Shown: in pieces, positions 1-64,000 of the stretch
Position numbering within the stretch: position 1 is the first letter of the stretch
How the letters are laid out: the number at the start of each line of letters is the position of its first letter
Assembly: GCA_949292335.1 (NCBI GenBank)
Contig: CASEYY010000041.1
Location: 29,963 to 93,962, forward strand
DNA: 64,000 nucleotides
DNA from: an uncultured Pseudomonadota bacterium
GTDB lineage: Bacteria > Pseudomonadota > Alphaproteobacteria > RF32 > CAG-239
Direction: 5' to 3'
Program-made: the position numbers and the translations under genes
The notes under the pieces: model-generated
Databases searched by the model: none
Seen by the model: only the letters and a program-made list of their open reading frames with translations
Told to the model about the DNA's origin: nothing

Positions 1-258
1 AATGCCGCGTCCGTTATCTCTGATAGTGGCAGAACCGTCGGGATTTAAAATTACTTCGGTTTTATCGCAATAGCCGGCCAAAGCTTCATCAATAGCGTTA
101 TCCAAAACCTCGTAAATCATGTGATGCAAACCGGAACCGTCATCGGTGTCGCCGATGTACATACCGGGGCGTTTACGCACCGCGTCCAAACCTTTTAAAA
201 CCTTAATCGAATCTGCACCGTATTCTTGTTCTACGGCATTTGTTACTTCAGAAACCAT
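1..258 (-). CDS. gyrB: DNA gyrase subunit B, N-terminal part (runs off the window start)
   Basis: Manual translation from the ATG at 258: [62 protein letters not shown]...DNGRGI. GAGGA RBS upstream. A distinct parE is at 33675. Confidence 0.93.
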
Positions 259-388
259 ATTACTTTATTCCTCATTTCTTTTTCATAAAAAATCTGTATG
301 AAATATAGAACATTTAACCCCAAAAGCATAGCAAAATTTAAGCTTTTGTGCATAATTTTCATATCAAAATCAAATTTTAAGGCTTGTT

Positions 389-3121
389 TTAGTGGGCTTC
401 GGTCCAGTTGTTTCCGATACCGGCTTCGGCTTTGAAAGCAACGGTACTTTCGATTATGCTTTCCATGCAATCTTTGACCACCGCTAATGCCTGCTCAACC
501 TCGGTTTCCGGTGCTTCTAAAACCAGTTCGTCGTGGACTTGTAAGAGCATTTTGGTTTGCATTTGTTTTTCTTGCAACACTCTCTCAACCTTATTCATGG
601 CTAATTTAATGATGTCGGCGGCTCCGCCTTGAATCGGAGCATTGATAGCTGCTCTTTCGGCATTGGCAACAAGTCGCTTATTAGAATCGTTAATACCGAA
701 TACCGAACATCTGCGTCCGAAAGGAGTTTCGACATAGCCGTGAGAATGAGCAAATTCAATGGTTCTTTCCATATAAGCCTTTATCTCGGGCATTTGGGCA
801 AAATAGGCGTCTATATAAGCCTTGGCTTCCGCCGGCTCTACACCGATGTTTTTGGCTAAGCCATAAGCAGAAATCCCATAAACAATACCAAAGTTAATGG
901 CTTTAGCTTGCCTGCGCAAATTTGCATCAACCTTATCTGCCGGAATGCCGAAAACATGTGATGCCGTTGCGGTATGAATGTCTATACCATGAGCAAAAGC
1001 TTCTTTTAGTTTTTTGACATCGGCAACTTCGGCCAAAAGCCGCAATTCTACCTGAGAATAATCGCAAGATATCAGCTTGCACCCTTTTTCGGCAATGAAA
1101 CAAGAACGGATTTTGCGCCCTTCTTCGGAACGAATGGGAATATTTTGCAAGTTGGGATTTGAAGAGGCTAATCTTCCGGTATTGGCCACCACCTGCGAAT
1201 AGGTGGTATGCAGGCGAGAGTTTTTATCCAAAAGTTCTGATAAAGAATCGGTATAGGTCGATTTTAGTTTACTGAGCTCCCGCCAGTCCAATATTTTGGT
1301 TGCCAACTCCTCACCGGAGGCCGCCAAATCTTCTAATACATCGGCTCCGGTTGCCCACGAACCACTTGCCGTTTTTTTGCCTTTAAGCCCTTTTTTATCG
1401 AACAAAATTTCCCCAATCTGCTTGGGAGAACCAATGTTAAACTCTTCTCCGGCCAAAGCATAAATTTCTTGTTCAAGTTTTTGCATTCCGGAGGCAAAAT
1501 AATCACTGATATCCTTTAGTCCTTGGGCGTTTACCTTTACTCCGCGTAACTCCATATTATACAAAGTTTGCACCAAAGGACGATCAAAAGCTTCGTAAAT
1601 ATGCGTGCGGTGCTCGCTCATCATGCGGGATTTCAAAAAATCATAAGTTCTTAAAATAAAGTCTGCCTGTTCACACAAATACTCTTTTTGCTTGTCTTCT
1701 TCTACTTGCGAAAAAGATAATTTATTTTTGCCGCTGCCAAAAACCTCTTCCGCGTTTTGCAGCTTTTCATCTAAAAATACTTCACTTAGGGTTTTGGTGT
1801 CATGATAATGTTCGGAACTGTCCAAACAATAAGACATTACCGCCGTATCATCATAGGGGAAAAACGGCAAATCACCGAATTTAGCTCGCAATAAATGCAT
1901 GCTGTTTTTGATACCGTTGCCGATTTTTAAAATCGACTTTGCCGAAAACAACGGGCGTAATATCCTATCAAATGCCTCTTTATTTATTCCGGAATCGTTG
2001 CCTGAAGAGGCAAACAAGTCCATATTCACATTTTGAGTATTGGCAAATTTGATAAGATAGGCTTCTCCCGCAGAACAAGAAACCGCTAAGCCTTCGGCGT
2101 TATCAAAATGCGGATTTTCGCCTTTAGAGGCTACCGTAAAGGCAAAACGAGCATTATTTTCAATCCGGCGGGCAACTTCTTTCAGCCCTTGTTCGTCCTT
2201 TATGACTTGGTAATTTTTTACTATCGGTTGCGGCAGACGATGGCTTAAATCGGAACATCTTTCCGCCAACCATTTATCAATGCGGTTTTTAAGAGAAGAA
2301 AATTCATAACGATTGATAAAGTCATGCAATTTAACAGCCTCGGGACATTTGCAGACAAAGCTTTCTATCTCTTCAGTTACCGGAACATCGTCTTTTAGCC
2401 GCACCAGTTGCTTGGAAATAAGTGCGTTATCAGCATTCTCAATAATGGCTTGGCGGCGTTTGTCTTGTTTTATCTCGTGAGCATGAGCCAATAAATTTTC
2501 AACGGTTCCGTACTCGTTTATCAGCTGAGCTGCGGTTTTGGGGCCAATTCCGGGGACACCGGGGACATTATCAATGCTGTCTCCGGATAAGGCTTGCACC
2601 TCAACCACTTTGTCGGGATAGACGCCGAATTTTTCTTTGACATCCTCCGGAGTAAAAAATTTGTCTTTCATCGGGTCATAAAACTCAACGCCAGAGCGAA
2701 TCAGCTGCATCAAATCTTTGTCACCGGAAACAACCACGACTTCCATTCCCTTTGCCAGTGCTTTAGCGGCATAAGTGGCAATTAAGTCGTCGGCCTCATA
2801 GCCTTCCATTTCCAAAAAATTGAGATTTAGGACATTTACAGCCTCGCGAATCAGCGGAAATTGCGGAATTAACTCTTCCGGTGTTTCTTTGCGGGTACCC
2901 TTATAGTCGGCAAAAATATCGTTGCGGAAATTTTGCCTTTTAGCGTCAAACAATACCAAGCAGTAATCGCAGGGAATCTTGGCTGTCAACTTCAGAAACA
3001 TATTGGTAAAGCCATAAACCGCATTAACCGGCGTGCCGTCGGGTGCAGTTAAGGGCGGAAGTCCGTAAAAAGCTCTGAAAATATAGCCCGAGCCGTCAAT
3101 AAGGCAAATTTTTTGCGTCAT
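389..3121 (-). CDS. polA: DNA polymerase I
   Basis: LIDGSGYIFRAFY 5'-3' exonuclease start; polymerase motifs DYSQVELR, AKAINFGIVYG, QVHDEL. Confidence 0.98.
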   Translation of the reverse strand: MTQKICLIDGSGYIFRAFYGLPPLTAPDGTPVNAVYGFTNMFLKLTAKIPCDYCLVLFDAKRQNFRNDIFADYKGTRKETPEELIPQFPLIREAVNVLNLNFLEMEGYEADDLIATYAAKALAKGMEVVVVSGDKDLMQLIRSGVEFYDPMKDKFFTPEDVKEKFGVYPDKVVEVQALSGDSIDNVPGVPGIGPKTAAQLINEYGTVENLLAHAHEIKQDKRRQAIIENADNALISKQLVRLKDDVPVTEEIESFVCKCPEAVKLHDFINRYEFSSLKNRIDKWLAERCSDLSHRLPQPIVKNYQVIKDEQGLKEVARRIENNARFAFTVASKGENPHFDNAEGLAVSCSAGEAYLIKFANTQNVNMDLFASSGNDSGINKEAFDRILRPLFSAKSILKIGNGIKNSMHLLRAKFGDLPFFPYDDTAVMSYCLDSSEHYHDTKTLSEVFLDEKLQNAEEVFGSGKNKLSFSQVEEDKQKEYLCEQADFILRTYDFLKSRMMSEHRTHIYEAFDRPLVQTLYNMELRGVKVNAQGLKDISDYFASGMQKLEQEIYALAGEEFNIGSPKQIGEILFDKKGLKGKKTASGSWATGADVLEDLAASGEELATKILDWRELSKLKSTYTDSLSELLDKNSRLHTTYSQVVANTGRLASSNPNLQNIPIRSEEGRKIRSCFIAEKGCKLISCDYSQVELRLLAEVADVKKLKEAFAHGIDIHTATASHVFGIPADKVDANLRRQAKAINFGIVYGISAYGLAKNIGVEPAEAKAYIDAYFAQMPEIKAYMERTIEFAHSHGYVETPFGRRCSVFGINDSNKRLVANAERAAINAPIQGGAADIIKLAMNKVERVLQEKQMQTKMLLQVHDELVLEAPETEVEQALAVVKDCMESIIESTVAFKAEAGIGNNWTEAH

Positions 3122-3199
3122 GTTTGTTCCTTTGCATAAATTTGCCTAATTATAAAAGATTATTATTGCTGACGCCACCAATAAAAATTTTTATCACAT

Positions 3200-3231
3200 T
3201 AAAAATTTGTTTAACCTCTTATTGCTATAAT
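3200..3231 (+). promoter_or_regulatory. Putative CtrA-type promoter of the PBP1A gene
   Basis: TAAA-N7-TTAAC (3200-3215), 11 bp from TTAA to a perfect TATAAT (3226-3231); GAATC at 3240 and 3256. Confidence 0.5.
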
Positions 3232-3266
3232 ATCAAAGAGAATCGCAAAAAAGAGGAATCGATAAA

Positions 3267-5051
3267 GTGGTGAAAAAAAACGAAAAAAACAAACGCAAAA
3301 AAACAACTGCCAGACGCAAAAAGAAATTTAGTAAACTCAAACTATTGTTCAAGTTAGCCTTAATCGGCGGCGGAGCTTTATTTTTGTATTTGTTGTTTTG
3401 CCTGATAACTCTTCCGGATATGAGCGAGGCAATCAATCGTACGCGTTTGCCTTCTACCACCATCATCGCCGAAAACGGAAATGAGGTTATGAGCTTTGGC
3501 ACGGTTTATTCCGAAGTGGTACCGGCCGATGAACTGCCGCAATATGTTACCGACGCCATCGTTTATACCGAAGACCGCCGCTTTTATTCGCATTTCGGTT
3601 TTGATATAATATCGTTTACCAGAGCCATGATTGCCAATCTATTTGCCGGCAGATTTGCTCAAGGCGGAAGCACCATAACCCAGCAGGTAGCAAAAAACCT
3701 GTTCCTTACCAACAAAAAAACCATAAACCGTAAAGCTCAAGAACTTATGCTGGCGTTTTGGTTGGAATACAAATTTTCCAAAGAGCAGATTTTAACCCTT
3801 TATCTCAATCGAGTTTACTTCGGCAACGGGGCTTATGGAATCGAGGCGGCCAGCAATAAATATTTTCAAAAAACTTCGCGTGATCTAAATGTGCTGGAAG
3901 GAGCAATTTTGGCCGGAATGCTTAAGGCTCCGTCTCGCTATAACCCGATTGCCTCAAAGGAAAGAGCCATAAATCGTGCCAAAGTGGTACTTAATATTAT
4001 GGTTGAAAACGGCCTGCTATCCGAGAAAGATTATGAGCGAGTGCTTAAAATGCCGCTCGGCAAAGAAAAACCGGCAAAAGTCAAAAACGGAGCTTATTTT
4101 GCCGATTATGCCTATAATGAAGTCATATCCCGTGTCGGTGAGCAGGAAACCGACATTTATGCCTTGACCACCCTTGATCAAGATTTGCAGGAAAAGGCTT
4201 CGGCCGTATTGCAAGAAGCCTTGGCCGGAGCCAAAAAACAAAATGTTACCCAAGGTGCCGTAGTTATCTTGGATAAAACCGGCGCCATAAAGGCTTTGGT
4301 CGGTGGTGCAAACTATTTTCAAAGCCAATTTAACCGAGCAACACAAGCCGTCAGACAACCTGGGTCTGCGTTTAAGCTGTTTGTTTATATGACGGCAATT
4401 AATCAGGGAATGACACCCGATGATATAATTGAAGACAAACCGATTAATATTCGCGGATGGCAGCCGCAGAATGATGACGGCAAGACCTATGGCATGGTAA
4501 ATTTGCGTTATGCCTTTGCCAAATCCTTAAATCTGGCAACAGTGAATTTGGCTCAACAGGTCGGGACCGGAGCTATAATCAGAAATGCCGAAAAAATGGG
4601 AATTACCACCCCGATGGAAAATGATTTGTCATTGGCGTTAGGCTCTTCGGGCGTAAAACCGATTGATTTGGCAGCGGCCTATGCTTCAATCGCCAACGGC
4701 GGATATGCCGTATGGCCATATGCCGTGCAAGAAGTATACAGCAACGACGGATATCAGTTGTATCAACGCATGGATAGCGAACCGGTGCGAATTTTTGACG
4801 AAGAAAAAACCGTACTGATGAAAAAACTCCTGCGTGAGGTGATGAAATCCGGAACCGGTCGCAAAGCCAATATCGGTCGTGAGGCTTTCGGTAAAACCGG
4901 AACCAGCCAAAACCACCGCGATGCTTGGTTTGCCGGCTTTGATGACAATCTTATCTGCGTGGTATGGGTCGGAAACGACGATAACTCGCCGATGAGCTAT
5001 GTCTACGGTTCGGGACTGCCGGCTCAAATCTGGAAAAAAATTATGCAATAA
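3267..5051 (+). CDS. Class A penicillin-binding protein (PBP1A family, transglycosylase/transpeptidase)
   Basis: EDRRFYSHFG, GGSTITQQVAKN, SAFK (SxxK), SLN, KTGT motifs; N-terminal TM helix. Confidence 0.93.
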   Translation: MVKKNEKNKRKKTTARRKKKFSKLKLLFKLALIGGGALFLYLLFCLITLPDMSEAINRTRLPSTTIIAENGNEVMSFGTVYSEVVPADELPQYVTDAIVYTEDRRFYSHFGFDIISFTRAMIANLFAGRFAQGGSTITQQVAKNLFLTNKKTINRKAQELMLAFWLEYKFSKEQILTLYLNRVYFGNGAYGIEAASNKYFQKTSRDLNVLEGAILAGMLKAPSRYNPIASKERAINRAKVVLNIMVENGLLSEKDYERVLKMPLGKEKPAKVKNGAYFADYAYNEVISRVGEQETDIYALTTLDQDLQEKASAVLQEALAGAKKQNVTQGAVVILDKTGAIKALVGGANYFQSQFNRATQAVRQPGSAFKLFVYMTAINQGMTPDDIIEDKPINIRGWQPQNDDGKTYGMVNLRYAFAKSLNLATVNLAQQVGTGAIIRNAEKMGITTPMENDLSLALGSSGVKPIDLAAAYASIANGGYAVWPYAVQEVYSNDGYQLYQRMDSEPVRIFDEEKTVLMKKLLREVMKSGTGRKANIGREAFGKTGTSQNHRDAWFAGFDDNLICVVWVGNDDNSPMSYVYGSGLPAQIWKKIMQ

Positions 5052-5127
5052 TTGTAAAAAATAGTGCTTTCCGTTTGAAAAATGTTATATATAATGCAAT
5101 AAGTTTTGTAAATTTAAGGAAAATGAC

Positions 5128-6660
5128 ATGACACAAAAACCAGTAATGCTACTTATCCTTGACGGTTGGGGATACAGAGAAAAAACAACCGCCGACAATG
5201 CCATTGAAAACGGCAACACTCCTAACTGGCATCGTTTACTTAACGAATGCCCGCACGGATTTGTCGAAACTTCAGGTCTGGCCGTAGGGTTACCCGAAGG
5301 TCAGATGGGAAACTCCGAAGTGGGTCATACCAATTTGGGTGCCGGACGCGTGGTAATGCAAGACTTGCCTAAAATCGATTTGGCAATTAAAGACGGAAGC
5401 TTGGCTAAGAATCCAATCTTGGTTAATATGATAAACACCCTTAAAGCAAACGGAAAAACTTGCCACCTGATGGGCTTGATGTCTCCGGGCGGCGTTCACT
5501 CCTCACAGAGCCATATTGAAGTATTGGCCAAAATAATATCGGAAAATAACATTCCGGTCAGGGTTCACGCCTTTTTGGACGGACGCGATACTCCTCCGGC
5601 ATCGGCTGCGGAATATCTGCAACAATTTGAAAAGGATGTTGCCGGTTTTAATAATGTTAAAATCGCCACCATTGAAGGTCGTTTTTATGCCATGGATCGC
5701 GATAAGAGATGGGACAGAATCGAAAAAGCATACAACAATATGGTCTTGGCCGACGGTAAACGATTTGCCACCGCCGATGAAGCAATCAAAGCTTCTTATG
5801 CCGACAAGGTCAATGACGAATTCGTTGTTCCGGTTGTTATCGGTGATTATGACGGAATGCAGGACGGCGATGCTATCTTGATGGCTAACTTCAGAGCCGA
5901 CAGAGCCAGAGAAATTCTTTATGCTTTGGCCGATAAAGATTTTAACGGCTTTGAACGCAAGAAAATAATTAACTTTTCCGACCATGTCGGAATGACCGAG
6001 TATTCGGTCGACCACAACCGTTTTATGCATACCATTTTTCCCCCGGAGCAACTCACCAATATCTTGGGTGAAGTTGTAGCCAAACACGGCCTGACACAGC
6101 TCAGAATCGCCGAAACCGAAAAATATGCTCATGTTACTTTCTTCTTTAACGGCGGTGAGGAAAAAGAGTTTGAAGGTGAAGAAAGAATCCTTATCGCCAG
6201 CCCCAAAGTCGCAACTTATGACCTTAAGCCGGAAATGAGCGTTTATGAGGTTACCGAACAGCTGGTTAATGCCATCGAAAGTAAAAAATTTGATGTCATT
6301 ATTTGCAACTTTGCCAACGGCGATATGGTTGGTCATACCGGAATTATGGAAGCTGCATTAAAAGCCGTGGCTGCCGTTGATGAGTGTTTGGGTAAGGTTG
6401 AAAATGCCATCAAAGATATCGGCGGCGTCTTAATCGTTACCGCAGACCACGGAAACTGCGAAAAAATGGTTGATGAAATTACCGGACAACCATACACCGC
6501 TCATACGGTAGGTAAGGTTCAAGCCGTATTGGTTAATGACCAAAGCGGGGTTAAATCGCTTGAAAACGGTCGCTTGGCCGATATTGCTCCGACCATGCTC
6601 GAACTTTTGGGAATCGAGCAACCTAAAGAAATGACCGGAAAATCTTTGCTTAAGAGATAA
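5128..6660 (+). CDS. gpmI: 2,3-bisphosphoglycerate-independent phosphoglycerate mutase
   Basis: LLILDGWG, GQMGNSEVGH, AETEKYAHVTFFFNGG, TADHGN. Confidence 0.97.
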   Translation: MTQKPVMLLILDGWGYREKTTADNAIENGNTPNWHRLLNECPHGFVETSGLAVGLPEGQMGNSEVGHTNLGAGRVVMQDLPKIDLAIKDGSLAKNPILVNMINTLKANGKTCHLMGLMSPGGVHSSQSHIEVLAKIISENNIPVRVHAFLDGRDTPPASAAEYLQQFEKDVAGFNNVKIATIEGRFYAMDRDKRWDRIEKAYNNMVLADGKRFATADEAIKASYADKVNDEFVVPVVIGDYDGMQDGDAILMANFRADRAREILYALADKDFNGFERKKIINFSDHVGMTEYSVDHNRFMHTIFPPEQLTNILGEVVAKHGLTQLRIAETEKYAHVTFFFNGGEEKEFEGEERILIASPKVATYDLKPEMSVYEVTEQLVNAIESKKFDVIICNFANGDMVGHTGIMEAALKAVAAVDECLGKVENAIKDIGGVLIVTADHGNCEKMVDEITGQPYTAHTVGKVQAVLVNDQSGVKSLENGRLADIAPTMLELLGIEQPKEMTGKSLLKR

Positions 6661-6662
6661 AT

Positions 6663-7892
6663 ATGAACTTTACCGCCGTTCTCAAATTTATATTTCTTGC
6701 GGCTGCCGTAGTATTTTATTCCACGGTGGCCGCAACGGCGGCAAATGTCTCGAAAGATGACCTCAAAGAGGTTGAAAAAGAAGTCTTACAACAAAGCATT
6801 GAACATAAAAAACTGCAAGCCCAGGCAACTCAAATCAATCTTGAGCTTTCTTCAATAAGCAAAGAAATGGTCGACGCCGCACAAAAAATCCAAAATACGG
6901 AAGAAAGACTTTCTTTGATGGAAAGACAACTCAAAACCTTGGAAAGCGATTTGGAAAATGCCGAAAAAGGTTTTATTAAAGAGGATGAAAACTTGATTAA
7001 AACCTTGGCCGCCTTGCAAAATCTTGCACTAAAACCAACGGAATCGCTTTTGGTTCAACCGTTATCTCCCGTCGATATTATCAGAAGTGCCATGATTTTG
7101 CGTGGAACGGTGCCTTATCTGGAAGAAAATGCCGAGCAAATCAGACAGCAAATGCTCGATATTGCAAACAAAAAAAACAAAATCGAAAAACAAATTGCCG
7201 AAATTTCCAAGCAAAAAATTGTATTGCAAAACGAACATCAGCAAATGAAAAAACTGCAACAGCGAAAAGTCGCTTTGCGAAAATCAGTTGAAATCAAAAG
7301 CGAAAAAACTAAAAAAAATATGGATAAATTGGCTTCTAAAGCTAAGGATTTAAGAGACCTCCTGGCTCAAATCGAAAAACAGCGAAAAGAAAAAGAAGCA
7401 CGTGAAGCCGAAAGACGCCGTAAAGAAGAAGAAAGAAGAAAATTAGAGGAAAAACAATCTGCTGACTTGATTAAATCTGCTCAACCAAGTATAACAAATA
7501 TTGCATCGGGTTTTGCAAAAGCAAAAGGAAAATTACCGCTGCCGGCCAGAGGAAAAATTGTAACCCGCTACGGCGAAGAAAAAATGAAAGGGATTTCGGC
7601 AAAAGGTATTACCTTGGCAACAAGAGAAAATGCTCAGGTTATTTCTCCTTTTGACGGTGCAGTTGTTTTTGCCGGTCCGTTCAGAGGATACGGTAATATG
7701 ATTATCGTTGAACACGGCGATGACTACTTGTCATTGATGTCGGGGCTGGGAAATGTAGATGTGGAACTCGGGCAAATGCTCTTGGCCGGTGAGCCTATCG
7801 GTAATATGCCGGAAGAGGAAAATGCCGAATTGTATGTCGAGATTAGAAAAAATAATCAGCCGATTAATCCGGCTGCATGGTTCAAAATTTAA
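6663..7892 (+). CDS. envC: Murein hydrolase activator EnvC family (coiled coil plus degenerate M23 domain)
   Basis: Signal peptide, long coiled coil, FAGPFRGYGNMIIVEHG and LYVEIRK; gpmI-envC-ctpA synteny. Confidence 0.85.
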   Translation: MNFTAVLKFIFLAAAVVFYSTVAATAANVSKDDLKEVEKEVLQQSIEHKKLQAQATQINLELSSISKEMVDAAQKIQNTEERLSLMERQLKTLESDLENAEKGFIKEDENLIKTLAALQNLALKPTESLLVQPLSPVDIIRSAMILRGTVPYLEENAEQIRQQMLDIANKKNKIEKQIAEISKQKIVLQNEHQQMKKLQQRKVALRKSVEIKSEKTKKNMDKLASKAKDLRDLLAQIEKQRKEKEAREAERRRKEEERRKLEEKQSADLIKSAQPSITNIASGFAKAKGKLPLPARGKIVTRYGEEKMKGISAKGITLATRENAQVISPFDGAVVFAGPFRGYGNMIIVEHGDDYLSLMSGLGNVDVELGQMLLAGEPIGNMPEEENAELYVEIRKNNQPINPAAWFKI

Positions 7893-7908
7893 ATGGGGTG
7901 CTTAAATC

Positions 7909-9195
7909 ATGAAAAAAATATTGTTAATAGCCGTTGCCGCAATGTTTATCACAACTCAAGCCTCTTGGGCTAAAAAAGCCGAAGAGAACAAAGACGAGCA
8001 AACCAATACTTATGAATTGCTTAATATGTTCGGCGAGGCTATGGAAAGAGCTAAGGCAAACTATGTCGAGGAAGTGACGGATAAACAGTTAATCGAATCG
8101 GCAATTAACGGTATGTTGTCTTCTCTTGATCCGCACTCCAGCTATTTGGACGAGAAAGATTTCAAATATATGACCGAACAAACCAGCGGAAAATTCGGCG
8201 GTCTGGGAATCGAAATCACAATGGAACAGGGCGTGGTTAAAATCATATCTCCGATTGACGATACTCCGGCATTTAAGGCCGGATTAAAACCAGGGGATTA
8301 TATTACCAATATCGATGGCGAAACTATCATCGGTATGACACTTAACGAAGCCGTTGACAAGATGAGAGGAAAACCGGGAACCAAGGTTAAACTTACAATC
8401 CGCCGTCTAAACGAAAAACCTTTTGAAGTGACCTTAAAAAGAGAAGAAATTAAAACTCAATCGGTTAAAAGCGATGTTAAAGACGAGGATGTGCTTTATA
8501 TCAGAATCGGTTCTTTTTCGGAAGATGTTGATAAGGACATAAAAAAACTGTTTGAAAAAGAAACCAAAAAACGCAAAACCCCGTTCAAAGGAATTGTGCT
8601 TGATGTAAGAAACAATCCGGGCGGTCTGTTGGATCAAGCCGTTGCCGTTTCGGGGCTGTTCTTGGGTAAAAAAGAAGTCGTTTCAACCAAAGCTCGTAAT
8701 GATGAGGACACTTTACGCTATTCCTCTAAAGGAGAAGATATTACCAACGGTCTTCCTATCGTGGTGCTGATTAACAGCGGTTCGGCTTCGGCCTCAGAAA
8801 TTGTTGCCGGTGCTTTGCAAGACCATAAACGCGCCGTAATTATGGGCGAAAAATCTTTTGGAAAGGGAAGCGTACAAACCGTCGTGCCCTTGGGTGAAAA
8901 AAGTGCTATGCGTCTTACCACCGCAAAATACTATACTCCTTCGGGTCGCTCAATACAAGCAACCGGTATAGAGCCCGATATCGTTGTTCATCCGGCAAAA
9001 CTGGAAGAATATACCGACGAGTACGAATTCAGTGAAGCCGAATATACTAACGCTCTTAAAAATGATACCGTGGATAAAGATAAAAAAGATAAAGATAAAA
9101 AAGATGAAGATAAAGACTGGCGAAAAGACTATCAGTTGTCTCGTGCCGTAGATACCGTTAAAGCCCTTAATGTCTACACTTCAGCCGACAAATAA
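7909..9195 (+). CDS. ctpA: Carboxyl-terminal processing protease (S41 family)
   Basis: LDPHSSY, PDZ GGLGI, DVRNNPGG, SASASEIVAGALQD, SFGKGSVQ. Confidence 0.95.
   Translation: MKKILLIAVAAMFITTQASWAKKAEENKDEQTNTYELLNMFGEAMERAKANYVEEVTDKQLIESAINGMLSSLDPHSSYLDEKDFKYMTEQTSGKFGGLGIEITMEQGVVKIISPIDDTPAFKAGLKPGDYITNIDGETIIGMTLNEAVDKMRGKPGTKVKLTIRRLNEKPFEVTLKREEIKTQSVKSDVKDEDVLYIRIGSFSEDVDKDIKKLFEKETKKRKTPFKGIVLDVRNNPGGLLDQAVAVSGLFLGKKEVVSTKARNDEDTLRYSSKGEDITNGLPIVVLINSGSASASEIVAGALQDHKRAVIMGEKSFGKGSVQTVVPLGEKSAMRLTTAKYYTPSGRSIQATGIEPDIVVHPAKLEEYTDEYEFSEAEYTNALKNDTVDKDKKDKDKKDEDKDWRKDYQLSRAVDTVKALNVYTSADK
9073..9117 (+). repeat. Short tandem repeat encoding DKDKK units in the CtpA tail
   Basis: GATAAAGATAAAAAA x2 plus one degenerate copy. 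Confidence 0.6.
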
Positions 9196-9206
9196 AATCG
9201 GGAGAT

Positions 9207-10388
9207 TTGTCCTTGCAAAGTACTTTAGAAAAATATAATAAACTTATAGTCGCCATACTCGTTATCGTTGCTTCGGTTATCGGTGTGGGATATTGGTTCG
9301 CCGAGGAAAAAAGCGAACCGACATACAAGTCAAAAATTGATAAACTAATGTTTGATAAGGATAATAAAGCTCCGAAATTTATCCTGACTCTGCCAGATAA
9401 AATGACACCGGAAAAAACCAAAATTGATGCTTTTGTTGATGATGTCAGAAAAACCCAAATTAAAAAGAAAATAGAAGAGAACCCAGATTTCTCACTGGAA
9501 GATTTGTTGGCATCGGTACCAAATATTTTTAATCTGCCGGCACAAAGCCCTACTCAACAACTTAAGTATATAAGCCTTGATGAGAGTTTGTATGAAACCA
9601 ACGAAAAAGGACAAATCCTCCCCAAAATCGCCGCAGACGACCGGAAGCCTTGGAGCGAATATGGTAATTCGGTCGACACTCAGCCAAACTTTAAAAAAGT
9701 TGCTATCGTCATTGCCGGTATGGGATTTAATCAGTTTTCAGTTAATAAAGTTGCCGAATCTTTTGCTTCCGAGGTATCGGTCAGTTTCACTCCTTATACA
9801 CCAAAACCCGAAGATGCTATCCTCGCCGCCAGAGAAAAAGGACACGAAACATATGTTGACCTGTTACTGTCTTCGAGAGATTTTGCCATAGAAGATTCCG
9901 GTCCTTTATCAATTACTTCCGACCTTACAAAAGATGATGCCGTAGAGCGATTTCATCAAATAATCGGTAAAAAAGCTCCGATAGGCGGGGTGATTATTAA
10001 AGACGGATTGGTTAATCCGGAAAATTCTTATATCATAAAAGAATTGTTGACAGATGCCAAACAAAGAGGACTCTTGGTCGTTGATGCCTCAAATGAAAAA
10101 ATAATCGATGAGTTGCAAATTGAAGGCTTGGCAAGACGCAAAGCCGATATTGTTATATCTAAAGATTTGCTAAAACAAGATATTGAGGAGCTTTTACAAG
10201 AGGCCGAAAATATCGCTTTTAACAAAGGACAAGTCTTAATCGTGGCCGAACCAAAGCCGGTGGCTATCTTAGCTCTTTATAACTGGGTTAAAACTTTTTC
10301 GCCGCAAATATCTTATGAAGAAGCAAAAAAAGTTGAAATCTCTAAGCCCTTTGCTTTGGTTCCGTTGTCAAATTTGGTTGTAGAATAA
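9207..10388 (+). CDS. Divergent polysaccharide deacetylase family protein
   Basis: TM anchor; AIVIAGMG, VSFTPY, AREKGHE, RGLLVVD; follows ctpA as in other alphaproteobacteria. Confidence 0.75.
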   Translation: MSLQSTLEKYNKLIVAILVIVASVIGVGYWFAEEKSEPTYKSKIDKLMFDKDNKAPKFILTLPDKMTPEKTKIDAFVDDVRKTQIKKKIEENPDFSLEDLLASVPNIFNLPAQSPTQQLKYISLDESLYETNEKGQILPKIAADDRKPWSEYGNSVDTQPNFKKVAIVIAGMGFNQFSVNKVAESFASEVSVSFTPYTPKPEDAILAAREKGHETYVDLLLSSRDFAIEDSGPLSITSDLTKDDAVERFHQIIGKKAPIGGVIIKDGLVNPENSYIIKELLTDAKQRGLLVVDASNEKIIDELQIEGLARRKADIVISKDLLKQDIEELLQEAENIAFNKGQVLIVAEPKPVAILALYNWVKTFSPQISYEEAKKVEISKPFALVPLSNLVVE

Positions 10389-10867
10389 TGCTCGAAATTT
10401 ATCGAAAGTCTGCAGGAATCGTTGTTACAAAACAGAAAAAAGTCCTCTTATGTGCCAGAGCAGACTGCAATGATATGCAATGGCAATTCCCGCAAGGCGG
10501 CATTGAAAAAAACGAAATTCCTTTTGCCGCCGCAATCAGAGAATTAAGAGAAGAAACTGCTATTACAAATGTTAAATTATTGGCCGAGATAAAGCAGCCG
10601 CTAAAATATGACTTTCCGCCTGCCGTGATTAAAAAATTTCAAACCGAAAATTACCGCGTATTGGGACAGGAACAGTATTGGTTTCTGTTTGAGTTTTTGG
10701 GGGAAGACAGCGACATAAATTTTGAAACAAATCCGCAAGAAATTGAATTTAAGAAGTTTATGTGGGCAGATTTATGCGAGGCCCCGCAGAGAATCGTTGC
10801 CTTCAAAAAAGAGGTCTACCAAAGAGTAGCCGATGAATTTCACAAATATATCGAAGGAATTTCATGA
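10388..10867 (+). CDS. rppH: RNA pyrophosphohydrolase (Nudix)
   Basis: WQFPQGGIEKNE...RELREET Nudix box, GQEQYWF, FKKEVY. Confidence 0.88.
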   Translation: MLEIYRKSAGIVVTKQKKVLLCARADCNDMQWQFPQGGIEKNEIPFAAAIRELREETAITNVKLLAEIKQPLKYDFPPAVIKKFQTENYRVLGQEQYWFLFEFLGEDSDINFETNPQEIEFKKFMWADLCEAPQRIVAFKKEVYQRVADEFHKYIEGIS

Positions 10868-11412
10868 TGGCAGAAAAATTCGAAAAAGAAAGAAACGAAA
10901 TACTCAAGCTCCTAAAAAACGGTATTTCCGGTAATCTTAACCTTTCGACTAAACAAAAAAAATATGTTAAGAACCTGCTGTTGTTTGCTTTGATGAATGC
11001 CTCCAAAAACGAAACCGTTTTGAAAAAAAATTTTAATAAGCTGGTCAATAAACTATTCAAAGATTCTTTAATAAAAATCTTACGCGATAATTTGGATGAT
11101 GACGACGATGACGACGATTTTGAGGAAACACTCAATGTCGAACTCAACAGAATCTTGGCAGAGGCCGGCTTGGCTCAAAATCTGGAGCAGATTCTGACGC
11201 CGGAAGTAATAAACAATTTTTTGATTAAAAGTACTCCCGGAGTGTCACAAGCCGAAATGGTGAAGAAAATTATGGCTTTGCGTGAAGTAAAAACAAATTA
11301 TCGCGAAACACCAAAAGAAAGAGCCAAACGCGAACGAAATCGGAGAGAATATGAGCTGGCGAAAGTGCGTCAAAGAATGATGGAAAATTCTCGCTCATAT
11401 GAAAGAGGTTAA
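10864..11412 (+). CDS. Hypothetical protein with poly-Asp tract and Arg-rich C-terminus
   Basis: 182-aa ORF overlapping the rppH stop; no family recognised. Confidence 0.7.
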   Translation: MMAEKFEKERNEILKLLKNGISGNLNLSTKQKKYVKNLLLFALMNASKNETVLKKNFNKLVNKLFKDSLIKILRDNLDDDDDDDDFEETLNVELNRILAEAGLAQNLEQILTPEVINNFLIKSTPGVSQAEMVKKIMALREVKTNYRETPKERAKRERNRREYELAKVRQRMMENSRSYERG

Positions 11413-11416
11413 TCTT

Positions 11417-12097
11417 TTATCGGGATTTGGGCATACTTACTTCGGCCGCTCTTAAATAAAGCGGCTTGGGGAAGTTTAGCTTCTTTTCTTTGAGCATTTC
11501 CTCGCCTGCCGATAACAAGTTTTCAGCCGGCAGACAGTCGTACATTTTTATGGCGTGCAGACATAATCCGCTAGGTGAGGATAAAAACCTTTCAACGCCA
11601 TCACCTGATAATGAAACCAATTTTCCTTTGAGCGATGTTATTATCTCTTCTCTTGGTTTTGCATCAGGCTCAGATAGCGGTTGCAAGTGCTTGTCAAATA
11701 TCTGTACATAAAAATCATCTCTGCGGGTTTCGATAATTATGGCATTAAGCTCGGCTATGTCCTCCTCCGCAAATGTTTTTTTGTAGGCCTCAAATGCCGA
11801 AACACCGCCGATGTTTAATTTTTCCGACGCCAACTTAAATACTCTGGCAGCAGAAATACCGGAACGAACGCCGGTAAAAGAACCGGGACCGACACAAACA
11901 AAAAGATTATCAACCGCGGTAAACCCTATGCCGTTTTGCCGCAAGGCTTTATCTATCTCCGGAAGCAAAAACTCAGATTGTCCGAATTCCATCAAATTTT
12001 CGGATTTATACAATATTCTCTTATCCTCGCTCAATATTACACTGCAAGAGGCGGCTGTCGTATCAAATGCCAAACTTATCATTTTTCCACTTACCAT
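11417..12097 (-). CDS. tsaB: tRNA t6A biosynthesis protein TsaB
   Basis: LAFDTT, VGPGSFTGVRSG, PKPLYLR. Confidence 0.9.
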   Translation of the reverse strand: MVSGKMISLAFDTTAASCSVILSEDKRILYKSENLMEFGQSEFLLPEIDKALRQNGIGFTAVDNLFVCVGPGSFTGVRSGISAARVFKLASEKLNIGGVSAFEAYKKTFAEEDIAELNAIIIETRRDDFYVQIFDKHLQPLSEPDAKPREEIITSLKGKLVSLSGDGVERFLSSPSGLCLHAIKMYDCLPAENLLSAGEEMLKEKKLNFPKPLYLRAAEVSMPKSR

Positions 12098-12173
12098 AAC
12101 TTTTAGGTTTTAATAATCTGTTTTATATAATATTATCCCAAAATAAACAATGATTTTTTGCATATGGTCTTAG

Positions 12174-13871
12174 ATGTTGGATGTTGAACTGCTGCAAAAT
12201 TTTTACTATGCCGCTCCGGAATTATGGATTTTAATCGCCGCCGTTTTCCTGTCGTTGCTATTGTCGGTTATATATTTGTCCGTGGTAAACCTCAGGCAAA
12301 AGCAAAAAAACTACTTTCTTAAAAGAGACAGAGAACGTTATGCCGAAACTCTCTATGCTTCTCATGACGGGTATTTCGCTTTTATATATCCGGATGAGAA
12401 GGTCAACGACCCCAGAAAAACAATCAAGGAAAGATGTTCCAGAAGATTGGCCGTAATCTTAAATTTGCCTACCGGAACTAAATCTTCTTTTGAAGATGTT
12501 ATGAAAAATTTCTACAAAGATGATGTCAAAAAAATATATAAGTATGTTGCCCTGCTCAAAGAAGAAGGCGTCGCTTTTGAGGATTATTTTATATTGAAAA
12601 ATTCCGAAAAATATATTCGCCTCGAAGGGGTAAGAATTAACGGTGCCGACGGTAATATATACTGCGATATGATCTGGTTTCGTGATGTCAGCTTTGCAAC
12701 GAATCGTATCAAATCTCTGGAAGAAGAAAAATCCGATATCAAAAATAAATTAAATAAATTAGTTGATTTGATTGACAATTTGCCTTTGGCCATTTGGTTG
12801 CGGGACAATAATTATAAAATCGTTTTTTGCAACAGAAAATACACGGAATTTTTGCCAAATAAATCCAGAGACGATGTATTAAACGACGGATGTGAAATTA
12901 TCGGAACAAACGGAGAAAGTATTGCTTTGGAACTTGCAAAACGAGCTCATAAATCAAACCGCAAAGTAAAAACTCCGGTCGGGGTGATAGTGGACGGAAG
13001 CCGTGTGGCCATGGAAGCGTGCGAAACCCCTTTTTATGCCGAGCAGAACCTTGATAAAACTTATTCGGCAGGGTGCTTGATTAATATAAACGAGCTTGAC
13101 CAGTTACGCAGAAACCTTAAACAACATCAAGAAGCTCAACTTGAAATATTAGGTGCGTTGGGTACGGCCTTTGCCGTATTTAATCAAAATATGTTGCTCA
13201 ATTTTTATAATCAGCCTTTCGCAAAATTGTGGAACCTCGACCCTGCTTTTTTGGATGATAAGCCTACTTATTCGGCATTTTTGGATGTCTTGCGAGAAAA
13301 AAGATTGTTACCGGAAGTTCCTGATTTCAAAGCTTTCAGACAAGATGAGGTTAAAAACTTCTCAAGAATTTTTGAGCCGACAAATGACTTGATGCATCTG
13401 CCTAACGGAAAAACTTTGCGTAGAATGCGAGCCCCATATCCTTTGGGCGGAATCGTGTTTGCTTATGAAGATATTTCGGATCGTTTGGCGGCTACAAGTG
13501 CTTATAATGCCTTAATCTCGGTGCAAACCGAAATGCTGCAAAACCTTTTTGATGCCGTTATAATATTCGGAACTAACGGCAGGGTTAGTTTTTATAATCA
13601 GGCTTATCTCAATTTATGGAACGCCGATAAAACTTTTTTGGACAGCGAGCCAACATTCGAAGAGGTCTTGGATAGTCAAAAACATTTCTTTACAACCAAC
13701 GCCAACTGGGATGACATCAAAAAAGGTATCAGTGATAATATCTTAAATATGACAGCCAAAACAGTTTTCTTGCGTCGTAACGATGACAAAAAACTTGAGC
13801 TGTCTATCGCCAATTTGTCCGACGGATCGTTGATGATAGCTTATCTGGCTAAAGAAATATCTGATAATTGA
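12174..13871 (+). CDS. Membrane-anchored multi-PAS protein, DivL-like, without kinase domain
   Basis: N-terminal TM; PAS-like repeats (LPLAIWLRD, FYNQPFAKLW, LREKRLLPEVPDF, HLPNGKTLR); no HisKA/HATPase at the C-terminus. Confidence 0.7.
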   Translation: MLDVELLQNFYYAAPELWILIAAVFLSLLLSVIYLSVVNLRQKQKNYFLKRDRERYAETLYASHDGYFAFIYPDEKVNDPRKTIKERCSRRLAVILNLPTGTKSSFEDVMKNFYKDDVKKIYKYVALLKEEGVAFEDYFILKNSEKYIRLEGVRINGADGNIYCDMIWFRDVSFATNRIKSLEEEKSDIKNKLNKLVDLIDNLPLAIWLRDNNYKIVFCNRKYTEFLPNKSRDDVLNDGCEIIGTNGESIALELAKRAHKSNRKVKTPVGVIVDGSRVAMEACETPFYAEQNLDKTYSAGCLININELDQLRRNLKQHQEAQLEILGALGTAFAVFNQNMLLNFYNQPFAKLWNLDPAFLDDKPTYSAFLDVLREKRLLPEVPDFKAFRQDEVKNFSRIFEPTNDLMHLPNGKTLRRMRAPYPLGGIVFAYEDISDRLAATSAYNALISVQTEMLQNLFDAVIIFGTNGRVSFYNQAYLNLWNADKTFLDSEPTFEEVLDSQKHFFTTNANWDDIKKGISDNILNMTAKTVFLRRNDDKKLELSIANLSDGSLMIAYLAKEISDN

Positions 13872-13912
13872 CTTGCAAATTTTTAGGTGTAAAATAGAAA
13901 TGTTTTGTTTGT

Positions 13913-14731
13913 TTGAGGATGAAAATGTTTAATGACGATGAACCCTTGAATGTCGATTGGGAACAGAAAAAAGGATTTGATAAAAACGAGAAAAACTCGC
14001 GGCGAATCGATGTAAAAAAAGCTTTAACCGCCGAGGTTAAAGATCGTAACAATTTTAAACAAACCGCTAAACAAGTCAAAAATCTTCCGCCGAACTTAAA
14101 AAAACTTAAAACTAAAATCCGTGATGTCTATGACGAAGATGATGAAGACGAGGAAGAAAATTCTACCGTTGTCTTTGATTTTGCTATTGAAAACGAAAAT
14201 TCGTCTTTACTTAGCGCCTTGAAAGATGAGGAAAAGGCCAAACTTGAGGTTAAACAAACTCTGGATAATCAAAAAATGCAGCAGGCCGCCGGAAAAATGG
14301 AGGCAATTCTGGCTGCAAATCGTACATCGAAACAACTTGGACTTAAAGGTATCAAAGGTAAAATCATTAACGAAAATATGCAGAGCATCGCTCAGGGAGC
14401 CGAAACTTTTGAACAGGTTTTGCAGCAAACAATTTCCGATAAAACCAAAATCAAAACTCAAAAACTCTCAAAAGCCGAGACCCAAAATTTGGTAAAAGGT
14501 ATCGGTAAATTGCAAGATGCTTCTTTGTCGCAAAAAGACTTTTCCAAAAATTTGACCGATATGAAAACCGATGATTTGATTAAAATCGGAAAAGCCAAAA
14601 CCGTAAAAGAAACTGCCGAAATCATTCTGGAAAAATCCGGTCGGAAAGAACCGAAAAAAGCCGAAAAAAGAATCAAAAATCTGCAAAAACAAAAAAACAG
14701 AAAAAATGTTAACGACCGCTCTCGGGAATAA
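13913..14731 (+). CDS. Hypothetical highly charged protein
   Basis: 272-aa ORF (ATG at 13919 likely start); DEDDEDEEE tract, Lys-rich, ends NDRSRE. Confidence 0.7.
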   Translation: MRMKMFNDDEPLNVDWEQKKGFDKNEKNSRRIDVKKALTAEVKDRNNFKQTAKQVKNLPPNLKKLKTKIRDVYDEDDEDEEENSTVVFDFAIENENSSLLSALKDEEKAKLEVKQTLDNQKMQQAAGKMEAILAANRTSKQLGLKGIKGKIINENMQSIAQGAETFEQVLQQTISDKTKIKTQKLSKAETQNLVKGIGKLQDASLSQKDFSKNLTDMKTDDLIKIGKAKTVKETAEIILEKSGRKEPKKAEKRIKNLQKQKNRKNVNDRSRE

Positions 14732-14732
14732 T

Positions 14733-15269
14733 TTATTCTATCTTCTTTAGTATCGTCTTGTATGAGGTACTGATAATTTTGAATTTTTCTTCCGCTTCCT
14801 TATTATCGGAGTTGATGTCCGGATGATATTTTTTAACTGCTTTTTTATAGGCTTTTTTTAGAATCGAAACATCTAAATCTTCAACTTCTATTTCCATAAT
14901 TTTTAAGGCTTCATGTTCGGAAGGCGTGAGCTGTATGTGAGGATGTTTTTCGCTAAAAACAAAGTCGTCAAAAACATTGTATCCGCGATTGAAATCAAAA
15001 CCAAAGTTATATTTAACCCGTGAGGAGAATCTGAAACGGCCGGAAGTATCTTCTTTGTCGGCAGCACTAAAGTCATAGCCGTAGTAATTCCATTTGGAGT
15101 TATACTCTTGAACATGTTCCAAACAAAACCAGTAGTATTCTTTAAGAGTGCGATCTTTGGGTGCACGATATTCTCCGGCCTTGTGACAACCCGGATAATC
15201 ACATATGTGTTCGTGGTTTTCGTTTTGCGGAGCAAAATATTTGCTCTGACGTTTGTTCTTTTTTATCAT
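14733..15269 (-). CDS. DnaJ-domain protein (alphaproteobacterial type, Cys/His N-terminus, C-terminal J domain)
   Basis: CDYPGC...YRAPK...WFCLEHVQEYN; HPD motif. Confidence 0.85.
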   Translation of the reverse strand: MIKKNKRQSKYFAPQNENHEHICDYPGCHKAGEYRAPKDRTLKEYYWFCLEHVQEYNSKWNYYGYDFSAADKEDTSGRFRFSSRVKYNFGFDFNRGYNVFDDFVFSEKHPHIQLTPSEHEALKIMEIEVEDLDVSILKKAYKKAVKKYHPDINSDNKEAEEKFKIISTSYKTILKKIE

Positions 15270-15405
15270 GGTTTCTTCTTTTTGCTTAACCTGATGAACT
15301 TATTACATTTACGACCTTAGTGCAACTGTTTATTTGTTGTTGTATTGGCAAAAAAATATATCTATACTGACGATAGTCTTATTTTGATGAATAAAGGTTA
15401 CTCTT

Positions 15406-16248
15406 ATGCCCGAATTACCCGAAGTCGAAACAATTAAACGAGCTATCGAAAAGGCTATATCCAAAGCCAAAATTGAGGATATATTCGTTTATAATTCTAA
15501 CTTGCGGAGTAAGGTGCCAAGCGAACTGACTTCTATAATCAAAGGTGCCACAATAAAAGCATATAGAAGAATCGCCAAATATATCGTCATTGATTTGAAT
15601 AATAACATAAGCTTGATTTGGCACATGGGGATGAGCGGAAAAGTTATTATCTGCGACGAAATTCCGAATCCTTTGGCTAAGCATGACCATATCGTTATTA
15701 AAACCACAAACGGTGTTATGATTTATAATGATCCGCGGCGTTTTGGTCTATTTACCTATTGCAAAACTTCTGAACTGTCAAAGTCTAAAATTTTTACAAA
15801 TACCGGCATTGATCCGTTTGATAAAGATTTAACCGCAGCTTATCTTCTCGCCAAACTTAAAACAAAGAAAAAAACAAGCATAAAAACAGCTTTACTGGAG
15901 CAGAACATTATCGCCGGAATCGGTAATATTTATGCCTCGGAAATTTTATATAAATCACGAATTTCTCCGCTGAGATCCGCCGAATCCGTTTCTTATGACG
16001 AGTGTGAAACTTTAATTCAAAAAACTCTTGAGGTACTAAACCAAGCTATTAAGGCCGGCGGCTCAACTCTCCATGATTATAAAAAACCGGACGGCTCTTT
16101 GGGATACTTTCAAAATATGCATTGCGTATACAACAAAACCGGTCAAAAATGTCCTGACTGTATTTGCAATATTAACAAAACCGGCGGTATAAAAAAAATC
16201 GTGCAAAACGGTCGCTCAACCTTCTATTGTGAGAGTTTGCAAAAATGA
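15406..16248 (+). CDS. mutM: Formamidopyrimidine-DNA glycosylase
   Basis: PELPEVET, HMGMSG, DPRRFG, GIGNIYASE, C-terminal zinc finger. Confidence 0.97.
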   Translation: MPELPEVETIKRAIEKAISKAKIEDIFVYNSNLRSKVPSELTSIIKGATIKAYRRIAKYIVIDLNNNISLIWHMGMSGKVIICDEIPNPLAKHDHIVIKTTNGVMIYNDPRRFGLFTYCKTSELSKSKIFTNTGIDPFDKDLTAAYLLAKLKTKKKTSIKTALLEQNIIAGIGNIYASEILYKSRISPLRSAESVSYDECETLIQKTLEVLNQAIKAGGSTLHDYKKPDGSLGYFQNMHCVYNKTGQKCPDCICNINKTGGIKKIVQNGRSTFYCESLQK

Positions 16249-16607
16249 AAAAACTTTATTTGTTGTTATTGTTTTTCACTCTTGTCTTTCCGATAACGGG
16301 AAAGGCTGAATTCGTCGAAGGACTGGAAGATATTCCGATACCCGAGGGATTGGAGCAAATAGAAAACGGGAGCCTCAATTTCGGTAACGAGGAAATAAGA
16401 CTTATTGAAACTTATTTGTCGTCTAAAAATCTGAGCTTTGATAAAGTTGTGAGTTTTTATGTCGAAACCTTACCGCAAATGGGGTGGACTCTAAAAAAGC
16501 AAAAAAATAATAAATTGTTGTTTGAACGCGAGGGTGAAACCCTTGAGATATCCAAGGAAGCACCAAATCCTCTAATGGTGCGTCTGACCGTTAAAAGTAA
16601 ACTCTGA
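16245..16607 (+). CDS. Hypothetical exported protein
   Basis: Signal peptide; overlaps the mutM stop (ATGA). Confidence 0.7.
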   Translation: MKKLYLLLLFFTLVFPITGKAEFVEGLEDIPIPEGLEQIENGSLNFGNEEIRLIETYLSSKNLSFDKVVSFYVETLPQMGWTLKKQKNNKLLFEREGETLEISKEAPNPLMVRLTVKSKL

Positions 16608-16612
16608 AAAAG

Positions 16613-17371
16613 GTGGCAATTATGGATGAAAATAATACTATTTTAGTTGCGGTTGAAGGGAAAATCGGCATTATTACTTTGAATCGTCCCGAAGAATCCA
16701 ACTCCGTTAATCTTGAGATGCTCAATGAAATTGCATATCAGGTGCAAACTTGGGAATATGATGATAATATTCGTTGCATCATAATTAAAGGAACCGACAA
16801 ACTGTTTGCCGCAGGAATCGACTTAAAAGCCTTGGGAGAAGAAATAAGCCAACAAAGTCTGGCTCTTAAGGCTTGGCAAGATGAATTCAATAAAATTGAA
16901 AATTGCTGCAAGCCGATTATTATGGCGGTGGCCGGATTTGCTCTCGGGCTCGGATGCGATCTGGCTTTGGCCGGTGATATAATTTTAGCCGCCGAATCAG
17001 CTCAGTTTGGATATCCCGAACTTTCTATCGGTATCATTCCCTCCTTCGGCGGATGTTCAAACTTAATGCATCGGGTCGGAAAAGCCAAATCAATGGAAAT
17101 AATTCTGACCGGGAAAGCATTAAGTGCAGAAGAGGCTTCTTTGTGCGGCCTTATAAGCCGTGTCGTCCCAATGAAAGATTTATTTAACGAGGCTATGAAA
17201 GTAGCAAGACGAATCGCTTCTTTGCCGTATCAAGCCGTTTTGCAGGCCAAAGAGACTCTGAAGCAAGTGGAAAATATGAGCATCTTAAACGGACGGGAAT
17301 TAGAACTTAAAAGCTGCAGATTGAGCTTGAACGCCCAGGAATTTAAAGAAATTTCCGCTAAATTTAAATAA
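16613..17371 (+). CDS. Enoyl-CoA hydratase/isomerase (crotonase) family protein
   Basis: ITLNRP, FAAGIDL, KPIIMAVAGFALGLG, FGYPE; mutM-crotonase-rpsT-dnaA synteny. Confidence 0.88.
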   Translation: MAIMDENNTILVAVEGKIGIITLNRPEESNSVNLEMLNEIAYQVQTWEYDDNIRCIIIKGTDKLFAAGIDLKALGEEISQQSLALKAWQDEFNKIENCCKPIIMAVAGFALGLGCDLALAGDIILAAESAQFGYPELSIGIIPSFGGCSNLMHRVGKAKSMEIILTGKALSAEEASLCGLISRVVPMKDLFNEAMKVARRIASLPYQAVLQAKETLKQVENMSILNGRELELKSCRLSLNAQEFKEISAKFK

Positions 17372-17491
17372 TTTCGCTCAAGAATCGACCTGATAGCTAA
17401 AATTGTTGTTGACTTATCGGGTACTTCAAGTTTATAAAGCATTAACATTTGATGTTTTGGTATAACTTTTAGTTTGAAATGGAATAAAAAA

Positions 17492-17752
17492 ATGGCCAAT
17501 CATAAATCTGCTAAAAGCAGAATCGTTAGAAATAATAAAAGAGCCGTTATTAACGGTGCTCGCAGAAGTCGCGTTCGTACCTTTATTAAAAAGGTTGAGG
17601 CTGCGATTGTTGCCGGTGATAAAGAGTTGGCTAACAGCTCTTTCAAAATCGCCGAATCCGAAATGATGAAAGCCGTCAGAAAAGGCGTGTTCAAAATGAA
17701 TACTGCCGCTCGTAAGGTTTCTCGTCTTTCCCAAAAAATTAAAGCCCTTTAG
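17492..17752 (+). CDS. rpsT: 30S ribosomal protein S20
   Basis: MANHKSAKSR...NTAARKVSRL; start re-called to the ATG at 17492. Confidence 0.95.
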   Translation: MANHKSAKSRIVRNNKRAVINGARRSRVRTFIKKVEAAIVAGDKELANSSFKIAESEMMKAVRKGVFKMNTAARKVSRLSQKIKAL

Positions 17753-17775
17753 TTTTTTGTTTTTATTTTATTTTT

Positions 17776-17822
17776 AACGCAAGTCGGACTCTTATTTTAG
17801 AGGTTTTCGGCTTGCGTTTTTT
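17776..17822 (+). terminator. Rho-independent terminator after rpsT
   Basis: AACGCAAGTCGGA...TTCGGCTTGCGTT followed by a T run. Confidence 0.7.
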
Positions 17823-18202
17823 GCTCTAAAAGCCAGAGAATCTGGGCGACTCCTTAAAATATACCTGTCAAGAAATTTAATTGCAATGTTCAATAAAAGT
17901 TCTGTTGTTTTTATTTTTTTTTAACCTAATATCCAAATCACTTTGTTAGAGAATTTTGAAATTTATTTTTGAAATTTTTAGAATCTACTAAGCAGACAGT
18001 ATGGTCTATTTATTAGTTGTCAGCTTATACCTCGTGAATCCACTTGGGGTAAAACTTCTCTCCTAAATTTTATGCGGTCCGGGGAAGACTTCGTAAAAAA
18101 ACTCTGATGGGAGACAGATGGTTGTTTTACCTAAAATGTGCCTTGCGAATTTGTTGTAAACTGGCTAGGTTTTAATTTTTAAGAATGAATTGGGGAGTAA
18201 AA

Positions 18203-19648
18203 ATGGCCGAAGAAACAGTTGTTAATGACAAAACGGTTTTGGAACAATGGGGACAAATTTGTGACCAATTAAAAATTGAAATCGGCGAAACCGCTTTTGA
18301 CAGTTGGCTCAAGCCTTTAACAATAGGTTCTTTCTCTGACGGGACTATGAATATTTGTGTACCGACCAGATTTATGAGAAATTGGGTAATTACTAACTAT
18401 AGCGACAGAATCCACAAAATCTGGCAGAAAAAAAATCCGCAAATCCAAAATATTAATTTCGTTATTCAATCGGGACAAGATGTTATCTCTGCTAAGGGGC
18501 TGTACAATCCGACTTGCCGTTCTTTGTTGAAAAAAGTTACATCTTCTCCTTCTCCGCAAAATATATACCAATCAGGTATTAATTCGGTCATCGCTAATGC
18601 AAACGAATCATCGTTGAATGACTCTTTGTCGGTGCCTTTGAATCCACAATATACTTTTGACAATTTTGTAGTCGGAAAAACCAATGAGTTTGCTTATGCA
18701 GCAGCTCGTAAGGTTGCAGAATCGAGAAATATTTCTTTCAACCCGCTGTTCTTATACTCAGGTGTCGGATTGGGAAAAACTCACCTCATGCACGCGATTG
18801 CATGGCATATCAAACAACAAGATCCGTCGCGTAATATCGTATATCTTTCGGCCGAAAAATTTATGTATAAGTTTGTTAGAGCCTTGCGTTATAAAGATAC
18901 TACCGCCTTTAAGGAACAATTCCGTTCGGTTGATGTATTGATGGTTGACGATGTACAATTTATGGGCGGCAAAGACACCACCCAAGAGGAATTTTTCTAT
19001 ACCTTTAACTCTCTTATTGAAGAAGGCAGACAAATCATTATTTCTGCCGATAAATCTCCGGCAGATTTGGAAGGAATCGAAGCCAGATTAAAATCCAGAT
19101 TGGGTTGCGGTTTGGTGGCTGATATTCATCCCACCGATTTTGATTTGAGAATGGGAATTTTGAACTCTAAAGCCAAACAACTCGGTTTGGAATTACCCCA
19201 AAAGGTTGCTGAATTTTTGGCTACCAAAATCACCTCAAACATCAGAGAATTGGAAGGGGCTTTGCGTAGAGTTATTGCTCACTCTCAGCTCTTGAGTAAT
19301 CACGAGATAACTCTGGATATGACCCAAGATATCTTGAAAGATATGCTCCGCTCTTTTGACAAGAGAACTACCATTGATGAAATCCAGAAAAAAGTTGCCG
19401 AGCACTTCAATATTTCGGTTAAAGAAATGCAGTCATCAAGAAGAGCTCGCACCGTTGCCAGACCTCGCCAAATTGCAATGTATCTGGCTAAGCAACTGAC
19501 TTCTCGTTCTTTGCCGGAAATCGGACGCAAGTTTGACCGTGACCACACTACGGTTATGCATGCCGTAAGAAAGGTTGAAGAGCTTATCATGGAAGATATG
19601 TCTTTGGCCGAAAATGTGGAAACTTTGCGAAGAGCTTTGGAAGCCTAA
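18203..19648 (+). CDS. dnaA: Chromosomal replication initiator DnaA
   Basis: YTFDNFVVG, NPLFLYSGVGLGKTHL, DDVQF, RDHTTVMHA; GGGGAG RBS favours the ATG at 18203. Confidence 0.98.
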   Translation: MAEETVVNDKTVLEQWGQICDQLKIEIGETAFDSWLKPLTIGSFSDGTMNICVPTRFMRNWVITNYSDRIHKIWQKKNPQIQNINFVIQSGQDVISAKGLYNPTCRSLLKKVTSSPSPQNIYQSGINSVIANANESSLNDSLSVPLNPQYTFDNFVVGKTNEFAYAAARKVAESRNISFNPLFLYSGVGLGKTHLMHAIAWHIKQQDPSRNIVYLSAEKFMYKFVRALRYKDTTAFKEQFRSVDVLMVDDVQFMGGKDTTQEEFFYTFNSLIEEGRQIIISADKSPADLEGIEARLKSRLGCGLVADIHPTDFDLRMGILNSKAKQLGLELPQKVAEFLATKITSNIRELEGALRRVIAHSQLLSNHEITLDMTQDILKDMLRSFDKRTTIDEIQKKVAEHFNISVKEMQSSRRARTVARPRQIAMYLAKQLTSRSLPEIGRKFDRDHTTVMHAVRKVEELIMEDMSLAENVETLRRALEA

Positions 19649-19668
19649 ATCTGCTTAAAAAGCTGTTG

Positions 19669-19745
19669 ACGACTTATTGTTTTGACTTTTGATTTTGGCG
19701 GTTTATGCTATAATCCGGTCAACATTAACAATAAGTCGTTTTTTT
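19669..19745 (+). terminator. Long hairpin plus T tract between dnaA and dnaN, enclosing an extended -10 element
   Basis: ACGACTTATTGTT (19669-19681) / AACAATAAGTCGT (19727-19739), T7 tail; TGCTATAAT at 19706-19714 inside. Confidence 0.6.
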
Positions 19746-19758
19746 ATGGGTTGAAAAT

Positions 19759-20877
19759 ATGAGATTTACTATTGAACGTGCTAATCTACTTAAAACTCTG
19801 AGCCATGTTCAGAGCATCGTGGAAAAAAGAAACACCATTCCGGTTCTCTCAAATGTAAGAATCGAAGCTTTGGGTGACGGTATAAGCTTTAAGGCTACCG
19901 ATATGGATACCGAAATCACCGAAATGGCTGATGCTAAAATTATCGAAACAGGTGCAACCACCGCTCCGGCTCATATGCTTTACGATATCGTACGCAAGCT
20001 TTCGGACGGATCACAGGTTGAGTTGATTTATCCTGATGATAAAGGCCAGCTTACAATATCTTCCGGTCGCTCCAAATTCTCGCTTTCAACCATTGCCGTA
20101 GAAGATTTTCCGGTTATTTCCGGTGATAAATTACCGACATCTTTTGTTATGGCCAAAGACGAATTAAAAGATGTTATTGACAGAACTCAATTCGCCGTTT
20201 CAACCGAAGAAACCAGATATTATTTAAATGGTTTGTTTGTTCATGCCAAAAAAGAAGGGGCTTCCGAAGTATTGCGTGTAGTTGCTACCGATGGTCACCG
20301 CTTGGCTTGCGTTGAAACTCCGCTACCTAAAGGTGCCGAAAACCTCAACGGTGTCATTATCCCAAGGAAAACCGTCGCCGAAATCAGAAAACTTATTGAC
20401 GATAACTCCGTGGAGAATGTTACGGTTGAAATATCGGAGAATAAGGTTCGCTTCTCAATTACCGATATTACTTTGACCTCTAAATTAATCGACGGTACTT
20501 ACCCCGATTACGAAAGAGTTATCCCGACCGATAATGATAAATCTTTGGAACTTAATGTTAAAGATTTGGCGGCCGCCGTTGACCGTGTATCGGTGGTAGC
20601 AGAAAGAACCAGAGCTATTAAAATGCTCACTCATCCAAACAAAATAACTATCGTAACTTCAAGTCCGGATTTGGGCAGTGCATCCGAGGATTTGGAAGCT
20701 AAATATGATGCCGAAGCTTTGGAAATCGGTTATAACTTCCGTTATCTCTTGGATATTTTGGCCGAAATTAAAGGCGATACCGTTAAAATTTCTTTTGCCG
20801 ACGCTTCTTCGCCTTCGGTTATCCATGATACATCGGATGCTAGTGCAATCTATGTTTTAATGCCAATGAGAGTATAA
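19759..20877 (+). CDS. dnaN: DNA polymerase III beta sliding clamp
   Basis: VEKRNTIPVLSN, STEETRYYLNG, ATDGHRLA, VLMPMRV. Confidence 0.98.
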   Translation: MRFTIERANLLKTLSHVQSIVEKRNTIPVLSNVRIEALGDGISFKATDMDTEITEMADAKIIETGATTAPAHMLYDIVRKLSDGSQVELIYPDDKGQLTISSGRSKFSLSTIAVEDFPVISGDKLPTSFVMAKDELKDVIDRTQFAVSTEETRYYLNGLFVHAKKEGASEVLRVVATDGHRLACVETPLPKGAENLNGVIIPRKTVAEIRKLIDDNSVENVTVEISENKVRFSITDITLTSKLIDGTYPDYERVIPTDNDKSLELNVKDLAAAVDRVSVVAERTRAIKMLTHPNKITIVTSSPDLGSASEDLEAKYDAEALEIGYNFRYLLDILAEIKGDTVKISFADASSPSVIHDTSDASAIYVLMPMRV

Positions 20878-22107
20878 ATGAATCAACTCGCATATAGTTT
20901 GGCCAGTTTAACTAAGTTAAAGTCAGGTGTAAAACGCCTGACTTTAACTGACTTTAGAAACTACCAATCTTTGCGTATTGAAGCCGAAATCGCTCCCATT
21001 GTTATATATGGCGAAAACGGAAGCGGTAAAACCAATATTTTGGAGGCAATCTCTTTTCTAACTCCGGGAAGAGGTCTCAGAGCTGCCAGACTGGCTGATA
21101 TAAAAAGATTTATTCCCCAAATTGCCGCCTCAAACGAAATATCTTTTATCTCTCCGCTTAATTGGGCGGTGGCCGCCGATATTTATTTGAACGACGAAGT
21201 AGTCAACATTGCTACGGCAGTCGAAAAGTCTAATCGCGAAACATCAGATGACTTTGAGAGTACAACTTCTTTTGAAAGAAGAATTGTTAAAATAAATGAG
21301 CAAAAAGCATCTTCGCAAGCCGAGTTGGGAAAATATTTTGCGGCAAATTGGATAACTCCGCAAATGGACAGGTTATTCAGGGGTGGAAGCCAACCCAGAA
21401 GAGCCTTTCTAGACAGGCTGGTATATGCCTTTGATTTTGAACATGGCAAAAGAACCGCAAATTTTGAACACTTGTATCGTGAGTGGTTTCGCCTGATAAA
21501 GTCAGGAAAATCGGACAATATCTGGCTTGATTCTCTAGAAGAAAAAATGGCCGCGGAAGGAGTTGCCATCGCAGCGGCCAGAAAAGAGCAAATTACCAGA
21601 CTTAACGCCTTTATCGAAAATGAGCCTGATGATGTATTTCCTTCGGTAAAGATGGAGCTTTGCGGTATCATCGAAAACGCTTTGGATAAAAAAGCCGCCG
21701 TGGAAGTTGAATTTGACTATAAAAACCTGATAGCCAAACAACGATATAAAGCAATGGAAAATGAATCTCCGGACGGCGTTAACAAAACCGATTTTAAGGT
21801 CTTCTTTAAAAAGAAAGGTATGCCTGCCGAGTTATGCTCTACCGGCGAACAGAAATCATTGCTTATCAGCATTATTTTAGCCCAAACCAAATGCCAGACC
21901 TTGCACCAAGGATTTGCTCCGGTTATGTTGCTTGATGAAGTTGCGGCTCACCTTGATGATATAAAAAAAGAGGCTTTACTGAAAAAAATTAAAGATTTGG
22001 GTATTCAAGCTTGGATTACCACTACCAATCCGGAAATTTTTGCTTCCATTAAAAATGACGCACAGTTCTTTTGCCTAAAAAATAATAAGCTGCTGCAAAC
22101 AGATTAA
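20878..22107 (+). CDS. recF: DNA replication/repair protein RecF
   Basis: FRNY, GENGSGKTNILEA, STGEQK, LLDEVAAHLD. Confidence 0.95.
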   Translation: MNQLAYSLASLTKLKSGVKRLTLTDFRNYQSLRIEAEIAPIVIYGENGSGKTNILEAISFLTPGRGLRAARLADIKRFIPQIAASNEISFISPLNWAVAADIYLNDEVVNIATAVEKSNRETSDDFESTTSFERRIVKINEQKASSQAELGKYFAANWITPQMDRLFRGGSQPRRAFLDRLVYAFDFEHGKRTANFEHLYREWFRLIKSGKSDNIWLDSLEEKMAAEGVAIAAARKEQITRLNAFIENEPDDVFPSVKMELCGIIENALDKKAAVEVEFDYKNLIAKQRYKAMENESPDGVNKTDFKVFFKKKGMPAELCSTGEQKSLLISIILAQTKCQTLHQGFAPVMLLDEVAAHLDDIKKEALLKKIKDLGIQAWITTTNPEIFASIKNDAQFFCLKNNKLLQTD

Positions 22108-22133
22108 AATAAAAAAATAATCATCATAAAAAC

Positions 22134-22243
22134 GAATCGCTGCAACGATTTGCGGAGAATCGTCGGTTTTGTTTGCGGGAATCGGTAATTTTTTGTTAAG
22201 CATTGTTAAATAGAATCGACCATGTAATACTGATTCGCGATTC
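22134..22243 (+). promoter_or_regulatory. GANTC cluster (6 sites) and CtrA-like promoter upstream of autotransporter 1
   Basis: GANTC at 22134, 22157, 22179, 22213, 22232, 22239; GTAA-N7-TTAA (22185-22199)-N11-TAGAAT. Confidence 0.7.
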
Positions 22244-22286
22244 TGTTTACGGTGTGACTTTTATGTTGGTTGTTGAAAAAAAATAT

Positions 22287-25200
22287 ATGCTTTTTACAAG
22301 CCGGGCTTTGGCAACATTACTGTTGCTTTACGGAAGCTCCGCTTTGGCCGTTGAGGAAAGCAAAGATGTTTCCTCAGGTGAAACCGTAAACGACTTAACC
22401 ATTTCTACCGACGATACGGCCGACTACGCAATACTCAATGTAAACAGCGGGGGTACGGCTCAAAACACTACCGTAAGTACCGATGGTGTTATGTATGTGG
22501 CCGGTTCGGCAACGCAAATAACCGTAAACAACCAAGGTGCTGTTGGAGTACAATCCGGCGGAATTGCAAATGACATTTCCTTAGATGAAGGATACTTGAA
22601 TGTTTCTGGTAGCGGCTCGGCGACCAATGTCACAGCTACCAACAATAGTACTATCGATGCTTCTGAAAGCGGAGCTAATATATCCGGTTTAACGATGGAT
22701 TCTTCAAGCAATTTCTATTTTTCGACCAATATTGAATTGTCTGCGGCAACTCTTGACGGTAGTGATATGGGAAGCATAAGTGCCAGTACAGCTACAGATT
22801 TGGTCATCAATAAAGGATCAAACCTTGAAGTAGACAGCGGCGGGTCTGCTAACAACACGACCGTCAACGGCGGAAGTCTTGATGTTATAAATGGTGCCTT
22901 AATTACCGACACCACGGTAAATAGCGGCGGCACGGTAAATGTTACCTCGGGCTCGGCCGATACGATTACGGTGACCGAAAGCGGAACCGTCAATGTTGAC
23001 AGCTCCTCTACCGTAACCGATGTTACTTTAACCGGAACCGATAGCGATAATCTGGCAGTTATCAATATTAACGGAGGAACCGCACAGAGTACTACCCTTA
23101 ACCAATTTAGCGAGATGAATGTAAACTCCGGCTTGGCCGAACAAACTTCCGTCGGAAATAATGCCGTTATCAATGTCAACGGAGGAACGGCAAATAATAC
23201 AACCATACAAAGCGGCGGAACCATTAATGCTACTGCCGCCGGAGTAACCATATCAGATGTTACACTGGAAGACGGAAGTATATTTAATTTTTCAACCGAC
23301 GTTTATATCACAGATGTAAAAGCCGCCGACGGCTCGGTCACGGGTGCAACAGTCGAAAATAATACAGCTTCCGGATTTAATATTACCGATGGTTCAAACT
23401 TAACGGCAAATGCAGGCGGAACTATTACAAATTCCACGGTCAGCGGGGGAACGGCAACCGTGGAAAATAACGGTACCATTATTGATACGACTTTCGAAAA
23501 CGGAGGCACCTTGGTAGCAAATCAAGCAGGTGCTCAAGTGGGAAACGGTGTTGTAATTGACACTGATACCGGTGCCGGTTTTAATTTGTCGACCTCGGCT
23601 ACGGTTAATGGCTTAACTTATGGGACACAAACCATAAATATTACCGATAATTCAACTTCTGATTTTGACATCTTAGCGGGATCGACACTGGCTGTTGACA
23701 ATGCCGGCACTGCTTCAAATATTAATGTTAACGGTGGCACACTTAATGTAAATTCCGGCGGAACCACAAATACCATAACCGTCAATTCGGGACAAATGAA
23801 TATTGATGCCGCTGCGGCTTACAATACCGTAATCAACAATTCTGCCGTCGTTGCCGCAACCGGCAATTCTAGCTTATCTGATACAAATATTAATTCCGGC
23901 GGAACACTAAACATTAGTTCAGGTACTGCGGCAAACACACTATACATCGGAAACGGCGGAGTATTGAATGTCAATCAAGACGCAACGGCAAATGATATTA
24001 ATGTGAGCGGAACGGCAAATATTAACAACGGAGGATTCGCTTCGGATGTTACGATTAATAATGCCGGTATTTTGAATGTTGCGAATGGGGCAACAGCCTC
24101 AACGGTCACGACCAACAATGGCGGTATCCTTGTTACATCGGCAGGTGCCACCGTTGATAATCTTACCGCTAATGCAAATTCCATACTCAATTTGGGCACC
24201 GGAACAATACTCAAAAATGCTTTGGTAATCGACAAAGATGCAAATACCGCCGGTTCATCTCTTGACTTCGGCAATTTGTTCGGAACCGGTACACAGCTTA
24301 CTTCTTTAACCTTAACCAATGGCGTAAATGAGGCTTTCGGCGGAGAACTTACCAGCCAAGCCGCAACAGACACCTCTTTAACCCTTTCCAACGGAAATTA
24401 TATTATTTCCGATAATGGCCAGAACGGCACCGTGCAAGTGAGCGGATGGAACAATGTTACTCTTGCAGAAGCAACCGTAAGATTGGAATCCGATGTTACC
24501 TTAAACGGAACAGAACAGAACTTTATTATTAATAACGGAGCAACCCTTGATGTGTCCGGAACTTTAGGAAATGTCATAAATGCTTCAATCAACGGTAACT
24601 TGGTTAATAACGGTACGGTTGATTTTAGTTTAACTTCCGACGGAAGTGCAAATGATATTCTTAACATATCCGGAAATCTTACCGGTGCTACCGGTTCAAA
24701 TATTGTAATGAACATAAACACCTTGGCAAATTCTTCCGACAAACTGGTTGTTGGGGGGCAGGTGTCAGGTTCTAACAGTATTTATTTTAAGACATCTTCT
24801 ACCGCTTTGCCATCTGCAAACATCCTTTTCGCCGAAGCTACCGGCGGAATGGCCGATGCTTTCAGTATCTGGAGAGTGGAAGGGTCTCCTTATGCTTGGG
24901 ATGTATTATTTGAAAATAATAAATGGTATGCTTATGTCACAAACGGCAATCAACCGGATGTCGTGCCGGAGATGGCTGCTTATTATGGATTAATTGATAA
25001 TATGTTTATGCAGACTACCAACTTAGGAGCAAATTTACGGAACCTGATGACAGAAAGTTCGTTCCGTAAGGCTCCTTGTAGGGTTCCTAATAATCTTAAA
25101 TACACCAACCGTATTTGTTATAGCAATCGTCCAGTCCTTTCGGGTTGGTTCGCTCCGGTATATAGTTCGGCCGAGGTAAAATCTCCGTATAATTATGAAG

Positions 25201-25925
25201 CCTCTCTATATGGGGCTGACGGCGGACTGGATATACTGGGTGACGGAAATACCAAATTCGGTATTATGGCTTCCTATCGCAACGGTTCTTATAATTTTGA
25301 CGATAACGGTACTAATTACGCTATTACAAATTCTGCCGAAACAACTCTTAACTCTTATATGGGCGGTATTTACATAAGACACGATAGTAATTATCTGTCT
25401 TTGATTGCCGCAGCTTATGCCGGTAAAGTTGATGCCGATATCTCTACCGATGACAGGGTCAGTGCCGATACATCCGCTACCGTGACCGGTGCAACCCTTG
25501 ATGTTAATTATATTTGGCAAAACATCAGCGGATTCCGCATTGAACCGGGGGTTAGAATTTCTTATACTAGGTTAGCGGTTGATGATCTTAACGATAATGC
25601 CGGAAAATCCGTTGACTTTGGTAACAGCTCAAGAATTGAAGCCGAAGCCGGAATTAAATTTGCTCAAAGATGGGAATTCCGCGACGCAAAGGCCGAGATT
25701 TTCTTTAGACCGGCAATCTTGCAAACCATAAATGACGGTAATGATTTTGAGCTGATTATCGATAGATATTTCGAATCTCTGGAAGATCGCACCCTTACCA
25801 GACTTGAACTGGGTACTTCTTTTGATATGCTTGGTAACTGGAGTGCGGCAATGTCGGGAGCTTACACCTTTGATTCCGACTACAGCGATATCTCCGCTAA
25901 ATTAAGCCTGCAGTATAATTTCTAG
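22287..25925 (+). CDS. AIDA-I/Ag43-like autotransporter adhesin 1
   Basis: Signal peptide MLFTSRALATLLLLYGSSALA (alternative start 22263); many TTVNxGG beta-helix repeats; C-terminal beta-barrel ending LQYNF. Confidence 0.85.
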   Translation: MLFTSRALATLLLLYGSSALAVEESKDVSSGETVNDLTISTDDTADYAILNVNSGGTAQNTTVSTDGVMYVAGSATQITVNNQGAVGVQSGGIANDISLDEGYLNVSGSGSATNVTATNNSTIDASESGANISGLTMDSSSNFYFSTNIELSAATLDGSDMGSISASTATDLVINKGSNLEVDSGGSANNTTVNGGSLDVINGALITDTTVNSGGTVNVTSGSADTITVTESGTVNVDSSSTVTDVTLTGTDSDNLAVININGGTAQSTTLNQFSEMNVNSGLAEQTSVGNNAVINVNGGTANNTTIQSGGTINATAAGVTISDVTLEDGSIFNFSTDVYITDVKAADGSVTGATVENNTASGFNITDGSNLTANAGGTITNSTVSGGTATVENNGTIIDTTFENGGTLVANQAGAQVGNGVVIDTDTGAGFNLSTSATVNGLTYGTQTINITDNSTSDFDILAGSTLAVDNAGTASNINVNGGTLNVNSGGTTNTITVNSGQMNIDAAAAYNTVINNSAVVAATGNSSLSDTNINSGGTLNISSGTAANTLYIGNGGVLNVNQDATANDINVSGTANINNGGFASDVTINNAGILNVANGATASTVTTNNGGILVTSAGATVDNLTANANSILNLGTGTILKNALVIDKDANTAGSSLDFGNLFGTGTQLTSLTLTNGVNEAFGGELTSQAATDTSLTLSNGNYIISDNGQNGTVQVSGWNNVTLAEATVRLESDVTLNGTEQNFIINNGATLDVSGTLGNVINASINGNLVNNGTVDFSLTSDGSANDILNISGNLTGATGSNIVMNINTLANSSDKLVVGGQVSGSNSIYFKTSSTALPSANILFAEATGGMADAFSIWRVEGSPYAWDVLFENNKWYAYVTNGNQPDVVPEMAAYYGLIDNMFMQTTNLGANLRNLMTESSFRKAPCRVPNNLKYTNRICYSNRPVLSGWFAPVYSSAEVKSPYNYEASLYGADGGLDILGDGNTKFGIMASYRNGSYNFDDNGTNYAITNSAETTLNSYMGGIYIRHDSNYLSLIAAAYAGKVDADISTDDRVSADTSATVTGATLDVNYIWQNISGFRIEPGVRISYTRLAVDDLNDNAGKSVDFGNSSRIEAEAGIKFAQRWEFRDAKAEIFFRPAILQTINDGNDFELIIDRYFESLEDRTLTRLELGTSFDMLGNWSAAMSGAYTFDSDYSDISAKLSLQYNF

Positions 25926-27673
25926 TTTGATTGAATATATCCGTCGGATTGCATTTTAAACAGCTGGGCATAACGACCTTTTTGCCGCAATAAGCTAAGG
26001 TGCGAACCTTGTTCTACTATTTTGCCGTTTTCCAAAACAATTATCCTGTCCATTTCGCGAAGCGTGGAAAGGCGGTGGGCTATAGCTATTACCGTTTTGT
26101 TTTTCATCAAGATTTTTAGGGATTCTTGAATATATTTTTCGCTTTCGCTGTCAAGTGATGAGGTCGCTTCATCGAAAATCAGAATCGGTGCATTTTTTAG
26201 CAAAGCTCTGGCGATAGCTATTCTTTGTCTTTCGCCGCCGGATAAAATAACTCCTCGGTCCCCGACTTTGGTCTGATATTTGTCGGGAAACTTTTCTATA
26301 AACTTATCGGCGGAGGCTTGTTTGGCTGCTTTTATTACCTCGGCTTCGTCGGCTTGAGGATTACCGTATTTTATATTATCAGCCAAGCTGCGATTGAATA
26401 AACAAACATCCTGCGGTATAACCGATATATGCTTGTGCAGAGAATCTTGCGTAATATCTCTGATATCATGGCCGTTGATGGTAATACTTCCATTTTTTAC
26501 ATCAAAATAGCGGTCAATAAGCTTTATCAAGGTCGATTTGCCGGCTCCTGATGAACCAACAATGCCAACCTTTTCGCCGGCTTTTATGGTAAGATTAAAA
26601 TTTTCAAATATTACCTGTTGGTCAGAGTAGAAAAATCCCACATCCTTAAATCTTACCGAGGCGGTTTTAATATTGAGCTCTTTTGCTCCGCCAGAATCTA
26701 CTATTTCGGGCTCAACAGCCAAAGTTTCCAGTGCCGAATCTATTTGCCCGAAAAGACGCGACATATTGTTAAAAGCCCAGTTTACCGCAAATACAACTCC
26801 GCTTAGACGCCCGAATATCGTCAACAGAAAAATAAAATCTGTCGTTCCGATGTTCTTAAAATACAGCAAACCCAGACTTACAAAAACAAAAAATGCAACC
26901 GACGAATCGGCAATCAATGAAAGATATAGGTTCATTAGGCATTTTTGCTTTTGCTCTTTACTTTCGGCTTGTCGCCATTGCCGCAGATTTTTAAGCAAAT
27001 TGCTGCGTTCGTACTTATAGTTGGCAAAGCTTTTTATCTCGGAATAATTGGCTATCGAATCTATAACCACCGCACTGCAACGGCTTTGCTGACTTGAAGT
27101 TTGCTTTGACAAGGCAGCACGGCGACAACCAAAATAGCGACCGGCGAAAAACATTATAACCAGCCATAAAACCAAAACGATACTCAGAATCGGGCTTATC
27201 CAAATTAAGATGCCTAAATTGACCAGCAAAAAGCAAAAATCAAACAAAACATTGCCCGATTGCATAAAGAAATCAACAACTCCGCTCTGCAATAAACCGA
27301 ATTTGTTAGATATGTTGCCGGCCATTTCATTGGTAAAATACGAAATTGAGTGTTTGTTTACATATGCAAAAACATCTTTGATTACAACTGAGCGAAGATG
27401 AGGTATTAATCTGGAAGCTATCCACATACTCAAGGCCTGTCCGCATGAGCCGATTAAGGATAATGAAATCGTAAACAACAGTAATTTTATCAGAGTTTCC
27501 CAATATTGCGGATTGGAAACTTCGGAAGAAGCGAAACTAAAAACACTGGCTAAAACATAAGCTCCGGATTGTATAGCTAAGCGAGATAATATCGCCGTGA
27601 GCAAAACCATTAATAAAATATACTTAAAATCTTTGAGATAGCTCCAGATAAATTTTGCGGCGGTTTTTTGCAT
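25922..27673 (-). CDS. ABC exporter, fused permease/ATP-binding protein
   Basis: TM domain plus GSSGAGKST, LSGGERQR, DEATSSLD, IAHRL. Confidence 0.92.
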   Translation of the reverse strand: MQKTAAKFIWSYLKDFKYILLMVLLTAILSRLAIQSGAYVLASVFSFASSEVSNPQYWETLIKLLLFTISLSLIGSCGQALSMWIASRLIPHLRSVVIKDVFAYVNKHSISYFTNEMAGNISNKFGLLQSGVVDFFMQSGNVLFDFCFLLVNLGILIWISPILSIVLVLWLVIMFFAGRYFGCRRAALSKQTSSQQSRCSAVVIDSIANYSEIKSFANYKYERSNLLKNLRQWRQAESKEQKQKCLMNLYLSLIADSSVAFFVFVSLGLLYFKNIGTTDFIFLLTIFGRLSGVVFAVNWAFNNMSRLFGQIDSALETLAVEPEIVDSGGAKELNIKTASVRFKDVGFFYSDQQVIFENFNLTIKAGEKVGIVGSSGAGKSTLIKLIDRYFDVKNGSITINGHDIRDITQDSLHKHISVIPQDVCLFNRSLADNIKYGNPQADEAEVIKAAKQASADKFIEKFPDKYQTKVGDRGVILSGGERQRIAIARALLKNAPILIFDEATSSLDSESEKYIQESLKILMKNKTVIAIAHRLSTLREMDRIIVLENGKIVEQGSHLSLLRQKGRYAQLFKMQSDGYIQSN

Positions 27674-27797
27674 TTTTCTTAACCTAAAATTGACAGTTTG
27701 GTGATATTGTTATACCATCGTAGAAGTTTTTGTGCAATATATTGCATTCTTGATACACAATCATCTGCCCTTTGGGCAGAAAATAAAGGACAATAAA

Positions 27798-28196
27798 ATG
27801 ATCGGATTAGTTTTGGTTACTCACGGAAATCTGGCCAACGAATTTATTTCGGCTATGCAACATGTCGTCGGGCCTCAGGAGCAGGTGCGTGCGGTATGTA
27901 TCGGTCCGGAAGATGACATGGAAATGCGGCGAAACGAAATTTTGCAAAAGGTTGAAGAAGTTAACAGCGGTCAGGGCGTGGTGTTGTTGACCGATATGTT
28001 TGGCGGTACTCCTTCTAATTTGGCTTTGTCGGTTATGGATAGAGCAAATGTTGAAATTTTGGCCGGAATTAACTTGCCGATGTTGATTAAAATTGCTTCG
28101 TTGCGAAAAGACTGCGATATGAAAAAAACCGTTGAGGGTGCTCAGGAAGCAGGCAAAAAATATATTAATATCGCATCGCAATTATTGGGTAAATAA
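27798..28196 (+). CDS. PTS EIIA, mannose-family (ManX/PtsM-like)
   Basis: MIGLVLVTHG, LTDMFGGTPSN, GINLPM; AAGGA RBS before the ATG at 27798. Confidence 0.9.
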   Translation: MIGLVLVTHGNLANEFISAMQHVVGPQEQVRAVCIGPEDDMEMRRNEILQKVEEVNSGQGVVLLTDMFGGTPSNLALSVMDRANVEILAGINLPMLIKIASLRKDCDMKKTVEGAQEAGKKYINIASQLLGK

Positions 28197-28197
28197 G

Positions 28198-28473
28198 ATG
28201 ACTGATAAATTAGTTAAAGATTTAGAAATTAAAAACATTAAAGGTTTGCACGCCCGTGCCGCCGCCGCCTTTGTAAAAACCGTAGAACCTTTTGACGCTA
28301 CCGTCGAAGTTGAAAGAATCGGACAGTGTGTCAGCGGTACTTCAATCATGGGATTGATGATGCTGGCGGCCTCGAAAGGAACTACCATTAAAGTATCAAC
28401 CTCTGGTAAACAGGCAACTGAGGTTATGAAAGCCATTGAGGAGTTGTTAAATAACAAATTCGGAGAAGAGTAA
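28198..28473 (+). CDS. ptsH: Phosphocarrier protein HPr/NPr
   Basis: GLHARAAA, SIMGLMML, ends KFGEE. Confidence 0.9.
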   Translation: MTDKLVKDLEIKNIKGLHARAAAAFVKTVEPFDATVEVERIGQCVSGTSIMGLMMLAASKGTTIKVSTSGKQATEVMKAIEELLNNKFGEE

Positions 28474-29397
28474 GTGGCTAAGCTTAAAGCTCCCAGAAAT
28501 AAAACTCTTTCTTTAAGCCCTGCGGAAACTAATCTTCTGCTTAAAAATGCCGTTAAGCTAAAAAACAAAGCTAATTTTGAAGGGGTAGAAAATCGCATCA
28601 TTTGGCAAGACGCCTTTAAGGCTATAGATTTGTTACCGGACAAATGTGTAGATTTGGTGGTTACCGACCCGCCTTATAATCTGACTAAAAACTTTGGTTC
28701 ATCAACTTTTCGTGAGATGAAAAATGATGAGTATTTGTCTTGGTTGGATAAGTGGCTAAAAAAGTTATCCAGAATCCTAAAAGATGATGCTTCTTTGTAT
28801 ATTTGTGCCGACTGGAAAACTTCGATTGCCGTGCCTTATGTCGCCGGAAAATATTTTGTTTTGCAAAATCGTATTTCTTGGGAACGCGAAAAGGGTCGCG
28901 GGGCAAAAAATAATTGGAAAAACTGCCTTGAAGATATTTGGTTCTTTACCAAGAGCAAAAATTACAAATTTAATCTCGATAAAGTTAAAATCTTAAGAAA
29001 AGTTATTGCTCCGTATCGCAATGAGGAAGGTAGTCCAAAAGATTGGTTCTCCCAAGGAAACGAAAAAATGCGACTTACTCATCCTTCTAACATTTGGACC
29101 GATATATCGGTGCCGTTTTGGTCAATGAGCGAAAATACCCAACACCCAACTCAGAAGCCCGAAAAACTTATTGCGAAACTTATTTTGGCCTCCTCCGATG
29201 AAGGCGATGTCGTCTTTGATCCGTTTGTAGGCTCGGGAACCACCGCCGTGGTGGCAAAAAAATTAAACCGCAAATTTATTGCCATCGAAAAGGAAAAAGA
29301 ATATGTCGCTCTTACTTTGAAAAGACTCGAATTGGCCGAAGAAAACCAGCAAATTCAGGGCTTTGAAAACGGCGTCTTCAGGCCGCGAAACGGTTGA
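28474..29397 (+). CDS. Orphan beta-class N4/N6 DNA methyltransferase
   Basis: DPPY precedes HPTQKP and DPFVGSGTT; no adjacent endonuclease. Confidence 0.9.
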   Translation: MAKLKAPRNKTLSLSPAETNLLLKNAVKLKNKANFEGVENRIIWQDAFKAIDLLPDKCVDLVVTDPPYNLTKNFGSSTFREMKNDEYLSWLDKWLKKLSRILKDDASLYICADWKTSIAVPYVAGKYFVLQNRISWEREKGRGAKNNWKNCLEDIWFFTKSKNYKFNLDKVKILRKVIAPYRNEEGSPKDWFSQGNEKMRLTHPSNIWTDISVPFWSMSENTQHPTQKPEKLIAKLILASSDEGDVVFDPFVGSGTTAVVAKKLNRKFIAIEKEKEYVALTLKRLELAEENQQIQGFENGVFRPRNG

Positions 29398-29495
29398 TGT
29401 AATCAACCTCTTTTTGAAAAACATTAAGTTTATCTGGACTTTAAGGCGAAAAATCTTATATTAATCTGCAGAATATGTTTTGCGGAGTTGTAAAA

Positions 29496-30104
29496 ATGAA
29501 AAAATTTCTGACCTTGCTGTTTTGTTTATTTGCTTCTGTAGCTCAAGCCCAAACCTCCGAGGATATCCAAAAAATCGAAAACTACCTCAATAACATAAAA
29601 AGTATGGAAGCAACCTTTGTGCAAATGGCCTCTAACGGAGCTACCGCCGAAGGCCGCTTGTTTATTAAAAAACCAAATAAAATCCGCATGGAATACGCTG
29701 AGCCGACCAATGTCTTAATAGTCGGCGACGGTGATTTTATCATATATAACGACATCGACTTAGACCAAGTGACACATATTGACTACGACGATATTCCGGC
29801 CTCTTTAATCCTTTCCAACCAAATAAAAATCGATGGTGATAAACTCAAAGTTATTGATTTTTACAAAGATTCCGGATCGACCTTGATTACCTTGGACTAT
29901 ACCGAAAAAGGGGATATCGGACCGATAACTCTTATTTTCTCAAACTCTCCATTTGAGCTTAAACAATGGAAAATAGTAGACCCGCAAAGCGTAGAGGTCA
30001 CCGTTTCTTTGTATGACACCAAAAAAGATATTGAAATACCGGAGGATGTGTTCAAATTTAAAAATCCTAAAAATTCTTCGCGCAACTTCAAAAAGAAAAA
30101 GTAA
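29496..30104 (+). CDS. lolA: Outer-membrane lipoprotein carrier LolA family
   Basis: Signal peptide; ATFVQ, KPNKIRMEY, LKQWKIVDPQ. Confidence 0.8.
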   Translation: MKKFLTLLFCLFASVAQAQTSEDIQKIENYLNNIKSMEATFVQMASNGATAEGRLFIKKPNKIRMEYAEPTNVLIVGDGDFIIYNDIDLDQVTHIDYDDIPASLILSNQIKIDGDKLKVIDFYKDSGSTLITLDYTEKGDIGPITLIFSNSPFELKQWKIVDPQSVEVTVSLYDTKKDIEIPEDVFKFKNPKNSSRNFKKKK

Positions 30105-30106
30105 AA

Positions 30107-30913
30107 ATGGCAACGGCAAAACTTGTTACTTGGAATGTAAACTCCATACGAATCCGCTTGGAATTATTAAAATATTTGGTCGAAAAATACCAACCGGATA
30201 TTATTTGCCTGCAGGAAGTTAAAGCCAAGGAAGAAGATTTTCCGTTTGCGGAAGTAAAGTCTTTGGGGTTTGATAATATTGCCCTCTATGGTATGCCGGG
30301 TTACAACGGAGTGGCTATTTTGGCAAAACCTATGCTAAAAAATATTACAAAAGTCGATTGGGTCGGAAAACAAGATGCCAGACATATTAAAGCAACCGTT
30401 TTTGACGACATCGAAATAAATAATATCTATATTCCGGCCGGCGGCGACATCCCTGACCCGATTGTAAATTTGTCTTTTGCCCATAAACTTTGTTTTATGG
30501 ACGATATAAGCGAGTTTTATGAGCAACACAAAGCCTCTTTGGCCGGAAAAAAAATGCTTTTGTGCGGGGATTTTAATGTCGCCCCCAGTGAAAATGATGT
30601 CTGGAACCACAAACAACTGCTTAAAATTGTTTCGCACACGCCGATTGAAGTTGAAAGATTAACCAGATTGTTTAATTCGCTCGACTTTGTTGACGCGGTC
30701 AGAAAATTCTACCCCGAACCGCAAAAAATATTTTCGTGGTGGAGTTACCGTAACCCAAACTGGCAAACCAATAACAAAGGACGGCGGCTTGACCATATTT
30801 GGATTACGGCAAATCTCAGCAACCGTGTTGCGAACACCAAAATTCTAACGGAATTTCGTGCTCTCGACCGTCCCTCTGACCATGTGCCGGTGATGACCGA
30901 AATTAAAATATAA
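30107..30913 (+). CDS. xth: Exodeoxyribonuclease III
   Basis: TWNVNS, CLQEVK, GDFNVAP, SWWSYR, RLDH, SDHVPV. Confidence 0.95.
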   Translation: MATAKLVTWNVNSIRIRLELLKYLVEKYQPDIICLQEVKAKEEDFPFAEVKSLGFDNIALYGMPGYNGVAILAKPMLKNITKVDWVGKQDARHIKATVFDDIEINNIYIPAGGDIPDPIVNLSFAHKLCFMDDISEFYEQHKASLAGKKMLLCGDFNVAPSENDVWNHKQLLKIVSHTPIEVERLTRLFNSLDFVDAVRKFYPEPQKIFSWWSYRNPNWQTNNKGRRLDHIWITANLSNRVANTKILTEFRALDRPSDHVPVMTEIKI

Positions 30914-30916
30914 ATC

Positions 30917-31420
30917 CTATTTCTTCTTACCCGCCGTCGTTTGGGTATTACGCAAAGCCGCAATTAACTCGAAAAGACTGTCGGCAACATGATTATTCGG
31001 CAAACGAATAAAGTTGTTTACCAGCTCTTGAATATGCGAACTCTTGAGAGGGTCTTTGCTTGCTATAAAATCTGCGGATATATTATCATATTTATTACTG
31101 CTTACTATAAAGCGAGGACTCTTGTTGGTAATTTCTTGCGGCATATCTTGGTAGAAATAATTTGTGTCTACACCTAGCAGCGATGCAAAATCATATAATC
31201 TGCTCGCCGAAATACGATTTTGACCTTTTTCATATTTTTGAACTTGTTGAAATGAAATGCCCATTTTTTTGCCCAAAGTATTTTGGGACATTTTCAATGC
31301 CTTGCGTCGTAAAAGCAATCTCTTTCCGATGTAAATGTCAATTTGGTTGGGAGAACCGTCTATTTGGCGGCCGCGATTGTTTTTAAAATCCGAATTATAT
31401 TCTGTTTTGGATATTTTCAT
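30917..31420 (-). CDS. XRE-family helix-turn-helix regulator
   Basis: PNQIDIYIGKRL, GISFQQVQKYEKGQNRISASRL; AGGAGG RBS before the ATG at 31420. Confidence 0.88.
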   Translation of the reverse strand: MKISKTEYNSDFKNNRGRQIDGSPNQIDIYIGKRLLLRRKALKMSQNTLGKKMGISFQQVQKYEKGQNRISASRLYDFASLLGVDTNYFYQDMPQEITNKSPRFIVSSNKYDNISADFIASKDPLKSSHIQELVNNFIRLPNNHVADSLFELIAALRNTQTTAGKKK

Positions 31421-31504
31421 GTTACCTCCTGCAAAATGTTTTATTTTTCTCGTTATGCTATATAATATATAAAACGGCAATATAAAGTTGCAAGGGGGTG
31501 TATA

Positions 31505-31538
31505 TAAAAAAACGACCCTCGTCTTAGGCGAGAGCCGT
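31505..31538 (-). terminator. Terminator after tsf
   Basis: Minus strand ACGGCTCTCG-loop-CGAGGGTCGT then a T run. Confidence 0.7.
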
Positions 31539-31567
31539 ATGTTTTAAGCTGTCTTGCTTAATTTTGC

Positions 31568-32494
31568 TTATTTACCAAGCTGAGCGGCAACTTCGGCAGC
31601 AAAATCTTCTTCTTTTTTCTGCAAGCCTTCGCCAAGTTTGAAACGAACATAGTCAACCAATTTGATATCGGTGCCCATTTCTTTGGCAGCATCGGCAATA
31701 ACCTGTTTAACTTTTTTGTCAGGATCCATGATGTAAGCTTGTTCTTCAAGAACGACCTCGTCATAGTACTTACGAACACGGCCTTCAACCATCTTTTCGA
31801 TGATATTTTCCGGCTTGCCGGAAGCCTTAGCTTGCTCGGCAAAAATTGATTTTTCATGTTCTACGGCTTTGGCATCAACCGAAGCAATGTCTTTGAACAA
31901 AGGAGCAGAGGCGGCTATATGCATGGCAATGTGCTTACCCAGCTCTTCCAATTTTGCTTTGTCGCCGGTTGATTCAAGAGCAACCAAAACGCCGATTTTG
32001 CCGAGATTATTACCGCAGGCATTGTGCAAATAAGAAGCTATTACACCGTTGTTTACCTGTAACATGGCGGCACGACGCAAATTCATGTTTTCACCGATTT
32101 TGGCAATCAAGTCGGTTAATCTTTCTTCAAAAGTTTTGTTGCATTTCGGGCAGTGGAAAGTTTTCATATCACAAATTTCGCCGGAAGACAACAAGGCTAC
32201 TTTGGCGGCATCGGCCACATATTCTTGGAATAATTCATTCTTAGCAACAAAGTCAGTTTCGGAGTTAACTTCAACAACGGCACCTTTATTTCCTTCAACA
32301 CAAACCGAAACCAGTCCTTCGGCAGCGATACGGCTGGCTTTTTTGGCGGCAGAAGCCAAACCTTTTTTGCGTAACCAGTCTACTGCTTCATCCATATTGC
32401 CGTTTGCTTCAACCAAGGCTTTTTTGCAATCCAGCATTCCGGCTCCGGTTGCTTCTCTTAACTCTTTTACTTTTGCAGCTGTAATCTCTGTCAT
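31568..32494 (-). CDS. tsf: Elongation factor Ts
   Basis: VKELREATGAGMLDCKKAL, EVNSETDFVAKN. Confidence 0.98.
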   Translation of the reverse strand: MTEITAAKVKELREATGAGMLDCKKALVEANGNMDEAVDWLRKKGLASAAKKASRIAAEGLVSVCVEGNKGAVVEVNSETDFVAKNELFQEYVADAAKVALLSSGEICDMKTFHCPKCNKTFEERLTDLIAKIGENMNLRRAAMLQVNNGVIASYLHNACGNNLGKIGVLVALESTGDKAKLEELGKHIAMHIAASAPLFKDIASVDAKAVEHEKSIFAEQAKASGKPENIIEKMVEGRVRKYYDEVVLEEQAYIMDPDKKVKQVIADAAKEMGTDIKLVDYVRFKLGEGLQKKEEDFAAEVAAQLGK

Positions 32495-32591
32495 TTTTTA
32501 TTTCCTCTAATCTTGCTTTTCTCTTATCTGTTCGGGCGGCACTAACCTTATGATTAATGCCGCCTTGACTTATGCTTATTGTTAAAGAATA

Positions 32592-33398
32592 TTATTCTTC
32601 AACTGCTTCGGCTTTTTCGGCTGATTTTTTGGTTGTTCTTTTTCTAGCCGGTTTGGCTTCGGCTTTTTCGGCAACCATTTCTTCAACCTTAACACCTTGA
32701 GCAGCTATGGCAGCTTGCATACCGTCCAAAACTGCTCCGGAAATCATTTCGGAATAGAATTGGATTGCACGGATGGCGTCATCGTTGCCGGGAACCGGTA
32801 AATCTACGGATTCCGGATCAGCATTGGTATCGCAAATTCCGATAACGGGAATACCGAGCTTCTTAGCTTCTTTGATAGCCAAAGACTCTTTGCAGGTATC
32901 AATTACGAATACCAAATCGGGCTGACCGCCCATGTTCATGATACCGCCGAGCTCAAGTTGCAATTTTTCTTGTTCTTTTTTCAAGCCTTGCAATTCTTTT
33001 TTGGTGTAACCGGTCAAATCACCTTTTTCAAACATCTCGTTTAATTTAACCAAACGGGTGATTGATTTGTGAACGGTTTTCCAGTTGGTCAACATACCTC
33101 CCAACCAACGTTGGTTGACAAAGTATTGACCGCAACGTTCGGCATTCTCTTTGATAATGTCTTGTGCCTGTTTTTTGGTAGCAACAAACAATACTTTTCC
33201 GCCCTGAGCTGCTATCTCTCTGGTAGTAGCCATTGCTGTATAAAGCATCGGATAAGTCTTTTGCAAATCAATAATGTGAATGCCGTCTTTTTTGCCGTAA
33301 ATGTACGGAGCCATCTTCGGATTCCAACGACGAGCGTGGTGTCCGAAGTGTACGCCAGCTTCAATCATCTGACGCAATGTAAATGTAGGAAGAGTCAT
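32592..33398 (-). CDS. rpsB: 30S ribosomal protein S2
   Basis: AGVHFGH, WNPKM, RWLGGMLTNW, PGNDDA; start re-called to the ATG at 33398. Confidence 0.97.
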   Translation of the reverse strand: MTLPTFTLRQMIEAGVHFGHHARRWNPKMAPYIYGKKDGIHIIDLQKTYPMLYTAMATTREIAAQGGKVLFVATKKQAQDIIKENAERCGQYFVNQRWLGGMLTNWKTVHKSITRLVKLNEMFEKGDLTGYTKKELQGLKKEQEKLQLELGGIMNMGGQPDLVFVIDTCKESLAIKEAKKLGIPVIGICDTNADPESVDLPVPGNDDAIRAIQFYSEMISGAVLDGMQAAIAAQGVKVEEMVAEKAEAKPARKRTTKKSAEKAEAVEE

Positions 33399-33510
33399 TT
33401 TTATTTTCCTTCTTTTCCGGTTAATCCTCCGCAAGTTCTGTGGTCTTTTTATCGACACCGGAGTGAGGCTTAAAGCAGCCCCCGCTACTTGCGTGTGAGT
33501 TATAAGAACG
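33399..33510 (-). promoter_or_regulatory. rpsB 5' leader (S2 autoregulatory element)
   Basis: CACACGCAAGT...ACTTGCGGAGGATTAACC long-range stem directly upstream of rpsB. Confidence 0.6.
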
Positions 33511-33674
33511 CACCATGCGTCCTTTTCGCGACTCTTTTTATACATAAATTACTAAATTTGCAAGAGTTTTTTCAAAAAAAAAGAATTGTTGAATTGTAAA
33601 AGTTTGTACTTGTGATTTTTAAGCTTTTGTTTTATGTTACCCCTTGAATTGTAAAGCTTTGATGAAGGATTGTA

Positions 33675-35663
33675 ATGTCTGACCTGTTTGATGAAAAAAA
33701 TAATGATGTAAAAGATTATTCGGCTAACTCTATTGAAGTACTGGAAGGGTTGGAACCGGTCAGACATCGTCCGGGTATGTATATCGGCGGTACCGATGAA
33801 ACCGCTCTGCACCATTTGGTTGCCGAAATCTTGGATAACTCCATGGATGAAGCCGTTGCCGGTTTTGCCAGTAAAATTGATGTTATCTTAAACGCTGATT
33901 TTTCGGTCACCATTGTTGATAACGGCCGCGGTATTCCGGTTGACCCTCATCCAAAATACCCCAACAAATCAGCTCTGGAAGTCATTATGACTATGTTGCA
34001 CTCCGGCGGTAAATTCGGCGGCGGGGCTTATAAAGTCTCCGGCGGATTGCACGGGGTCGGTCTTTCGGTGGTCAATGCCTTGTCGGAAAATTTGGTAGTG
34101 GAAATTGCCCGCGATAAAAAATTATATCGTCAGGTATATGCCAAGGGTATTCCGCAAACTCCCTTGGAGTTTATCGGAAATGCTCCTAACCGCCGCGGTA
34201 CTTCAATCACATTTAAACCGGACCCCGAAATATTCGGCGTAAATTCGAACCTGCAACCTAACAGAATTTTCAGAATGGCTCGCTCAAAGGCTTTTCTGTT
34301 TAAGGGAATCAAAATTAACTGGCATTGTGCTCCGGAAGTTTTGGGCGAAGGTGAGGCTACTCCTTTAGATGCCGAACTCTGCTTCCCTAACGGTTTGCTC
34401 GATTTTCTTAATTATCAAATCGGTGCTAAAACCACCATCAACCGCCGACCGTTTACCGGTGAAGCGGAGCTTGATAATGACGAAGGAAAAGTCGAGTGGG
34501 CAATCACCTGGCCGGAAGATGAAAACGGTTTCTGCTATTCCTATTGCAACACCGTTATCACTCCCTTAGGCGGAACTCACGAAACCGGATTTAAATCGGC
34601 TCTTATAAAAGGTCTTAAAGAATACGGCGAAATGATAAATAACAAAAAAGCCGCCGCCGTTACCGCCGAAGATTTCTTGAGTGATGCCGCAATTATGTTG
34701 TCGGTATTTATTCGTGACCCCCAATTTCAGGGACAAACCAAAGATAAGCTTACCTCAAACAAAGCCGTGCGGTTGGTAGAATCCGCAGTTAAAGATTCTT
34801 TCGATCACTGGTTGTCGTCAGATTTGGAAAACGCTGCCGCTTTGCTTGAATATGTTATTGAAAGAGCCGAGGCCAGAAAAAAGAAAAAAGAAGAAAAAGA
34901 AAAGGTGAGAAAAACTCCGACCAAGCGATTGCGTCTGCCGGGAAAATTGGCCGACTGCTCTCAGGCTTCGGCCGAAAATACCGAAATCTTCATCGTTGAG
35001 GGTGATTCCGCCGGCGGTTCGGCAAAACAAGGTCGTGACCGCGTTACACAAGCAATCTTACCTTTACGCGGAAAAATTCTTAATGTGGCAAGTGCTTCTT
35101 TAGAAAAAATAACCCAAAACCAAGAAATTAAAGATATGATTGAAGCCTTGGGTTGCGGTACTAAAGAAAATTACAAAGAAGAAAACCTGCGTTATGAAAA
35201 AATCATCATTATGACCGATGCCGATGTTGACGGAGCTCATATCGCGTCTTTGCTGATGACTTTCTTCTACCAGCATATGCCCCAGCTCATTGCTAACGGA
35301 CACCTCTTTATTGCAACTCCCCCGCTTTATAAAATTGCCGTCGGCGGTAAAAACTATTATGCCTTGGATGATGAGGATAAAGATAAAATCTTGGCTAAAG
35401 TTGTTAAAGGAAACCAAAAGCCCGATATCAGCCGCTTCAAAGGCTTGGGTGAAATGAGTGCTCAGCAGCTTAAAGAAACAACCATGGATAAGAAAAATCG
35501 TATGCTGCTGAAAGTTATGATACCTTCTACCACAACCGAAGAAGGTAAAGAAGAAGCCTTTGAAACCAGAAGACAGGTTGAAAGATTAATGGGTAAAAAT
35601 CCGGAACTGCGATTCAAATTTATTATTGAACGAGCCAAATTCGTTAACGATTTGGATATTTAA
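33675..35663 (+). CDS. parE: DNA topoisomerase IV subunit B
   Basis: LEGLEPVRHRPGMYIGGTD, LPGKLADC, VEGDSAGGSAKQ, RFKGLGEM. Confidence 0.95.
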   Translation: MSDLFDEKNNDVKDYSANSIEVLEGLEPVRHRPGMYIGGTDETALHHLVAEILDNSMDEAVAGFASKIDVILNADFSVTIVDNGRGIPVDPHPKYPNKSALEVIMTMLHSGGKFGGGAYKVSGGLHGVGLSVVNALSENLVVEIARDKKLYRQVYAKGIPQTPLEFIGNAPNRRGTSITFKPDPEIFGVNSNLQPNRIFRMARSKAFLFKGIKINWHCAPEVLGEGEATPLDAELCFPNGLLDFLNYQIGAKTTINRRPFTGEAELDNDEGKVEWAITWPEDENGFCYSYCNTVITPLGGTHETGFKSALIKGLKEYGEMINNKKAAAVTAEDFLSDAAIMLSVFIRDPQFQGQTKDKLTSNKAVRLVESAVKDSFDHWLSSDLENAAALLEYVIERAEARKKKKEEKEKVRKTPTKRLRLPGKLADCSQASAENTEIFIVEGDSAGGSAKQGRDRVTQAILPLRGKILNVASASLEKITQNQEIKDMIEALGCGTKENYKEENLRYEKIIIMTDADVDGAHIASLLMTFFYQHMPQLIANGHLFIATPPLYKIAVGGKNYYALDDEDKDKILAKVVKGNQKPDISRFKGLGEMSAQQLKETTMDKKNRMLLKVMIPSTTTEEGKEEAFETRRQVERLMGKNPELRFKFIIERAKFVNDLDI

Positions 35664-35666
35664 ATC

Positions 35667-36614
35667 ATGAAAATATCGGCTGTTTTACTTTCTTTGTTAG
35701 TGGTTTTTATATGGGGTATTAACCCCGCTACCAGTAAATTGGGACTGGAACAAATTCCTCCAATGACATATTTAACCATCAGGTATCTGATTATCTCTTT
35801 GTTGGTGCTTCCCTTTGCTGATAAACCTTCAAAAAAAGAATTTTGGCAATTACTGATTGTTGCTCTCACTTCAAATGTCATTAATAATGTTCTGAGTTAT
35901 GTCGCCTATAGTGTCTTGTCGCCGTCTGCAAGTTCATTATTGTTGCAAACCGAAGGTCCGATATCGGTTTTAATGGCTTGCATCTGGGCAAAAGAAAAAA
36001 TTAATCTAAAGCAGGTTTTGGCGATTTTGCTGTCTTTCGTCGGGGTTGTTGTCATCTTGGGAGTACCAAATATGAATTTATTTGGCGTCCTGGCAATTAT
36101 TGCTTCTCGCTTCTTTTGGGGCGGTTGCCAAATTATTTTTAAGGGAACTAAACATATGGCAACAACTACTTTTTTGGCTTATTCATACCTCTTTGCCGTC
36201 CCTTTTACCGCTGCCGGTTCTGTTTGGGTGGAAAATTACGACTACCATAATTTGGAGCTGGTCGATTGGAATATTGCTGGATGGGCTTTGGCTTACGAAG
36301 TTGTTGCTTTGTCTTTGGCTATGGTGTTGTGGCAAAAACTTATTGCCGCAAACGGGGTAAGTAAGATTGCTCCGTTTTGCACCTTGAGAATCGTCTTTGG
36401 TATTGCCGCCGGAGTGATTGTGTTTAATGATCCGTTAAATTGGCAAATATTATTGGGTGCCTTGCTGGTAACCTTTGGCGTTTTGCTGACGATGAAAGAA
36501 TTTAATATTATTTTGAAAGCACGGGTAAACTCCGTAGAAGTTTACCGAAATGCTCATAGAATTTTGATGGAAAGAAAGTTAAAAAGAATATCTTTAAGAA
36601 AGAAACACAGATGA
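35667..36614 (+). CDS. EamA/DMT family transporter
   Basis: About 10 hydrophobic helices in two repeats; FIWG, WAKEKI. Confidence 0.8.
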   Translation: MKISAVLLSLLVVFIWGINPATSKLGLEQIPPMTYLTIRYLIISLLVLPFADKPSKKEFWQLLIVALTSNVINNVLSYVAYSVLSPSASSLLLQTEGPISVLMACIWAKEKINLKQVLAILLSFVGVVVILGVPNMNLFGVLAIIASRFFWGGCQIIFKGTKHMATTTFLAYSYLFAVPFTAAGSVWVENYDYHNLELVDWNIAGWALAYEVVALSLAMVLWQKLIAANGVSKIAPFCTLRIVFGIAAGVIVFNDPLNWQILLGALLVTFGVLLTMKEFNIILKARVNSVEVYRNAHRILMERKLKRISLRKKHR

Positions 36615-37078
36615 TCAGAAAATATCAGGCAAATGATGTTGAAAAAGTTTTGAATATTTGGCTTAAGGCGAGCGTGCAGTCGCATAAGTTTGTCAGCGAA
36701 GAGTATTGGCAAAATATGGTGCCGGTAATTAAAAAATATTATTTACCAAACACCGATAGCTTCGTGTTTGAAGACAAGCATAAAATAAAGGGTTTTATGA
36801 GTATTATTGATGAAAAGCATCTCGGTGCATTATTTGTTGCTCCCGAATTTCAAAATCAAAAAATCGGAACTAAGCTCATTAACTACGCCAAAAGAAGATA
36901 TCCGGAGTTGACTCTTAAAGTGTTTATTAAAAACATTGATGCTCTGCGATTTTATCAAAGAAATAATTTCAAAATCATTGCCGAGCAAACCGATGATGAT
37001 ACCAAAGAAATTGAGCTGTTGATGAGTTGGTCGTTGGAATCTAAAACCGGAAATCAGCGAAAACCCGGGGATTCTTAA
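36611..37078 (+). CDS. GNAT family N-acetyltransferase
   Basis: LFVAPEFQNQKIGTKL, NIDALRFYQ. Confidence 0.85.
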   Translation: MIRKYQANDVEKVLNIWLKASVQSHKFVSEEYWQNMVPVIKKYYLPNTDSFVFEDKHKIKGFMSIIDEKHLGALFVAPEFQNQKIGTKLINYAKRRYPELTLKVFIKNIDALRFYQRNNFKIIAEQTDDDTKEIELLMSWSLESKTGNQRKPGDS

Positions 37079-37081
37079 ACA

Positions 37082-37125
37082 AAAAAAGCATATTCACTCA
37101 CAGAAGAGAGAATATGCTTATTTTT
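37082..37125. terminator. Bidirectional terminator between the convergent GNAT and adenylate kinase genes
   Basis: AAGCATATTC...GAATATGCTT flanked by A and T runs. Confidence 0.7.
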
Positions 37126-37739
37126 TAGCAATGCGCCATCACTTGTTTAATGATTTCGGCATTTTTTTCGGTTTCTGTTCCCTTAAATATTAAGGTAATT
37201 TCGCTCCAAGTCATCAAATCAGGCAATACGGCTTTGGTGACACGGTTGTAGTAACTAATGCGGTTTTTAATCCACTTGTCATCATCACGGACAATCAATT
37301 CTCCGGCACATTTAACACATTTTCCGTTGCCGGCAAATTGGGTCGTTCCGCATTTTGAGCAAACTCTTCTTTGTTCTATACGCGACAAGATAAGCTTCTC
37401 CGGTGGATTAACATGTACGCATATAACCTGATAGTCGTTTTTCAGTTTGTTTTTCAGGTATTTCAACTGCGAAAAATTGCGAGGGTAACCATCCAACAAA
37501 ATATCGCCGTCAGTTTGCGTGAAGATGTCTAAAATCGGATTAATAACCGAATCTTCCACCAAAGAACCAGAGGTGATATAATCGGCTACTTTCTTTCCTA
37601 ATAAAGTATCCTTTCTTACCTCTTCGCGCAAAATATCACCGGTTGAAACTTTGGTAATGCCTGTTTTTTCTACCAATACATCCCCGAGCAACCCCTTTCC
37701 TGACCCAGGAGCTCCAAATAGAATAATAAGTTTTTTCAT
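37125..37739 (-). CDS. adk: Adenylate kinase family protein with Cys4 LID
   Basis: GAPGSGKG, STGDILR, LDGYPR, CSKC...CVKC, RDDD; start re-called to the ATG at 37739. Confidence 0.8.
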   Translation of the reverse strand: MKKLIILFGAPGSGKGLLGDVLVEKTGITKVSTGDILREEVRKDTLLGKKVADYITSGSLVEDSVINPILDIFTQTDGDILLDGYPRNFSQLKYLKNKLKNDYQVICVHVNPPEKLILSRIEQRRVCSKCGTTQFAGNGKCVKCAGELIVRDDDKWIKNRISYYNRVTKAVLPDLMTWSEITLIFKGTETEKNAEIIKQVMAHC

Positions 37740-37861
37740 AACATTGTATTTTGAGTTAATAATATTTTCTTTGAGTTTTTTATATAGGTTAAATATTATT
37801 TTGTACAGCATTTTTTACGCTTGACTTTTTTATAAAAATTTATTACCTTGCTCTCGACTTT

Positions 37862-37937
<76 letters not shown>

Positions 37938-37944
37938 ATTTATG

Positions 37945-37979
37945 AAGGCTCGCATCCCAAGCGAGCCTTTTGTTTTTTT
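37945..37979 (+). terminator. Terminator after tRNA-Ala(GGC)
   Basis: AAGGCTCGC-loop-GCGAGCCTT plus T tract. Confidence 0.8.
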
Positions 37980-38161
37980 GGGGGTATAGCTCAGTTGGGA
38001 TGGCTAAGTAAAATCAACAAAAGTTTGTTGATTTTGTCTGTAACATCTTGGCTACCTTAATTGAGCAAAATCAGCGACAGCGATTGCTTGCGAAATTTAG
38101 GTACCCAAGGCGTCGCTCGACCTGATAACAAATAATTTTTGGGGGTATAGCTCAGTTGGGA
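37975..38161 (+). repeat. 26-bp direct repeat of the tRNA 5' end flanking a 135-bp hairpin-rich insert
   Basis: TTTTTGGGGGTATAGCTCAGTTGGGA at 37975-38000 and 38136-38161. Confidence 0.8.
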
Positions 38162-38216
38162 GAGCGAATGGTTCGCAATCATTAGGTCAGCGGTTCGATC
38201 CCGCTTACCTCCACCA
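38141..38216 (+). tRNA. tRNA-Ala(CGC)
   Basis: 76-nt cloverleaf, anticodon loop TTCGCAA, G3:U70, CCA. Confidence 0.93.
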
Positions 38217-38220
38217 ATTA

Positions 38221-38255
38221 AAAGCCTGCTTTTTTCAAGCGGGCTTTAACTTTTT
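38221..38255 (+). terminator. Terminator after tRNA-Ala(CGC)
   Basis: AAAGCCTGCTT...AAGCGGGCTTT. Confidence 0.7.
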
Positions 38256-38307
38256 GTTATATCTTATGGTGGATTATATTCTTAGTTTGAATTTGGGAGA
38301 AATTACA

Positions 38308-39516
38308 ATGTCTGCAGAACAAACTCCTCGTGCTTTGCGTTATAATATTGCTATCGTCGGCAAAAGAAATGCCGGTAAATCTTCTTTGATAAATGCTATT
38401 TGCGGACAGGATGTTGCCATTGTTTCGGCAATAGCCGGAACCACAACCGATGCCGTGGCCAAACCTTATGAACTTTTACCTTTGGGGCCAGTGACTTTTT
38501 ATGATACCGCCGGATTAGATGATGATTCCAATTTAGGTAAACAAAGAATCTCTGCAACTAAGAAAGTTTTGTTTCGTGCTGATGCCGCTGTGCTCGTGGT
38601 TGATGAAAAAGGTTTTGATAACCACGATTTTGAAATCGTAAATTCTCTGCAATGTATGAATATTCCTTTCATCGTAGTGTTTAATAAATGTGATATAAAC
38701 AACCCTTCCGCCGAAGATGTTTTGTTCTGTGAAAGAAACAAAATAGTTTACCTCTCTACCTCAACAGAGAAAAATATTGGAATTTCAGAGATTAAAACAG
38801 AGCTTATTAAACTTATTCCGGAAGAAAAACAAAAACAATCCTTATTACTTGACGGACTGGTTAAAGAAGGTGATTGCGTAGTTTTGGTAACTCCGATTGA
38901 CTCTTCGGCTCCTAAAGGAAGACTTATTCTGCCTCAGGTACAAATGCTAAGAGAAATTGTTGATTTGCATGCTTATGTCATTGTTGCACAACCGGAAGAG
39001 CTCGAAAAAACTCTGGAAAATATTAAAAACAAACCTAAACTGGTAATAACCGACTCTCAGGCTTTTGCAAAAGTTGCCGCTACCGTGCCGCAAGATATTC
39101 CTTTGACTTCTTTCTCTATTTTGTTTGCCAGACTAAAAGGAGATTTTGATGTTTTGTTGCAAGGAACAAGAAAAATTGATGAACTAACCGATAATGCAAA
39201 AGTCTTAATTGCCGAAGCCTGCTCTCATCATGCTCAGGACGATGATATCGCAAAAGTAAAAATTCCGGCTCTTATGAAAAAATATACCCAAAAAGATATC
39301 AATTTCTCTTTTTGTGTCGGAAGCGATTTTCCGGAAAATTTGGAAGAATTCGACCTGGTTATTCATTGCGGAGCTTGTATGCTAAACCAAGTTGAAATGC
39401 AAAGAAGATTGCGGGAATGTACTCGCCGTAATGTCCCCATTACAAACTATGGTATGACCATTTCAAAAACTCTGGGGATTTTGGAAAGAGCAATCGCCCC
39501 GCTTATGCAAAAATAA
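38308..39516 (+). CDS. hydF: [FeFe]-hydrogenase H-cluster maturation GTPase HydF
   Basis: GKRNAGKSS, DTAG, NKCD, APKGRLILPQ, TDSQ, EACSHH, HCGACMLN; GGGAGA RBS before the ATG at 38308. Confidence 0.93.
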   Translation: MSAEQTPRALRYNIAIVGKRNAGKSSLINAICGQDVAIVSAIAGTTTDAVAKPYELLPLGPVTFYDTAGLDDDSNLGKQRISATKKVLFRADAAVLVVDEKGFDNHDFEIVNSLQCMNIPFIVVFNKCDINNPSAEDVLFCERNKIVYLSTSTEKNIGISEIKTELIKLIPEEKQKQSLLLDGLVKEGDCVVLVTPIDSSAPKGRLILPQVQMLREIVDLHAYVIVAQPEELEKTLENIKNKPKLVITDSQAFAKVAATVPQDIPLTSFSILFARLKGDFDVLLQGTRKIDELTDNAKVLIAEACSHHAQDDDIAKVKIPALMKKYTQKDINFSFCVGSDFPENLEEFDLVIHCGACMLNQVEMQRRLRECTRRNVPITNYGMTISKTLGILERAIAPLMQK

Positions 39517-39592
39517 AAACCTACCTCCTTGTTTTTTGCTTAATACCGCTTATCTCTTTAAGCGGTATTAATTTTTACAAGGAGATGCTTGA

Positions 39593-39964
39593 ATGAAAAA
39601 AATCATAATTGCTCTTTTTTGCGTTATAATTGCCGCTACTGCCGCACAGGCAAAAAATAAACATAAAAATCAAGGTTTTGTCTTTGTTCCCAAAAATGTG
39701 GTTATTGAAACCGTGGCCGATGCAAAAGATAAAGATGACAATACTTTGGTCGTCGTACAGGGACAAATCGTAAAGGCTTTGGGTGATGACAAATATATGT
39801 TTACCGATGAAACCGGTGAAATTATTCTTGATATAGATCAAGATGACTTTAACAATGTCACCGTTACCGAAGGTGAAATAATTCAGGTTACCGGTGATGT
39901 GGATAAAGAATTGATGAAACCTACCGAAATTAATGTAAAGCAAATCAAGAAGCTAAAAAAATAG
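39593..39964 (+). CDS. Periplasmic OB-fold (BOF; YgiW/YdeI-like) protein
   Basis: Signal peptide; TVADAK, DDKYMFTDETGEI, GDVDK. Confidence 0.85.
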   Translation: MKKIIIALFCVIIAATAAQAKNKHKNQGFVFVPKNVVIETVADAKDKDDNTLVVVQGQIVKALGDDKYMFTDETGEIILDIDQDDFNNVTVTEGEIIQVTGDVDKELMKPTEINVKQIKKLKK

Positions 39965-39977
39965 TCTTCTTAGTTCG

Positions 39978-40006
39978 AAGCCCGCTATTACGGCGGGCTT
40001 GTTTTT
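39978..40006. terminator. Terminator between the BOF gene and cca
   Basis: AAGCCCGC-loop-GCGGGCTT plus T run. Confidence 0.75.
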
Positions 40007-41241
40007 TAAATAACTTCTTTCAAATTATCGACTTGAACCAAAAGTTGCTCTTTGGTCAAATCAAAATCGGAGTCAACCCAGATTTGCTCAAGTTCTTTTA
40101 GTATTTTTCCGACTTTGGCCGGGTCGGTAAGACCATTATCAATTATATCTTTACCCTTGAGCGGAAAAACAAGCTCAGGCAAATCATTGATAAAATCGTA
40201 CACTTCTTTGATGTTGGCGGTTATTTCTTCTTCCTGTGCCGCCATGGTCAAAAATTTGGCCTGACAAAAATCATTGGTATATTCATAACAAAGTTTCAAA
40301 ACCTTTTTATGATCAAGAAAATCATTGAAACGGATACTAGAATCGGCCAAAAACGTGAACAGATGTTTTTCTTGGCGACTCAATTTCAAACGAACCGCTA
40401 AATTTTCGGCCAAAGCAGAATCAGGACGGTATAATATAAAAAGTTTTACCAGTGCCTCGTATTCCAAAGACATTCCTTTAGATATTTCATTTAAGTGAGC
40501 CAAATCATCTATATGCTCGGCATCGGGCATTACATAGCTAAGTATGCCGTGGTCTTGCATTAATTTATAAACTTCGGGAGCTTTGGGTGTGTTGACAATC
40601 TTAAACAATTCGTCGCGTATTTTTTCAAGCGGTAATTTTTTCAAAAGCTGGCTATTTTCTTGACAAGCCTCTAGAGCCTTAACATTGGGTTCTCCTTTAC
40701 CGAAAAGTGAATAAAAACGGAAAAAACGCAAAATTCTGACCGGATCTTCTTCAATGCGTTGTGTCGCCGAGCCGATAAAACGCACATTGCCTTTTTCCAA
40801 ATCTTCAATACCGTTGTAATAATCAAAAACATTGCCGTTTTCGTCGGCATAAACAGCATTAATGGTTAAATCACGACGAGCGGCGTCTTCTTCCCAATTA
40901 TCCGTGAACTCTATATCCCTGCTGCCATCATTTTTTATGACATATTTGTAGAGCGAACCGACTTTAAATTCCGTGCCGTCTATTATTACACCCATATTAC
41001 TTTGTTTTATGCCCAAGGGGATGGTTTCTATATTTTCATCGGCACAGGCTTCGGCTAGTTCTTCGGGACTTAAATCAGTAGCCAAGTCTAAATCAGCTCC
41101 TTTAATACCCATGAGGGCGTCTCTTACCGCACCGCCGACAAACCTTAAAACGCCTCCGTGCCTCGAAACCAACGCAAACAAATCTTTTACTTTGTCGTTT
41201 CTGATTAAATTGGATGTATCTATGTAATTATCTCTTATCAT
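40006..41241 (-). CDS. cca: CCA tRNA nucleotidyltransferase
   Basis: VGGAVRD, DLDLAT, RRDLTINA, EDPVRILRFFRF. Confidence 0.88.
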   Translation of the reverse strand: MIRDNYIDTSNLIRNDKVKDLFALVSRHGGVLRFVGGAVRDALMGIKGADLDLATDLSPEELAEACADENIETIPLGIKQSNMGVIIDGTEFKVGSLYKYVIKNDGSRDIEFTDNWEEDAARRDLTINAVYADENGNVFDYYNGIEDLEKGNVRFIGSATQRIEEDPVRILRFFRFYSLFGKGEPNVKALEACQENSQLLKKLPLEKIRDELFKIVNTPKAPEVYKLMQDHGILSYVMPDAEHIDDLAHLNEISKGMSLEYEALVKLFILYRPDSALAENLAVRLKLSRQEKHLFTFLADSSIRFNDFLDHKKVLKLCYEYTNDFCQAKFLTMAAQEEEITANIKEVYDFINDLPELVFPLKGKDIIDNGLTDPAKVGKILKELEQIWVDSDFDLTKEQLLVQVDNLKEVI

Positions 41242-41340
41242 ACAGGAACCTTTGATAAAAATTTTCTTGAAGTTAACATTTTTTATATATTTTGCAATTA
41301 TTATTATCATGTCTGTAACTTTAAATGTGGGTATTTGAGG

Positions 41341-41850
41341 ATGAAAAAATCTTTATTTATTGCTTTGGCAAGCTTGTTGTTTACATCTCAAACTTCTATG
41401 GCTGCGGCACCGCAGCTCATCGGTGAATATGGCGATTGGGCGGCTTATTACTATCGAGACAAAGCCGGTCCGGTATGCTATATGGCTTCGACTCCTAAAA
41501 AAGATGAGGGAAAATATTCTAAACGCGGTGACATCTATTTTGTGGTTACCCACCGCCCAAATGAAAAAAGTTTTGATGTGGTGAACATAAATGCCGGATA
41601 CACATATAAATCAGGTGCTCCGGTTGAGATAAAAATCGGTGCCAAGACTTTTACCGATACTTTCACTAGCGGCGACAAGGCTTGGGCTATTAATGAGAAA
41701 ACCGACAAAGAAATTGTGGAAGCAATGAAAAGAGGCTCCAGAATGATTGTCGACGGCGTATCCTCCAGAGGAACCAAAACCAAAGATACTTACTCTCTAA
41801 ACGGCTTTACCGCCGCTTATAAGGCTATTTCAAACAAGTGCAAAAAATGA
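41341..41850 (+). CDS. Invasion-associated locus B (IalB) family protein
   Basis: Signal peptide; YGDW, CYMAS, AMKRG, YSLNGFTAA...C; upstream of rlmN as in alphaproteobacteria. Confidence 0.8.
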   Translation: MKKSLFIALASLLFTSQTSMAAAPQLIGEYGDWAAYYYRDKAGPVCYMASTPKKDEGKYSKRGDIYFVVTHRPNEKSFDVVNINAGYTYKSGAPVEIKIGAKTFTDTFTSGDKAWAINEKTDKEIVEAMKRGSRMIVDGVSSRGTKTKDTYSLNGFTAAYKAISNKCKK

Positions 41851-42914
41851 AAAATCTTATCGGTTTATCTAAAGAAGAATTAGCCAAGGAGCTTGCCGAT
41901 TTGGGCGAAAAGCCTTTTCGGGCCAAACAACTGTGGCAATGGATTTATTTTCGCGGGGAATCCGATTTTGACAATATGAGTAATTTGTCAAAGGATTTAC
42001 GTGCTAAGTTAAAAGAAAATTATACGGTTAAAAGACCTAAAATTGTTGCCGAACAAATTTCTAAAGACAAAACCCACAAATGGCTTTTGGAGTTTGATGA
42101 CGGACAGCGAATCGAGACGGTATATATTCCCGAAGAAGACCGCGGAGCCGTGTGTATTTCAACGCAGGTAGGCTGTGCGGTGGGGTGTAAATTTTGCCAT
42201 ACCGGAAGCCAAAAAATTACCAGAAATCTTACTGCCGGTGAAATTGTGGCTCAGTTTATGGTTGCACGCGATGCCTATGGCGAATGGCCTTCGCCGACCA
42301 ATGAAACCAGATATCTTTCAAATATCGTGGTAATGGGGATGGGAGAGCCGCTACACAATAAGGAAGAAACCTTTAAGGCCTTAAAAATTTTATCCGACGG
42401 TGACGGTATTGCCATCTCCAAACGCCGTATTACCCTTTCAACCTCGGGAATCGCTCCAAATATTGAAGCAGTGGCGGCAGAATTAGGTGTAAAATTGGCT
42501 GTTAGTCTCCATGCTCCGAATAATGAAAAACGTTCGCAAATAATGCCGATTAATAATCGTTACAAAATTGAAGAGGTTTTGGCGGCCTGTCAAAAATATC
42601 AGGCAATCATGGGCATGAGCAGAATGATTACCTTTGAATATCTTATGTTAAAAGATTTTAACGATACTCCGGACGATGCCAGAGAACTGATTGCTTTGAT
42701 GAAAAAGTATAATCTGGGTGCCAAATTCAATCTTATTCCTTTTAATCCTTGGCCGGGATGTGATTTTCAACCAAGCTCCAACAATAAAGTTCATGCTTTT
42801 GCCAGGATATTGGAATCAGCCGGCTATGAAGCCCCTATCAGAGTGGCGAGAGGACAAGATATTTTGGCGGCTTGCGGACAACTTAAATCAAAGAAACAAA
42901 ATATTGAGGCTTAG
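41847..42914 (+). CDS. rlmN: 23S rRNA/tRNA m2A methyltransferase RlmN
   Basis: CISTQVGCAVGCKFC radical SAM motif, MGMGEP, AACGQL. Confidence 0.97.
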   Translation: MKNLIGLSKEELAKELADLGEKPFRAKQLWQWIYFRGESDFDNMSNLSKDLRAKLKENYTVKRPKIVAEQISKDKTHKWLLEFDDGQRIETVYIPEEDRGAVCISTQVGCAVGCKFCHTGSQKITRNLTAGEIVAQFMVARDAYGEWPSPTNETRYLSNIVVMGMGEPLHNKEETFKALKILSDGDGIAISKRRITLSTSGIAPNIEAVAAELGVKLAVSLHAPNNEKRSQIMPINNRYKIEEVLAACQKYQAIMGMSRMITFEYLMLKDFNDTPDDARELIALMKKYNLGAKFNLIPFNPWPGCDFQPSSNNKVHAFARILESAGYEAPIRVARGQDILAACGQLKSKKQNIEA

Positions 42915-43261
42915 AACGCGTCGATTATATGCTGCAGATGAAAAGGCGGTTTTACCAAAACCGCGTCGAATCTGATATCAAAATCGGAAAATTGCGGATG
43001 TTTGGCAACAAAGTTTTCGGCAGCACGGCGAATCCGCTGTTGCTGTTTGGCTTGAATCGCATAGGCCGCTTTTGCCAAATCTCCTCGTTTTTTGACCTCG
43101 ACAAAAACCAATAACTGTCTTTTTTTGACAATGATGTCCACTTCTCCGGCTCCGGTACCGCGGCCGGTTATGTAGTTGTGCTCTACCAGACGGTATCCTT
43201 TGATATACAAATAAAAAATTGCCATGTATTCGGCAAATTTGCCGCTAAAATCACTCAGCAT
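42911..43261 (-). CDS. YraN family protein (UPF0102)
   Basis: GEVDII, FVEVK, RFDAV, HIIDAF. Confidence 0.85.
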   Translation of the reverse strand: MLSDFSGKFAEYMAIFYLYIKGYRLVEHNYITGRGTGAGEVDIIVKKRQLLVFVEVKKRGDLAKAAYAIQAKQQQRIRRAAENFVAKHPQFSDFDIRFDAVLVKPPFHLQHIIDAF

Positions 43262-44087
43262 CTTTCAGCTCCAAAGCCTTTTGATAAACCTCTTTTTTAT
43301 TTAGCCCGTATTTTGAAACAATATGGTCGACAGCCGTACGCAATTTGTTGCCTGCAAGCTCTTTTTTGAGCTCATCAACATAATCTTCAATTATCATATC
43401 TTCCGGCATTGCCGGCGAGATAAGCAAAACTATCTCCCCTTTGGGCTGGTTGTCGTTATAGTATGTTATAAGTTCTGCCGCCGTGCCGCTTTTGCTATCT
43501 TCATAAAGTTTGCTTATTTCTCTGACAACCGCAATTTCGCGGTCGCCAAAAATATCGGAAACTACCGACAAAGTTTTGAGTAAACGATTGGCGGTCTCGT
43601 AAAATATAAGTGTAGCATCCAATTCTTTGTAACGGCTCAAAACTTCTTGGCGGGCTTTTTCTTTGTTGGGAATAAAGCCTACAAACATAAACTTATTGCT
43701 GGGAAGTCCCGACAGTTGCAAACCGCAAATTGCAGCACATGCTCCGGGAATCGTCGTAAAATAAACATTTTGGCGGCGGCAATGTTTTACCAATTTATAT
43801 CCGGGGTCGGAAATCAGCGGAGAGCCGGCATCTGATACATAAGCAACTACTTTGCCGGAAACAGCAAAATCTATCAGTTTTTGAGCTGTTTCTTCTTCGT
43901 TGTGGTCGTGCATTACAAAAAATTCTTTGTCGCTTTTGTTTAGCCCCAACAGTGTAAATAATTTTTTGGTTACTCTGGTATCTTCGCAAGCTATGATATC
44001 CGCCGCTTTCAACACCTCCAAAGCCCTGATGGTAATATCTCCGATATTGCCGATGGGGGTGGCGACCAGATAAATACCGCTTTTCAT
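43251..44087 (-). CDS. rsmI: 16S rRNA C1402 2'-O-methyltransferase
   Basis: YLVATPIGN, ACEDTR, SDAGSPLISDPG, REISKLYE. Confidence 0.95.
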   Translation of the reverse strand: MKSGIYLVATPIGNIGDITIRALEVLKAADIIACEDTRVTKKLFTLLGLNKSDKEFFVMHDHNEEETAQKLIDFAVSGKVVAYVSDAGSPLISDPGYKLVKHCRRQNVYFTTIPGACAAICGLQLSGLPSNKFMFVGFIPNKEKARQEVLSRYKELDATLIFYETANRLLKTLSVVSDIFGDREIAVVREISKLYEDSKSGTAAELITYYNDNQPKGEIVLLISPAMPEDMIIEDYVDELKKELAGNKLRTAVDHIVSKYGLNKKEVYQKALELKDAE

Positions 44088-44161
44088 TAAGACCTCTCTT
44101 TACAACAAAAGTTTTTTAAGCTAAAACTTATCGGTAAGATTGTTTTATATTTTAGGATAAA

Positions 44162-45631
44162 TTGCAAGTGTTTAAAAAATTTTCGCTTATTTGCCTGTGT
44201 CTCTTCATTTCCTCCTGTGCTTCCAACGCCATCAAAGATGAAGGCGGTGCCGAAAGCTACTCTACCGACATTGAAGAAATTGGTATTTCTGATGGAAAAA
44301 GCTTTAGAACCGCCATGCTTTTGCCTTTAACCGGAGCTGACGCAAAGTATGGTCAAGGGTTAAAAAAGGCTTCAATGATTGCTCTTAACCAAATAAATAA
44401 TCCTAATTTAGTTTTGCAGTACTATGATACCCAAAGCACTCCTTCCGGAGCCAGAATTGCCATTGAAAACGCAGCTAACCAAGGTGCCGATCTTATTGTC
44501 GGGCCACTCAAAAGTCAGGAAGTTCAGGCCATTTCAAACGAAACTATCTACCGCGGCATTCCCGTTATTGCTTTTTCTACCGCACAGGAAGTGTTGCAAC
44601 CGACAGTATATTCAATGGGTTTGTTGATTGAAGAGCAAGTTGACCGAATTATCTCTTATGCCGCAAAACAGGGACGCGTAAAATTTGCACTCTTGCTTCC
44701 CGATAACGGAACCGGTGCGGCGGTCGCCAAAGCCGCGGTTAAAGCAGCCCAAAAAAATAATGTCGAAATTACCAAAATAGGCTTTTTCGAACCAGGAACA
44801 TCAGATTTTTCATCCTTGGCAAAGCAAATGTCAAATTACGACAAACGGCATGCAAATGTCGCAAGAATTAAAGCTGCTTTACAGACTCAGGCAAATGCCG
44901 GAGATACAAAAGCGGCCAATGACCTTAAAAAACTGTCGACCCGCGAAGGCCTCGGCGATGTCGGCTTTGATGCCTTACTGATTGCCGAAAACGGAGCCAA
45001 ACTTACGGCCGCAGTGGCTATGTTCTCGTATTATGATGTGGCTTATCCGCAAGTACAGTTTTTGGGTACTTCAATGTGGGAAGGCTCTAAACTCAATAAT
45101 GAAGCTGTCTTTAGCAAAAGTCTGTACCCAACCATTGATAAAAACCCTACTTCCGACTTCGCAACCCAGTACTATATAGTCTTTAACGAAAAGCCAAGTA
45201 GTCTATACACCCTTGCCTATGACGGAGTGTTAATCGCTTCGCAACTGGCCTCATCAACAGCAGAAAATATCAATGATAATATTACCGATACTGCCGGATT
45301 TAGCGGGATTAACGGCAAAATAAGATTCTTTAAAGACGGCTCAAATCAACACTCCCTAAGTGTTGTTGAAGTCAGCCGTTTAGGCAATATGCCGGTTGAC
45401 AACGGAAGTGCTTATTTTGAAACTGTATCACAGCCTTTGCCGGAGTTTGTCTTTGACAGCGATTATAAAGCTCCGCAAATTTTCGGTAAGGATAATGCTT
45501 TGGCTCAGATTATCATATATGGACAAATGTTACCGCAACAACCAATCATGGAAGTTGAAAAATCAGAAAACGATGAAGCTGAAGTAATCAGGCAACAGCT
45601 TAAAAGCATGGGAATTTCAATAAATCAGTGA
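44162..45631 (+). CDS. Penicillin-binding protein activator (LpoA/LppC-like) lipoprotein
   Basis: Lipobox ISSC; LLPLTG, IVGPL, LAYD; divergent from rsmI. Confidence 0.75.
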   Translation: MQVFKKFSLICLCLFISSCASNAIKDEGGAESYSTDIEEIGISDGKSFRTAMLLPLTGADAKYGQGLKKASMIALNQINNPNLVLQYYDTQSTPSGARIAIENAANQGADLIVGPLKSQEVQAISNETIYRGIPVIAFSTAQEVLQPTVYSMGLLIEEQVDRIISYAAKQGRVKFALLLPDNGTGAAVAKAAVKAAQKNNVEITKIGFFEPGTSDFSSLAKQMSNYDKRHANVARIKAALQTQANAGDTKAANDLKKLSTREGLGDVGFDALLIAENGAKLTAAVAMFSYYDVAYPQVQFLGTSMWEGSKLNNEAVFSKSLYPTIDKNPTSDFATQYYIVFNEKPSSLYTLAYDGVLIASQLASSTAENINDNITDTAGFSGINGKIRFFKDGSNQHSLSVVEVSRLGNMPVDNGSAYFETVSQPLPEFVFDSDYKAPQIFGKDNALAQIIIYGQMLPQQPIMEVEKSENDEAEVIRQQLKSMGISINQ

Positions 45632-45682
45632 GTAGGATATAATTTGTCTTGAAATGAATGGCGTTTTTTGCTAATGATGTTA

Positions 45683-45773
45683 GCGGAGGGAAACGGGTTA
45701 GCTGGTCGCCAATCCGGTCAGGTTCGGAAGAAAGCAGCCGTAACGATTTAGCCTAAGGTCGTTTTTCCTCCGC
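45683..45773 (+). ncRNA. ffs: Signal recognition particle RNA (4.5S)
   Basis: TCAGGTTCGGAAGAAAGCAGC domain IV motif; terminal GCGGAGG/CCTCCGC stem; upstream of dnaX. Confidence 0.9.
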
Positions 45774-45793
45774 CATCTTTTATAAGGTTGACT

Positions 45794-47473
45794 ATGGCTG
45801 AAGATAAACAAGAAAATTATGTAGTTTTGGCTCGTAAATATCGCCCGCAGAATTTTAATGAACTGCTGGGGCAGGATGCATTGGTCAAAACCATTACAAA
45901 TGCCATAAAAAACAACCGTCTGCACCATGCCTATATCCTTACCGGAATAAGAGGTGTCGGTAAAACAACTACCGCCAGAATCATCGCCAAAGCTCTTAAC
46001 TGTACCGGAAAAGACGCTTCTGCCGGTGCGACGATTAATCCTTGCGGAATTTGTGAAAACTGCCGTGCCATCGCCGAATCTCGCCATATTGATGTATTGG
46101 AGCTTGATGCGGCCTCCAGAACCGGCGTCGATGATATCAGAGAAATTTTGGACGGGGTGAGATATAAACCCACCAATGCCCGTTATAAAGTATATATCAT
46201 CGACGAAATTCATATGCTGTCAAAACAAGCTTTTAACGCTCTGCTTAAAACTTTGGAAGAACCGCCTTCCCATGTTATCTTTATCTTTGCCACTACCGAA
46301 ATCAGAAAAGTTCCGGTTACAATTCTGTCACGTTGCCAAAGATTTGATTTGCAAAGACTTTCTATCGAGACTCTGGTTGCTCATTTTAAAAATATTATCG
46401 AAAAAGAAAATCTTAAGGCCGAGGATGAGGCTCTGCATTTGATTGCCAAAGCTGCCGATGGTTCGTGCCGCGACGGTCTGTCAATGCTTGATCAGGCTAT
46501 CTCCTTGGGTGCCGGTGAAGTTAAGACCGATATCGTAAAAGACATGATTGGTTTGGCCGACAGAACTTTAACTTTCGAGCTGTTTGAAGCTTTGGTCGGC
46601 GGAAATATCGAAAAGGTTATGGAAAACCTTGCCAATCAACATCAAAACGGTGCTAATCCGCTGACTTTGTTACAGGATTTAATTAACTTGACTCATATGC
46701 TGGCGAAGGTAAAAATCGTTCCCGAAGCACTTAAAAGCTCGGCTCTCTCGGAAAATGAGAAAGATTTTTGCAATCGCTTAGCCCCCAATATTCCTATTGC
46801 CGTTCTTTCTAAAATTTGGCAAATGCTAATCAAAGGTTTGAGCGAAATAAATATTGCTCCGCTGCAGGCCGATGCTCTGGAAATGATTTTAATCAGAATT
46901 GCCTTTTCGGCAAATCTACCTACTCCGGCTGAGATTCTGGACGGCTTAAAAAAAAACTCTGACAGCCTGACCCCTGTCGCTTCGCTAAAAACCGAGGATC
47001 TTTCTTTTGAAACAAAAAATTCCGAGGCTGTTGCAAAGATTGTTTTTTCCTCCCCAGAAGAAATGGTGGATTTTTTAATCGAAAACAAAAAAATCATGAT
47101 GGCTTACTCCATTAAAAATGATTTTTCTTTTAACCAATTTGCTAATGGTGAAATGTCGGTTAATACCAGCGAAAAGATAAATAATGATTTCTTGCTCAAT
47201 CTGCAAAATACCTTGATTGAAGCTACCGGTATTAAGTGGAAAATAAATATTCAAAAAGGCCCCTTGGGTGAAACCATTGCCGATAAAGAGGCGGCCAAAG
47301 ATTTAGAAAAGAAAAAAGATGTTATGGATTTACCTTTGGTTAAGGCTATAATGACCGAATTCAAAGGTGCTAAAATCGACACCATGACCAGAAAAATCAT
47401 CAAACAAGATGATTCTGGTGAAGAACCTGCTTTCTTTGACGAAGAAACCACATATTTTGATGAGGATAGTTAG
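45794..47473 (+). CDS. dnaX: DNA polymerase III subunits tau/gamma
   Basis: LARKYRP, GIRGVGKTT, Cys zinc module, DEIHML, SRCQRF. Confidence 0.97.
   Translation: MAEDKQENYVVLARKYRPQNFNELLGQDALVKTITNAIKNNRLHHAYILTGIRGVGKTTTARIIAKALNCTGKDASAGATINPCGICENCRAIAESRHIDVLELDAASRTGVDDIREILDGVRYKPTNARYKVYIIDEIHMLSKQAFNALLKTLEEPPSHVIFIFATTEIRKVPVTILSRCQRFDLQRLSIETLVAHFKNIIEKENLKAEDEALHLIAKAADGSCRDGLSMLDQAISLGAGEVKTDIVKDMIGLADRTLTFELFEALVGGNIEKVMENLANQHQNGANPLTLLQDLINLTHMLAKVKIVPEALKSSALSENEKDFCNRLAPNIPIAVLSKIWQMLIKGLSEINIAPLQADALEMILIRIAFSANLPTPAEILDGLKKNSDSLTPVASLKTEDLSFETKNSEAVAKIVFSSPEEMVDFLIENKKIMMAYSIKNDFSFNQFANGEMSVNTSEKINNDFLLNLQNTLIEATGIKWKINIQKGPLGETIADKEAAKDLEKKKDVMDLPLVKAIMTEFKGAKIDTMTRKIIKQDDSGEEPAFFDEETTYFDEDS
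46948..46978 (+). promoter_or_regulatory. Putative programmed frameshift/slippage signal in dnaX
   Basis: A9C, TGA in the -1 frame at 46960 and the +1 frame at 46968, GACAG/CTGTC hairpin. Confidence 0.7.
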
Positions 47474-47475
47474 AC

Positions 47476-47796
47476 ATGATGAATATTCAGAACTTGATGA
47501 AACAAGCCCAAATGATGCAGAAAAAAATGCAAGAAGAGCAAGCTAAATTGGCCGAGGAAGAAGTTGAAGGAATTTCCGGCGGCGGTTTGGTTAAAATAAC
47601 TCTTAACGGGAAATTTGATATGACTAAGCTCAATATTGATAAATCTCTGCTAAACCCCGATGAAAATGATATTTTAGAAGATTTGATTTTGGCTGCTTAT
47701 AACGATGCCAAAAATAAAGTTGACGCTAAAATGAGCGAGAGCGTATCTGCTCTGACCGGCGGACTAAACCTCGGTGGTATGAAATTACCCTTCTAA
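47476..47796 (+). CDS. YbaB/EbfC nucleoid-associated protein
   Basis: MKQAQMMQ, SGGGLV, LEDLI; dnaX-ybaB-recR synteny. Confidence 0.92.
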   Translation: MMNIQNLMKQAQMMQKKMQEEQAKLAEEEVEGISGGGLVKITLNGKFDMTKLNIDKSLLNPDENDILEDLILAAYNDAKNKVDAKMSESVSALTGGLNLGGMKLPF

Positions 47797-47805
47797 GAGG
47801 TTGTA

Positions 47806-48399
47806 ATGGCAGGAAAAGATATTGAAGTATTGATAAAACAAATTGCAAAACTACCTTCTCTCGGCTCTCGTTCGGCCAGAAGGATTGTTTTGCACCTCTT
47901 GAATAAACGAGAGACCGCTTTTGAACCTTTGATTGCCGCATTAAACAATGTAGCTCAAAATATTAAAACCTGCGAAATCTGCGGAAATTTTGATACCGTA
48001 AGTCCCTGCCCGATTTGTTCGTCATCCAACCGCGATAATTCGATTATTTGTGTGGTACGTGATGTTGCTGATTTGTGGGCAATGGAAAGGGTTTCCCTTT
48101 TTAAGGGAAAATATCATGTCTTGGGCGGCGTTTTATCGGCCATGGAAGGCATTGTTCCGGAAGACTTGAATATCGATAGCTTGGAAAAAAGAGTAGCCTC
48201 CGGAGAGGTGAAAGAGCTGCTCTTGGCATTACCTGCAACCATCGACGGACAAATTACTTCTCATTATCTGTTCTCTAAATTCAAAACTTATGACCTTAAA
48301 ATCACTACCTTGGCACAAGGTATTCCTATGGGAGCTGAGCTTGACTATATGGATGAGGGAACAATTCAGTTGGCTCTCAATTCCAGAAAAGTCTTATAA
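47806..48399 (+). CDS. recR: Recombination protein RecR
   Basis: LPSLGSRSA, CEIC...CPIC, YHVLGG, G.ELDYMDEGT. Confidence 0.95.
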   Translation: MAGKDIEVLIKQIAKLPSLGSRSARRIVLHLLNKRETAFEPLIAALNNVAQNIKTCEICGNFDTVSPCPICSSSNRDNSIICVVRDVADLWAMERVSLFKGKYHVLGGVLSAMEGIVPEDLNIDSLEKRVASGEVKELLLALPATIDGQITSHYLFSKFKTYDLKITTLAQGIPMGAELDYMDEGTIQLALNSRKVL

Positions 48400-48421
48400 A
48401 ATACCTTTTTCAAACTAAAAG

Positions 48422-48521
48422 GAATCGACTTTTTTGGACTCCGCGAATCATAAAGATGAATCATAAATATTTTGTTAATATTTTTTTCCTAGAATCGACT
48501 CATAAGCGATTCGGAGGATTC
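48422..48521 (+). promoter_or_regulatory. GANTC cluster (8 sites) and CtrA-like promoter upstream of autotransporter 2
   Basis: GANTC at 48422, 48437, 48445, 48458, 48492, 48497, 48508, 48517; TAAA-N7-TTAA (48464-48478)-N11-TAGAAT. Confidence 0.75.
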
Positions 48522-48526
48522 TTGTT

Positions 48527-51034
48527 ATGATGTCTAAAAAAAGTTCGTTATTCCTTTTAACCACAACCTTTTTTAGCTTGTGTTCAACAAGTGTTTTGGC
48601 TGACAACTATACTTCGGGAACATATGATGATTATATCGTACATACCGGATATCCTCAACTTGGTATAGCTCAAGATGCAACTGCCGATGGTACTATCGTT
48701 AATTCCGGCGGTAATTTTTCGGTTTTTGATAACGGTCATGTTACCAATACAACTGTCAATCAAGGCGGTAATTTCTATGTGGCTAATAATGGATTTTCTG
48801 ACGGAACAACCGTGAATGGCGGGGGATATGTCGAAGTGCAGGGTTCCGGAAATGCCAGTAATTTGACCGTGAGCGGGTCCGATATTACAAATACCGGACG
48901 AATTACCGTACAAGCCTTCGGAAATGTTGATAATGTAACTGTCAATGATAACGGTAATCTATATGTAAGCGGTGTCGCCACTGATGTAAACCAAAATGCC
49001 GGCTGGATTAATGTCCAGAACGGCGGCACAGTTAATAACCTTACTCTCAACAACGGCGAAACCTATTTGGAAACCGGCGGCATCATTAATAATATGGTGA
49101 TGTTCGACGGACAAGCCAGTGTTGCCAATAATTCTTCATTGTCGGGACTGACTATGACCGGCGGATCTATTACGTTGCATAATGCTTCAAATTTGGAAAA
49201 TGCTTCAATTTCTCAGGACGCCGTCGCGGATGTTTTCGGTAACGCAACTAATGTTACGGTAGATGACGGCGGTACATTAAATGGTAAGTTCGGCGCAACT
49301 ATTGAAAACTTAAATGCCGGAAACGGTGCTCTTATTGATTTGGAAAACGGCGTTGTCTTACAAGGAAATAATGTTTTCTCAAATCAGGCACAGATGGGCG
49401 GGTCTTTTGACTATATTACTTTTGCTCAAAATATTACCGGAAATATCACTTTGGAGGGCGGAATAAATTCTGCTTTGGGTATTAGTTTCGGAACTACTGC
49501 CGATGACACTTCCATTACCTTGAAAAATGGTGATTTTGACATTGGAACCGGAACCGTCGACATTATCGGTTTTGATAATATGTTTTTGTTGTCTGATAAC
49601 CCTGAAACTTATCCGACAACGGTTTTGTTGTCGGGTGATTTGGACTTAAATACCGACAGTAATGTAACTATAGGATCCGGCGTAACCGTTGAAACCGCCA
49701 GTCAGAACCTATCTATGACCGGTAATCTGTTTAATAACGGGGTGCTTGATATTTCTTCCACATCTGCCGATAATGATTTTACTATTGAAGGAAATTATAC
49801 TTCAAATAACGCTTTGTTGAAGCTAAATATTAATCCTGATGCAAGCTCCGCCGATGTCTTGACTATTGAAGGCGATGTACAAGGAACCACTAATGTTCAT
49901 TTGTTTGCAACTTCTAACAATATGAGTAAAGGTGAAATATTATTTGTTGACGCTCAAAATGATGATACTCACACCGCTTCTGATTTTAATATTTGGCGTG
50001 TGGACGGAAGCTCATATGCTTGGGATACCATCAATCGCGGAAATAAATGGTATGCTTATTCGACTAATGTGATGAGCGAAGTTGCCGCTTACGCCGGATT
50101 GTTAGAAAATGCTTTAATGCAAAATCATTCTTTGATTGCTGATTTGAGAAAAAATATTGCTCCAAATCATCTAAATGTCAGAACTTGTTTGCAAGAAACG
50201 CCTTTTTCAAAAGCTTTATATTGTAAGCCGGAAACCGCTCGCCTTTCTGCCTTTGTTTCTCCGGTATATTCAAAAGCAAATGTTGAATTCCCTTTGAGTT
50301 ACGAAGCAGAAATCAGCGGTGTCGATGCCGGCTTAGACCTTGTATCTGACGGAACTCACAAAGTTGGTATTATGGCTTCGGTAAGAGATGGTTCGTACGA
50401 ATTTAGCGGAAATTCCGATAAATATAACTTTAGCGGATCAGCAGAGACTTCTATCGACAGCTATTTGGCTGGAATATTCTACAGAATGGATAAAAATCAT
50501 CTGTCTACAGTGGCTGCTATATACGGAGAAGTGCTTAAAGCCGATTTCTCTTCAAATGATGGTGTAACCGCCGATACCGACGGACACATTGTCGGTGCAT
50601 CTCTTGATGTTTCGTATATTTTTAACGAAATTAAAGATATTTCAATCGAACCATCCTTGAGGATAACATACGAAATGCTTAATCTTGATGGCTTTACCGA
50701 TAATGCCGGAAAATCCGTGGATTATGACAAGCTGCACTATGTGGAAGTTGAGTTCGGTACCAAATTTGCTAAAAACATGATGTTTGATAATGGTGCTTTG
50801 GCTCAAATCTATTTCAAACCTTCTCTTATCCAAACTTTTAACTCGGTCAAAGATATACAACTCAGCGATGGTTTAGTCCTTGACGGAACTCAAAACCGTA
50901 CTTTAGGAAACTTAGAGATTGGTGCAAATTACCAGTTTAACACGGATTGGAGCTTTGGTGCTTTTGCTGATTATACCTTTGGTGACGAGTATAGCGAGTG
51001 GTCTGCATCACTAAACTTATTGTATCATTTCTGA
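48527..51034 (+). CDS. AIDA-I/Ag43-like autotransporter adhesin 2
   Basis: Signal peptide, TTVNxGG repeats, beta-barrel ending LLYHF; GGAGG RBS; paralog of autotransporter 1. Confidence 0.85.
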   Translation: MMSKKSSLFLLTTTFFSLCSTSVLADNYTSGTYDDYIVHTGYPQLGIAQDATADGTIVNSGGNFSVFDNGHVTNTTVNQGGNFYVANNGFSDGTTVNGGGYVEVQGSGNASNLTVSGSDITNTGRITVQAFGNVDNVTVNDNGNLYVSGVATDVNQNAGWINVQNGGTVNNLTLNNGETYLETGGIINNMVMFDGQASVANNSSLSGLTMTGGSITLHNASNLENASISQDAVADVFGNATNVTVDDGGTLNGKFGATIENLNAGNGALIDLENGVVLQGNNVFSNQAQMGGSFDYITFAQNITGNITLEGGINSALGISFGTTADDTSITLKNGDFDIGTGTVDIIGFDNMFLLSDNPETYPTTVLLSGDLDLNTDSNVTIGSGVTVETASQNLSMTGNLFNNGVLDISSTSADNDFTIEGNYTSNNALLKLNINPDASSADVLTIEGDVQGTTNVHLFATSNNMSKGEILFVDAQNDDTHTASDFNIWRVDGSSYAWDTINRGNKWYAYSTNVMSEVAAYAGLLENALMQNHSLIADLRKNIAPNHLNVRTCLQETPFSKALYCKPETARLSAFVSPVYSKANVEFPLSYEAEISGVDAGLDLVSDGTHKVGIMASVRDGSYEFSGNSDKYNFSGSAETSIDSYLAGIFYRMDKNHLSTVAAIYGEVLKADFSSNDGVTADTDGHIVGASLDVSYIFNEIKDISIEPSLRITYEMLNLDGFTDNAGKSVDYDKLHYVEVEFGTKFAKNMMFDNGALAQIYFKPSLIQTFNSVKDIQLSDGLVLDGTQNRTLGNLEIGANYQFNTDWSFGAFADYTFGDEYSEWSASLNLLYHF

Positions 51035-51036
51035 GT

Positions 51037-51735
51037 TTAGTCAACACTGTCAATCAACCGCTCTAAGTCTTCGCGTTCGGACTGGTGGTAGCCTACCTCT
51101 TCGCTGATTTTTGATACTTGTTTCTTTACGCTCTTTTTGATTTGCGGGCGGGCTAGTTTTTCAAAGAGTTCTGACGAGCTGTCTTTTTCTTCATCTTCTT
51201 TAGACGGCTCTTCGGCACTCAAAGCTTGAGTCTTCTCTTTTATCAAATCAAGAGTTTCTTGCGGTATCATCTCTTCTAATGGTTTGGCAAATGAACCGGC
51301 CAACTGATAGTATTTTGACTCGGTTAAAACCTCGGATTGCTTGTCTTCGGGAATAATCCAACTTACCATTATATTAAATAATATAACCAGCAAAAAAGCT
51401 CGCATAATGCCGAAAAATAAACCCAAGAATCTATCTAGTCCATTGAGCTTGCTGGTGCGAATTTTACCAACAATACTACTGGTCGAATAAATCCAAATGA
51501 TGAAAAATACTATAAAGATGATTAATGTGGTCAGAATACCAGCTAAAAGCCCACTGGATACAAATTTTTGAGTTAGCGGCAGAAATACCGGCAACAGGTA
51601 AATTATTGATGCGGTGGCTAAAACCCAGCCTACTATCGATAAAACTTCTTTTATTAATCCCCTGTTTAATGCTATCAATGCGGATATAGCAACAATTATC
51701 AGTATGATCACATCTAAATTATTCAGTTGGTACAT
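51037..51735 (-). CDS. cvpA: CvpA family membrane protein
   Basis: RGLIKEVLS, LDRFLGLFFGIMRA; downstream of radA. Confidence 0.85.
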   Translation of the reverse strand: MYQLNNLDVIILIIVAISALIALNRGLIKEVLSIVGWVLATASIIYLLPVFLPLTQKFVSSGLLAGILTTLIIFIVFFIIWIYSTSSIVGKIRTSKLNGLDRFLGLFFGIMRAFLLVILFNIMVSWIIPEDKQSEVLTESKYYQLAGSFAKPLEEMIPQETLDLIKEKTQALSAEEPSKEDEEKDSSSELFEKLARPQIKKSVKKQVSKISEEVGYHQSEREDLERLIDSVD

Positions 51736-51744
51736 CTCTAAGCC

Positions 51745-53118
51745 CTAATTAAGTAAATTTATTAATCTTTGAACATTTCCCATTTCGTGCAAATCCATTT
51801 CAACCGAGTATTTTTTATCGGTTGAGCGGCCTTGCGGAATTATGGCACTGTGAAAACCGAGTTTTTTGGCCTCTTTTAGCCTTAGTGATGGTTGTGAGAC
51901 CGCCCTAATCTCCCCTGACAAACCAATCTCGCCAAAAACAACCATATCGGCAGGTAAGGTCTTTTTGTTTAGTGATGATATTACAGCCAAAGCAACCGCC
52001 AAATCAGCTGCCGGTTCCGATATTCTTAAACCACCGGCAATATTTAGGTAAACATCTTGAGAGCTTAAATTCATTCCGCAACGAGCATCCAGAACAGCTA
52101 AAACCATGGCCAAGCGGTTGGAATCCCAGCCTACGACTGCTCTTTTGGGACTGGCATAACTGGTAGGGCTGACAAGTGCTTGTATTTCTACTAAAACCGG
52201 CCTTGACCCCTCTATACCGGCAAAAACGCAAGAACCATAAACATTGCCTTGCCTTTCGGCCAAAAACAATGCCGAAGGATTGGCAACCTCGACCAAACCC
52301 TTATCTTGCATTTCGAAAACACCTATTTCATCGGTAGCACCATAACGATTTTTAACGGCACGCAAAATGCGGAAATGATGTCCCCTCTCGCCTTCAAAAT
52401 ATAATACCGTATCAACCATGTGTTCCAAAACTCTGGGACCGGCAATCTCCCCTTGTTTGGTTACATGGCCTACCAAGAACAGTGTAAACCCCTTGCGTTT
52501 GGCCAGTTTTATCAATTCGTAACTACAGGCTCTGACTTGAGTTACGCTGCCGGGGGTTGATTCAACTTCATCTAAGAACATGGTTTGGATGGAATCGATT
52601 ATTACCACAGCAGCATTTGATTTTTCAAGCGTAGTTATAATATCCTTTATCTCAGTACTGGAAGCTAAATTTACCGGGGACTTTTCCAATCCCAGTCTTT
52701 TGGCTCTTAATCTGACCTGATCAACCGCCTCCTCTCCGGAGATATAATAAACTTCTGGCTGAGATGGTAAATCGGCAACTTTGGCACATACTTGCAAAAG
52801 CAGGGTGGACTTACCTATTCCGGGGTCGCCGCCGACTAGTATTACCGAGCCTGCTACCAAGCCGCCGCCGCAAACTCTGTCAAGCTCTTTAATGCCGGTA
52901 GAAAGCCTGTCAAGCTGTTCTTGAGCCCCGCTTAAAGCAAAAAATTCTATCTCCCTGCCCTTGCTTTTGCGAGGGTTAAAATTGGAAAAACCGCCGCCGC
53001 CGATTATTTCTTCAACAATGGTATTCCATTCACCGCAAGTGTCACACTTTCCTTGCCATTTGGGATAAACGGCTCCGCAATTTTGACAAACATATTGCCT
53101 AAGTTCTTTTTTTACCAA
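51745..53118 (-). CDS. radA: DNA repair protein RadA/Sms
   Basis: CQNCG...CDTC, GGDPGIGKST, KNRYG, EPAADL. Confidence 0.97.
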   Translation of the reverse strand: MVKKELRQYVCQNCGAVYPKWQGKCDTCGEWNTIVEEIIGGGGFSNFNPRKSKGREIEFFALSGAQEQLDRLSTGIKELDRVCGGGLVAGSVILVGGDPGIGKSTLLLQVCAKVADLPSQPEVYYISGEEAVDQVRLRAKRLGLEKSPVNLASSTEIKDIITTLEKSNAAVVIIDSIQTMFLDEVESTPGSVTQVRACSYELIKLAKRKGFTLFLVGHVTKQGEIAGPRVLEHMVDTVLYFEGERGHHFRILRAVKNRYGATDEIGVFEMQDKGLVEVANPSALFLAERQGNVYGSCVFAGIEGSRPVLVEIQALVSPTSYASPKRAVVGWDSNRLAMVLAVLDARCGMNLSSQDVYLNIAGGLRISEPAADLAVALAVISSLNKKTLPADMVVFGEIGLSGEIRAVSQPSLRLKEAKKLGFHSAIIPQGRSTDKKYSVEMDLHEMGNVQRLINLLN

Positions 53119-53120
53119 AG

Positions 53121-53894
53121 TTAAACTCCCGTTTTTATCGGTCCTTGCGAGCGACCGTTAATAAATTGAACAACATAGGGATTATCGGTTTTATCCAAAT
53201 CTTTCACCGTTCCTTGCCATATGATTTCACCCTTATATAGCATGGCGACGCGATCGGCGATTTTGCGAGCCGAGGCCATGTCGTGCGTGATGGTCAATGC
53301 CGTGGCTCCCAACCCTTTTACGGATTCAACTATCAAGTCATTAATTACATCGGCCATTATCGGGTCAAGACCGGTTGTCGGCTCGTCAAAAAAGATTATC
53401 TCCGGACGCGAAATTATGGCTCTGGCCAAGCCTACGCGTTTTTGCATACCGCCGGATAATTCTGCCGGTGATAAGTCGGCAACATCGGGGTCAAGACCAA
53501 CCGAACGCAAAACTCTTATAGCTTCGTTACGAGCGTCTTTTTTGTTATACCCTTTGTTTTCTAACAAATCAAAAGCAACATTTTCCCAAACACTCAAACT
53601 GTCAAATAAGGCTCCGCCCTGAAAGAGCATACCCATTTTGGAGTGCAAGGCTTCTTTGTCTTTTTCATCAATACCAACAACTTCTTGGTCATCAACCAGT
53701 ATGGAGCCGTCTTCAGGTGTTAAAAGACCTTGAATACACTTTATCAAAACCGATTTTCCGGTACCAGAACCTCCGATAACAACCAGAGATTCTCCTTTGC
53801 AAACATCAAGGTTGAGGTTGCGTAAAACAATCTTTTTACCAAATGATTTATTTACATTTCTTAATTTTATTTTTACTTCGGACATTTGGCTCAC
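53121..53894 (-). CDS. mlaF: MlaF-like ABC ATP-binding protein
   Basis: GGSGTGKS, FQGGALFDS, LSGGMQKR, DEPTTGLDP. Confidence 0.85.
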   Translation of the reverse strand: MSQMSEVKIKLRNVNKSFGKKIVLRNLNLDVCKGESLVVIGGSGTGKSVLIKCIQGLLTPEDGSILVDDQEVVGIDEKDKEALHSKMGMLFQGGALFDSLSVWENVAFDLLENKGYNKKDARNEAIRVLRSVGLDPDVADLSPAELSGGMQKRVGLARAIISRPEIIFFDEPTTGLDPIMADVINDLIVESVKGLGATALTITHDMASARKIADRVAMLYKGEIIWQGTVKDLDKTDNPYVVQFINGRSQGPIKTGV

Positions 53895-53897
53895 CTT

Positions 53898-54692
53898 TTA
53901 TCTGGAAAAAAATAGTTCGGTTACGATATAGTTGAATATCAAAATTAAAATGGAAGATGATACCACCGCATTGGTTGTGGCCTCACCAACTCCTTGAGCT
54001 CCACCCTTGGATTTATAGCCGTTATAACAACCCATCAATGAAATTATAAAGCCAAAAACCGCTGCTTTTACCACACCGGTAGTGATGTCCAGAGCTTGCA
54101 GTTCATCTAAAGTGGCGTTGATGTAGTTGGCTGGGTTGAAGCCTAACTTGTAGACCCCGACTACATAACCACCGAAAATTCCTATGACATCACCAATTAA
54201 TACCAAAATAGGCATTACAACCAAACCGGCCCAAATTCTCGGCGAAACCAAATATTTGAACGGGTTGGTCGAAAGAGTAGTTAGAGCATCTATCTGCTCG
54301 GTAACACGCATGGTACCAATCTCTGCTGCCATGGCTGCACCGATACGACCGGCAACCATTAATGCCGATAAAACCGGAGCCAATTCCCTTGTTACGGATA
54401 TTAATACAACACTGGCAACCATGCTTTCGGCTCCGACAGAGGCAAAACCTGAGTAACTTTGCAGGGCAATAACCATACCGGCAAAAATAGTGGTCAGCCC
54501 TACAACCGGCAAAGAATAAAAGCCCATATCTATAACTTGTCTGGTAAAGTTACGCCAATAAAACGGCGGGGTAAAACAGTTGTAAACCGTTTGGCTGATA
54601 AAGATAAAAAGCTCGCCGACCTTAAAGATAAAGTTTACCAACGGCTTGCCCTGGCGACGCAAAAATTTTTCGATTTTTATTAAGATAATCAT
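53898..54692 (-). CDS. mlaE: MlaE-like ABC permease
   Basis: RELAPV, AEIGTMRVTEQIDAL, GGAQGVGEATT. Confidence 0.88.
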   Translation of the reverse strand: MIILIKIEKFLRRQGKPLVNFIFKVGELFIFISQTVYNCFTPPFYWRNFTRQVIDMGFYSLPVVGLTTIFAGMVIALQSYSGFASVGAESMVASVVLISVTRELAPVLSALMVAGRIGAAMAAEIGTMRVTEQIDALTTLSTNPFKYLVSPRIWAGLVVMPILVLIGDVIGIFGGYVVGVYKLGFNPANYINATLDELQALDITTGVVKAAVFGFIISLMGCYNGYKSKGGAQGVGEATTNAVVSSSILILIFNYIVTELFFSR

Positions 54693-54776
54693 GCTAATTT
54701 CCTGATATTGAAACTAAAAATTTGCATGTATATTAATACTCGGCTTCCAATTAATCAACCGAGATTTACCAAATCC

Positions 54777-55184
54777 TCACAGCAAACTTAATCCGGCTAA
54801 AATTTTAGCCGGTGCGGAATGTTCTTGCGGGTTTATACTTATCTGCGGCATTTTTATACCGTCAAAATCGTAAAATTCTTTTTCCGGAAGACGTTCAATT
54901 TTTTGATTGGTAAGTTTGACAACCATATCTACTTTGCTTTTGCGGCGGTATTTTAGCTTTATAATACCTATTCCTCTTACCTCAAGCAGACCGGCTAAAA
55001 CTTGCGGCACGGATGCGTATACGCTTTGCTGTTTGATGGTTATATCAACGCGGTCATCGGCAACCAAAACCGCACCGTAATCATATATCAGCCTTAGGCA
55101 CATTTCCGATTTGCCGAAACCGGAATCTCCCAGCAATAAAATTCCTTTTCCTTTGAAATTTACGCAAGAAGCATGAATGTTCAT
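54777..55184 (-). CDS. HPr kinase/phosphorylase, short alphaproteobacterial type
   Basis: HASCV, GDSGFGKS, LVADD, LLEVRGIGI. Confidence 0.85.
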   Translation of the reverse strand: MNIHASCVNFKGKGILLLGDSGFGKSEMCLRLIYDYGAVLVADDRVDITIKQQSVYASVPQVLAGLLEVRGIGIIKLKYRRKSKVDMVVKLTNQKIERLPEKEFYDFDGIKMPQISINPQEHSAPAKILAGLSLL

Positions 55185-55645
55185 TTTATTTGTTCCAGAC
55201 GGTTGTTTTTGCTTGTGGAATCGCTACTTATGCTAATTATTCGTTGGTCGCCGTCAGCGGAAAATTCAACCCGAAAAATATCTCGCGGTAACCATGAACC
55301 GGCTTTTTCCGGCCACTCAATCAAGCATACCCCGCCATAAACCGCTTCTTCAAAACCAAGCTCAAAAACTTCATCAGGTGCTTTTAGGCGGTATAAATCA
55401 AAATGGTATATTACAAAATCCGGAGCATCATATTCTTGGACTAATGTAAAAGTCGGGCTAGGCACCTCTTCGGCCTGACAAAGTGTTTGGATAAACCCTC
55501 GGGCAAAAACACTTTTTCCCATGCCCAGCGTCCCGTACAAAGCAAAAACATCTCCTTTTTCGGCAACTTTTGCTATTTGAGCAGCAAGGGATATTGTTTC
55601 CGTTTCGGTTTTAGATATAAAGGTTTTCTTCATTTCACTACTCAA
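55181..55645 (-). CDS. tsaE: tRNA t6A biosynthesis ATPase TsaE
   Basis: GTLGMGKS, VPSPTFTLV, HFDLYRL, IEWP. Confidence 0.93.
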   Translation of the reverse strand: MSSEMKKTFISKTETETISLAAQIAKVAEKGDVFALYGTLGMGKSVFARGFIQTLCQAEEVPSPTFTLVQEYDAPDFVIYHFDLYRLKAPDEVFELGFEEAVYGGVCLIEWPEKAGSWLPRDIFRVEFSADGDQRIISISSDSTSKNNRLEQIK

Positions 55646-56609
55646 ACGGATTAAACCAAACTTTGCGACGACCGCTGTTACTCTTTTTGTTTATTATCTT
55701 AACATTGGCTTTACGTGCTTGAATTTTTTCCCAATCCCAAGGCATATAAAATTCGCCTTGCCACAGACCACGGCGGTTGGCTACGGCTTGCTCTTGATAC
55801 GGTAAATATATTTTGGTTTGTCTGGTATCGGCAACCGCCCAACCGGAATTTACCAGAGCCGCTCCGATATCATAGGGGCCTAACATACATACACCGTAGG
55901 CGTTGCCTCGGTCGTCTTCAGATAAAATATGACATTTTACATCATTGTCAGCCAGCCAGTTACTTAACCATGATATTGACTGCTGTCCGCATTTGTAGCC
56001 CTTGCCAGAAGAATCGGCACAAGTTTGTGATTTGTAGGGCGCGGCAACGCCATAGAGTTTAATTGCTCGACCGCCAAGAGCCAAAGTATCACCGTTAATG
56101 ACTCTGGTAACCCCTATGGTGTAAGGATAATTAAGCGGGTTAAATTCGTTGCTCTTTTTCTTCTTTTTCTCGGCTTTGGGCTGCAAAATATCGCCCATGT
56201 TTTCGCTGATTATGGGGTGCATATCTTCACCCACCAAATTTACCGTTCCGGTTTCTTCAAACTTAACTTCTTTTTCGGGCTCAACATTTGCATTGGCTAT
56301 AACCTCCGATGATGTCTTTACCCCTTGCCCCAAAAAGGTTTTGATATTATCACTTATGCCCCATATTCCGTCTTTTAAGGCTCCGATGGCATAGAGAATG
56401 AAAAATACTACCGCCAGTAAAACTATTAATGAAGGCAAACATCCTATGGCTCGCCAGGCCATTTTGGCAAAAATGTAGAGAACCACAAGACCTATGATTA
56501 GTCCCAAAAAGCCGCCGCCTTGTAATAATGTATTATCACTCTGCGTTCCGGCTCCGCCGGCAAAAATAAGAAACATTGCAGCTGTTCCGAAAAGTATTTT
56601 CTTAATCAT
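55638..56609 (-). CDS. Membrane-anchored thermonuclease (SNase)-like protein
   Basis: N-terminal TM helices; VINGDTL, QTC, LVNSGWA, RRGLWQG, PWDW. Confidence 0.75.
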   Translation of the reverse strand: MIKKILFGTAAMFLIFAGGAGTQSDNTLLQGGGFLGLIIGLVVLYIFAKMAWRAIGCLPSLIVLLAVVFFILYAIGALKDGIWGISDNIKTFLGQGVKTSSEVIANANVEPEKEVKFEETGTVNLVGEDMHPIISENMGDILQPKAEKKKKKSNEFNPLNYPYTIGVTRVINGDTLALGGRAIKLYGVAAPYKSQTCADSSGKGYKCGQQSISWLSNWLADNDVKCHILSEDDRGNAYGVCMLGPYDIGAALVNSGWAVADTRQTKIYLPYQEQAVANRRGLWQGEFYMPWDWEKIQARKANVKIINKKSNSGRRKVWFNPFE

Positions 56610-56689
56610 TATGTTGCCCTCTTCTTTGCTCGTTTTTATCCGCTGTTCAAATCTTATTTTATATTAGGTAAAAATAATGTAAATGGCAA

Positions 56690-56716
56690 TAAAAAAGGCT
56701 TCTTGAGTGAAGCCTT
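56690..56716 (-). terminator. Terminator after the parAB/FTR-like operon
   Basis: AAGGCTTC-loop-GAAGCCTT with an A run on the plus strand. Confidence 0.7.
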
Positions 56717-56727
56717 AATTTTTGTTT

Positions 56728-56955
56728 TTATTTTTTGCAATAGCAGTGGCAGTGGCACTCCCCGTCGCGTTCAATATCGGCCCTACAGGTTTCGGAGATA
56801 CAATATCTTTTGGGATTTTGACCATCACAGGGACATCTTTGCCACTCTTCGTCACCAAACATCATTTGCTTGGCACGGGCAATTTTTTCAACATTTTTTG
56901 TGGTGCCGTATCCGGCCTTAGCACAAGTATCCAGCATTTTTTCCAAAATAGTCAT
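56728..56955 (-). CDS. Small ferredoxin:thioredoxin reductase catalytic-subunit-like protein
   Basis: CPC...Cx4C...DI..DGECHC; AAGGA RBS 15 bp after parB. Confidence 0.7.
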   Translation of the reverse strand: MTILEKMLDTCAKAGYGTTKNVEKIARAKQMMFGDEEWQRCPCDGQNPKRYCISETCRADIERDGECHCHCYCKK

Positions 56956-56970
56956 TTTTTATCCTTTCTT

Positions 56971-57930
56971 TTATTCTACAAATTTGATTGAAAATTTTTC
57001 ATTGGAAGCTTCCGGAGCTTTAAATACAGTGTTTTGAATGTTTAATTCCGCTGATTTTTTCTGTTCCAATATGTTAATAATCATATCAAGCTCGGCAACA
57101 GAAGCATATTGCAAGACAACCTTGCCGCCACCTTGCTTGTTGGGAGTTATTTTTATGCGTAAACCTAAATTTTTGTTTAAGTTTTGCTCTATATCCAAAA
57201 TATCTCCGTTTTTTTGCAGGCGAGGTTTTTTGGTGTTAGTGGCAGGAGCCTCTTTTTGTTTGGCAACTAAAGCCTCGGTATCACGAACATTTAAATCTTC
57301 TTTGATTATTTTTTCGGCCAATGCTTCGGCATTGTCAAGTCCGACCAAACAACGAGCATGTCCGGCAGAAAGTTTGCCTTGACTTACCATTTCCTGAACT
57401 TTTTCCGGCAGGCTTAAAAGTCTTAGCGTATTGGCAACATAACTGCGAGACTTACCAACTGTTGAGGCGATTTTTTCTTGAGTATGTGAAAAATTGTCTA
57501 TCAGCTTTTGATAGGCGTTTGCTTCTTCTATGGCTGACAGGTTTTCACGCAAGAGGTTTTCGATAAGAGCTATTTCCAGAACTTCGTTGTCGGAAAGCTC
57601 TTTAATAATTACCGGTACTTCGGTTAATCCGGCAATTTTGGAGGCTCTTAATCTTCTTTCGCCGGCAATAAGTTCGTATCCTTCTGCGGTTTTGCGAACG
57701 ATGAGCGGTTGCAACACCCCTTTTTCCTTGATGGAAGCGGCTAAGGCGTTTATCGCGTCTTCATCAAAGTCTTTACGCGGTTGGAAATTACTAATGTGAA
57801 TGTCATTAACATTTACATTGTTATCTGCTTTTTGATATGAAGTTTCGCTGTTAACGATATCCTCGTTCATTTCACCGAGCAGGGCTTCGAGTCCGCGACC
57901 TAAACTCTTTTTTTTGTTTTCTTCTAGCAT
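56971..57930 (-). CDS. parB: Chromosome partitioning protein ParB
   Basis: LGRGLEAL, QPRKDF, IAGERRLRA, ENLLRENL, GKSRSYVAN; start re-called to the ATG at 57930. Confidence 0.96.
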   Translation of the reverse strand: MLEENKKKSLGRGLEALLGEMNEDIVNSETSYQKADNNVNVNDIHISNFQPRKDFDEDAINALAASIKEKGVLQPLIVRKTAEGYELIAGERRLRASKIAGLTEVPVIIKELSDNEVLEIALIENLLRENLSAIEEANAYQKLIDNFSHTQEKIASTVGKSRSYVANTLRLLSLPEKVQEMVSQGKLSAGHARCLVGLDNAEALAEKIIKEDLNVRDTEALVAKQKEAPATNTKKPRLQKNGDILDIEQNLNKNLGLRIKITPNKQGGGKVVLQYASVAELDMIINILEQKKSAELNIQNTVFKAPEASNEKFSIKFVE

Positions 57931-58703
57931 GCGATTAACTCTCTTTCTCTTTTCAATACTTCTTTGGTAAGGCCGATGTAAGCTTGGGAGCCCGGACATT
58001 TGAAATCATAAATCAAAACGGGTTTACCGTGTGAGGGGGCTTCTGATATACGAACATTGCGCGGAATTACAGTATCATACACCTTTTTACCAAAAAAGTT
58101 TCTGACATCATCTTCAACCATTTGAGTTAAGTTGTTGCGTTTGTCATACATGGTGAGGACAACACCTTGCAAAACCAGTGAAGGGTTGAAGTTTTTCTTA
58201 ATGACATTTATGTTGCGGATCAGGTCAGAAATGCCTTCAAGGGCTAAAAATTCGCATTGTAACGGAACGATAACAGCATCGGCAGCAACCAAAGCATTAA
58301 CGGTTATAAGACTTAATGACGGCGGACAGTCTATGAGAATGTAGTCATAGTTTACCGCTTCTTTGCCCAAAGCCTTTTTGAGAGAAAATTCGCGTTTTTC
58401 GACATCAACTAATTCTATTTCGGCGGCAGCCAAATCAGGTGATGACGGGACTATCGAAAAATTGGGTATTTCGGTCCAAACTACGGCGTCGGTGAGACGG
58501 CGAGTACCCAGCAAGACATCATATGAAGACGGCATACTGCCTTTTTTATCAACTCCCATGGAAGTTGAGGCGTTGCCTTGCGGGTCGAGGTCGATTACCA
58601 AAACCTTTTTTCCGGCCGCCGCCATGGCTGTGGCTACATTGACCGTGGTTGTGGTTTTGCCGACGCCGCCTTTGCGGTTGGCAACAGCTAAAATTCTTGG
58701 CAT
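57924..58703 (-). CDS. parA: Chromosome partitioning ATPase ParA
   Basis: KGGVGKTT, DLDPQGN, DCPPS, EAPSHG. Confidence 0.96.
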   Translation of the reverse strand: MPRILAVANRKGGVGKTTTTVNVATAMAAAGKKVLVIDLDPQGNASTSMGVDKKGSMPSSYDVLLGTRRLTDAVVWTEIPNFSIVPSSPDLAAAEIELVDVEKREFSLKKALGKEAVNYDYILIDCPPSLSLITVNALVAADAVIVPLQCEFLALEGISDLIRNINVIKKNFNPSLVLQGVVLTMYDKRNNLTQMVEDDVRNFFGKKVYDTVIPRNVRISEAPSHGKPVLIYDFKCPGSQAYIGLTKEVLKRERELIAC

Positions 58704-59329
58704 TTATTTCCTCCTTTTTTCTTTGCTATATCGGTTATTATCAAGATTTTGCCGTCGGGCGAAAAGTCGCTTGCGGCAATTTGACATTTAAATTTCCAAA
58801 GACTGTGTGCTTCTTTTAATTCTTGAGCATAACTTTGACCTTTAGGAAAAAGACAAACGGTTTTTTGATGGCAAAAGGGCAAGGCATATTTGAGCAAATC
58901 GGAAAGATTGGTCATGGCTCTTGATGTTATCACATCAAACTTACGATTCTTTATATTTTCGATTCTGTCGTTGATTATTTCGACATTGGTAGAGGTTTTT
59001 ACGGCCACTTCATTTAAATACAGCGTTTTCTTTTTTATGCTTTCAACCAGTGTAACTTTTAAATACGGCGTTCTATCTTTAGAAGCGATAGCAATTACCA
59101 TCCCTGGAAATCCAGCACCTGAGCCAAAATCAGCCAAAGTTTTTGCCTGTTCGGGGAGGTATTGCAGAAGCTGTAAAGAGTCAAGAAAATGCCTGTTCCA
59201 TGCGTCAGCCAAACTCGAATTGCTCACCAAATTAAACTTCTGCTGCCACTCATTGAGTAATGACTGGTAGGTTTTTAATTGGTCGATTGTTTCACATGAA
59301 ACATTGTATTTTTCTGCTAAATTTTTCAT
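58688..59329 (-). CDS. rsmG: 16S rRNA m7G527 methyltransferase
   Basis: RHFLDS, DFGSGAGFPG, TSRA, FPKG. Confidence 0.94.
   Translation of the reverse strand: MKNLAEKYNVSCETIDQLKTYQSLLNEWQQKFNLVSNSSLADAWNRHFLDSLQLLQYLPEQAKTLADFGSGAGFPGMVIAIASKDRTPYLKVTLVESIKKKTLYLNEVAVKTSTNVEIINDRIENIKNRKFDVITSRAMTNLSDLLKYALPFCHQKTVCLFPKGQSYAQELKEAHSLWKFKCQIAASDFSPDGKILIITDIAKKKGGNKCQEF
59288..59303. promoter_or_regulatory. parS site 1 (inside rsmG)
   Basis: TGTTTCACATGAAACA, 15/16 match to TGTTTCACGTGAAACA. Confidence 0.88.
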
Positions 59330-59448
59330 AACTTATTTTTATAAAAATTATAAAAAATTTAAAACACAAAAAGACAACTTATAAACACTATTTTTAGTAA
59401 AAACAAAAACAGCTATATTTTCAATAACTTAAACAGTGATAATTGAAT

Positions 59449-60276
59449 CTATTTATGAAAAGAAAAACGATTCTTACAACCAAATTCCGATAACTTAGCC
59501 TCAACTTCGGCAAAATAAGAACCAACATGATTTGCAAAATGAGAGTCATCACTAATCAACAAAGGAATGTCCCGCTTTATCATTTCTTTCACCAGCCACC
59601 AATCAGGGTAGGGACGGCCAATCCGTCTTAGGCCGTTTGTATTGACTTCACAGGCGGTTCCGGTTGCAGATAAGGCTTCAACTACCTTATATTTATATTC
59701 ATTCCAAGATTCTGTTATACATAAGTCAAACTGGCAGCAATAGTCAAAATGAGCTATAAAATCAAAATATCCGCTTTTTATGCTTGCTTCGGTGTTTAGC
59801 CAGTAGTTTCGCAATAACTCTTCTTTTTCTTCCGTGGTAATGCTTTCCGGAAGATTGTTGAGATGATAAATGTTACACATGAAACTTTCGTCGGCACTTC
59901 TGATAAAATGCGTGGCTCCGATTATATAATCAGGTTTTAGCTCCTTTATGGCTTTTTCAAAACTGTTACGCCACTTTGCGGACGGAAAAAAGTCTACTTC
60001 CATACCTTTGAGAACTTTTATTTTATGGTGTTCGGAGGCCTTGTCTATATCTTCATAATTTCGTTTATATACATCAATGAGCTTATTTATATCACCAAAC
60101 ATTTGCGTATGAATAAACGGAATTTTGGCAAGGGTAGGGTGATAAATAAAATGATTGCTGATACCAAACTCTTCAAAACCAAAAGCTTCGGCAGCAGAAA
60201 TCATCTCATCGGCAGTGTTGCGACCGTCAAATATTCCGGCAAAATTGGTATGACTATGGTAATTAAATCTTTGCAT
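59449..60276 (-). CDS. PHP-domain phosphoesterase (histidinol-phosphatase HisJ/HisK-like)
   Basis: YHSHT, ISNH, GMEVD, AHFD, EVNT, SDDSH. Confidence 0.8.
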   Translation of the reverse strand: MQRFNYHSHTNFAGIFDGRNTADEMISAAEAFGFEEFGISNHFIYHPTLAKIPFIHTQMFGDINKLIDVYKRNYEDIDKASEHHKIKVLKGMEVDFFPSAKWRNSFEKAIKELKPDYIIGATHFIRSADESFMCNIYHLNNLPESITTEEKEELLRNYWLNTEASIKSGYFDFIAHFDYCCQFDLCITESWNEYKYKVVEALSATGTACEVNTNGLRRIGRPYPDWWLVKEMIKRDIPLLISDDSHFANHVGSYFAEVEAKLSEFGCKNRFSFHK

Positions 60277-60337
60277 ATATATTCTCTCATTATTCTATAA
60301 TGGGGGTAATATTATGAGATTTTGTTTAATATTTTCT

Positions 60338-60943
60338 TTATATGCCTAAAATTTTATAAATATCGCAACCGCATTTTTCATCAAAGTACTTTTTATTGGC
60401 GGCGGTATATTTTTCTAAGTTTGCCGTTTGTAATACAGATAAATTATATCTTTGGCGAATTCCTGCAATTCGCTCTTGAAATGATATCTTATTCATACCC
60501 TCAAAAAACATATCACAGAGCTGTATTAAACGGTCATAATCATCATATTCTAGCTTTGAAATAATTGATTTTGCCTCTTGCAAATCTTTGATACTATATG
60601 AAGAGTACTCGTTAAAAGCAAAACTATGATCAGGAAATGAGTGGGTGATACATATTCTGGCAACATCATCAAAACCTTTTCTCTTCATTTCTTGGTAACC
60701 AAAAATAAAATGTGCGGTTCTTGATTTCTTTTCATTTTGAATTTTTCCGTAATCATGAAGCAATCCCAAAACATAAGCCTTGTTACCTTCAATACCGCAA
60801 GATAATGCAATCTTTTCGGCGGATTCTGCAACACCTGATGTGTGAAATATGTATTCTTTGGCTTTCTCTTTATTCCATTTACAGTTTCCGCTTAAACTTT
60901 CTTGCCAAAGAGATATAGCTGTTGTTATATCTGGGTAACTCAT
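60338..60943 (-). CDS. HD-domain protein
   Basis: H...[22 protein letters not shown]. Confidence 0.82.
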
Positions 60944-62784
60944 TTTTTGATGTATCCTAAAAGTGCGGTGATTGCTGCCGGAGTAACTCCGGGGATGCGA
61001 GAGGCTTCACCTATGGTTGCAGGACGGACAGCTGAAAGCTTGCTTGTCATCTCGCGTGAAAGTCCGCCGATTTTGGTATAATCAATATCTTCTCTTATTC
61101 TTAAATTCTCGTCTTTTTTGAAGACTTCAATATCAGCAAGTTGTCTTTTTATATAGCCGGAATATCTGGCCTCTATTTCTACTTGTTCGTATACATCCAA
61201 AGGAATTTTGGCAACTTCAGGAAACATTTTGCATATTGTTTCATGTGAAACATCGTTGTATGAAAGAATGTTGAATAAGGTGCGTTTGCTACCATCCTTC
61301 TTAACATTTATATTGTTATCCGCCAGAACATCGTAGCTTACAAAAGTTTCTTCACTAAACTTTTTGAAATCGGAAACAGCTTGTTTTTTAGCTTTAAATA
61401 CACCGTATCTTAATTCTGAAACACAACCTTTTTCATAACCTTTTTCGGTTAGCCGCATATCGGCATTGTCCGAGCGCAAAAATAATCGATATTCCGAACG
61501 CGAAGTAAACATACGATACGGTTCATCGACACCCTTGGTGATTAAATCGTCTACCATTACTCCAATGTAGGCTTCACTTCGGTCAATAACAAACTCGCCA
61601 CCGTCTTTAGTTTTAAGAGCAGCATTGATACCGGCTAATAAGCCTTGGGCTGCAGCTTCTTCATAGCCGGTAGTACCGTTAATCTGACCAGCCAAAAATA
61701 ATCCGGAAATCTTTTTGGTTTCTAAGCAATGGTTTAATTCTTTGGGGTCTACATAGTCGTACTCAATAGCATAGGCCGGACGCAGAATTTTGACATTCTC
61801 CAAGCCTTTTATGGTGTGTATGAAGGCATCTTGGACATCTGCCGGCAAAGAGGTTGATATACCATTGGGGTAGACAACATCGGTGTTTAATCCTTCCGGT
61901 TCCAAGAAAATTTGGTGACTGGTTCGGTCGGCAAATTTTACTAATTTATCTTCGATACTGGGACAATACCTCGGTCCAATACCGGTTATCAGACCGGAAA
62001 ACAGTGCACATTTAGAGAAATTATCACGGATTATCTTATGAGTTTCTTCATTGGTATGTGTTATGTAACAACTTATTTGCGGTGTGGTAATCTCGGTAGT
62101 TAAAAAAGAAAAAGGGCAGGGTACTTCATCACCGTCTTGTCTTTCTAATATATCCCAGTTTATGGTTTTACCATCAAGTCTGGCCGGTGTGCCGGTTTTG
62201 AGACGACCGACTTTTAGTCCTTTTTGCTTTAAATACGGTGTTATGCCGCTACAAGAAACTTCTCCAACCCTACCGCCAATGGTTGCTTCGTGTCCGGTAA
62301 ACATTACGCCGTTGAGGAATGTTCCGGTGGTGAGAACTACTGCTTTTGCTCTTATCTCACTCTTATCGGCCAAAATAACTCCGCAAACGCTATCTTCGGC
62401 AAAAATTAAACCTTCTGCGGCTGCCTCTATTATTTCAAGATTTTTTTGTTCAATCAAAGCTTCTTGCATATACTTCTTGTACAATTCACGGTCGGCCTGA
62501 GCCCTGGGGCCTCTTACCGCAGGTCCTTTAGATGCATTGAGCATACGAAACTGGATGCCGGCCTTATCGATTACTCTGCCCATCAAACCATCAAGAGCAT
62601 CTATTTCTCTGACCAAATGTCCTTTGCCTAATCCGCCGATTGCCGGATTGCAAGACATTTCTCCGATAGTACTTATCTTATGGGTTATAAGTGCCGTATC
62701 GGCTCCCATCCGTGCCGAAGCTGCCGCAGCTTCACATCCAGCATGTCCGCCGCCGATAACTATTACATCGTAAAAATCTTTCAT
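60940..62784 (-). CDS. mnmG: tRNA uridine-5-carboxymethylaminomethyl modification enzyme MnmG (GidA)
   Basis: [43 protein letters not shown]. Confidence 0.98.
61237..61252. promoter_or_regulatory. parS site 2 (inside mnmG)
   Basis: TGTTTCATGTGAAACA, 15/16 match to consensus. Confidence 0.85.
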
Positions 62785-62864
62785 TTTTTATGAGGCCTTA
62801 AAAAATTTTACCTAAATCTTGCCGGCATTATAATCAAAAAAATTTATAAATCAATAAAAGCCAT

Positions 62865-62895
62865 AAAAAAAGAGCGTCACCAAAACGCCCTTTTT
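62865..62895 (-). terminator. Terminator after mnmE
   Basis: Minus strand AGGGCGT-loop-ACGCTCT then a T run. Confidence 0.65.
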
Positions 62896-62913
62896 ACAAA
62901 ATTTAACAAGATT

Positions 62914-64000
62914 CTATTTACCAATGCAAAAATCACCGAATATTTTATCTAAAATCTCGTCAACTTCTATCCGACCGGTGATTTTACCTAAAGCTCTGGC
63001 GGCAAGACGAACATCTTCCGCCGTCAGCTCAATCTCTTTATCAAAACTAAAGTTTTGCAGATTTTCCAAAACATCTTTCAAAGCTTCTCTATAACGGCTT
63101 CTGGTAATCAAAAGATTGGAGTTTGAAGTAAAACGGTCTTTGATATTTTGGAATATCGCCTGCAAAACCTTATCTACCCCTTGCTTTTGTTTGGCTGAAA
63201 TGACCAAACATCCTGCTTTTTCCAATTCAAAACATTGTTCCGGAGATATTTTATCACTCTTATTGGCAACAAAAAGAGCCTTATCTTTTAATGAATCTCT
63301 TATTTTGTCAAACACTTGAACCGTGTCCGATGAAGCATCAAATAAACATATTACCAAATCTGCATCATGAATTTTACCATAGGCTATATCTATGCCTTTC
63401 TTTTCGATTTCCTCTTCGGTTTCTCTTAAACCTGCCGTATCGGTAAACATTACCGGATAACCGTTCAAATCTAAGTGGACATCTATGGCGTCGCGTGTAG
63501 TACCGGCAATATCAGAAACAATAACCGCGTCTCTTTTTACTATGGCATTTAATAAACTTGATTTGCCGGCATTGGGAGCTCCGACAATTACCACTCTAAA
63601 GCCTTCGCGTAATCTTTCTCCTATAGAATCACTGTTCAAATGTTCTTTTATGCCGTTTTCTAGTTTAAATACAGTGTTATTCATATTATCTATTACCGAA
63701 GAAGGTATGTCTTCATCAGGAAAATCTATGTATGCTTCCAAATGAGCCAATATCTTTACCAGCTCGGAACGCCAATTTTCATATAAGTTCTTTAATCCGC
63801 CTTCCATCTGACGCATGGCATATTTTTGTTGTTCTGAGGTTTCGGAATCTATTAAATCAGCCAAACCCTCTGCTTCGGTCAAATCCATTTTACCATTATA
63901 AAAAGCGCGTTTGGAATATTCTCCTGGTTCGGCCATACGAAAACCTTCGATTTGCGACAAACAATTCATAACCGAACTTATTACAGCCTTGGAACCGTGA
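62914..64000 (-). CDS. mnmE: tRNA modification GTPase MnmE (5' end outside the window)
   Basis: HGS.AV, GKMDLTEAEG, GAPNAGKSSL, DTAG, ends FCIGK. Confidence 0.96.
   Translation of the reverse strand, partial: HGSKAVISSVMNCLSQIEGFRMAEPGEYSKRAFYNGKMDLTEAEGLADLIDSETSEQQKYAMRQMEGGLKNLYENWRSELVKILAHLEAYIDFPDEDIPSSVIDNMNNTVFKLENGIKEHLNSDSIGERLREGFRVVIVGAPNAGKSSLLNAIVKRDAVIVSDIAGTTRDAIDVHLDLNGYPVMFTDTAGLRETEEEIEKKGIDIAYGKIHDADLVICLFDASSDTVQVFDKIRDSLKDKALFVANKSDKISPEQCFELEKAGCLVISAKQKQGVDKVLQAIFQNIKDRFTSNSNLLITRSRYREALKDVLENLQNFSFDKEIELTAEDVRLAARALGKITGRIEVDEILDKIFGDFCIGK

Follow-up and report, generated by a model that had tools for sequence, protein, structure and literature searches.

A conserved GANTC-rich candidate promoter module before adhesin genes and non-coding DNA in an uncultured gut bacterial lineage

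Our analysis of a 64,000-nt stretch of DNA from an uncultured gut alphaproteobacterium (hereafter the window, in whose coordinates positions are given unless a contig or locus is named) indicates that a dense cluster of GANTC sites ahead of an autotransporter gene (autotransporter 1, AT1) is one instance of a module that recurs across the genus in single copy and is not tied to autotransporters as such. We tentatively favour reading this module as a methylation-sensing, replication-coupled promoter of the CcrM/GcrA (possibly CtrA) type. Methylation by CcrM, the cell-cycle DNA methylase that targets GANTC, has so far been known as a cell-cycle signal at promoters that carry a single site or two, from a few cultured models. 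What is new here is a compact array of 6-12 sites that has stayed together, despite gene rearrangements, in 29 species of a MucR-free, uncultured gut lineage; some of these species have it wired to surface adhesins, others to non-coding DNA.

Results

The cluster and the genes around it

The first-pass annotation of the window had drawn attention to six GANTC sites within 110 bp (22134-22243), and a recount of the positions bears this out. The sites start at 22134, 22157, 22179, 22213, 22232 and 22239, with spacings of 23, 22, 34, 19 and 7 bp, so that the steps of 23 and 22 bp reported for the first three sites are also correct. One site (at 22213) does overlap, as had been claimed, a -10-like TAGAAT at 22211-22216, and five of the six have the context GAATCG/CGATTC that the annotation assigned to five, the exception being site 5, TGATTCG. 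The features at this locus and at a second, related one are as follows.

18185-19648: dnaA, upstream of recF
19759-20877: dnaN, upstream of recF
20878-22107, plus strand: recF, last gene of dnaA-dnaN-recF; Pfam SMC_N/AAA_23; its stop precedes the first GANTC by 26 bp
22108-22262, plus strand: recF-AT1 intergenic region, 155 bp, containing the entire cluster
22134-22183, no strand assigned: module core, three GAATC at 22134, 22157 and 22179
22185-22199, plus strand: GTAA-N7-TTAA, between site 3 and the -10-like hexamer
22211-22216, plus strand: -10-like TAGAAT, overlapping GANTC site 4 (22213-22217)
22232-22243, plus strand: GANTC sites 5 and 6, TGATTCG and CGATTCT, which fit YGAKTCK on the coding strand
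22263-25925, plus strand: AT1, 1220 aa from the ATG at 22263; signal-peptide-like N-terminus, AIDA repeat, C-terminal beta-barrel
47806-48399, plus strand: recR, the gene 5' of the second cluster
48422-48521, no strand assigned: second GANTC cluster, 8 GANTC in 100 bp, the densest in the genome, between recR and AT2
48527-51034, plus strand: AT2, 835 aa, AIDA-type autotransporter

The AT1 and AT2 proteins are AIDA/Ag43-class autotransporters, with AIDA passenger repeats and a C-terminal beta-domain: PF16168 and PF03797 exceed their cut-offs in both (for AT1, AIDA PF16168 at E 4e-17 and Autotransporter PF03797 at E 9e-22). The two are paralogues, with 34% identity over 868 aligned positions (E 1e-122). 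The AT1 start codon is supported by a reading frame that is kept in the nearest relative, and contigs from two DNA runs gave no variant, indel or joint in the AT1 promoter. The neighbouring recF has orthologues that are 64-91% identical in 24 relatives of the genus, with a 46% match in one genome of another genus.

Both autotransporter genes carry a run of A in their first codons, an A8 tract at 22276-22283 in AT1 (between the in-frame ATGs at 22263 and 22287) and an A7 tract at 48536-48542 in AT2. These tracts encode signal-peptide lysines, and short tracts of this kind could in principle slip; no length variant of the A8 tract was seen in the one contig that covers it.

Rarity of the cluster

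The genome containing the window (G000; 1,475,206 bp in 49 contigs, 40.5% G+C, estimated completeness 100%) has 2684 GANTC sites, one per 550 bp; from its mononucleotide composition 5354 would be expected, one per 275 bp. GANTC is depleted two-fold in this genome relative to base composition. The earlier figure of one site per 250-300 bp is therefore sound as a composition estimate, but the true background is half as dense. The window itself holds 164 sites, against 206.9 +/- 13.3 in dinucleotide shuffles.

When site-anchored 110-bp intervals are ranked over the whole genome, the AT1 cluster with its six sites comes second; the top interval has eight, and the next have four, at five places. 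In 2000 random placements of the 2684 sites the genome-wide maximum per 110 bp was 3 in 185 trials, 4 in 1579, 5 in 230 and 6 in 6, and a maximum of 7 or 8 never occurred (0/2000). Under a Poisson model, 0.005 clusters with six or more sites would be expected in the whole genome. The annotation had allowed that most intergenic regions might be similarly dense. With a crude ORF call, GANTC density is 1/487 bp in intergenic and 1/558 bp in coding DNA, so that intergenic regions are generally unlike the AT1 cluster.

Several other GANTC-rich places have ordinary explanations, namely tRNA genes, a dispersed repeat on contig C15 that carries GAATC, and a tandem repeat at the end of contig C1. The C15 region (20486-20973) consists of six copies, between convergent genes, of a unit of about 45 bp ending in cccgaGAATCt, and is rich in GANTC through the repeat alone. 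On C1 (13733-13806) the richness comes from a 24-bp tandem repeat with GAATC.

The module across the genus

We searched 283 genomes of the order, G000 included, with the pattern GAATC-N17-19-GAATC-N15-18-GAATCGGTAA. Exactly one match was found in each of 29 of the 56 genomes of the genus (G000 among them) and none in the 227 genomes of 23 other genera; a reversed-pattern control gave no match in the 283 genomes. In a 12-species alignment the core GAATC sites are invariant together with their flanks AAAACGAATC, GAATCG and GAATCGGTAA, and the full invariant series reads AAAACGAATC, TTTG, GAATCG and GAATCGGTAA..TTAA, separated by spacers that vary in sequence and are fixed in length. RecF proteins are 74-91% identical in the seven relatives measured among these 12 species. 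We also considered whether the middle base could mark GANTC itself as the selected word, and dropped this argument, as the middle base varies little at homologous positions.

Apart from the three pattern-defining sites, the 29 modules contain 124 GANTC in 8555 bp (1/69 bp), while the rest of the same loci contains 153 in 78,982 bp (1/516 bp). It follows that selection maintains many GANTC sites around the core, regardless of what lies downstream.

What lies downstream varies. Eighteen of the 29 copies are placed after recF, and 13 of the 29, all of them recF-linked, are followed by an AT1/AT2-like match. Two more recF-linked copies precede an ORF of at least 477 aa that starts 68 bp on and has a weak AIDA match (E 0.005 and 0.006, below the cut-off). 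The remaining three of the 18 have no co-oriented gene; one of these (L137) retains a 58-bp remnant similar to AT1 coding sequence. The 11 copies that are not linked to recF, with 5-12 GANTC each, are followed by about 200-260 nt of non-coding DNA that is conserved within two subgroups of relatives. Past this stretch a convergent ORF is found in 10 of the 11 loci, the eleventh (L140) ending too soon; it is the 3' end of polA in the three loci tested by Pfam (L116, L134 and L142). In the one locus tested (L116), gyrB is the divergent gene upstream, and five other loci have a similar ORF layout. The description of the cluster as an autotransporter promoter thus stands in that it precedes AT1 and, in its second copy, AT2, but it does not hold throughout the genus, where 11 of 29 copies lie before non-coding DNA and three have no co-oriented gene.

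In the window, polA and gyrB are adjacent and separated by a 127-bp gap (265-391) without the module. The L116 module and its non-coding stretch lie exactly between polA and gyrB, and with the corresponding gap of G000 empty, this indicates that the element has moved or been lost within the genus.

The conserved non-coding stretch (L116:1588-1850, plus strand, with equivalents in L117, L119, L127, L130 and L141; a second subgroup comprises L133, L134, L139, L140 and L142) contains palindromes (TCTGCAGA and CAAAGCTTTG), and at its end, immediately ahead of the convergent polA stop, is a variable GC hairpin. A consensus fold over six relatives shows high sequence conservation, with double changes in 7 of 56 pairs, mostly in the terminal GC hairpin, on which we base no claim of structure, and Rfam at gathering thresholds gave no match in 14 module loci. 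The module may drive transcription of this stretch as a small RNA that is so far undescribed.

GANTC density and autotransporters in general

Do peaks of GANTC density sit upstream of autotransporters, as the annotation had proposed to look for? The two densest clusters of the genome do precede AT1 and AT2, but other autotransporters lack clusters. In the same genome the autotransporter gene on contig C4 has two GANTC in the 300 bp upstream and that on C31 has none; one on C42 was left uncounted, its promoter falling off the contig. Across the genus there are 30 loci with AIDA-type genes, of which six have no promoter inside the locus, leaving 24 that could be scored. Nine of these have 5-9 GANTC upstream, all nine being recF-linked, and 13 have 0-2. 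The automatic start codon is internal for three loci (L086, L089 and L095); for the latter two, the DNA actually upstream is that of L129 and L125, respectively, and both carry the module. Given the counts at the C4 and C31 genes and at the 13 sparse loci, dense GANTC is not a general property of autotransporter promoters.

Downstream of recR, only one of 29 relatives has the AT2 cassette, with seven GANTC, and the other 28 have 0-2. Downstream of recF, seven of 25 relatives have 5-9 GANTC in the first 250 bp, with an AT1-like match in five of the seven; the remaining 18 have a different adjoining gene and 0-3 GANTC.

Promoter anatomy

The distance from core site 3 to the GANTC within TAGAATC is 34 bp at both autotransporter genes (AT1, AT2) and 34-35 bp in the polA-linked copies; altogether 14 of 29 modules have a GANTC at +34/35 from core site 3. 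By eye, a hexamer that starts with TA and mostly ends in T (TAGAAT, TAGCCT, TAACCT) is present in nearly all 29 modules at a fixed 32 bp past site 3. Such a TAnnnT hexamer has the form to be expected of a putative -10 element. In the 15 copies with a long downstream ORF the start codon lies about 68-105 bp past the module. A scan for consensus sigma-70 promoters and terminators found nothing in 22000-22400 and two matches in 48300-48650, both inside the AT2 coding region.

The sites of the AT2 promoter fall at 0, +23, +36 and +70 from the first, against 0, +23, +45 and +79 for AT1, which is the same plan with the spacer between sites 2 and 3 shorter by 9 bp; TAGAATCGAC is found in the AT2 cluster 34 bp past the site equivalent to AT1 site 3. 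Judged by its sequence, the AT2 cluster is a diverged paralogue of the module.

CtrA boxes have the consensus TTAA-N7-TTAA(C) and overlap the -35 region in CtrA-activated promoters. The module resembles these promoters in that CtrA is encoded and that GTAA-N7-TTAA, whose TTAA lies outside our search pattern, is present in 29 of 29 modules, where it would be centred at about -31, extended to TTAAC in 11. It differs from them in its first half-site, which is GTAA in every copy, one mismatch from the consensus. Full TTAA-N7-TTAA boxes number 100 in about 153 kb of intergenic DNA; being common in AT-rich intergenic DNA, they are uninformative on their own.

Taking TAGAAT as the -10 element, we infer that AT1 transcription starts near 22223. 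With this start, the centres of the core sites would fall at about -87, -64 and -42 and that of the CtrA-like box at about -31, with TGATTCG at about +12 and CGATTCT at about +19, and site 4 would lie inside the -10 element. In the AT2 promoter the CGATTCG would be centred near +9. As regards helical phasing, 13 recurrent positions, pooled and chosen post hoc, have a best period of 10.9 bp (R 0.70), which was matched by 524 of 20,000 random sets, and neither AT1 alone nor AT2 alone has a 10.9-bp periodicity, so that we regard this as a weak hint of phasing.

Methylase and regulators

Could the sites be methylated at all? The annotation had left room for a genome with no GANTC methylase; a full-length predicted CcrM orthologue is in fact encoded. 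This protein of 364 aa, on contig C5, aligns end to end, C-terminal domain included, with Caulobacter CcrM 6PBD (E 1.2e-154, residues 11-361 on 14-364), and its best NCBIfam match is CcrM at 597 bits, below that model's strict cut-off of 830. GcrA is an intact 201-aa ORF (PF07750 at 121.7 bits), and CtrA, of the OmpR family, matches NCBIfam NF045991 at 402.8 bits against a cut-off of 350; the genome has five OmpR-type regulators. Among the 56 genomes of the genus, CcrM is found in 55 and GcrA in 51.

No match to MucR (PF05443) was found here or anywhere else among the 56 genus genomes, and the SeqA family (PF03925) gave no match. Of the three genes that the annotation had named as the ones to find, ccrM and gcrA are thus present and mucR is absent. 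Among the known candidates no competitor of the OxyR kind emerged either, MucR being absent from all 56 genomes and SeqA having no match; given the conserved flanks of the sites, a protein of another family may bind there.

The genome has three further N6_N4 methylase genes, one in the window and the others on contigs C7 and C40. The one in the window (28474-29397, plus strand; 307 aa, PF01555) lies 2.5 kb past AT1, and its best NCBIfam match is a YhdJ-like adenine methylase, below the cut-off.

Fit to GcrA boxes

GcrA recognises TGATTCG and, more broadly, YGAKTCK, according to the available text of Haakonsen et al. (PMC4647560). In that of Wu et al. (PMC9976885), active GcrA boxes lie at -20, at -30 or from +5 to +30 and are absent further away, and most GcrA promoters are single-box, PmipZ having two boxes at +4 and +12. 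YGAKTCK is fitted by five of six AT1 sites, against 26.8% of sites genome-wide (binomial p 0.006), by four of eight AT2 sites, by nine of 14 for the two together (p 0.004), and by 72 of the 124 extra sites of the 29 modules. Site 3 (CGATTCC) is invariant, yet it does not fit.

The sites placed at about -42, -64 and -87 would fall outside the range described by Wu et al. (PMC9976885, available text), so that GcrA alone fails to explain the array. With a start near 22223, the downstream pair together with the -10 site would fit the GcrA model of that paper, and the upstream array would need either another reader or a role in recruiting or holding CcrM.

Discussion

How could such a module work? 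We picture a promoter module of about 110 bp whose first part would be a phased upstream array of CcrM target sites, followed by a CtrA-box-like GTAA-N7-TTAA in the place of a -35 element, then by a TAnnnT -10 hexamer that itself contains GANTC, and last by one or two GcrA-box-like sites just past the presumed start. CcrM would methylate these sites once per cell cycle, and passage of the replication fork would leave them hemimethylated. This hemimethylated state would be read by the sigma-70 cofactor GcrA, perhaps with CtrA, so that the adhesin gene would be transcribed in step with replication and the cell cycle. If methylation does control the module, gut alphaproteobacteria would adhere according to their replication state, or in an epigenetically variable manner, and the module would provide a natural, portable reporter of CcrM/GcrA activity.

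The closest known relatives of such a promoter are PmipZ and PcsM of Caulobacter crescentus, described in the available texts of PMC4647560 and PMC9976885; in the module, too, GANTC sites in the YGAKTCK context would lie near the core promoter, in a genome that encodes CcrM and GcrA. The main box of PmipZ, TGAGTCG at +12, corresponds to the TGATTCG that the module would have at about +12 from its predicted start. Unlike the module, with its six to twelve sites, the Caulobacter GcrA/CcrM promoters so described have one or two, and their targets are cell-cycle genes rather than an adhesin gene or non-coding DNA.

The replication-coupled reading has to be weighed first against an operator array that is indifferent to methylation. 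Here an ordinary factor, for example one of the OmpR family, would read a longer GAATCG word, and GANTC would be its by-product. The conservation of the flanks AAAACGAATC, GGAATCGGTAA and TTTG beyond GANTC speaks for this, because it is expected of a sequence-specific protein that needs no methylation sensing; to these invariant flanks one can add GCGAATCG, the 22-23 bp spacing fixed in 12 species, the scant variation of the middle base at homologous positions, and the five OmpR-type regulators encoded. However, a by-product would hardly give, in a genome depleted two-fold in GANTC, the two densest clusters and, in the modules, 124 extra sites in 8555 bp. Moreover, GAATC and GATTC are mixed with GACTC and GAGTC, in both orientations and at lineage-specific positions, which fits selection on the degenerate CcrM word, and in a related element before the S10 operon GAGTC stands in place of the module's GAATC. 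We consider this alternative unlikely, though it deserves to be kept in mind.

In E. coli, expression of agn43 is switched by Dam methylation of clustered GATC sites in competition with OxyR, giving phase variation. By analogy, the annotation had read the AT1 cluster as a CcrM/GANTC switch: a protein bound to phased GANTC sites would block CcrM, methylation would block the protein, and the adhesin would vary in a heritable ON/OFF manner. The likeness to agn43 is real, in that both have clustered adenine-methylation sites at the promoter of a self-associating autotransporter of the AIDA/Ag43 class, here with many GANTC over and around the core promoter; the conservation of the sequence flanking the sites suggests that a protein binds there, and the weak phasing (period 10.9 bp, 524 of 20,000 random sets) points the same way. 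The differences are that agn43 has a constitutive Dam acting at GATC where the module has CcrM, restricted to part of the cell cycle in studied species, acting at GANTC, and that agn43 has OxyR as competitor, whereas none was identified here and the module also occurs without an adhesin gene.

There is also precedent for occlusion of GANTC in Alphaproteobacteria. In the available text of Ardissone et al. (PMC5172544), MucR shields GANTC sites from CcrM, for example four of them in Caulobacter P169, and CtrA boxes that overlap GANTC can shield them in a synthetic promoter. MucR-shielded GANTC promoters include S. meliloti SMa1635/SMa2245 (PMC5172544; bioRxiv 10.1101/2024.03.01.583015), and a nanopore study reports, in its available text, a MucR-shielded hypomethylated site beside the Brucella autotransporter gene BAB2_1107 (bioRxiv 10.1101/2024.03.01.583015). 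Like the module, these promoters as described there can hold several GANTC, and in one case adjoin an autotransporter adhesin gene; a DNA-binding protein competes with CcrM in them, as it would in the module on the switch reading. The module, for its part, belongs to a genus without MucR, and its array is denser and conserved as a unit. In the literature on CcrM and autotransporters or phase-variable adhesins, supplementary tables excepted, we found no dense GANTC array on an adhesin promoter. The annotation's remark that it knew of no such description therefore holds for dense-GANTC adhesin promoters, but shielding of GANTC from CcrM by MucR has the precedent just given (PMC5172544; bioRxiv 10.1101/2024.03.01.583015).

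Several observations weigh against the heritable switch. No occluder was identified, with MucR in none of 56 genus genomes and no SeqA, and the presence of the module before non-coding DNA in 11 species, and with nothing co-oriented in three, does not suggest an adhesin-specific switch. A 2026 review (PMC13076061) describes, in its available text, Dam switches as competition and CcrM control as replication timing, with CcrM active only briefly during the cell cycle of the species studied; such a limit favours deterministic timing over competition. As of the account in PMC5172544, no phase-variable promoter was then known in Alphaproteobacteria. We therefore think the switch quite unlikely as a whole, while parts of what the annotation proposed persist: CcrM, GcrA and CtrA are encoded and the sites are conserved, but the module is not adhesin-specific and no competitor was identified. 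A variant that does without MucR, in which a reader on a same-face GANTC array would compete with CcrM and render the adhesin bistable, the same device being reused in sister species for a small non-coding RNA, strikes us as slightly more doubtful again; if true, no phase-variable promoter would have been described in Alphaproteobacteria before it.

That the module is no promoter at all and serves as a replication origin or a chromosome-organising element is very improbable: it is a single copy in each of 29 genomes, sits among replication genes (beside recF or the 3' end of polA, with gyrB upstream confirmed in one locus), is rich in methylation sites as is the Caulobacter origin, which carries GANTC, and lacks a downstream protein gene in 14 of 29 copies, but neither 22100-22265 nor 48400-48527 contains a DnaA-box-like 9-mer (TTATCCACA-like, at most one mismatch), AT2 is preceded by a paralogous second copy at a distance of 26 kb, the downstream ORF begins at a fixed distance (about 68-105 bp) in 15 species, the -10-like hexamer is conserved, and the GC skew of the contig has no clear switch here. 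Origin placement from GC skew and gene strand over this 105-kb contig was noisy and not decisive.

Three other places in this genome have groups of GANTC sites. The 450 bp upstream of dnaA (17735-18184) contain five GANTC, none in a GcrA-box context, and no DnaA-box-like word with at most one mismatch was found in this interval. On contig C46 (7787-7821) four GANTC lie within 35 bp (GAGTC..GATTCGACTCgGATTC), just past a terminator-like hairpin; nrdD, the gene for anaerobic ribonucleotide reductase, follows about 370 bp further downstream. Between ftsH and the S10 ribosomal-protein operon (contig C9, 10344-10392) there are four GANTC in 49 bp, with the word TTGACCgGACTCaaacaGAGTCtGAGTC; over 37-45 nt this element shares 82-84% similarity with the module's upstream part as found in relatives, and from this similarity the same cis-element may also serve the ribosomal-protein operon.

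What the first reader, a model, noticed from the sequence alone, without database searches (positions are those of the whole stretch)
48422..48521. Eight GANTC sites and the same promoter module upstream of autotransporter 2
Seen: 8 GANTC in 100 bp, covering the -10 and flanking the GGAGG RBS. It shares with the first locus TTTTGTTAA-N11-TAGAATCGAC followed by two GATTC sites, each TTAA completing a 7/8 CtrA-like box, although the rest of the spacers has diverged. Recurrence at two paralogs 26 kb apart argues for selection on the sites. Inference: a shared module (CtrA-like box, methylatable -10, GANTC array) giving heritable or cell-cycle-timed adhesin expression. This is the best candidate for an undescribed system in the window.
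Basis: partly seen in the sequence, partly recalled or inferred. Interest (0 to 1): 0.88.

Follow-up and report, generated by a model that had tools for sequence, protein, structure and literature searches.

The report
Conserved GANTC-array promoter cassette before adhesins
The eight methylation-site motifs in front of this adhesin gene are real and belong to a promoter cassette conserved across many related uncultured gut alphaproteobacteria, which probably ties expression of surface adhesins and a few housekeeping genes to DNA methylation and the cell cycle.

Summary
Eight GANTC sites lie in 48422-48521. This is the densest cluster in the 1.475-Mb genome, and the second densest is the promoter of the first autotransporter (AT1).

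The shared module is not a private feature of two paralogs. A sequence model of it matches 43 of 56 genomes of the genus and at least three further genera of the family.

Its layout is nearly fixed: three core GAATC sites spaced 23 and 22 bp, optional extra GANTC sites, an imperfect CtrA-like box (7 of 8), 11 bp, then a -10 hexamer. That hexamer is often TAGAAT followed by C, which makes a GANTC. GATTC sites often follow it.

About half of the 55 best copies precede autotransporter or Pmp-like surface proteins. Seventeen lie between gyrB and polA. Single copies precede dnaN and rpsA.

The genome encodes CcrM, GcrA and CtrA. No MucR or Lrp was found, and the only LysR-type HTH match is one atypical protein.

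Best reading: a methylation-read promoter cassette near dnaA that gives cell-cycle-coupled expression. Heritable ON/OFF switching remains possible. Function is inferred; no transcription start or methylation data exist.

I rate it a new variant of a known kind.

The parts
48395..48546 (+). Whole AT2 copy of the conserved module (match to sequence model R1)
   Evidence: G000:C41:78357-78508, 79.8 bits, E 1.7e-22; nhmmer E 4.5e-16.
48422..48426 (.). GANTC site S1 (GAATC), the invariant distal site of the array
   Evidence: S1 is GAATC in 55 of the 55 best module copies.
48437..48441 (.). Extra GANTC site (GACTC) between S1 and S2, specific to the AT2 copies
   Evidence: also present in G066, L060.
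48445..48449 (.). GANTC site S2 (GAATC), 23 bp after S1 as in the family
   Evidence: S1 to S2 is 23 bp in 47 of 51 copies.
48458..48462 (.). GANTC site S3 (GAATC), 13 bp after S2 here (22 bp in 36 of 36 other copies that have both sites) and 34 bp before the -10 site
48464..48478 (+). CtrA-like box TAAA-N7-TTAA (7 of 8), ending 11 bp before the -10 hexamer, where a -35 element would otherwise be
   Evidence: The GTTAA is invariant in alignment A1. No canonical -35/-10 pair was found.
48490..48496 (+). Inferred -10 hexamer TAGAAT plus C, which makes GANTC site 48492-48496
   Evidence: TAG..T is conserved 11 bp after GTTAA. The transcription start is not mapped.
48497..48501 (.). GANTC site (GACTC) abutting the -10; lost in G066
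48508..48512 (+). GATTC site in a CGATTCG context (fits YGAKTCK), inferred position about +6 to +12
   Evidence: The motif is taken from PMC4647560.
48513..48517 (+). Ribosome-binding site GGAGG, 9 nt before the ATG
48517..48521 (+). GATTC site overlapping the last G of the ribosome-binding site
48527..51034 (+). Autotransporter 2 (835 aa): AIDA repeat and autotransporter beta-domain
47806..48399 (+). recR, the upstream neighbour. No terminator-like site was found between it and AT2.
22107..22265 (+). AT1 copy of the module: GANTC at 22134, 22157, 22179, 22213, 22232 and 22239; GTAA-N7-TTAA at 22185-22199; TAGAAT at 22211-22216
   Evidence: 98.9 bits.
22263..25925 (+). Autotransporter 1 (1220 aa), downstream of dnaA-dnaN-recF

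Best explanation
The 100-bp cluster is the regulatory region of autotransporter 2. It is one copy of a conserved cis-regulatory cassette used by this family of small-genome alphaproteobacteria.

Layout of the cassette:
- an A/T tract;
- an array of three core GAATC sites at fixed 23- and 22-bp steps, with optional further GANTC sites;
- an imperfect CtrA-type box where a -35 element would be;
- 11 bp, then a -10 hexamer that often itself carries a GANTC;
- GATTC sites in the first ~25 transcribed bases.

Inferred mechanism:
1. The cell's CcrM methylates these sites.
2. Transcription from a promoter with no recognisable -35 element depends on activators that read the box (CtrA) and the methylated sites. 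GcrA would read the sites next to and downstream of the -10. GcrA or another methylation-sensitive protein would read the upstream array.
3. All main positions of the cassette lie within about 35 kb of dnaA. The sites would therefore become hemimethylated early in each replication round, so expression is coupled to replication and the cell cycle.

What is shown: the architecture, its conservation, the gene neighbourhoods, and the presence of CcrM, GcrA and CtrA.

What is inferred: the transcription start, methylation itself, who binds, and the direction of the effect.
For: The cluster is exceptional.
- It is the unique genome maximum of GANTC density.
- Exact sites outnumber one-mismatch sites 8 to 1, against a genome-wide ratio of 0.044.

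The module is widely conserved.
- Model R1 matches 43 of 56 genus genomes.
- In an order-level sample of 141 genomes from 20 genera it matches 7 of 7, 2 of 2 and 1 of 1 genomes of three other genera.

Sites and spacing are kept in the 55 best copies.
- S1 is present in 55/55, S2 in 51/55 and S3 in 39/55.
- S1 to S2 is 23 bp in 47/51, and S2 to S3 is 22 bp in 36/36. The sequence between the sites varies.

Selection appears to act on GANTC itself.
- The central base varies while the motif is kept at S0 (C 24, T 2), at S1b (G 23, A 2) and at the AT2-specific extra GACTC sites at 48437 and 48497.
- Sites shift position but remain GANTC in other genera.

The promoter is better conserved than its gene.
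- AT2 spacer 88.9% and recR 89.4% nt identity, against 71.8% for the AT2 gene.
- AT1 spacer 86.5%, against 72.5% for the AT1 gene.

The enzyme and candidate readers are encoded.
- CcrM: 364 aa, E 1.2e-154 over the full length to structure 6pbd. A full-length match is present in 140 of 141 genomes of the order sample.
- GcrA: Pfam 121.7 bits against a cut-off of 26.9.
- CtrA: 402.8 bits against a cut-off of 350.

The sites fit the GcrA preference.
- 9 of the 14 sites at the two loci fit YGAKTCK on one strand, against 27% of all genomic GANTC sites.
- The post -10 sites (TGATTCG and CGATTCT at AT1, CGATTCG at AT2) fall in the +2 to +30 zone reported for GcrA targets (PMC4647560, passages).

The promoter looks activator-dependent.
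- No canonical -35/-10 pair is found.
- CtrA-activated promoters normally carry their box at -35 (PMC11264516, passages).

The downstream genes fit cell-cycle control. Besides adhesins they include dnaN, rpsA and the gyrB neighbourhood. The dnaA upstream spacer also holds 5 GANTC sites.
Against: - No transcription start, methylation or expression data exist for this organism. No RNA run was listed.
- In Caulobacter, GcrA-regulated promoters have almost no GANTC at the -10. Here 25 of 55 copies have one there.
- The upstream array lies at an inferred -45 to -100, outside the reported GcrA zones.
- S1, S2 and S3 always have A as the central base and have conserved flanks. This also fits a sequence-specific protein that has nothing to do with methylation.
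- The CtrA box is only 7 of 8. Perfect boxes are rare in the window: 2 against 6.6 expected.
- TAGAAT followed by C is not enriched among intergenic TAGAATN strings: 17 of 86.
- No terminator was found after recR or recF, so read-through transcription may contribute.
- The GcrA and CcrM matches are below NCBIfam's equivalog cut-offs: 115 against 280 and 597 against 830. For CcrM, the Caulobacter control also stays below the cut-off.
- The module copies come from related genomes and are not independent.
Confidence: 0.5

Rival explanations
1. Heritable epigenetic phase variation. A DNA-binding protein competes with CcrM at the array, so some cell lineages keep the sites unmethylated and the adhesin OFF (or ON). 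This would work like Dam with OxyR at agn43, gtr and opvAB, or Dam with Lrp at pap.
For: - The genes driven are mostly Ag43/AIDA-type and Pmp-like surface proteins, the class of gene that is phase-varied elsewhere.
- An array of four or more methylation motifs at fixed spacing upstream of the promoter resembles opvAB, which has four GATC motifs and four OxyR sites (PMC4856963, abstract).
- In Brucella, a hypomethylated GANTC site that MucR shields from CcrM lies next to an autotransporter adhesin gene (bioRxiv 10.1101/2024.03.01.583015, passages).
- The adhesin genes diverge fast while their promoters stay fixed.
Against: - The known blocking proteins were not found in this 100%-complete genome: MucR none, Lrp/AsnC none, and only one atypical protein with the LysR-type HTH.
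- Copies next to gyrB, dnaN and rpsA are odd targets for ON/OFF switching.
- No methylation data exist.
Confidence: 0.17
2. The array is a set of ordinary binding sites for a sequence-specific regulator whose recognition sequence happens to contain GAATC. An example would be a protein that binds direct repeats of about 22 bp. Methylation would play no regulatory part.
For: - The central base is A at S1 (55/55), S2 (51/51) and S3 (39/39), with conserved flanks.
- The three core sites form a roughly 22-bp direct-repeat unit with rigid spacing.
- The genome has several winged-helix regulators, including an orphan 203-aa one that is present in 56 of 56 genus genomes.
Against: - Additional sites carry C, G or T as the central base yet remain exact GANTC.
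- Exact sites outnumber near-sites 8 to 1, against a background ratio of 0.044.
- In a cell with CcrM these sites would be methylated, so any binder meets methylated or hemimethylated DNA anyway.
- The sites downstream of the -10 fit the GcrA motif.
Confidence: 0.2
3. The array is a chromosome-level element near the replication origin, for example a sequestration or organisation site that recognises clustered hemimethylated GANTC (SeqA-like logic). The promoters merely sit beside it.
For: - The main contexts are after recF, after recR, between gyrB and polA, and before dnaN.
- In G000 these genes lie within about 35 kb of dnaA.
- The module persists after recF in 4 loci where the autotransporter gene is missing (L075, L081, L093, L101).
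Against: - The array is always joined in one orientation and at fixed distance to the box and the -10, as expected for a promoter part.
- Several copies lie elsewhere, before surface-protein genes.
- I know of no SeqA-like reader of GANTC in alphaproteobacteria (recalled, not searched).
Confidence: 0.05
4. It is a leftover of gene duplication or a chance cluster with no function.
For: AT1 and AT2 are distant paralogs (about 28% identity over about 500 aa), so a shared ancestral promoter is possible.
Against: - The module is conserved at fixed spacing across 43 of 56 genus genomes and in other genera, while flanking and intervening sequence diverges.
- It is the genome-wide density outlier.
Confidence: 0.02

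Closest known systems
GcrA/CcrM methylation-dependent sigma-70 promoters of Caulobacter (Haakonsen et al. 2015, PMC4647560)
   Same: - Same methylation motif (GANTC).
- CcrM and GcrA homologs are present.
- Sites with YGAKTCK flanks lie just downstream of the inferred start.
- Target genes include DNA-replication functions.
   Different: - Here there are 5-8 sites per promoter rather than one or two.
- A rigid upstream array lies far outside the -20 and +2 to +30 zones.
- A site often sits on the -10 itself, which is nearly absent among Caulobacter GcrA targets.
- Most targets are adhesins.
CtrA-activated promoters with the TTAA-N7-TTAA box at -35, including pilA with extra upstream sites (PMC11264516)
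   Same: - A CtrA homolog is present.
- A box-like element sits where the -35 element should be, and no canonical -35 is found.
- The target is a surface adhesion structure.
- Extra upstream sites could tune timing, as at pilA.
   Different: - The box is 7 of 8 at best.
- The upstream sites are GANTC motifs, not CtrA half-sites.
- Their spacing is rigid, whereas the spacing at pilA is irregular.
Dam-dependent phase-variation switches: agn43/OxyR (recalled), opvAB/OxyR (PMC4856963, abstract) and pap/Lrp (recalled)
   Same: - An orphan methyltransferase motif is clustered in the regulatory region of a surface-structure gene. Ag43 itself is an AIDA-type autotransporter.
- Several motifs stand at fixed spacing.
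- The regulatory region is conserved across a gene family.
   Different: - The enzyme and motif differ: CcrM and GANTC, not Dam and GATC.
- No Lrp or MucR homolog was found, and the only LysR-type HTH match is one atypical protein.
- CcrM activity is cell-cycle restricted in model alphaproteobacteria (established knowledge).
- The same cassette also stands next to housekeeping genes.
MucR-shielded hypomethylated GANTC clusters in Caulobacter and Brucella (PMC5172544, search listing only; bioRxiv 10.1101/2024.03.01.583015, passages)
   Same: - GANTC sites in intergenic regions near surface or virulence genes, including a Brucella autotransporter adhesin.
- A protein can shield such sites from CcrM.
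   Different: - No MucR gene is found in this genome.
- The shielded sites reported there are not described as a rigidly spaced, sequence-conserved cassette.

Membership tests
GcrA/CcrM-dependent methylated promoter | A CcrM-type GANTC adenine methyltransferase is encoded | tested here: met
   L001:1162-2256(-), 364 aa. E 1.2e-154 to CcrM structure 6pbd over residues 11-361. Best NCBIfam model is CcrM, 597 bits, below the 830 cut-off. The GANTC specificity itself is inferred.
GcrA/CcrM-dependent methylated promoter | GcrA is encoded | tested here: met
   Pfam GcrA 121.7 bits against a cut-off of 26.9. The NCBIfam equivalog scores only 115 against 280.
GcrA/CcrM-dependent methylated promoter | A GANTC site with YGAKTCK flanks within about 40 bp of the start, near -20 or at +2 to +30 | tested here: inconclusive
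   CGATTCG at 48507-48513, and TGATTCG and CGATTCT at 22231-22244, fit the motif. They lie 6-25 bp after the inferred start, but the start is not mapped. The site on the -10 is atypical.
GcrA/CcrM-dependent methylated promoter | Transcription depends on methylation and on GcrA | not testable with these tools
   No expression or methylation data. No RNA run is listed.
CtrA-activated promoter | CtrA is encoded | tested here: met
   L033:1069-1758, 402.8 bits against a cut-off of 350 for NF045991.
CtrA-activated promoter | A TTAA-N7-TTAA box overlapping the -35 position | tested here: inconclusive
   Only 7 of 8 (TAAA-N7-TTAA and GTAA-N7-TTAA). The position fits, ending 11 bp before the -10, and GTTAA is invariant in A1. 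Binding is untested.
Methylation-dependent phase-variation switch (agn43, opvAB or pap type) | Clustered methylation motifs in the regulatory region of a surface-structure gene | tested here: met
Methylation-dependent phase-variation switch (agn43, opvAB or pap type) | A competing DNA-binding protein of the known kinds (OxyR, Lrp or MucR) | tested here: not met
   MucR none. AsnC/Lrp none. One atypical HTH_1 protein only. An unknown blocker is not excluded.
Methylation-dependent phase-variation switch (agn43, opvAB or pap type) | Alternative heritable methylation patterns and ON/OFF lineages | not testable with these tools
   Needs single-molecule methylation calls and single-cell reporters.
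AIDA/Ag43-type classical autotransporter (the gene driven) | A C-terminal autotransporter beta-domain plus a passenger with AIDA-type repeats | tested here: met
   AT2: PF03797 at 84 bits and PF16168 at 32 bits. AT1: 78 and 62 bits. TIGR01414 matches both. Both are far below the Ag43 equivalog cut-off, so they are family members, not Ag43 orthologs.

The most novel reading that the evidence does not exclude
A family-wide epigenetic cis-cassette located near dnaA. A rigidly spaced GANTC array would be read by a factor not yet known, in a lineage where MucR and Lrp were not found and no typical LysR/OxyR-type regulator was seen. It would convert the replication-coupled methylation cycle of CcrM into timed or bistable expression of fast-evolving adhesins, a few replication and ribosome genes, and a conserved non-coding transcript next to gyrB. 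This would be a CcrM-based counterpart of the Dam/OxyR and Dam/Lrp switches.
Probability: 0.25. Interest if true: 0.8.

Novelty: new variant of a known kind. Interest (0 to 1): 0.62.

Why it matters
Regulation by CcrM and GcrA is understood almost only from Caulobacter and a few Rhizobiales, where promoters carry one or two GANTC sites.

This cassette is different. It is a 150-bp element with up to eight sites at fixed spacing. It is conserved across dozens of uncultured, small-genome alphaproteobacteria; runs labelled bird and chicken-gut metagenomes share part of the stretch. It is attached mainly to rapidly diverging adhesin genes.

If the sites are read as methylation marks, this is a natural and compact test bed for two questions:
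- how several methylation sites are integrated at one promoter;
- whether CcrM, a cell-cycle enzyme, can also support adhesin heterogeneity in a gut commensal.

If they are not read that way, the cassette still defines a strong, reusable regulatory motif for annotating these genomes.

Tried and rejected
- Orthologous promoter at the same position. In 22 of the 24 relatives examined downstream of recR, no autotransporter-length ORF (none over 360 aa) and at most 3 GANTC sites follow recR. One further locus (L017) ends 191 bases after recR and cannot be judged. In the closest relative, G019, recR is followed directly by cvpA.
- Rfam search of six gyrB-polA loci: no match at E up to 0.1.
- Canonical sigma-70 promoter and intrinsic terminator scans of both spacers: none found.
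- Enrichment of TAGAAT followed by C among intergenic TAGAATN strings: not seen, 17 of 86.
- Perfect CtrA boxes in the window: 2 against 6.6 expected, neither at the loci.
- Co-occurrence of the orphan 203-aa winged-helix protein with the module: uninformative, present in 56 of 56 genomes. CcrM likewise, 140 of 141.
- The other autotransporters of G000 on C4 and C31 have no array.
- Public runs: no RNA holder listed. Contigs of four runs were laid. Only X1, the possible source, spans the stretch. One depth-2 contig of X4 reads C for T at 48519, which would keep the site a GANTC; this is too thin to count.
- RNAalifold on the conserved non-coding stretch beside gyrB: 48 predicted pairs, only 1 with a compensatory change, so no support for a structure yet.
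- Literature. 'GANTC' plus 'autotransporter' gave 3 papers. 'CcrM' plus 'phase variation' plus 'adhesin' gave 9 papers, seen as a listing only. In the listings and the passages I read, I saw no description of a spaced GANTC array of this kind. These searches cover only the held library.
Supplementary files were not consulted. The supplementary tables of PMC4647560 and of the Brucella preprint could list promoters with several sites.

Full report
**What is at the coordinates.**
The window is G000:C41:29963-93962 of a 1,475,206-base genome in 49 contigs with 40.5% G+C.
- One search lists GANTC at 48422, 48437, 48445, 48458, 48492, 48497, 48508 and 48517.
- One search shows that these lie in the 127-bp spacer between recR (47806-48399) and an 835-aa autotransporter (48527-51034; autotransporter beta-domain plus AIDA repeat).
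- TAGAAT stands at 48490-48495, GGAGG at 48513-48517 and the ATG at 48527.
- The first locus has GANTC at 22134, 22157, 22179, 22213, 22232 and 22239. It lies between recF (20878-22107) and a 1220-aa autotransporter (22263-25925).
- Both loci carry TTTTGTTAA, 11 bases, TAGAATCGAC, then two GATTC sites. GTTAA-N11-TAGAATC occurs nowhere else in the genome.

**Is it more than chance?**
- GANTC is depleted overall: 164 sites in the window against 207 +/- 13 in shuffles, and 1.82 per kb genome-wide.
- Only one 100-bp stretch in the genome holds 8 sites, and the runner-up is locus 1.
- By spacer, recR-AT2 has 6.3 sites per 100 bp, against 1.3 for the next most site-dense spacer listed (using my own rough ORF calls).
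- Exact sites outnumber one-mismatch sites 8 to 1 in the spacer, against a genome-wide ratio of 0.044.

**The organism can make and read the mark.**
- It encodes a full-length CcrM homolog (364 aa, E 1.2e-154 to structure 6pbd) and three further N6/N4 methyltransferase genes.
- It encodes GcrA and a CtrA that passes NCBIfam's curated cut-off.
- MucR and Lrp/AsnC were not found, and only one atypical protein has the LysR-type HTH. The genome is rated 100% complete.
- One related record is titled an uncultured alphaproteobacterial MAG.

**Orthologous promoters.**
The syntenic test fails for a trivial reason. In 22 of the 24 relatives examined downstream of recR, no autotransporter-length ORF and at most 3 GANTC sites follow recR; one further locus ends too soon after recR to judge. 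In the closest relative, G019, the whole spacer plus AT2 is cleanly missing between recR and cvpA. Only G066 shares the AT2 locus, with 7 of the 8 sites.

A pattern scan of 56 genus genomes, however, found the GTTAA-N11-TAGAATC core with the same upstream GAATC array in other places.

**The module is a family-wide cassette.**
I aligned 11 copies (A1), built a sequence-only model (R1) and searched with it.
- It matches 43 of 56 genus genomes with 1 to 5 copies each.
- In an order-level sample of 141 genomes from 20 genera it matches 22 of 29 genomes of the genus, 7 of 7, 2 of 2 and 1 of 1 genomes of three other genera, gives single weak hits in three more, and matches nothing in 13 genera.
- Realigning 69 matches (A2) gives this consensus layout: an A/T tract, an optional GACTC (S0), GAATC (S1), an optional GAGTC (S1b), GAATC (S2), an optional GAATC (S2b), GAATC (S3) followed by GTAA-N7-TTAA, then 11 bases, then TAGAAT-C or TAGCCT, and often GCGATTC.

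Among the 55 best rows (which are related, not independent):

| Site | Copies with the site | Central base |
|---|---|---|
| S1 | 55/55 | A |
| S2 | 51/55 | A |
| S3 | 39/55 | A |
| S0 | 26/55 | C 24, T 2 |
| S1b | 25/55 | G 23, A 2 |
| -10 site | 25/55 | A |
| first downstream site | 15-18/55 | T |

- The spacing is rigid: S1 to S2 is 23 bp in 47 of 51 copies, S2 to S3 is 22 bp in 36 of 36, and S3 to the -10 site is 34 or 35 bp.
- The AT2 copy keeps the 23 and the 34 but has 13 instead of 22 between S2 and S3. It adds two GACTC sites. This makes it one of two copies with 8 sites per 100 bp; the median is 5.
- Copies in other genera keep 4 to 7 sites per 100 bp, partly at shifted positions.

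**Selection.**
- Between G000 and G066 the AT2 spacer is 88.9% identical and recR 89.4%, but the first 1470 nt of AT2 only 71.8%. The AT1 locus behaves the same way: 86.5%, 84% and 72.5%.
- AT1 and AT2 themselves share about 28% identity over about 500 residues.
- The promoter is therefore far better kept than the genes it drives.

**What the cassette stands next to.** These are my groupings of the 55 best copies.

| Context | Copies |
|---|---|
| After recF, before an autotransporter | 15 |
| After recF with the autotransporter missing, facing a convergent ABC gene | 4 |
| After recR, before AT2 (G000 and G066) | 2 |
| Between gyrB and polA, pointing away from gyrB into about 230 nt of conserved non-coding DNA | 17 |
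| Elsewhere, before AIDA, autotransporter or Pmp-repeat ORFs (2 further similar copies untested) | 7 |
| Before dnaN | 1 |
| About 200 nt before rpsA | 1 |
| Unresolved | 6 |

- For the recF group, the AIDA repeat was confirmed by Pfam in 8 of the 10 ORFs tested.
- G000 itself has only the two full copies. It also has a partial S0-S1-S1b block roughly 300 nt upstream of rpsJ.
- Its polA-gyrB spacer is only about 125 nt and has no module.
- So the cassette is mainly, but not only, an adhesin promoter.
- In G000, recF, recR, gyrB and polA all lie within about 35 kb of dnaA.

**How it most likely works.**
- Neither spacer has a canonical -35/-10 pair or a terminator. The promoter therefore probably needs activators, and read-through from recR or recF cannot be excluded.
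- The conserved GTAA/TAAA-N7-TTAA sits where CtrA boxes sit in CtrA-activated promoters (PMC11264516, passages), but it is only 7 of 8.
- Haakonsen et al. (PMC4647560, passages) report that GcrA prefers TGATTCG, more broadly YGAKTCK. They report that sites in its regulon cluster near -20 and from +2 to +30, with almost none at the -10.
- Here 9 of the 14 sites fit YGAKTCK, against 27% genome-wide, and the GATTC sites after the -10 fall in the downstream zone.
- The site on the -10 and the upstream array do not fit that picture.
- I therefore propose a composite promoter. CtrA or a similar factor acts at the box. GcrA acts at the proximal methylated sites. GcrA or an unidentified methylation-sensitive protein acts on the rigid upstream array. 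Replication-coupled hemimethylation near the origin sets the timing.
- This is inference. Neither methylation, nor binding, nor the transcription start has been observed.

**Rivals.**
- Heritable phase variation of the agn43/opvAB/pap type (PMC4856963, abstract) fits the gene class and the arrayed motifs. It lacks a known blocking protein and sits oddly with the gyrB, dnaN and rpsA copies.
- A plain transcription-factor array fits the invariant central A and the flanks of S1-S3. It does not fit the extra sites with other central bases or the excess of exact sites.
- A chromosome-level element near the origin, and pure chance, are unlikely given the fixed link to the -10 and the conservation.

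**Comparison and novelty.**
- The parts (CcrM, GcrA, CtrA, GANTC in promoters) are known.
- Shielded GANTC sites next to an autotransporter are known in Brucella (preprint, passages).
- I did not find a rigidly spaced array of five to eight sites, conserved as a cassette across a bacterial family and attached mainly to adhesins, in the searches (listings and selected passages only).
- I class it as a new variant of a known kind.

**Limits.**
- Gene calls are my own longest-ORF approximation.
- Module rows come from related genomes.
- Most relatives are draft genomes.

Noticed in passing
L066-L070, L074 (for example L066:1617-1850); other species, not in this window: Between gyrB and polA the module points into about 230 nt of strongly conserved non-coding DNA. 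This begins with a short hairpin-forming repeat that contains the GATTC site. There is no Rfam match, and only 1 of 48 predicted pairs covaries. It could be a small RNA or a leader.
   Followed up: partly
window 17735-18184: The 450-bp spacer upstream of dnaA holds 5 GANTC sites and a promoter-like TTGAAA-N17-TAGAAT followed by C, so the likely dnaA promoter also has a GANTC on its -10.
   Followed up: partly
G000 contig C9:10358-10402 (outside the window): A partial module with three to four GANTC sites (an S0-S1-S1b-like block) lies roughly 300 nt upstream of rpsJ, the first gene of the S10 ribosomal protein operon.
   Followed up: partly
G000 C48:13327 and C41:104677 (outside the window): Two near-identical promoters have a perfect TTAA-N7-TTAA box one base before TAGAATCGAG. 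The C48 copy stands in front of a Pmp-like surface-protein ORF (567 aa, running to the contig end). The C41 copy lies at the contig end, and no ORF follows it in the assembly.
   Followed up: no
window 48400-51036: The spacer plus autotransporter 2 is a clean 2.6-kb presence/absence difference. In G019, recR is followed after 3 bases by the end of cvpA. No flanking repeats are evident.
   Followed up: partly
window 28474-29397: A further N6/N4-type DNA methyltransferase gene (307 aa, best model PRK11524) lies in the window. The genome has four such genes in all, including a 260-aa CcrM-like one without the C-terminal domain.
   Followed up: no
L075, L081, L093, L101 (four species): After recF the module is kept although no autotransporter follows; a convergent ABC-transporter gene comes next. 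Either the adhesin gene was lost recently or the module has a use of its own.
   Followed up: no
window about 48000-52000: Gene orientation and GC skew both flip at the AT2/cvpA junction. Cumulative skew peaks near 50 kb and is lowest near 4 kb.
   Followed up: no
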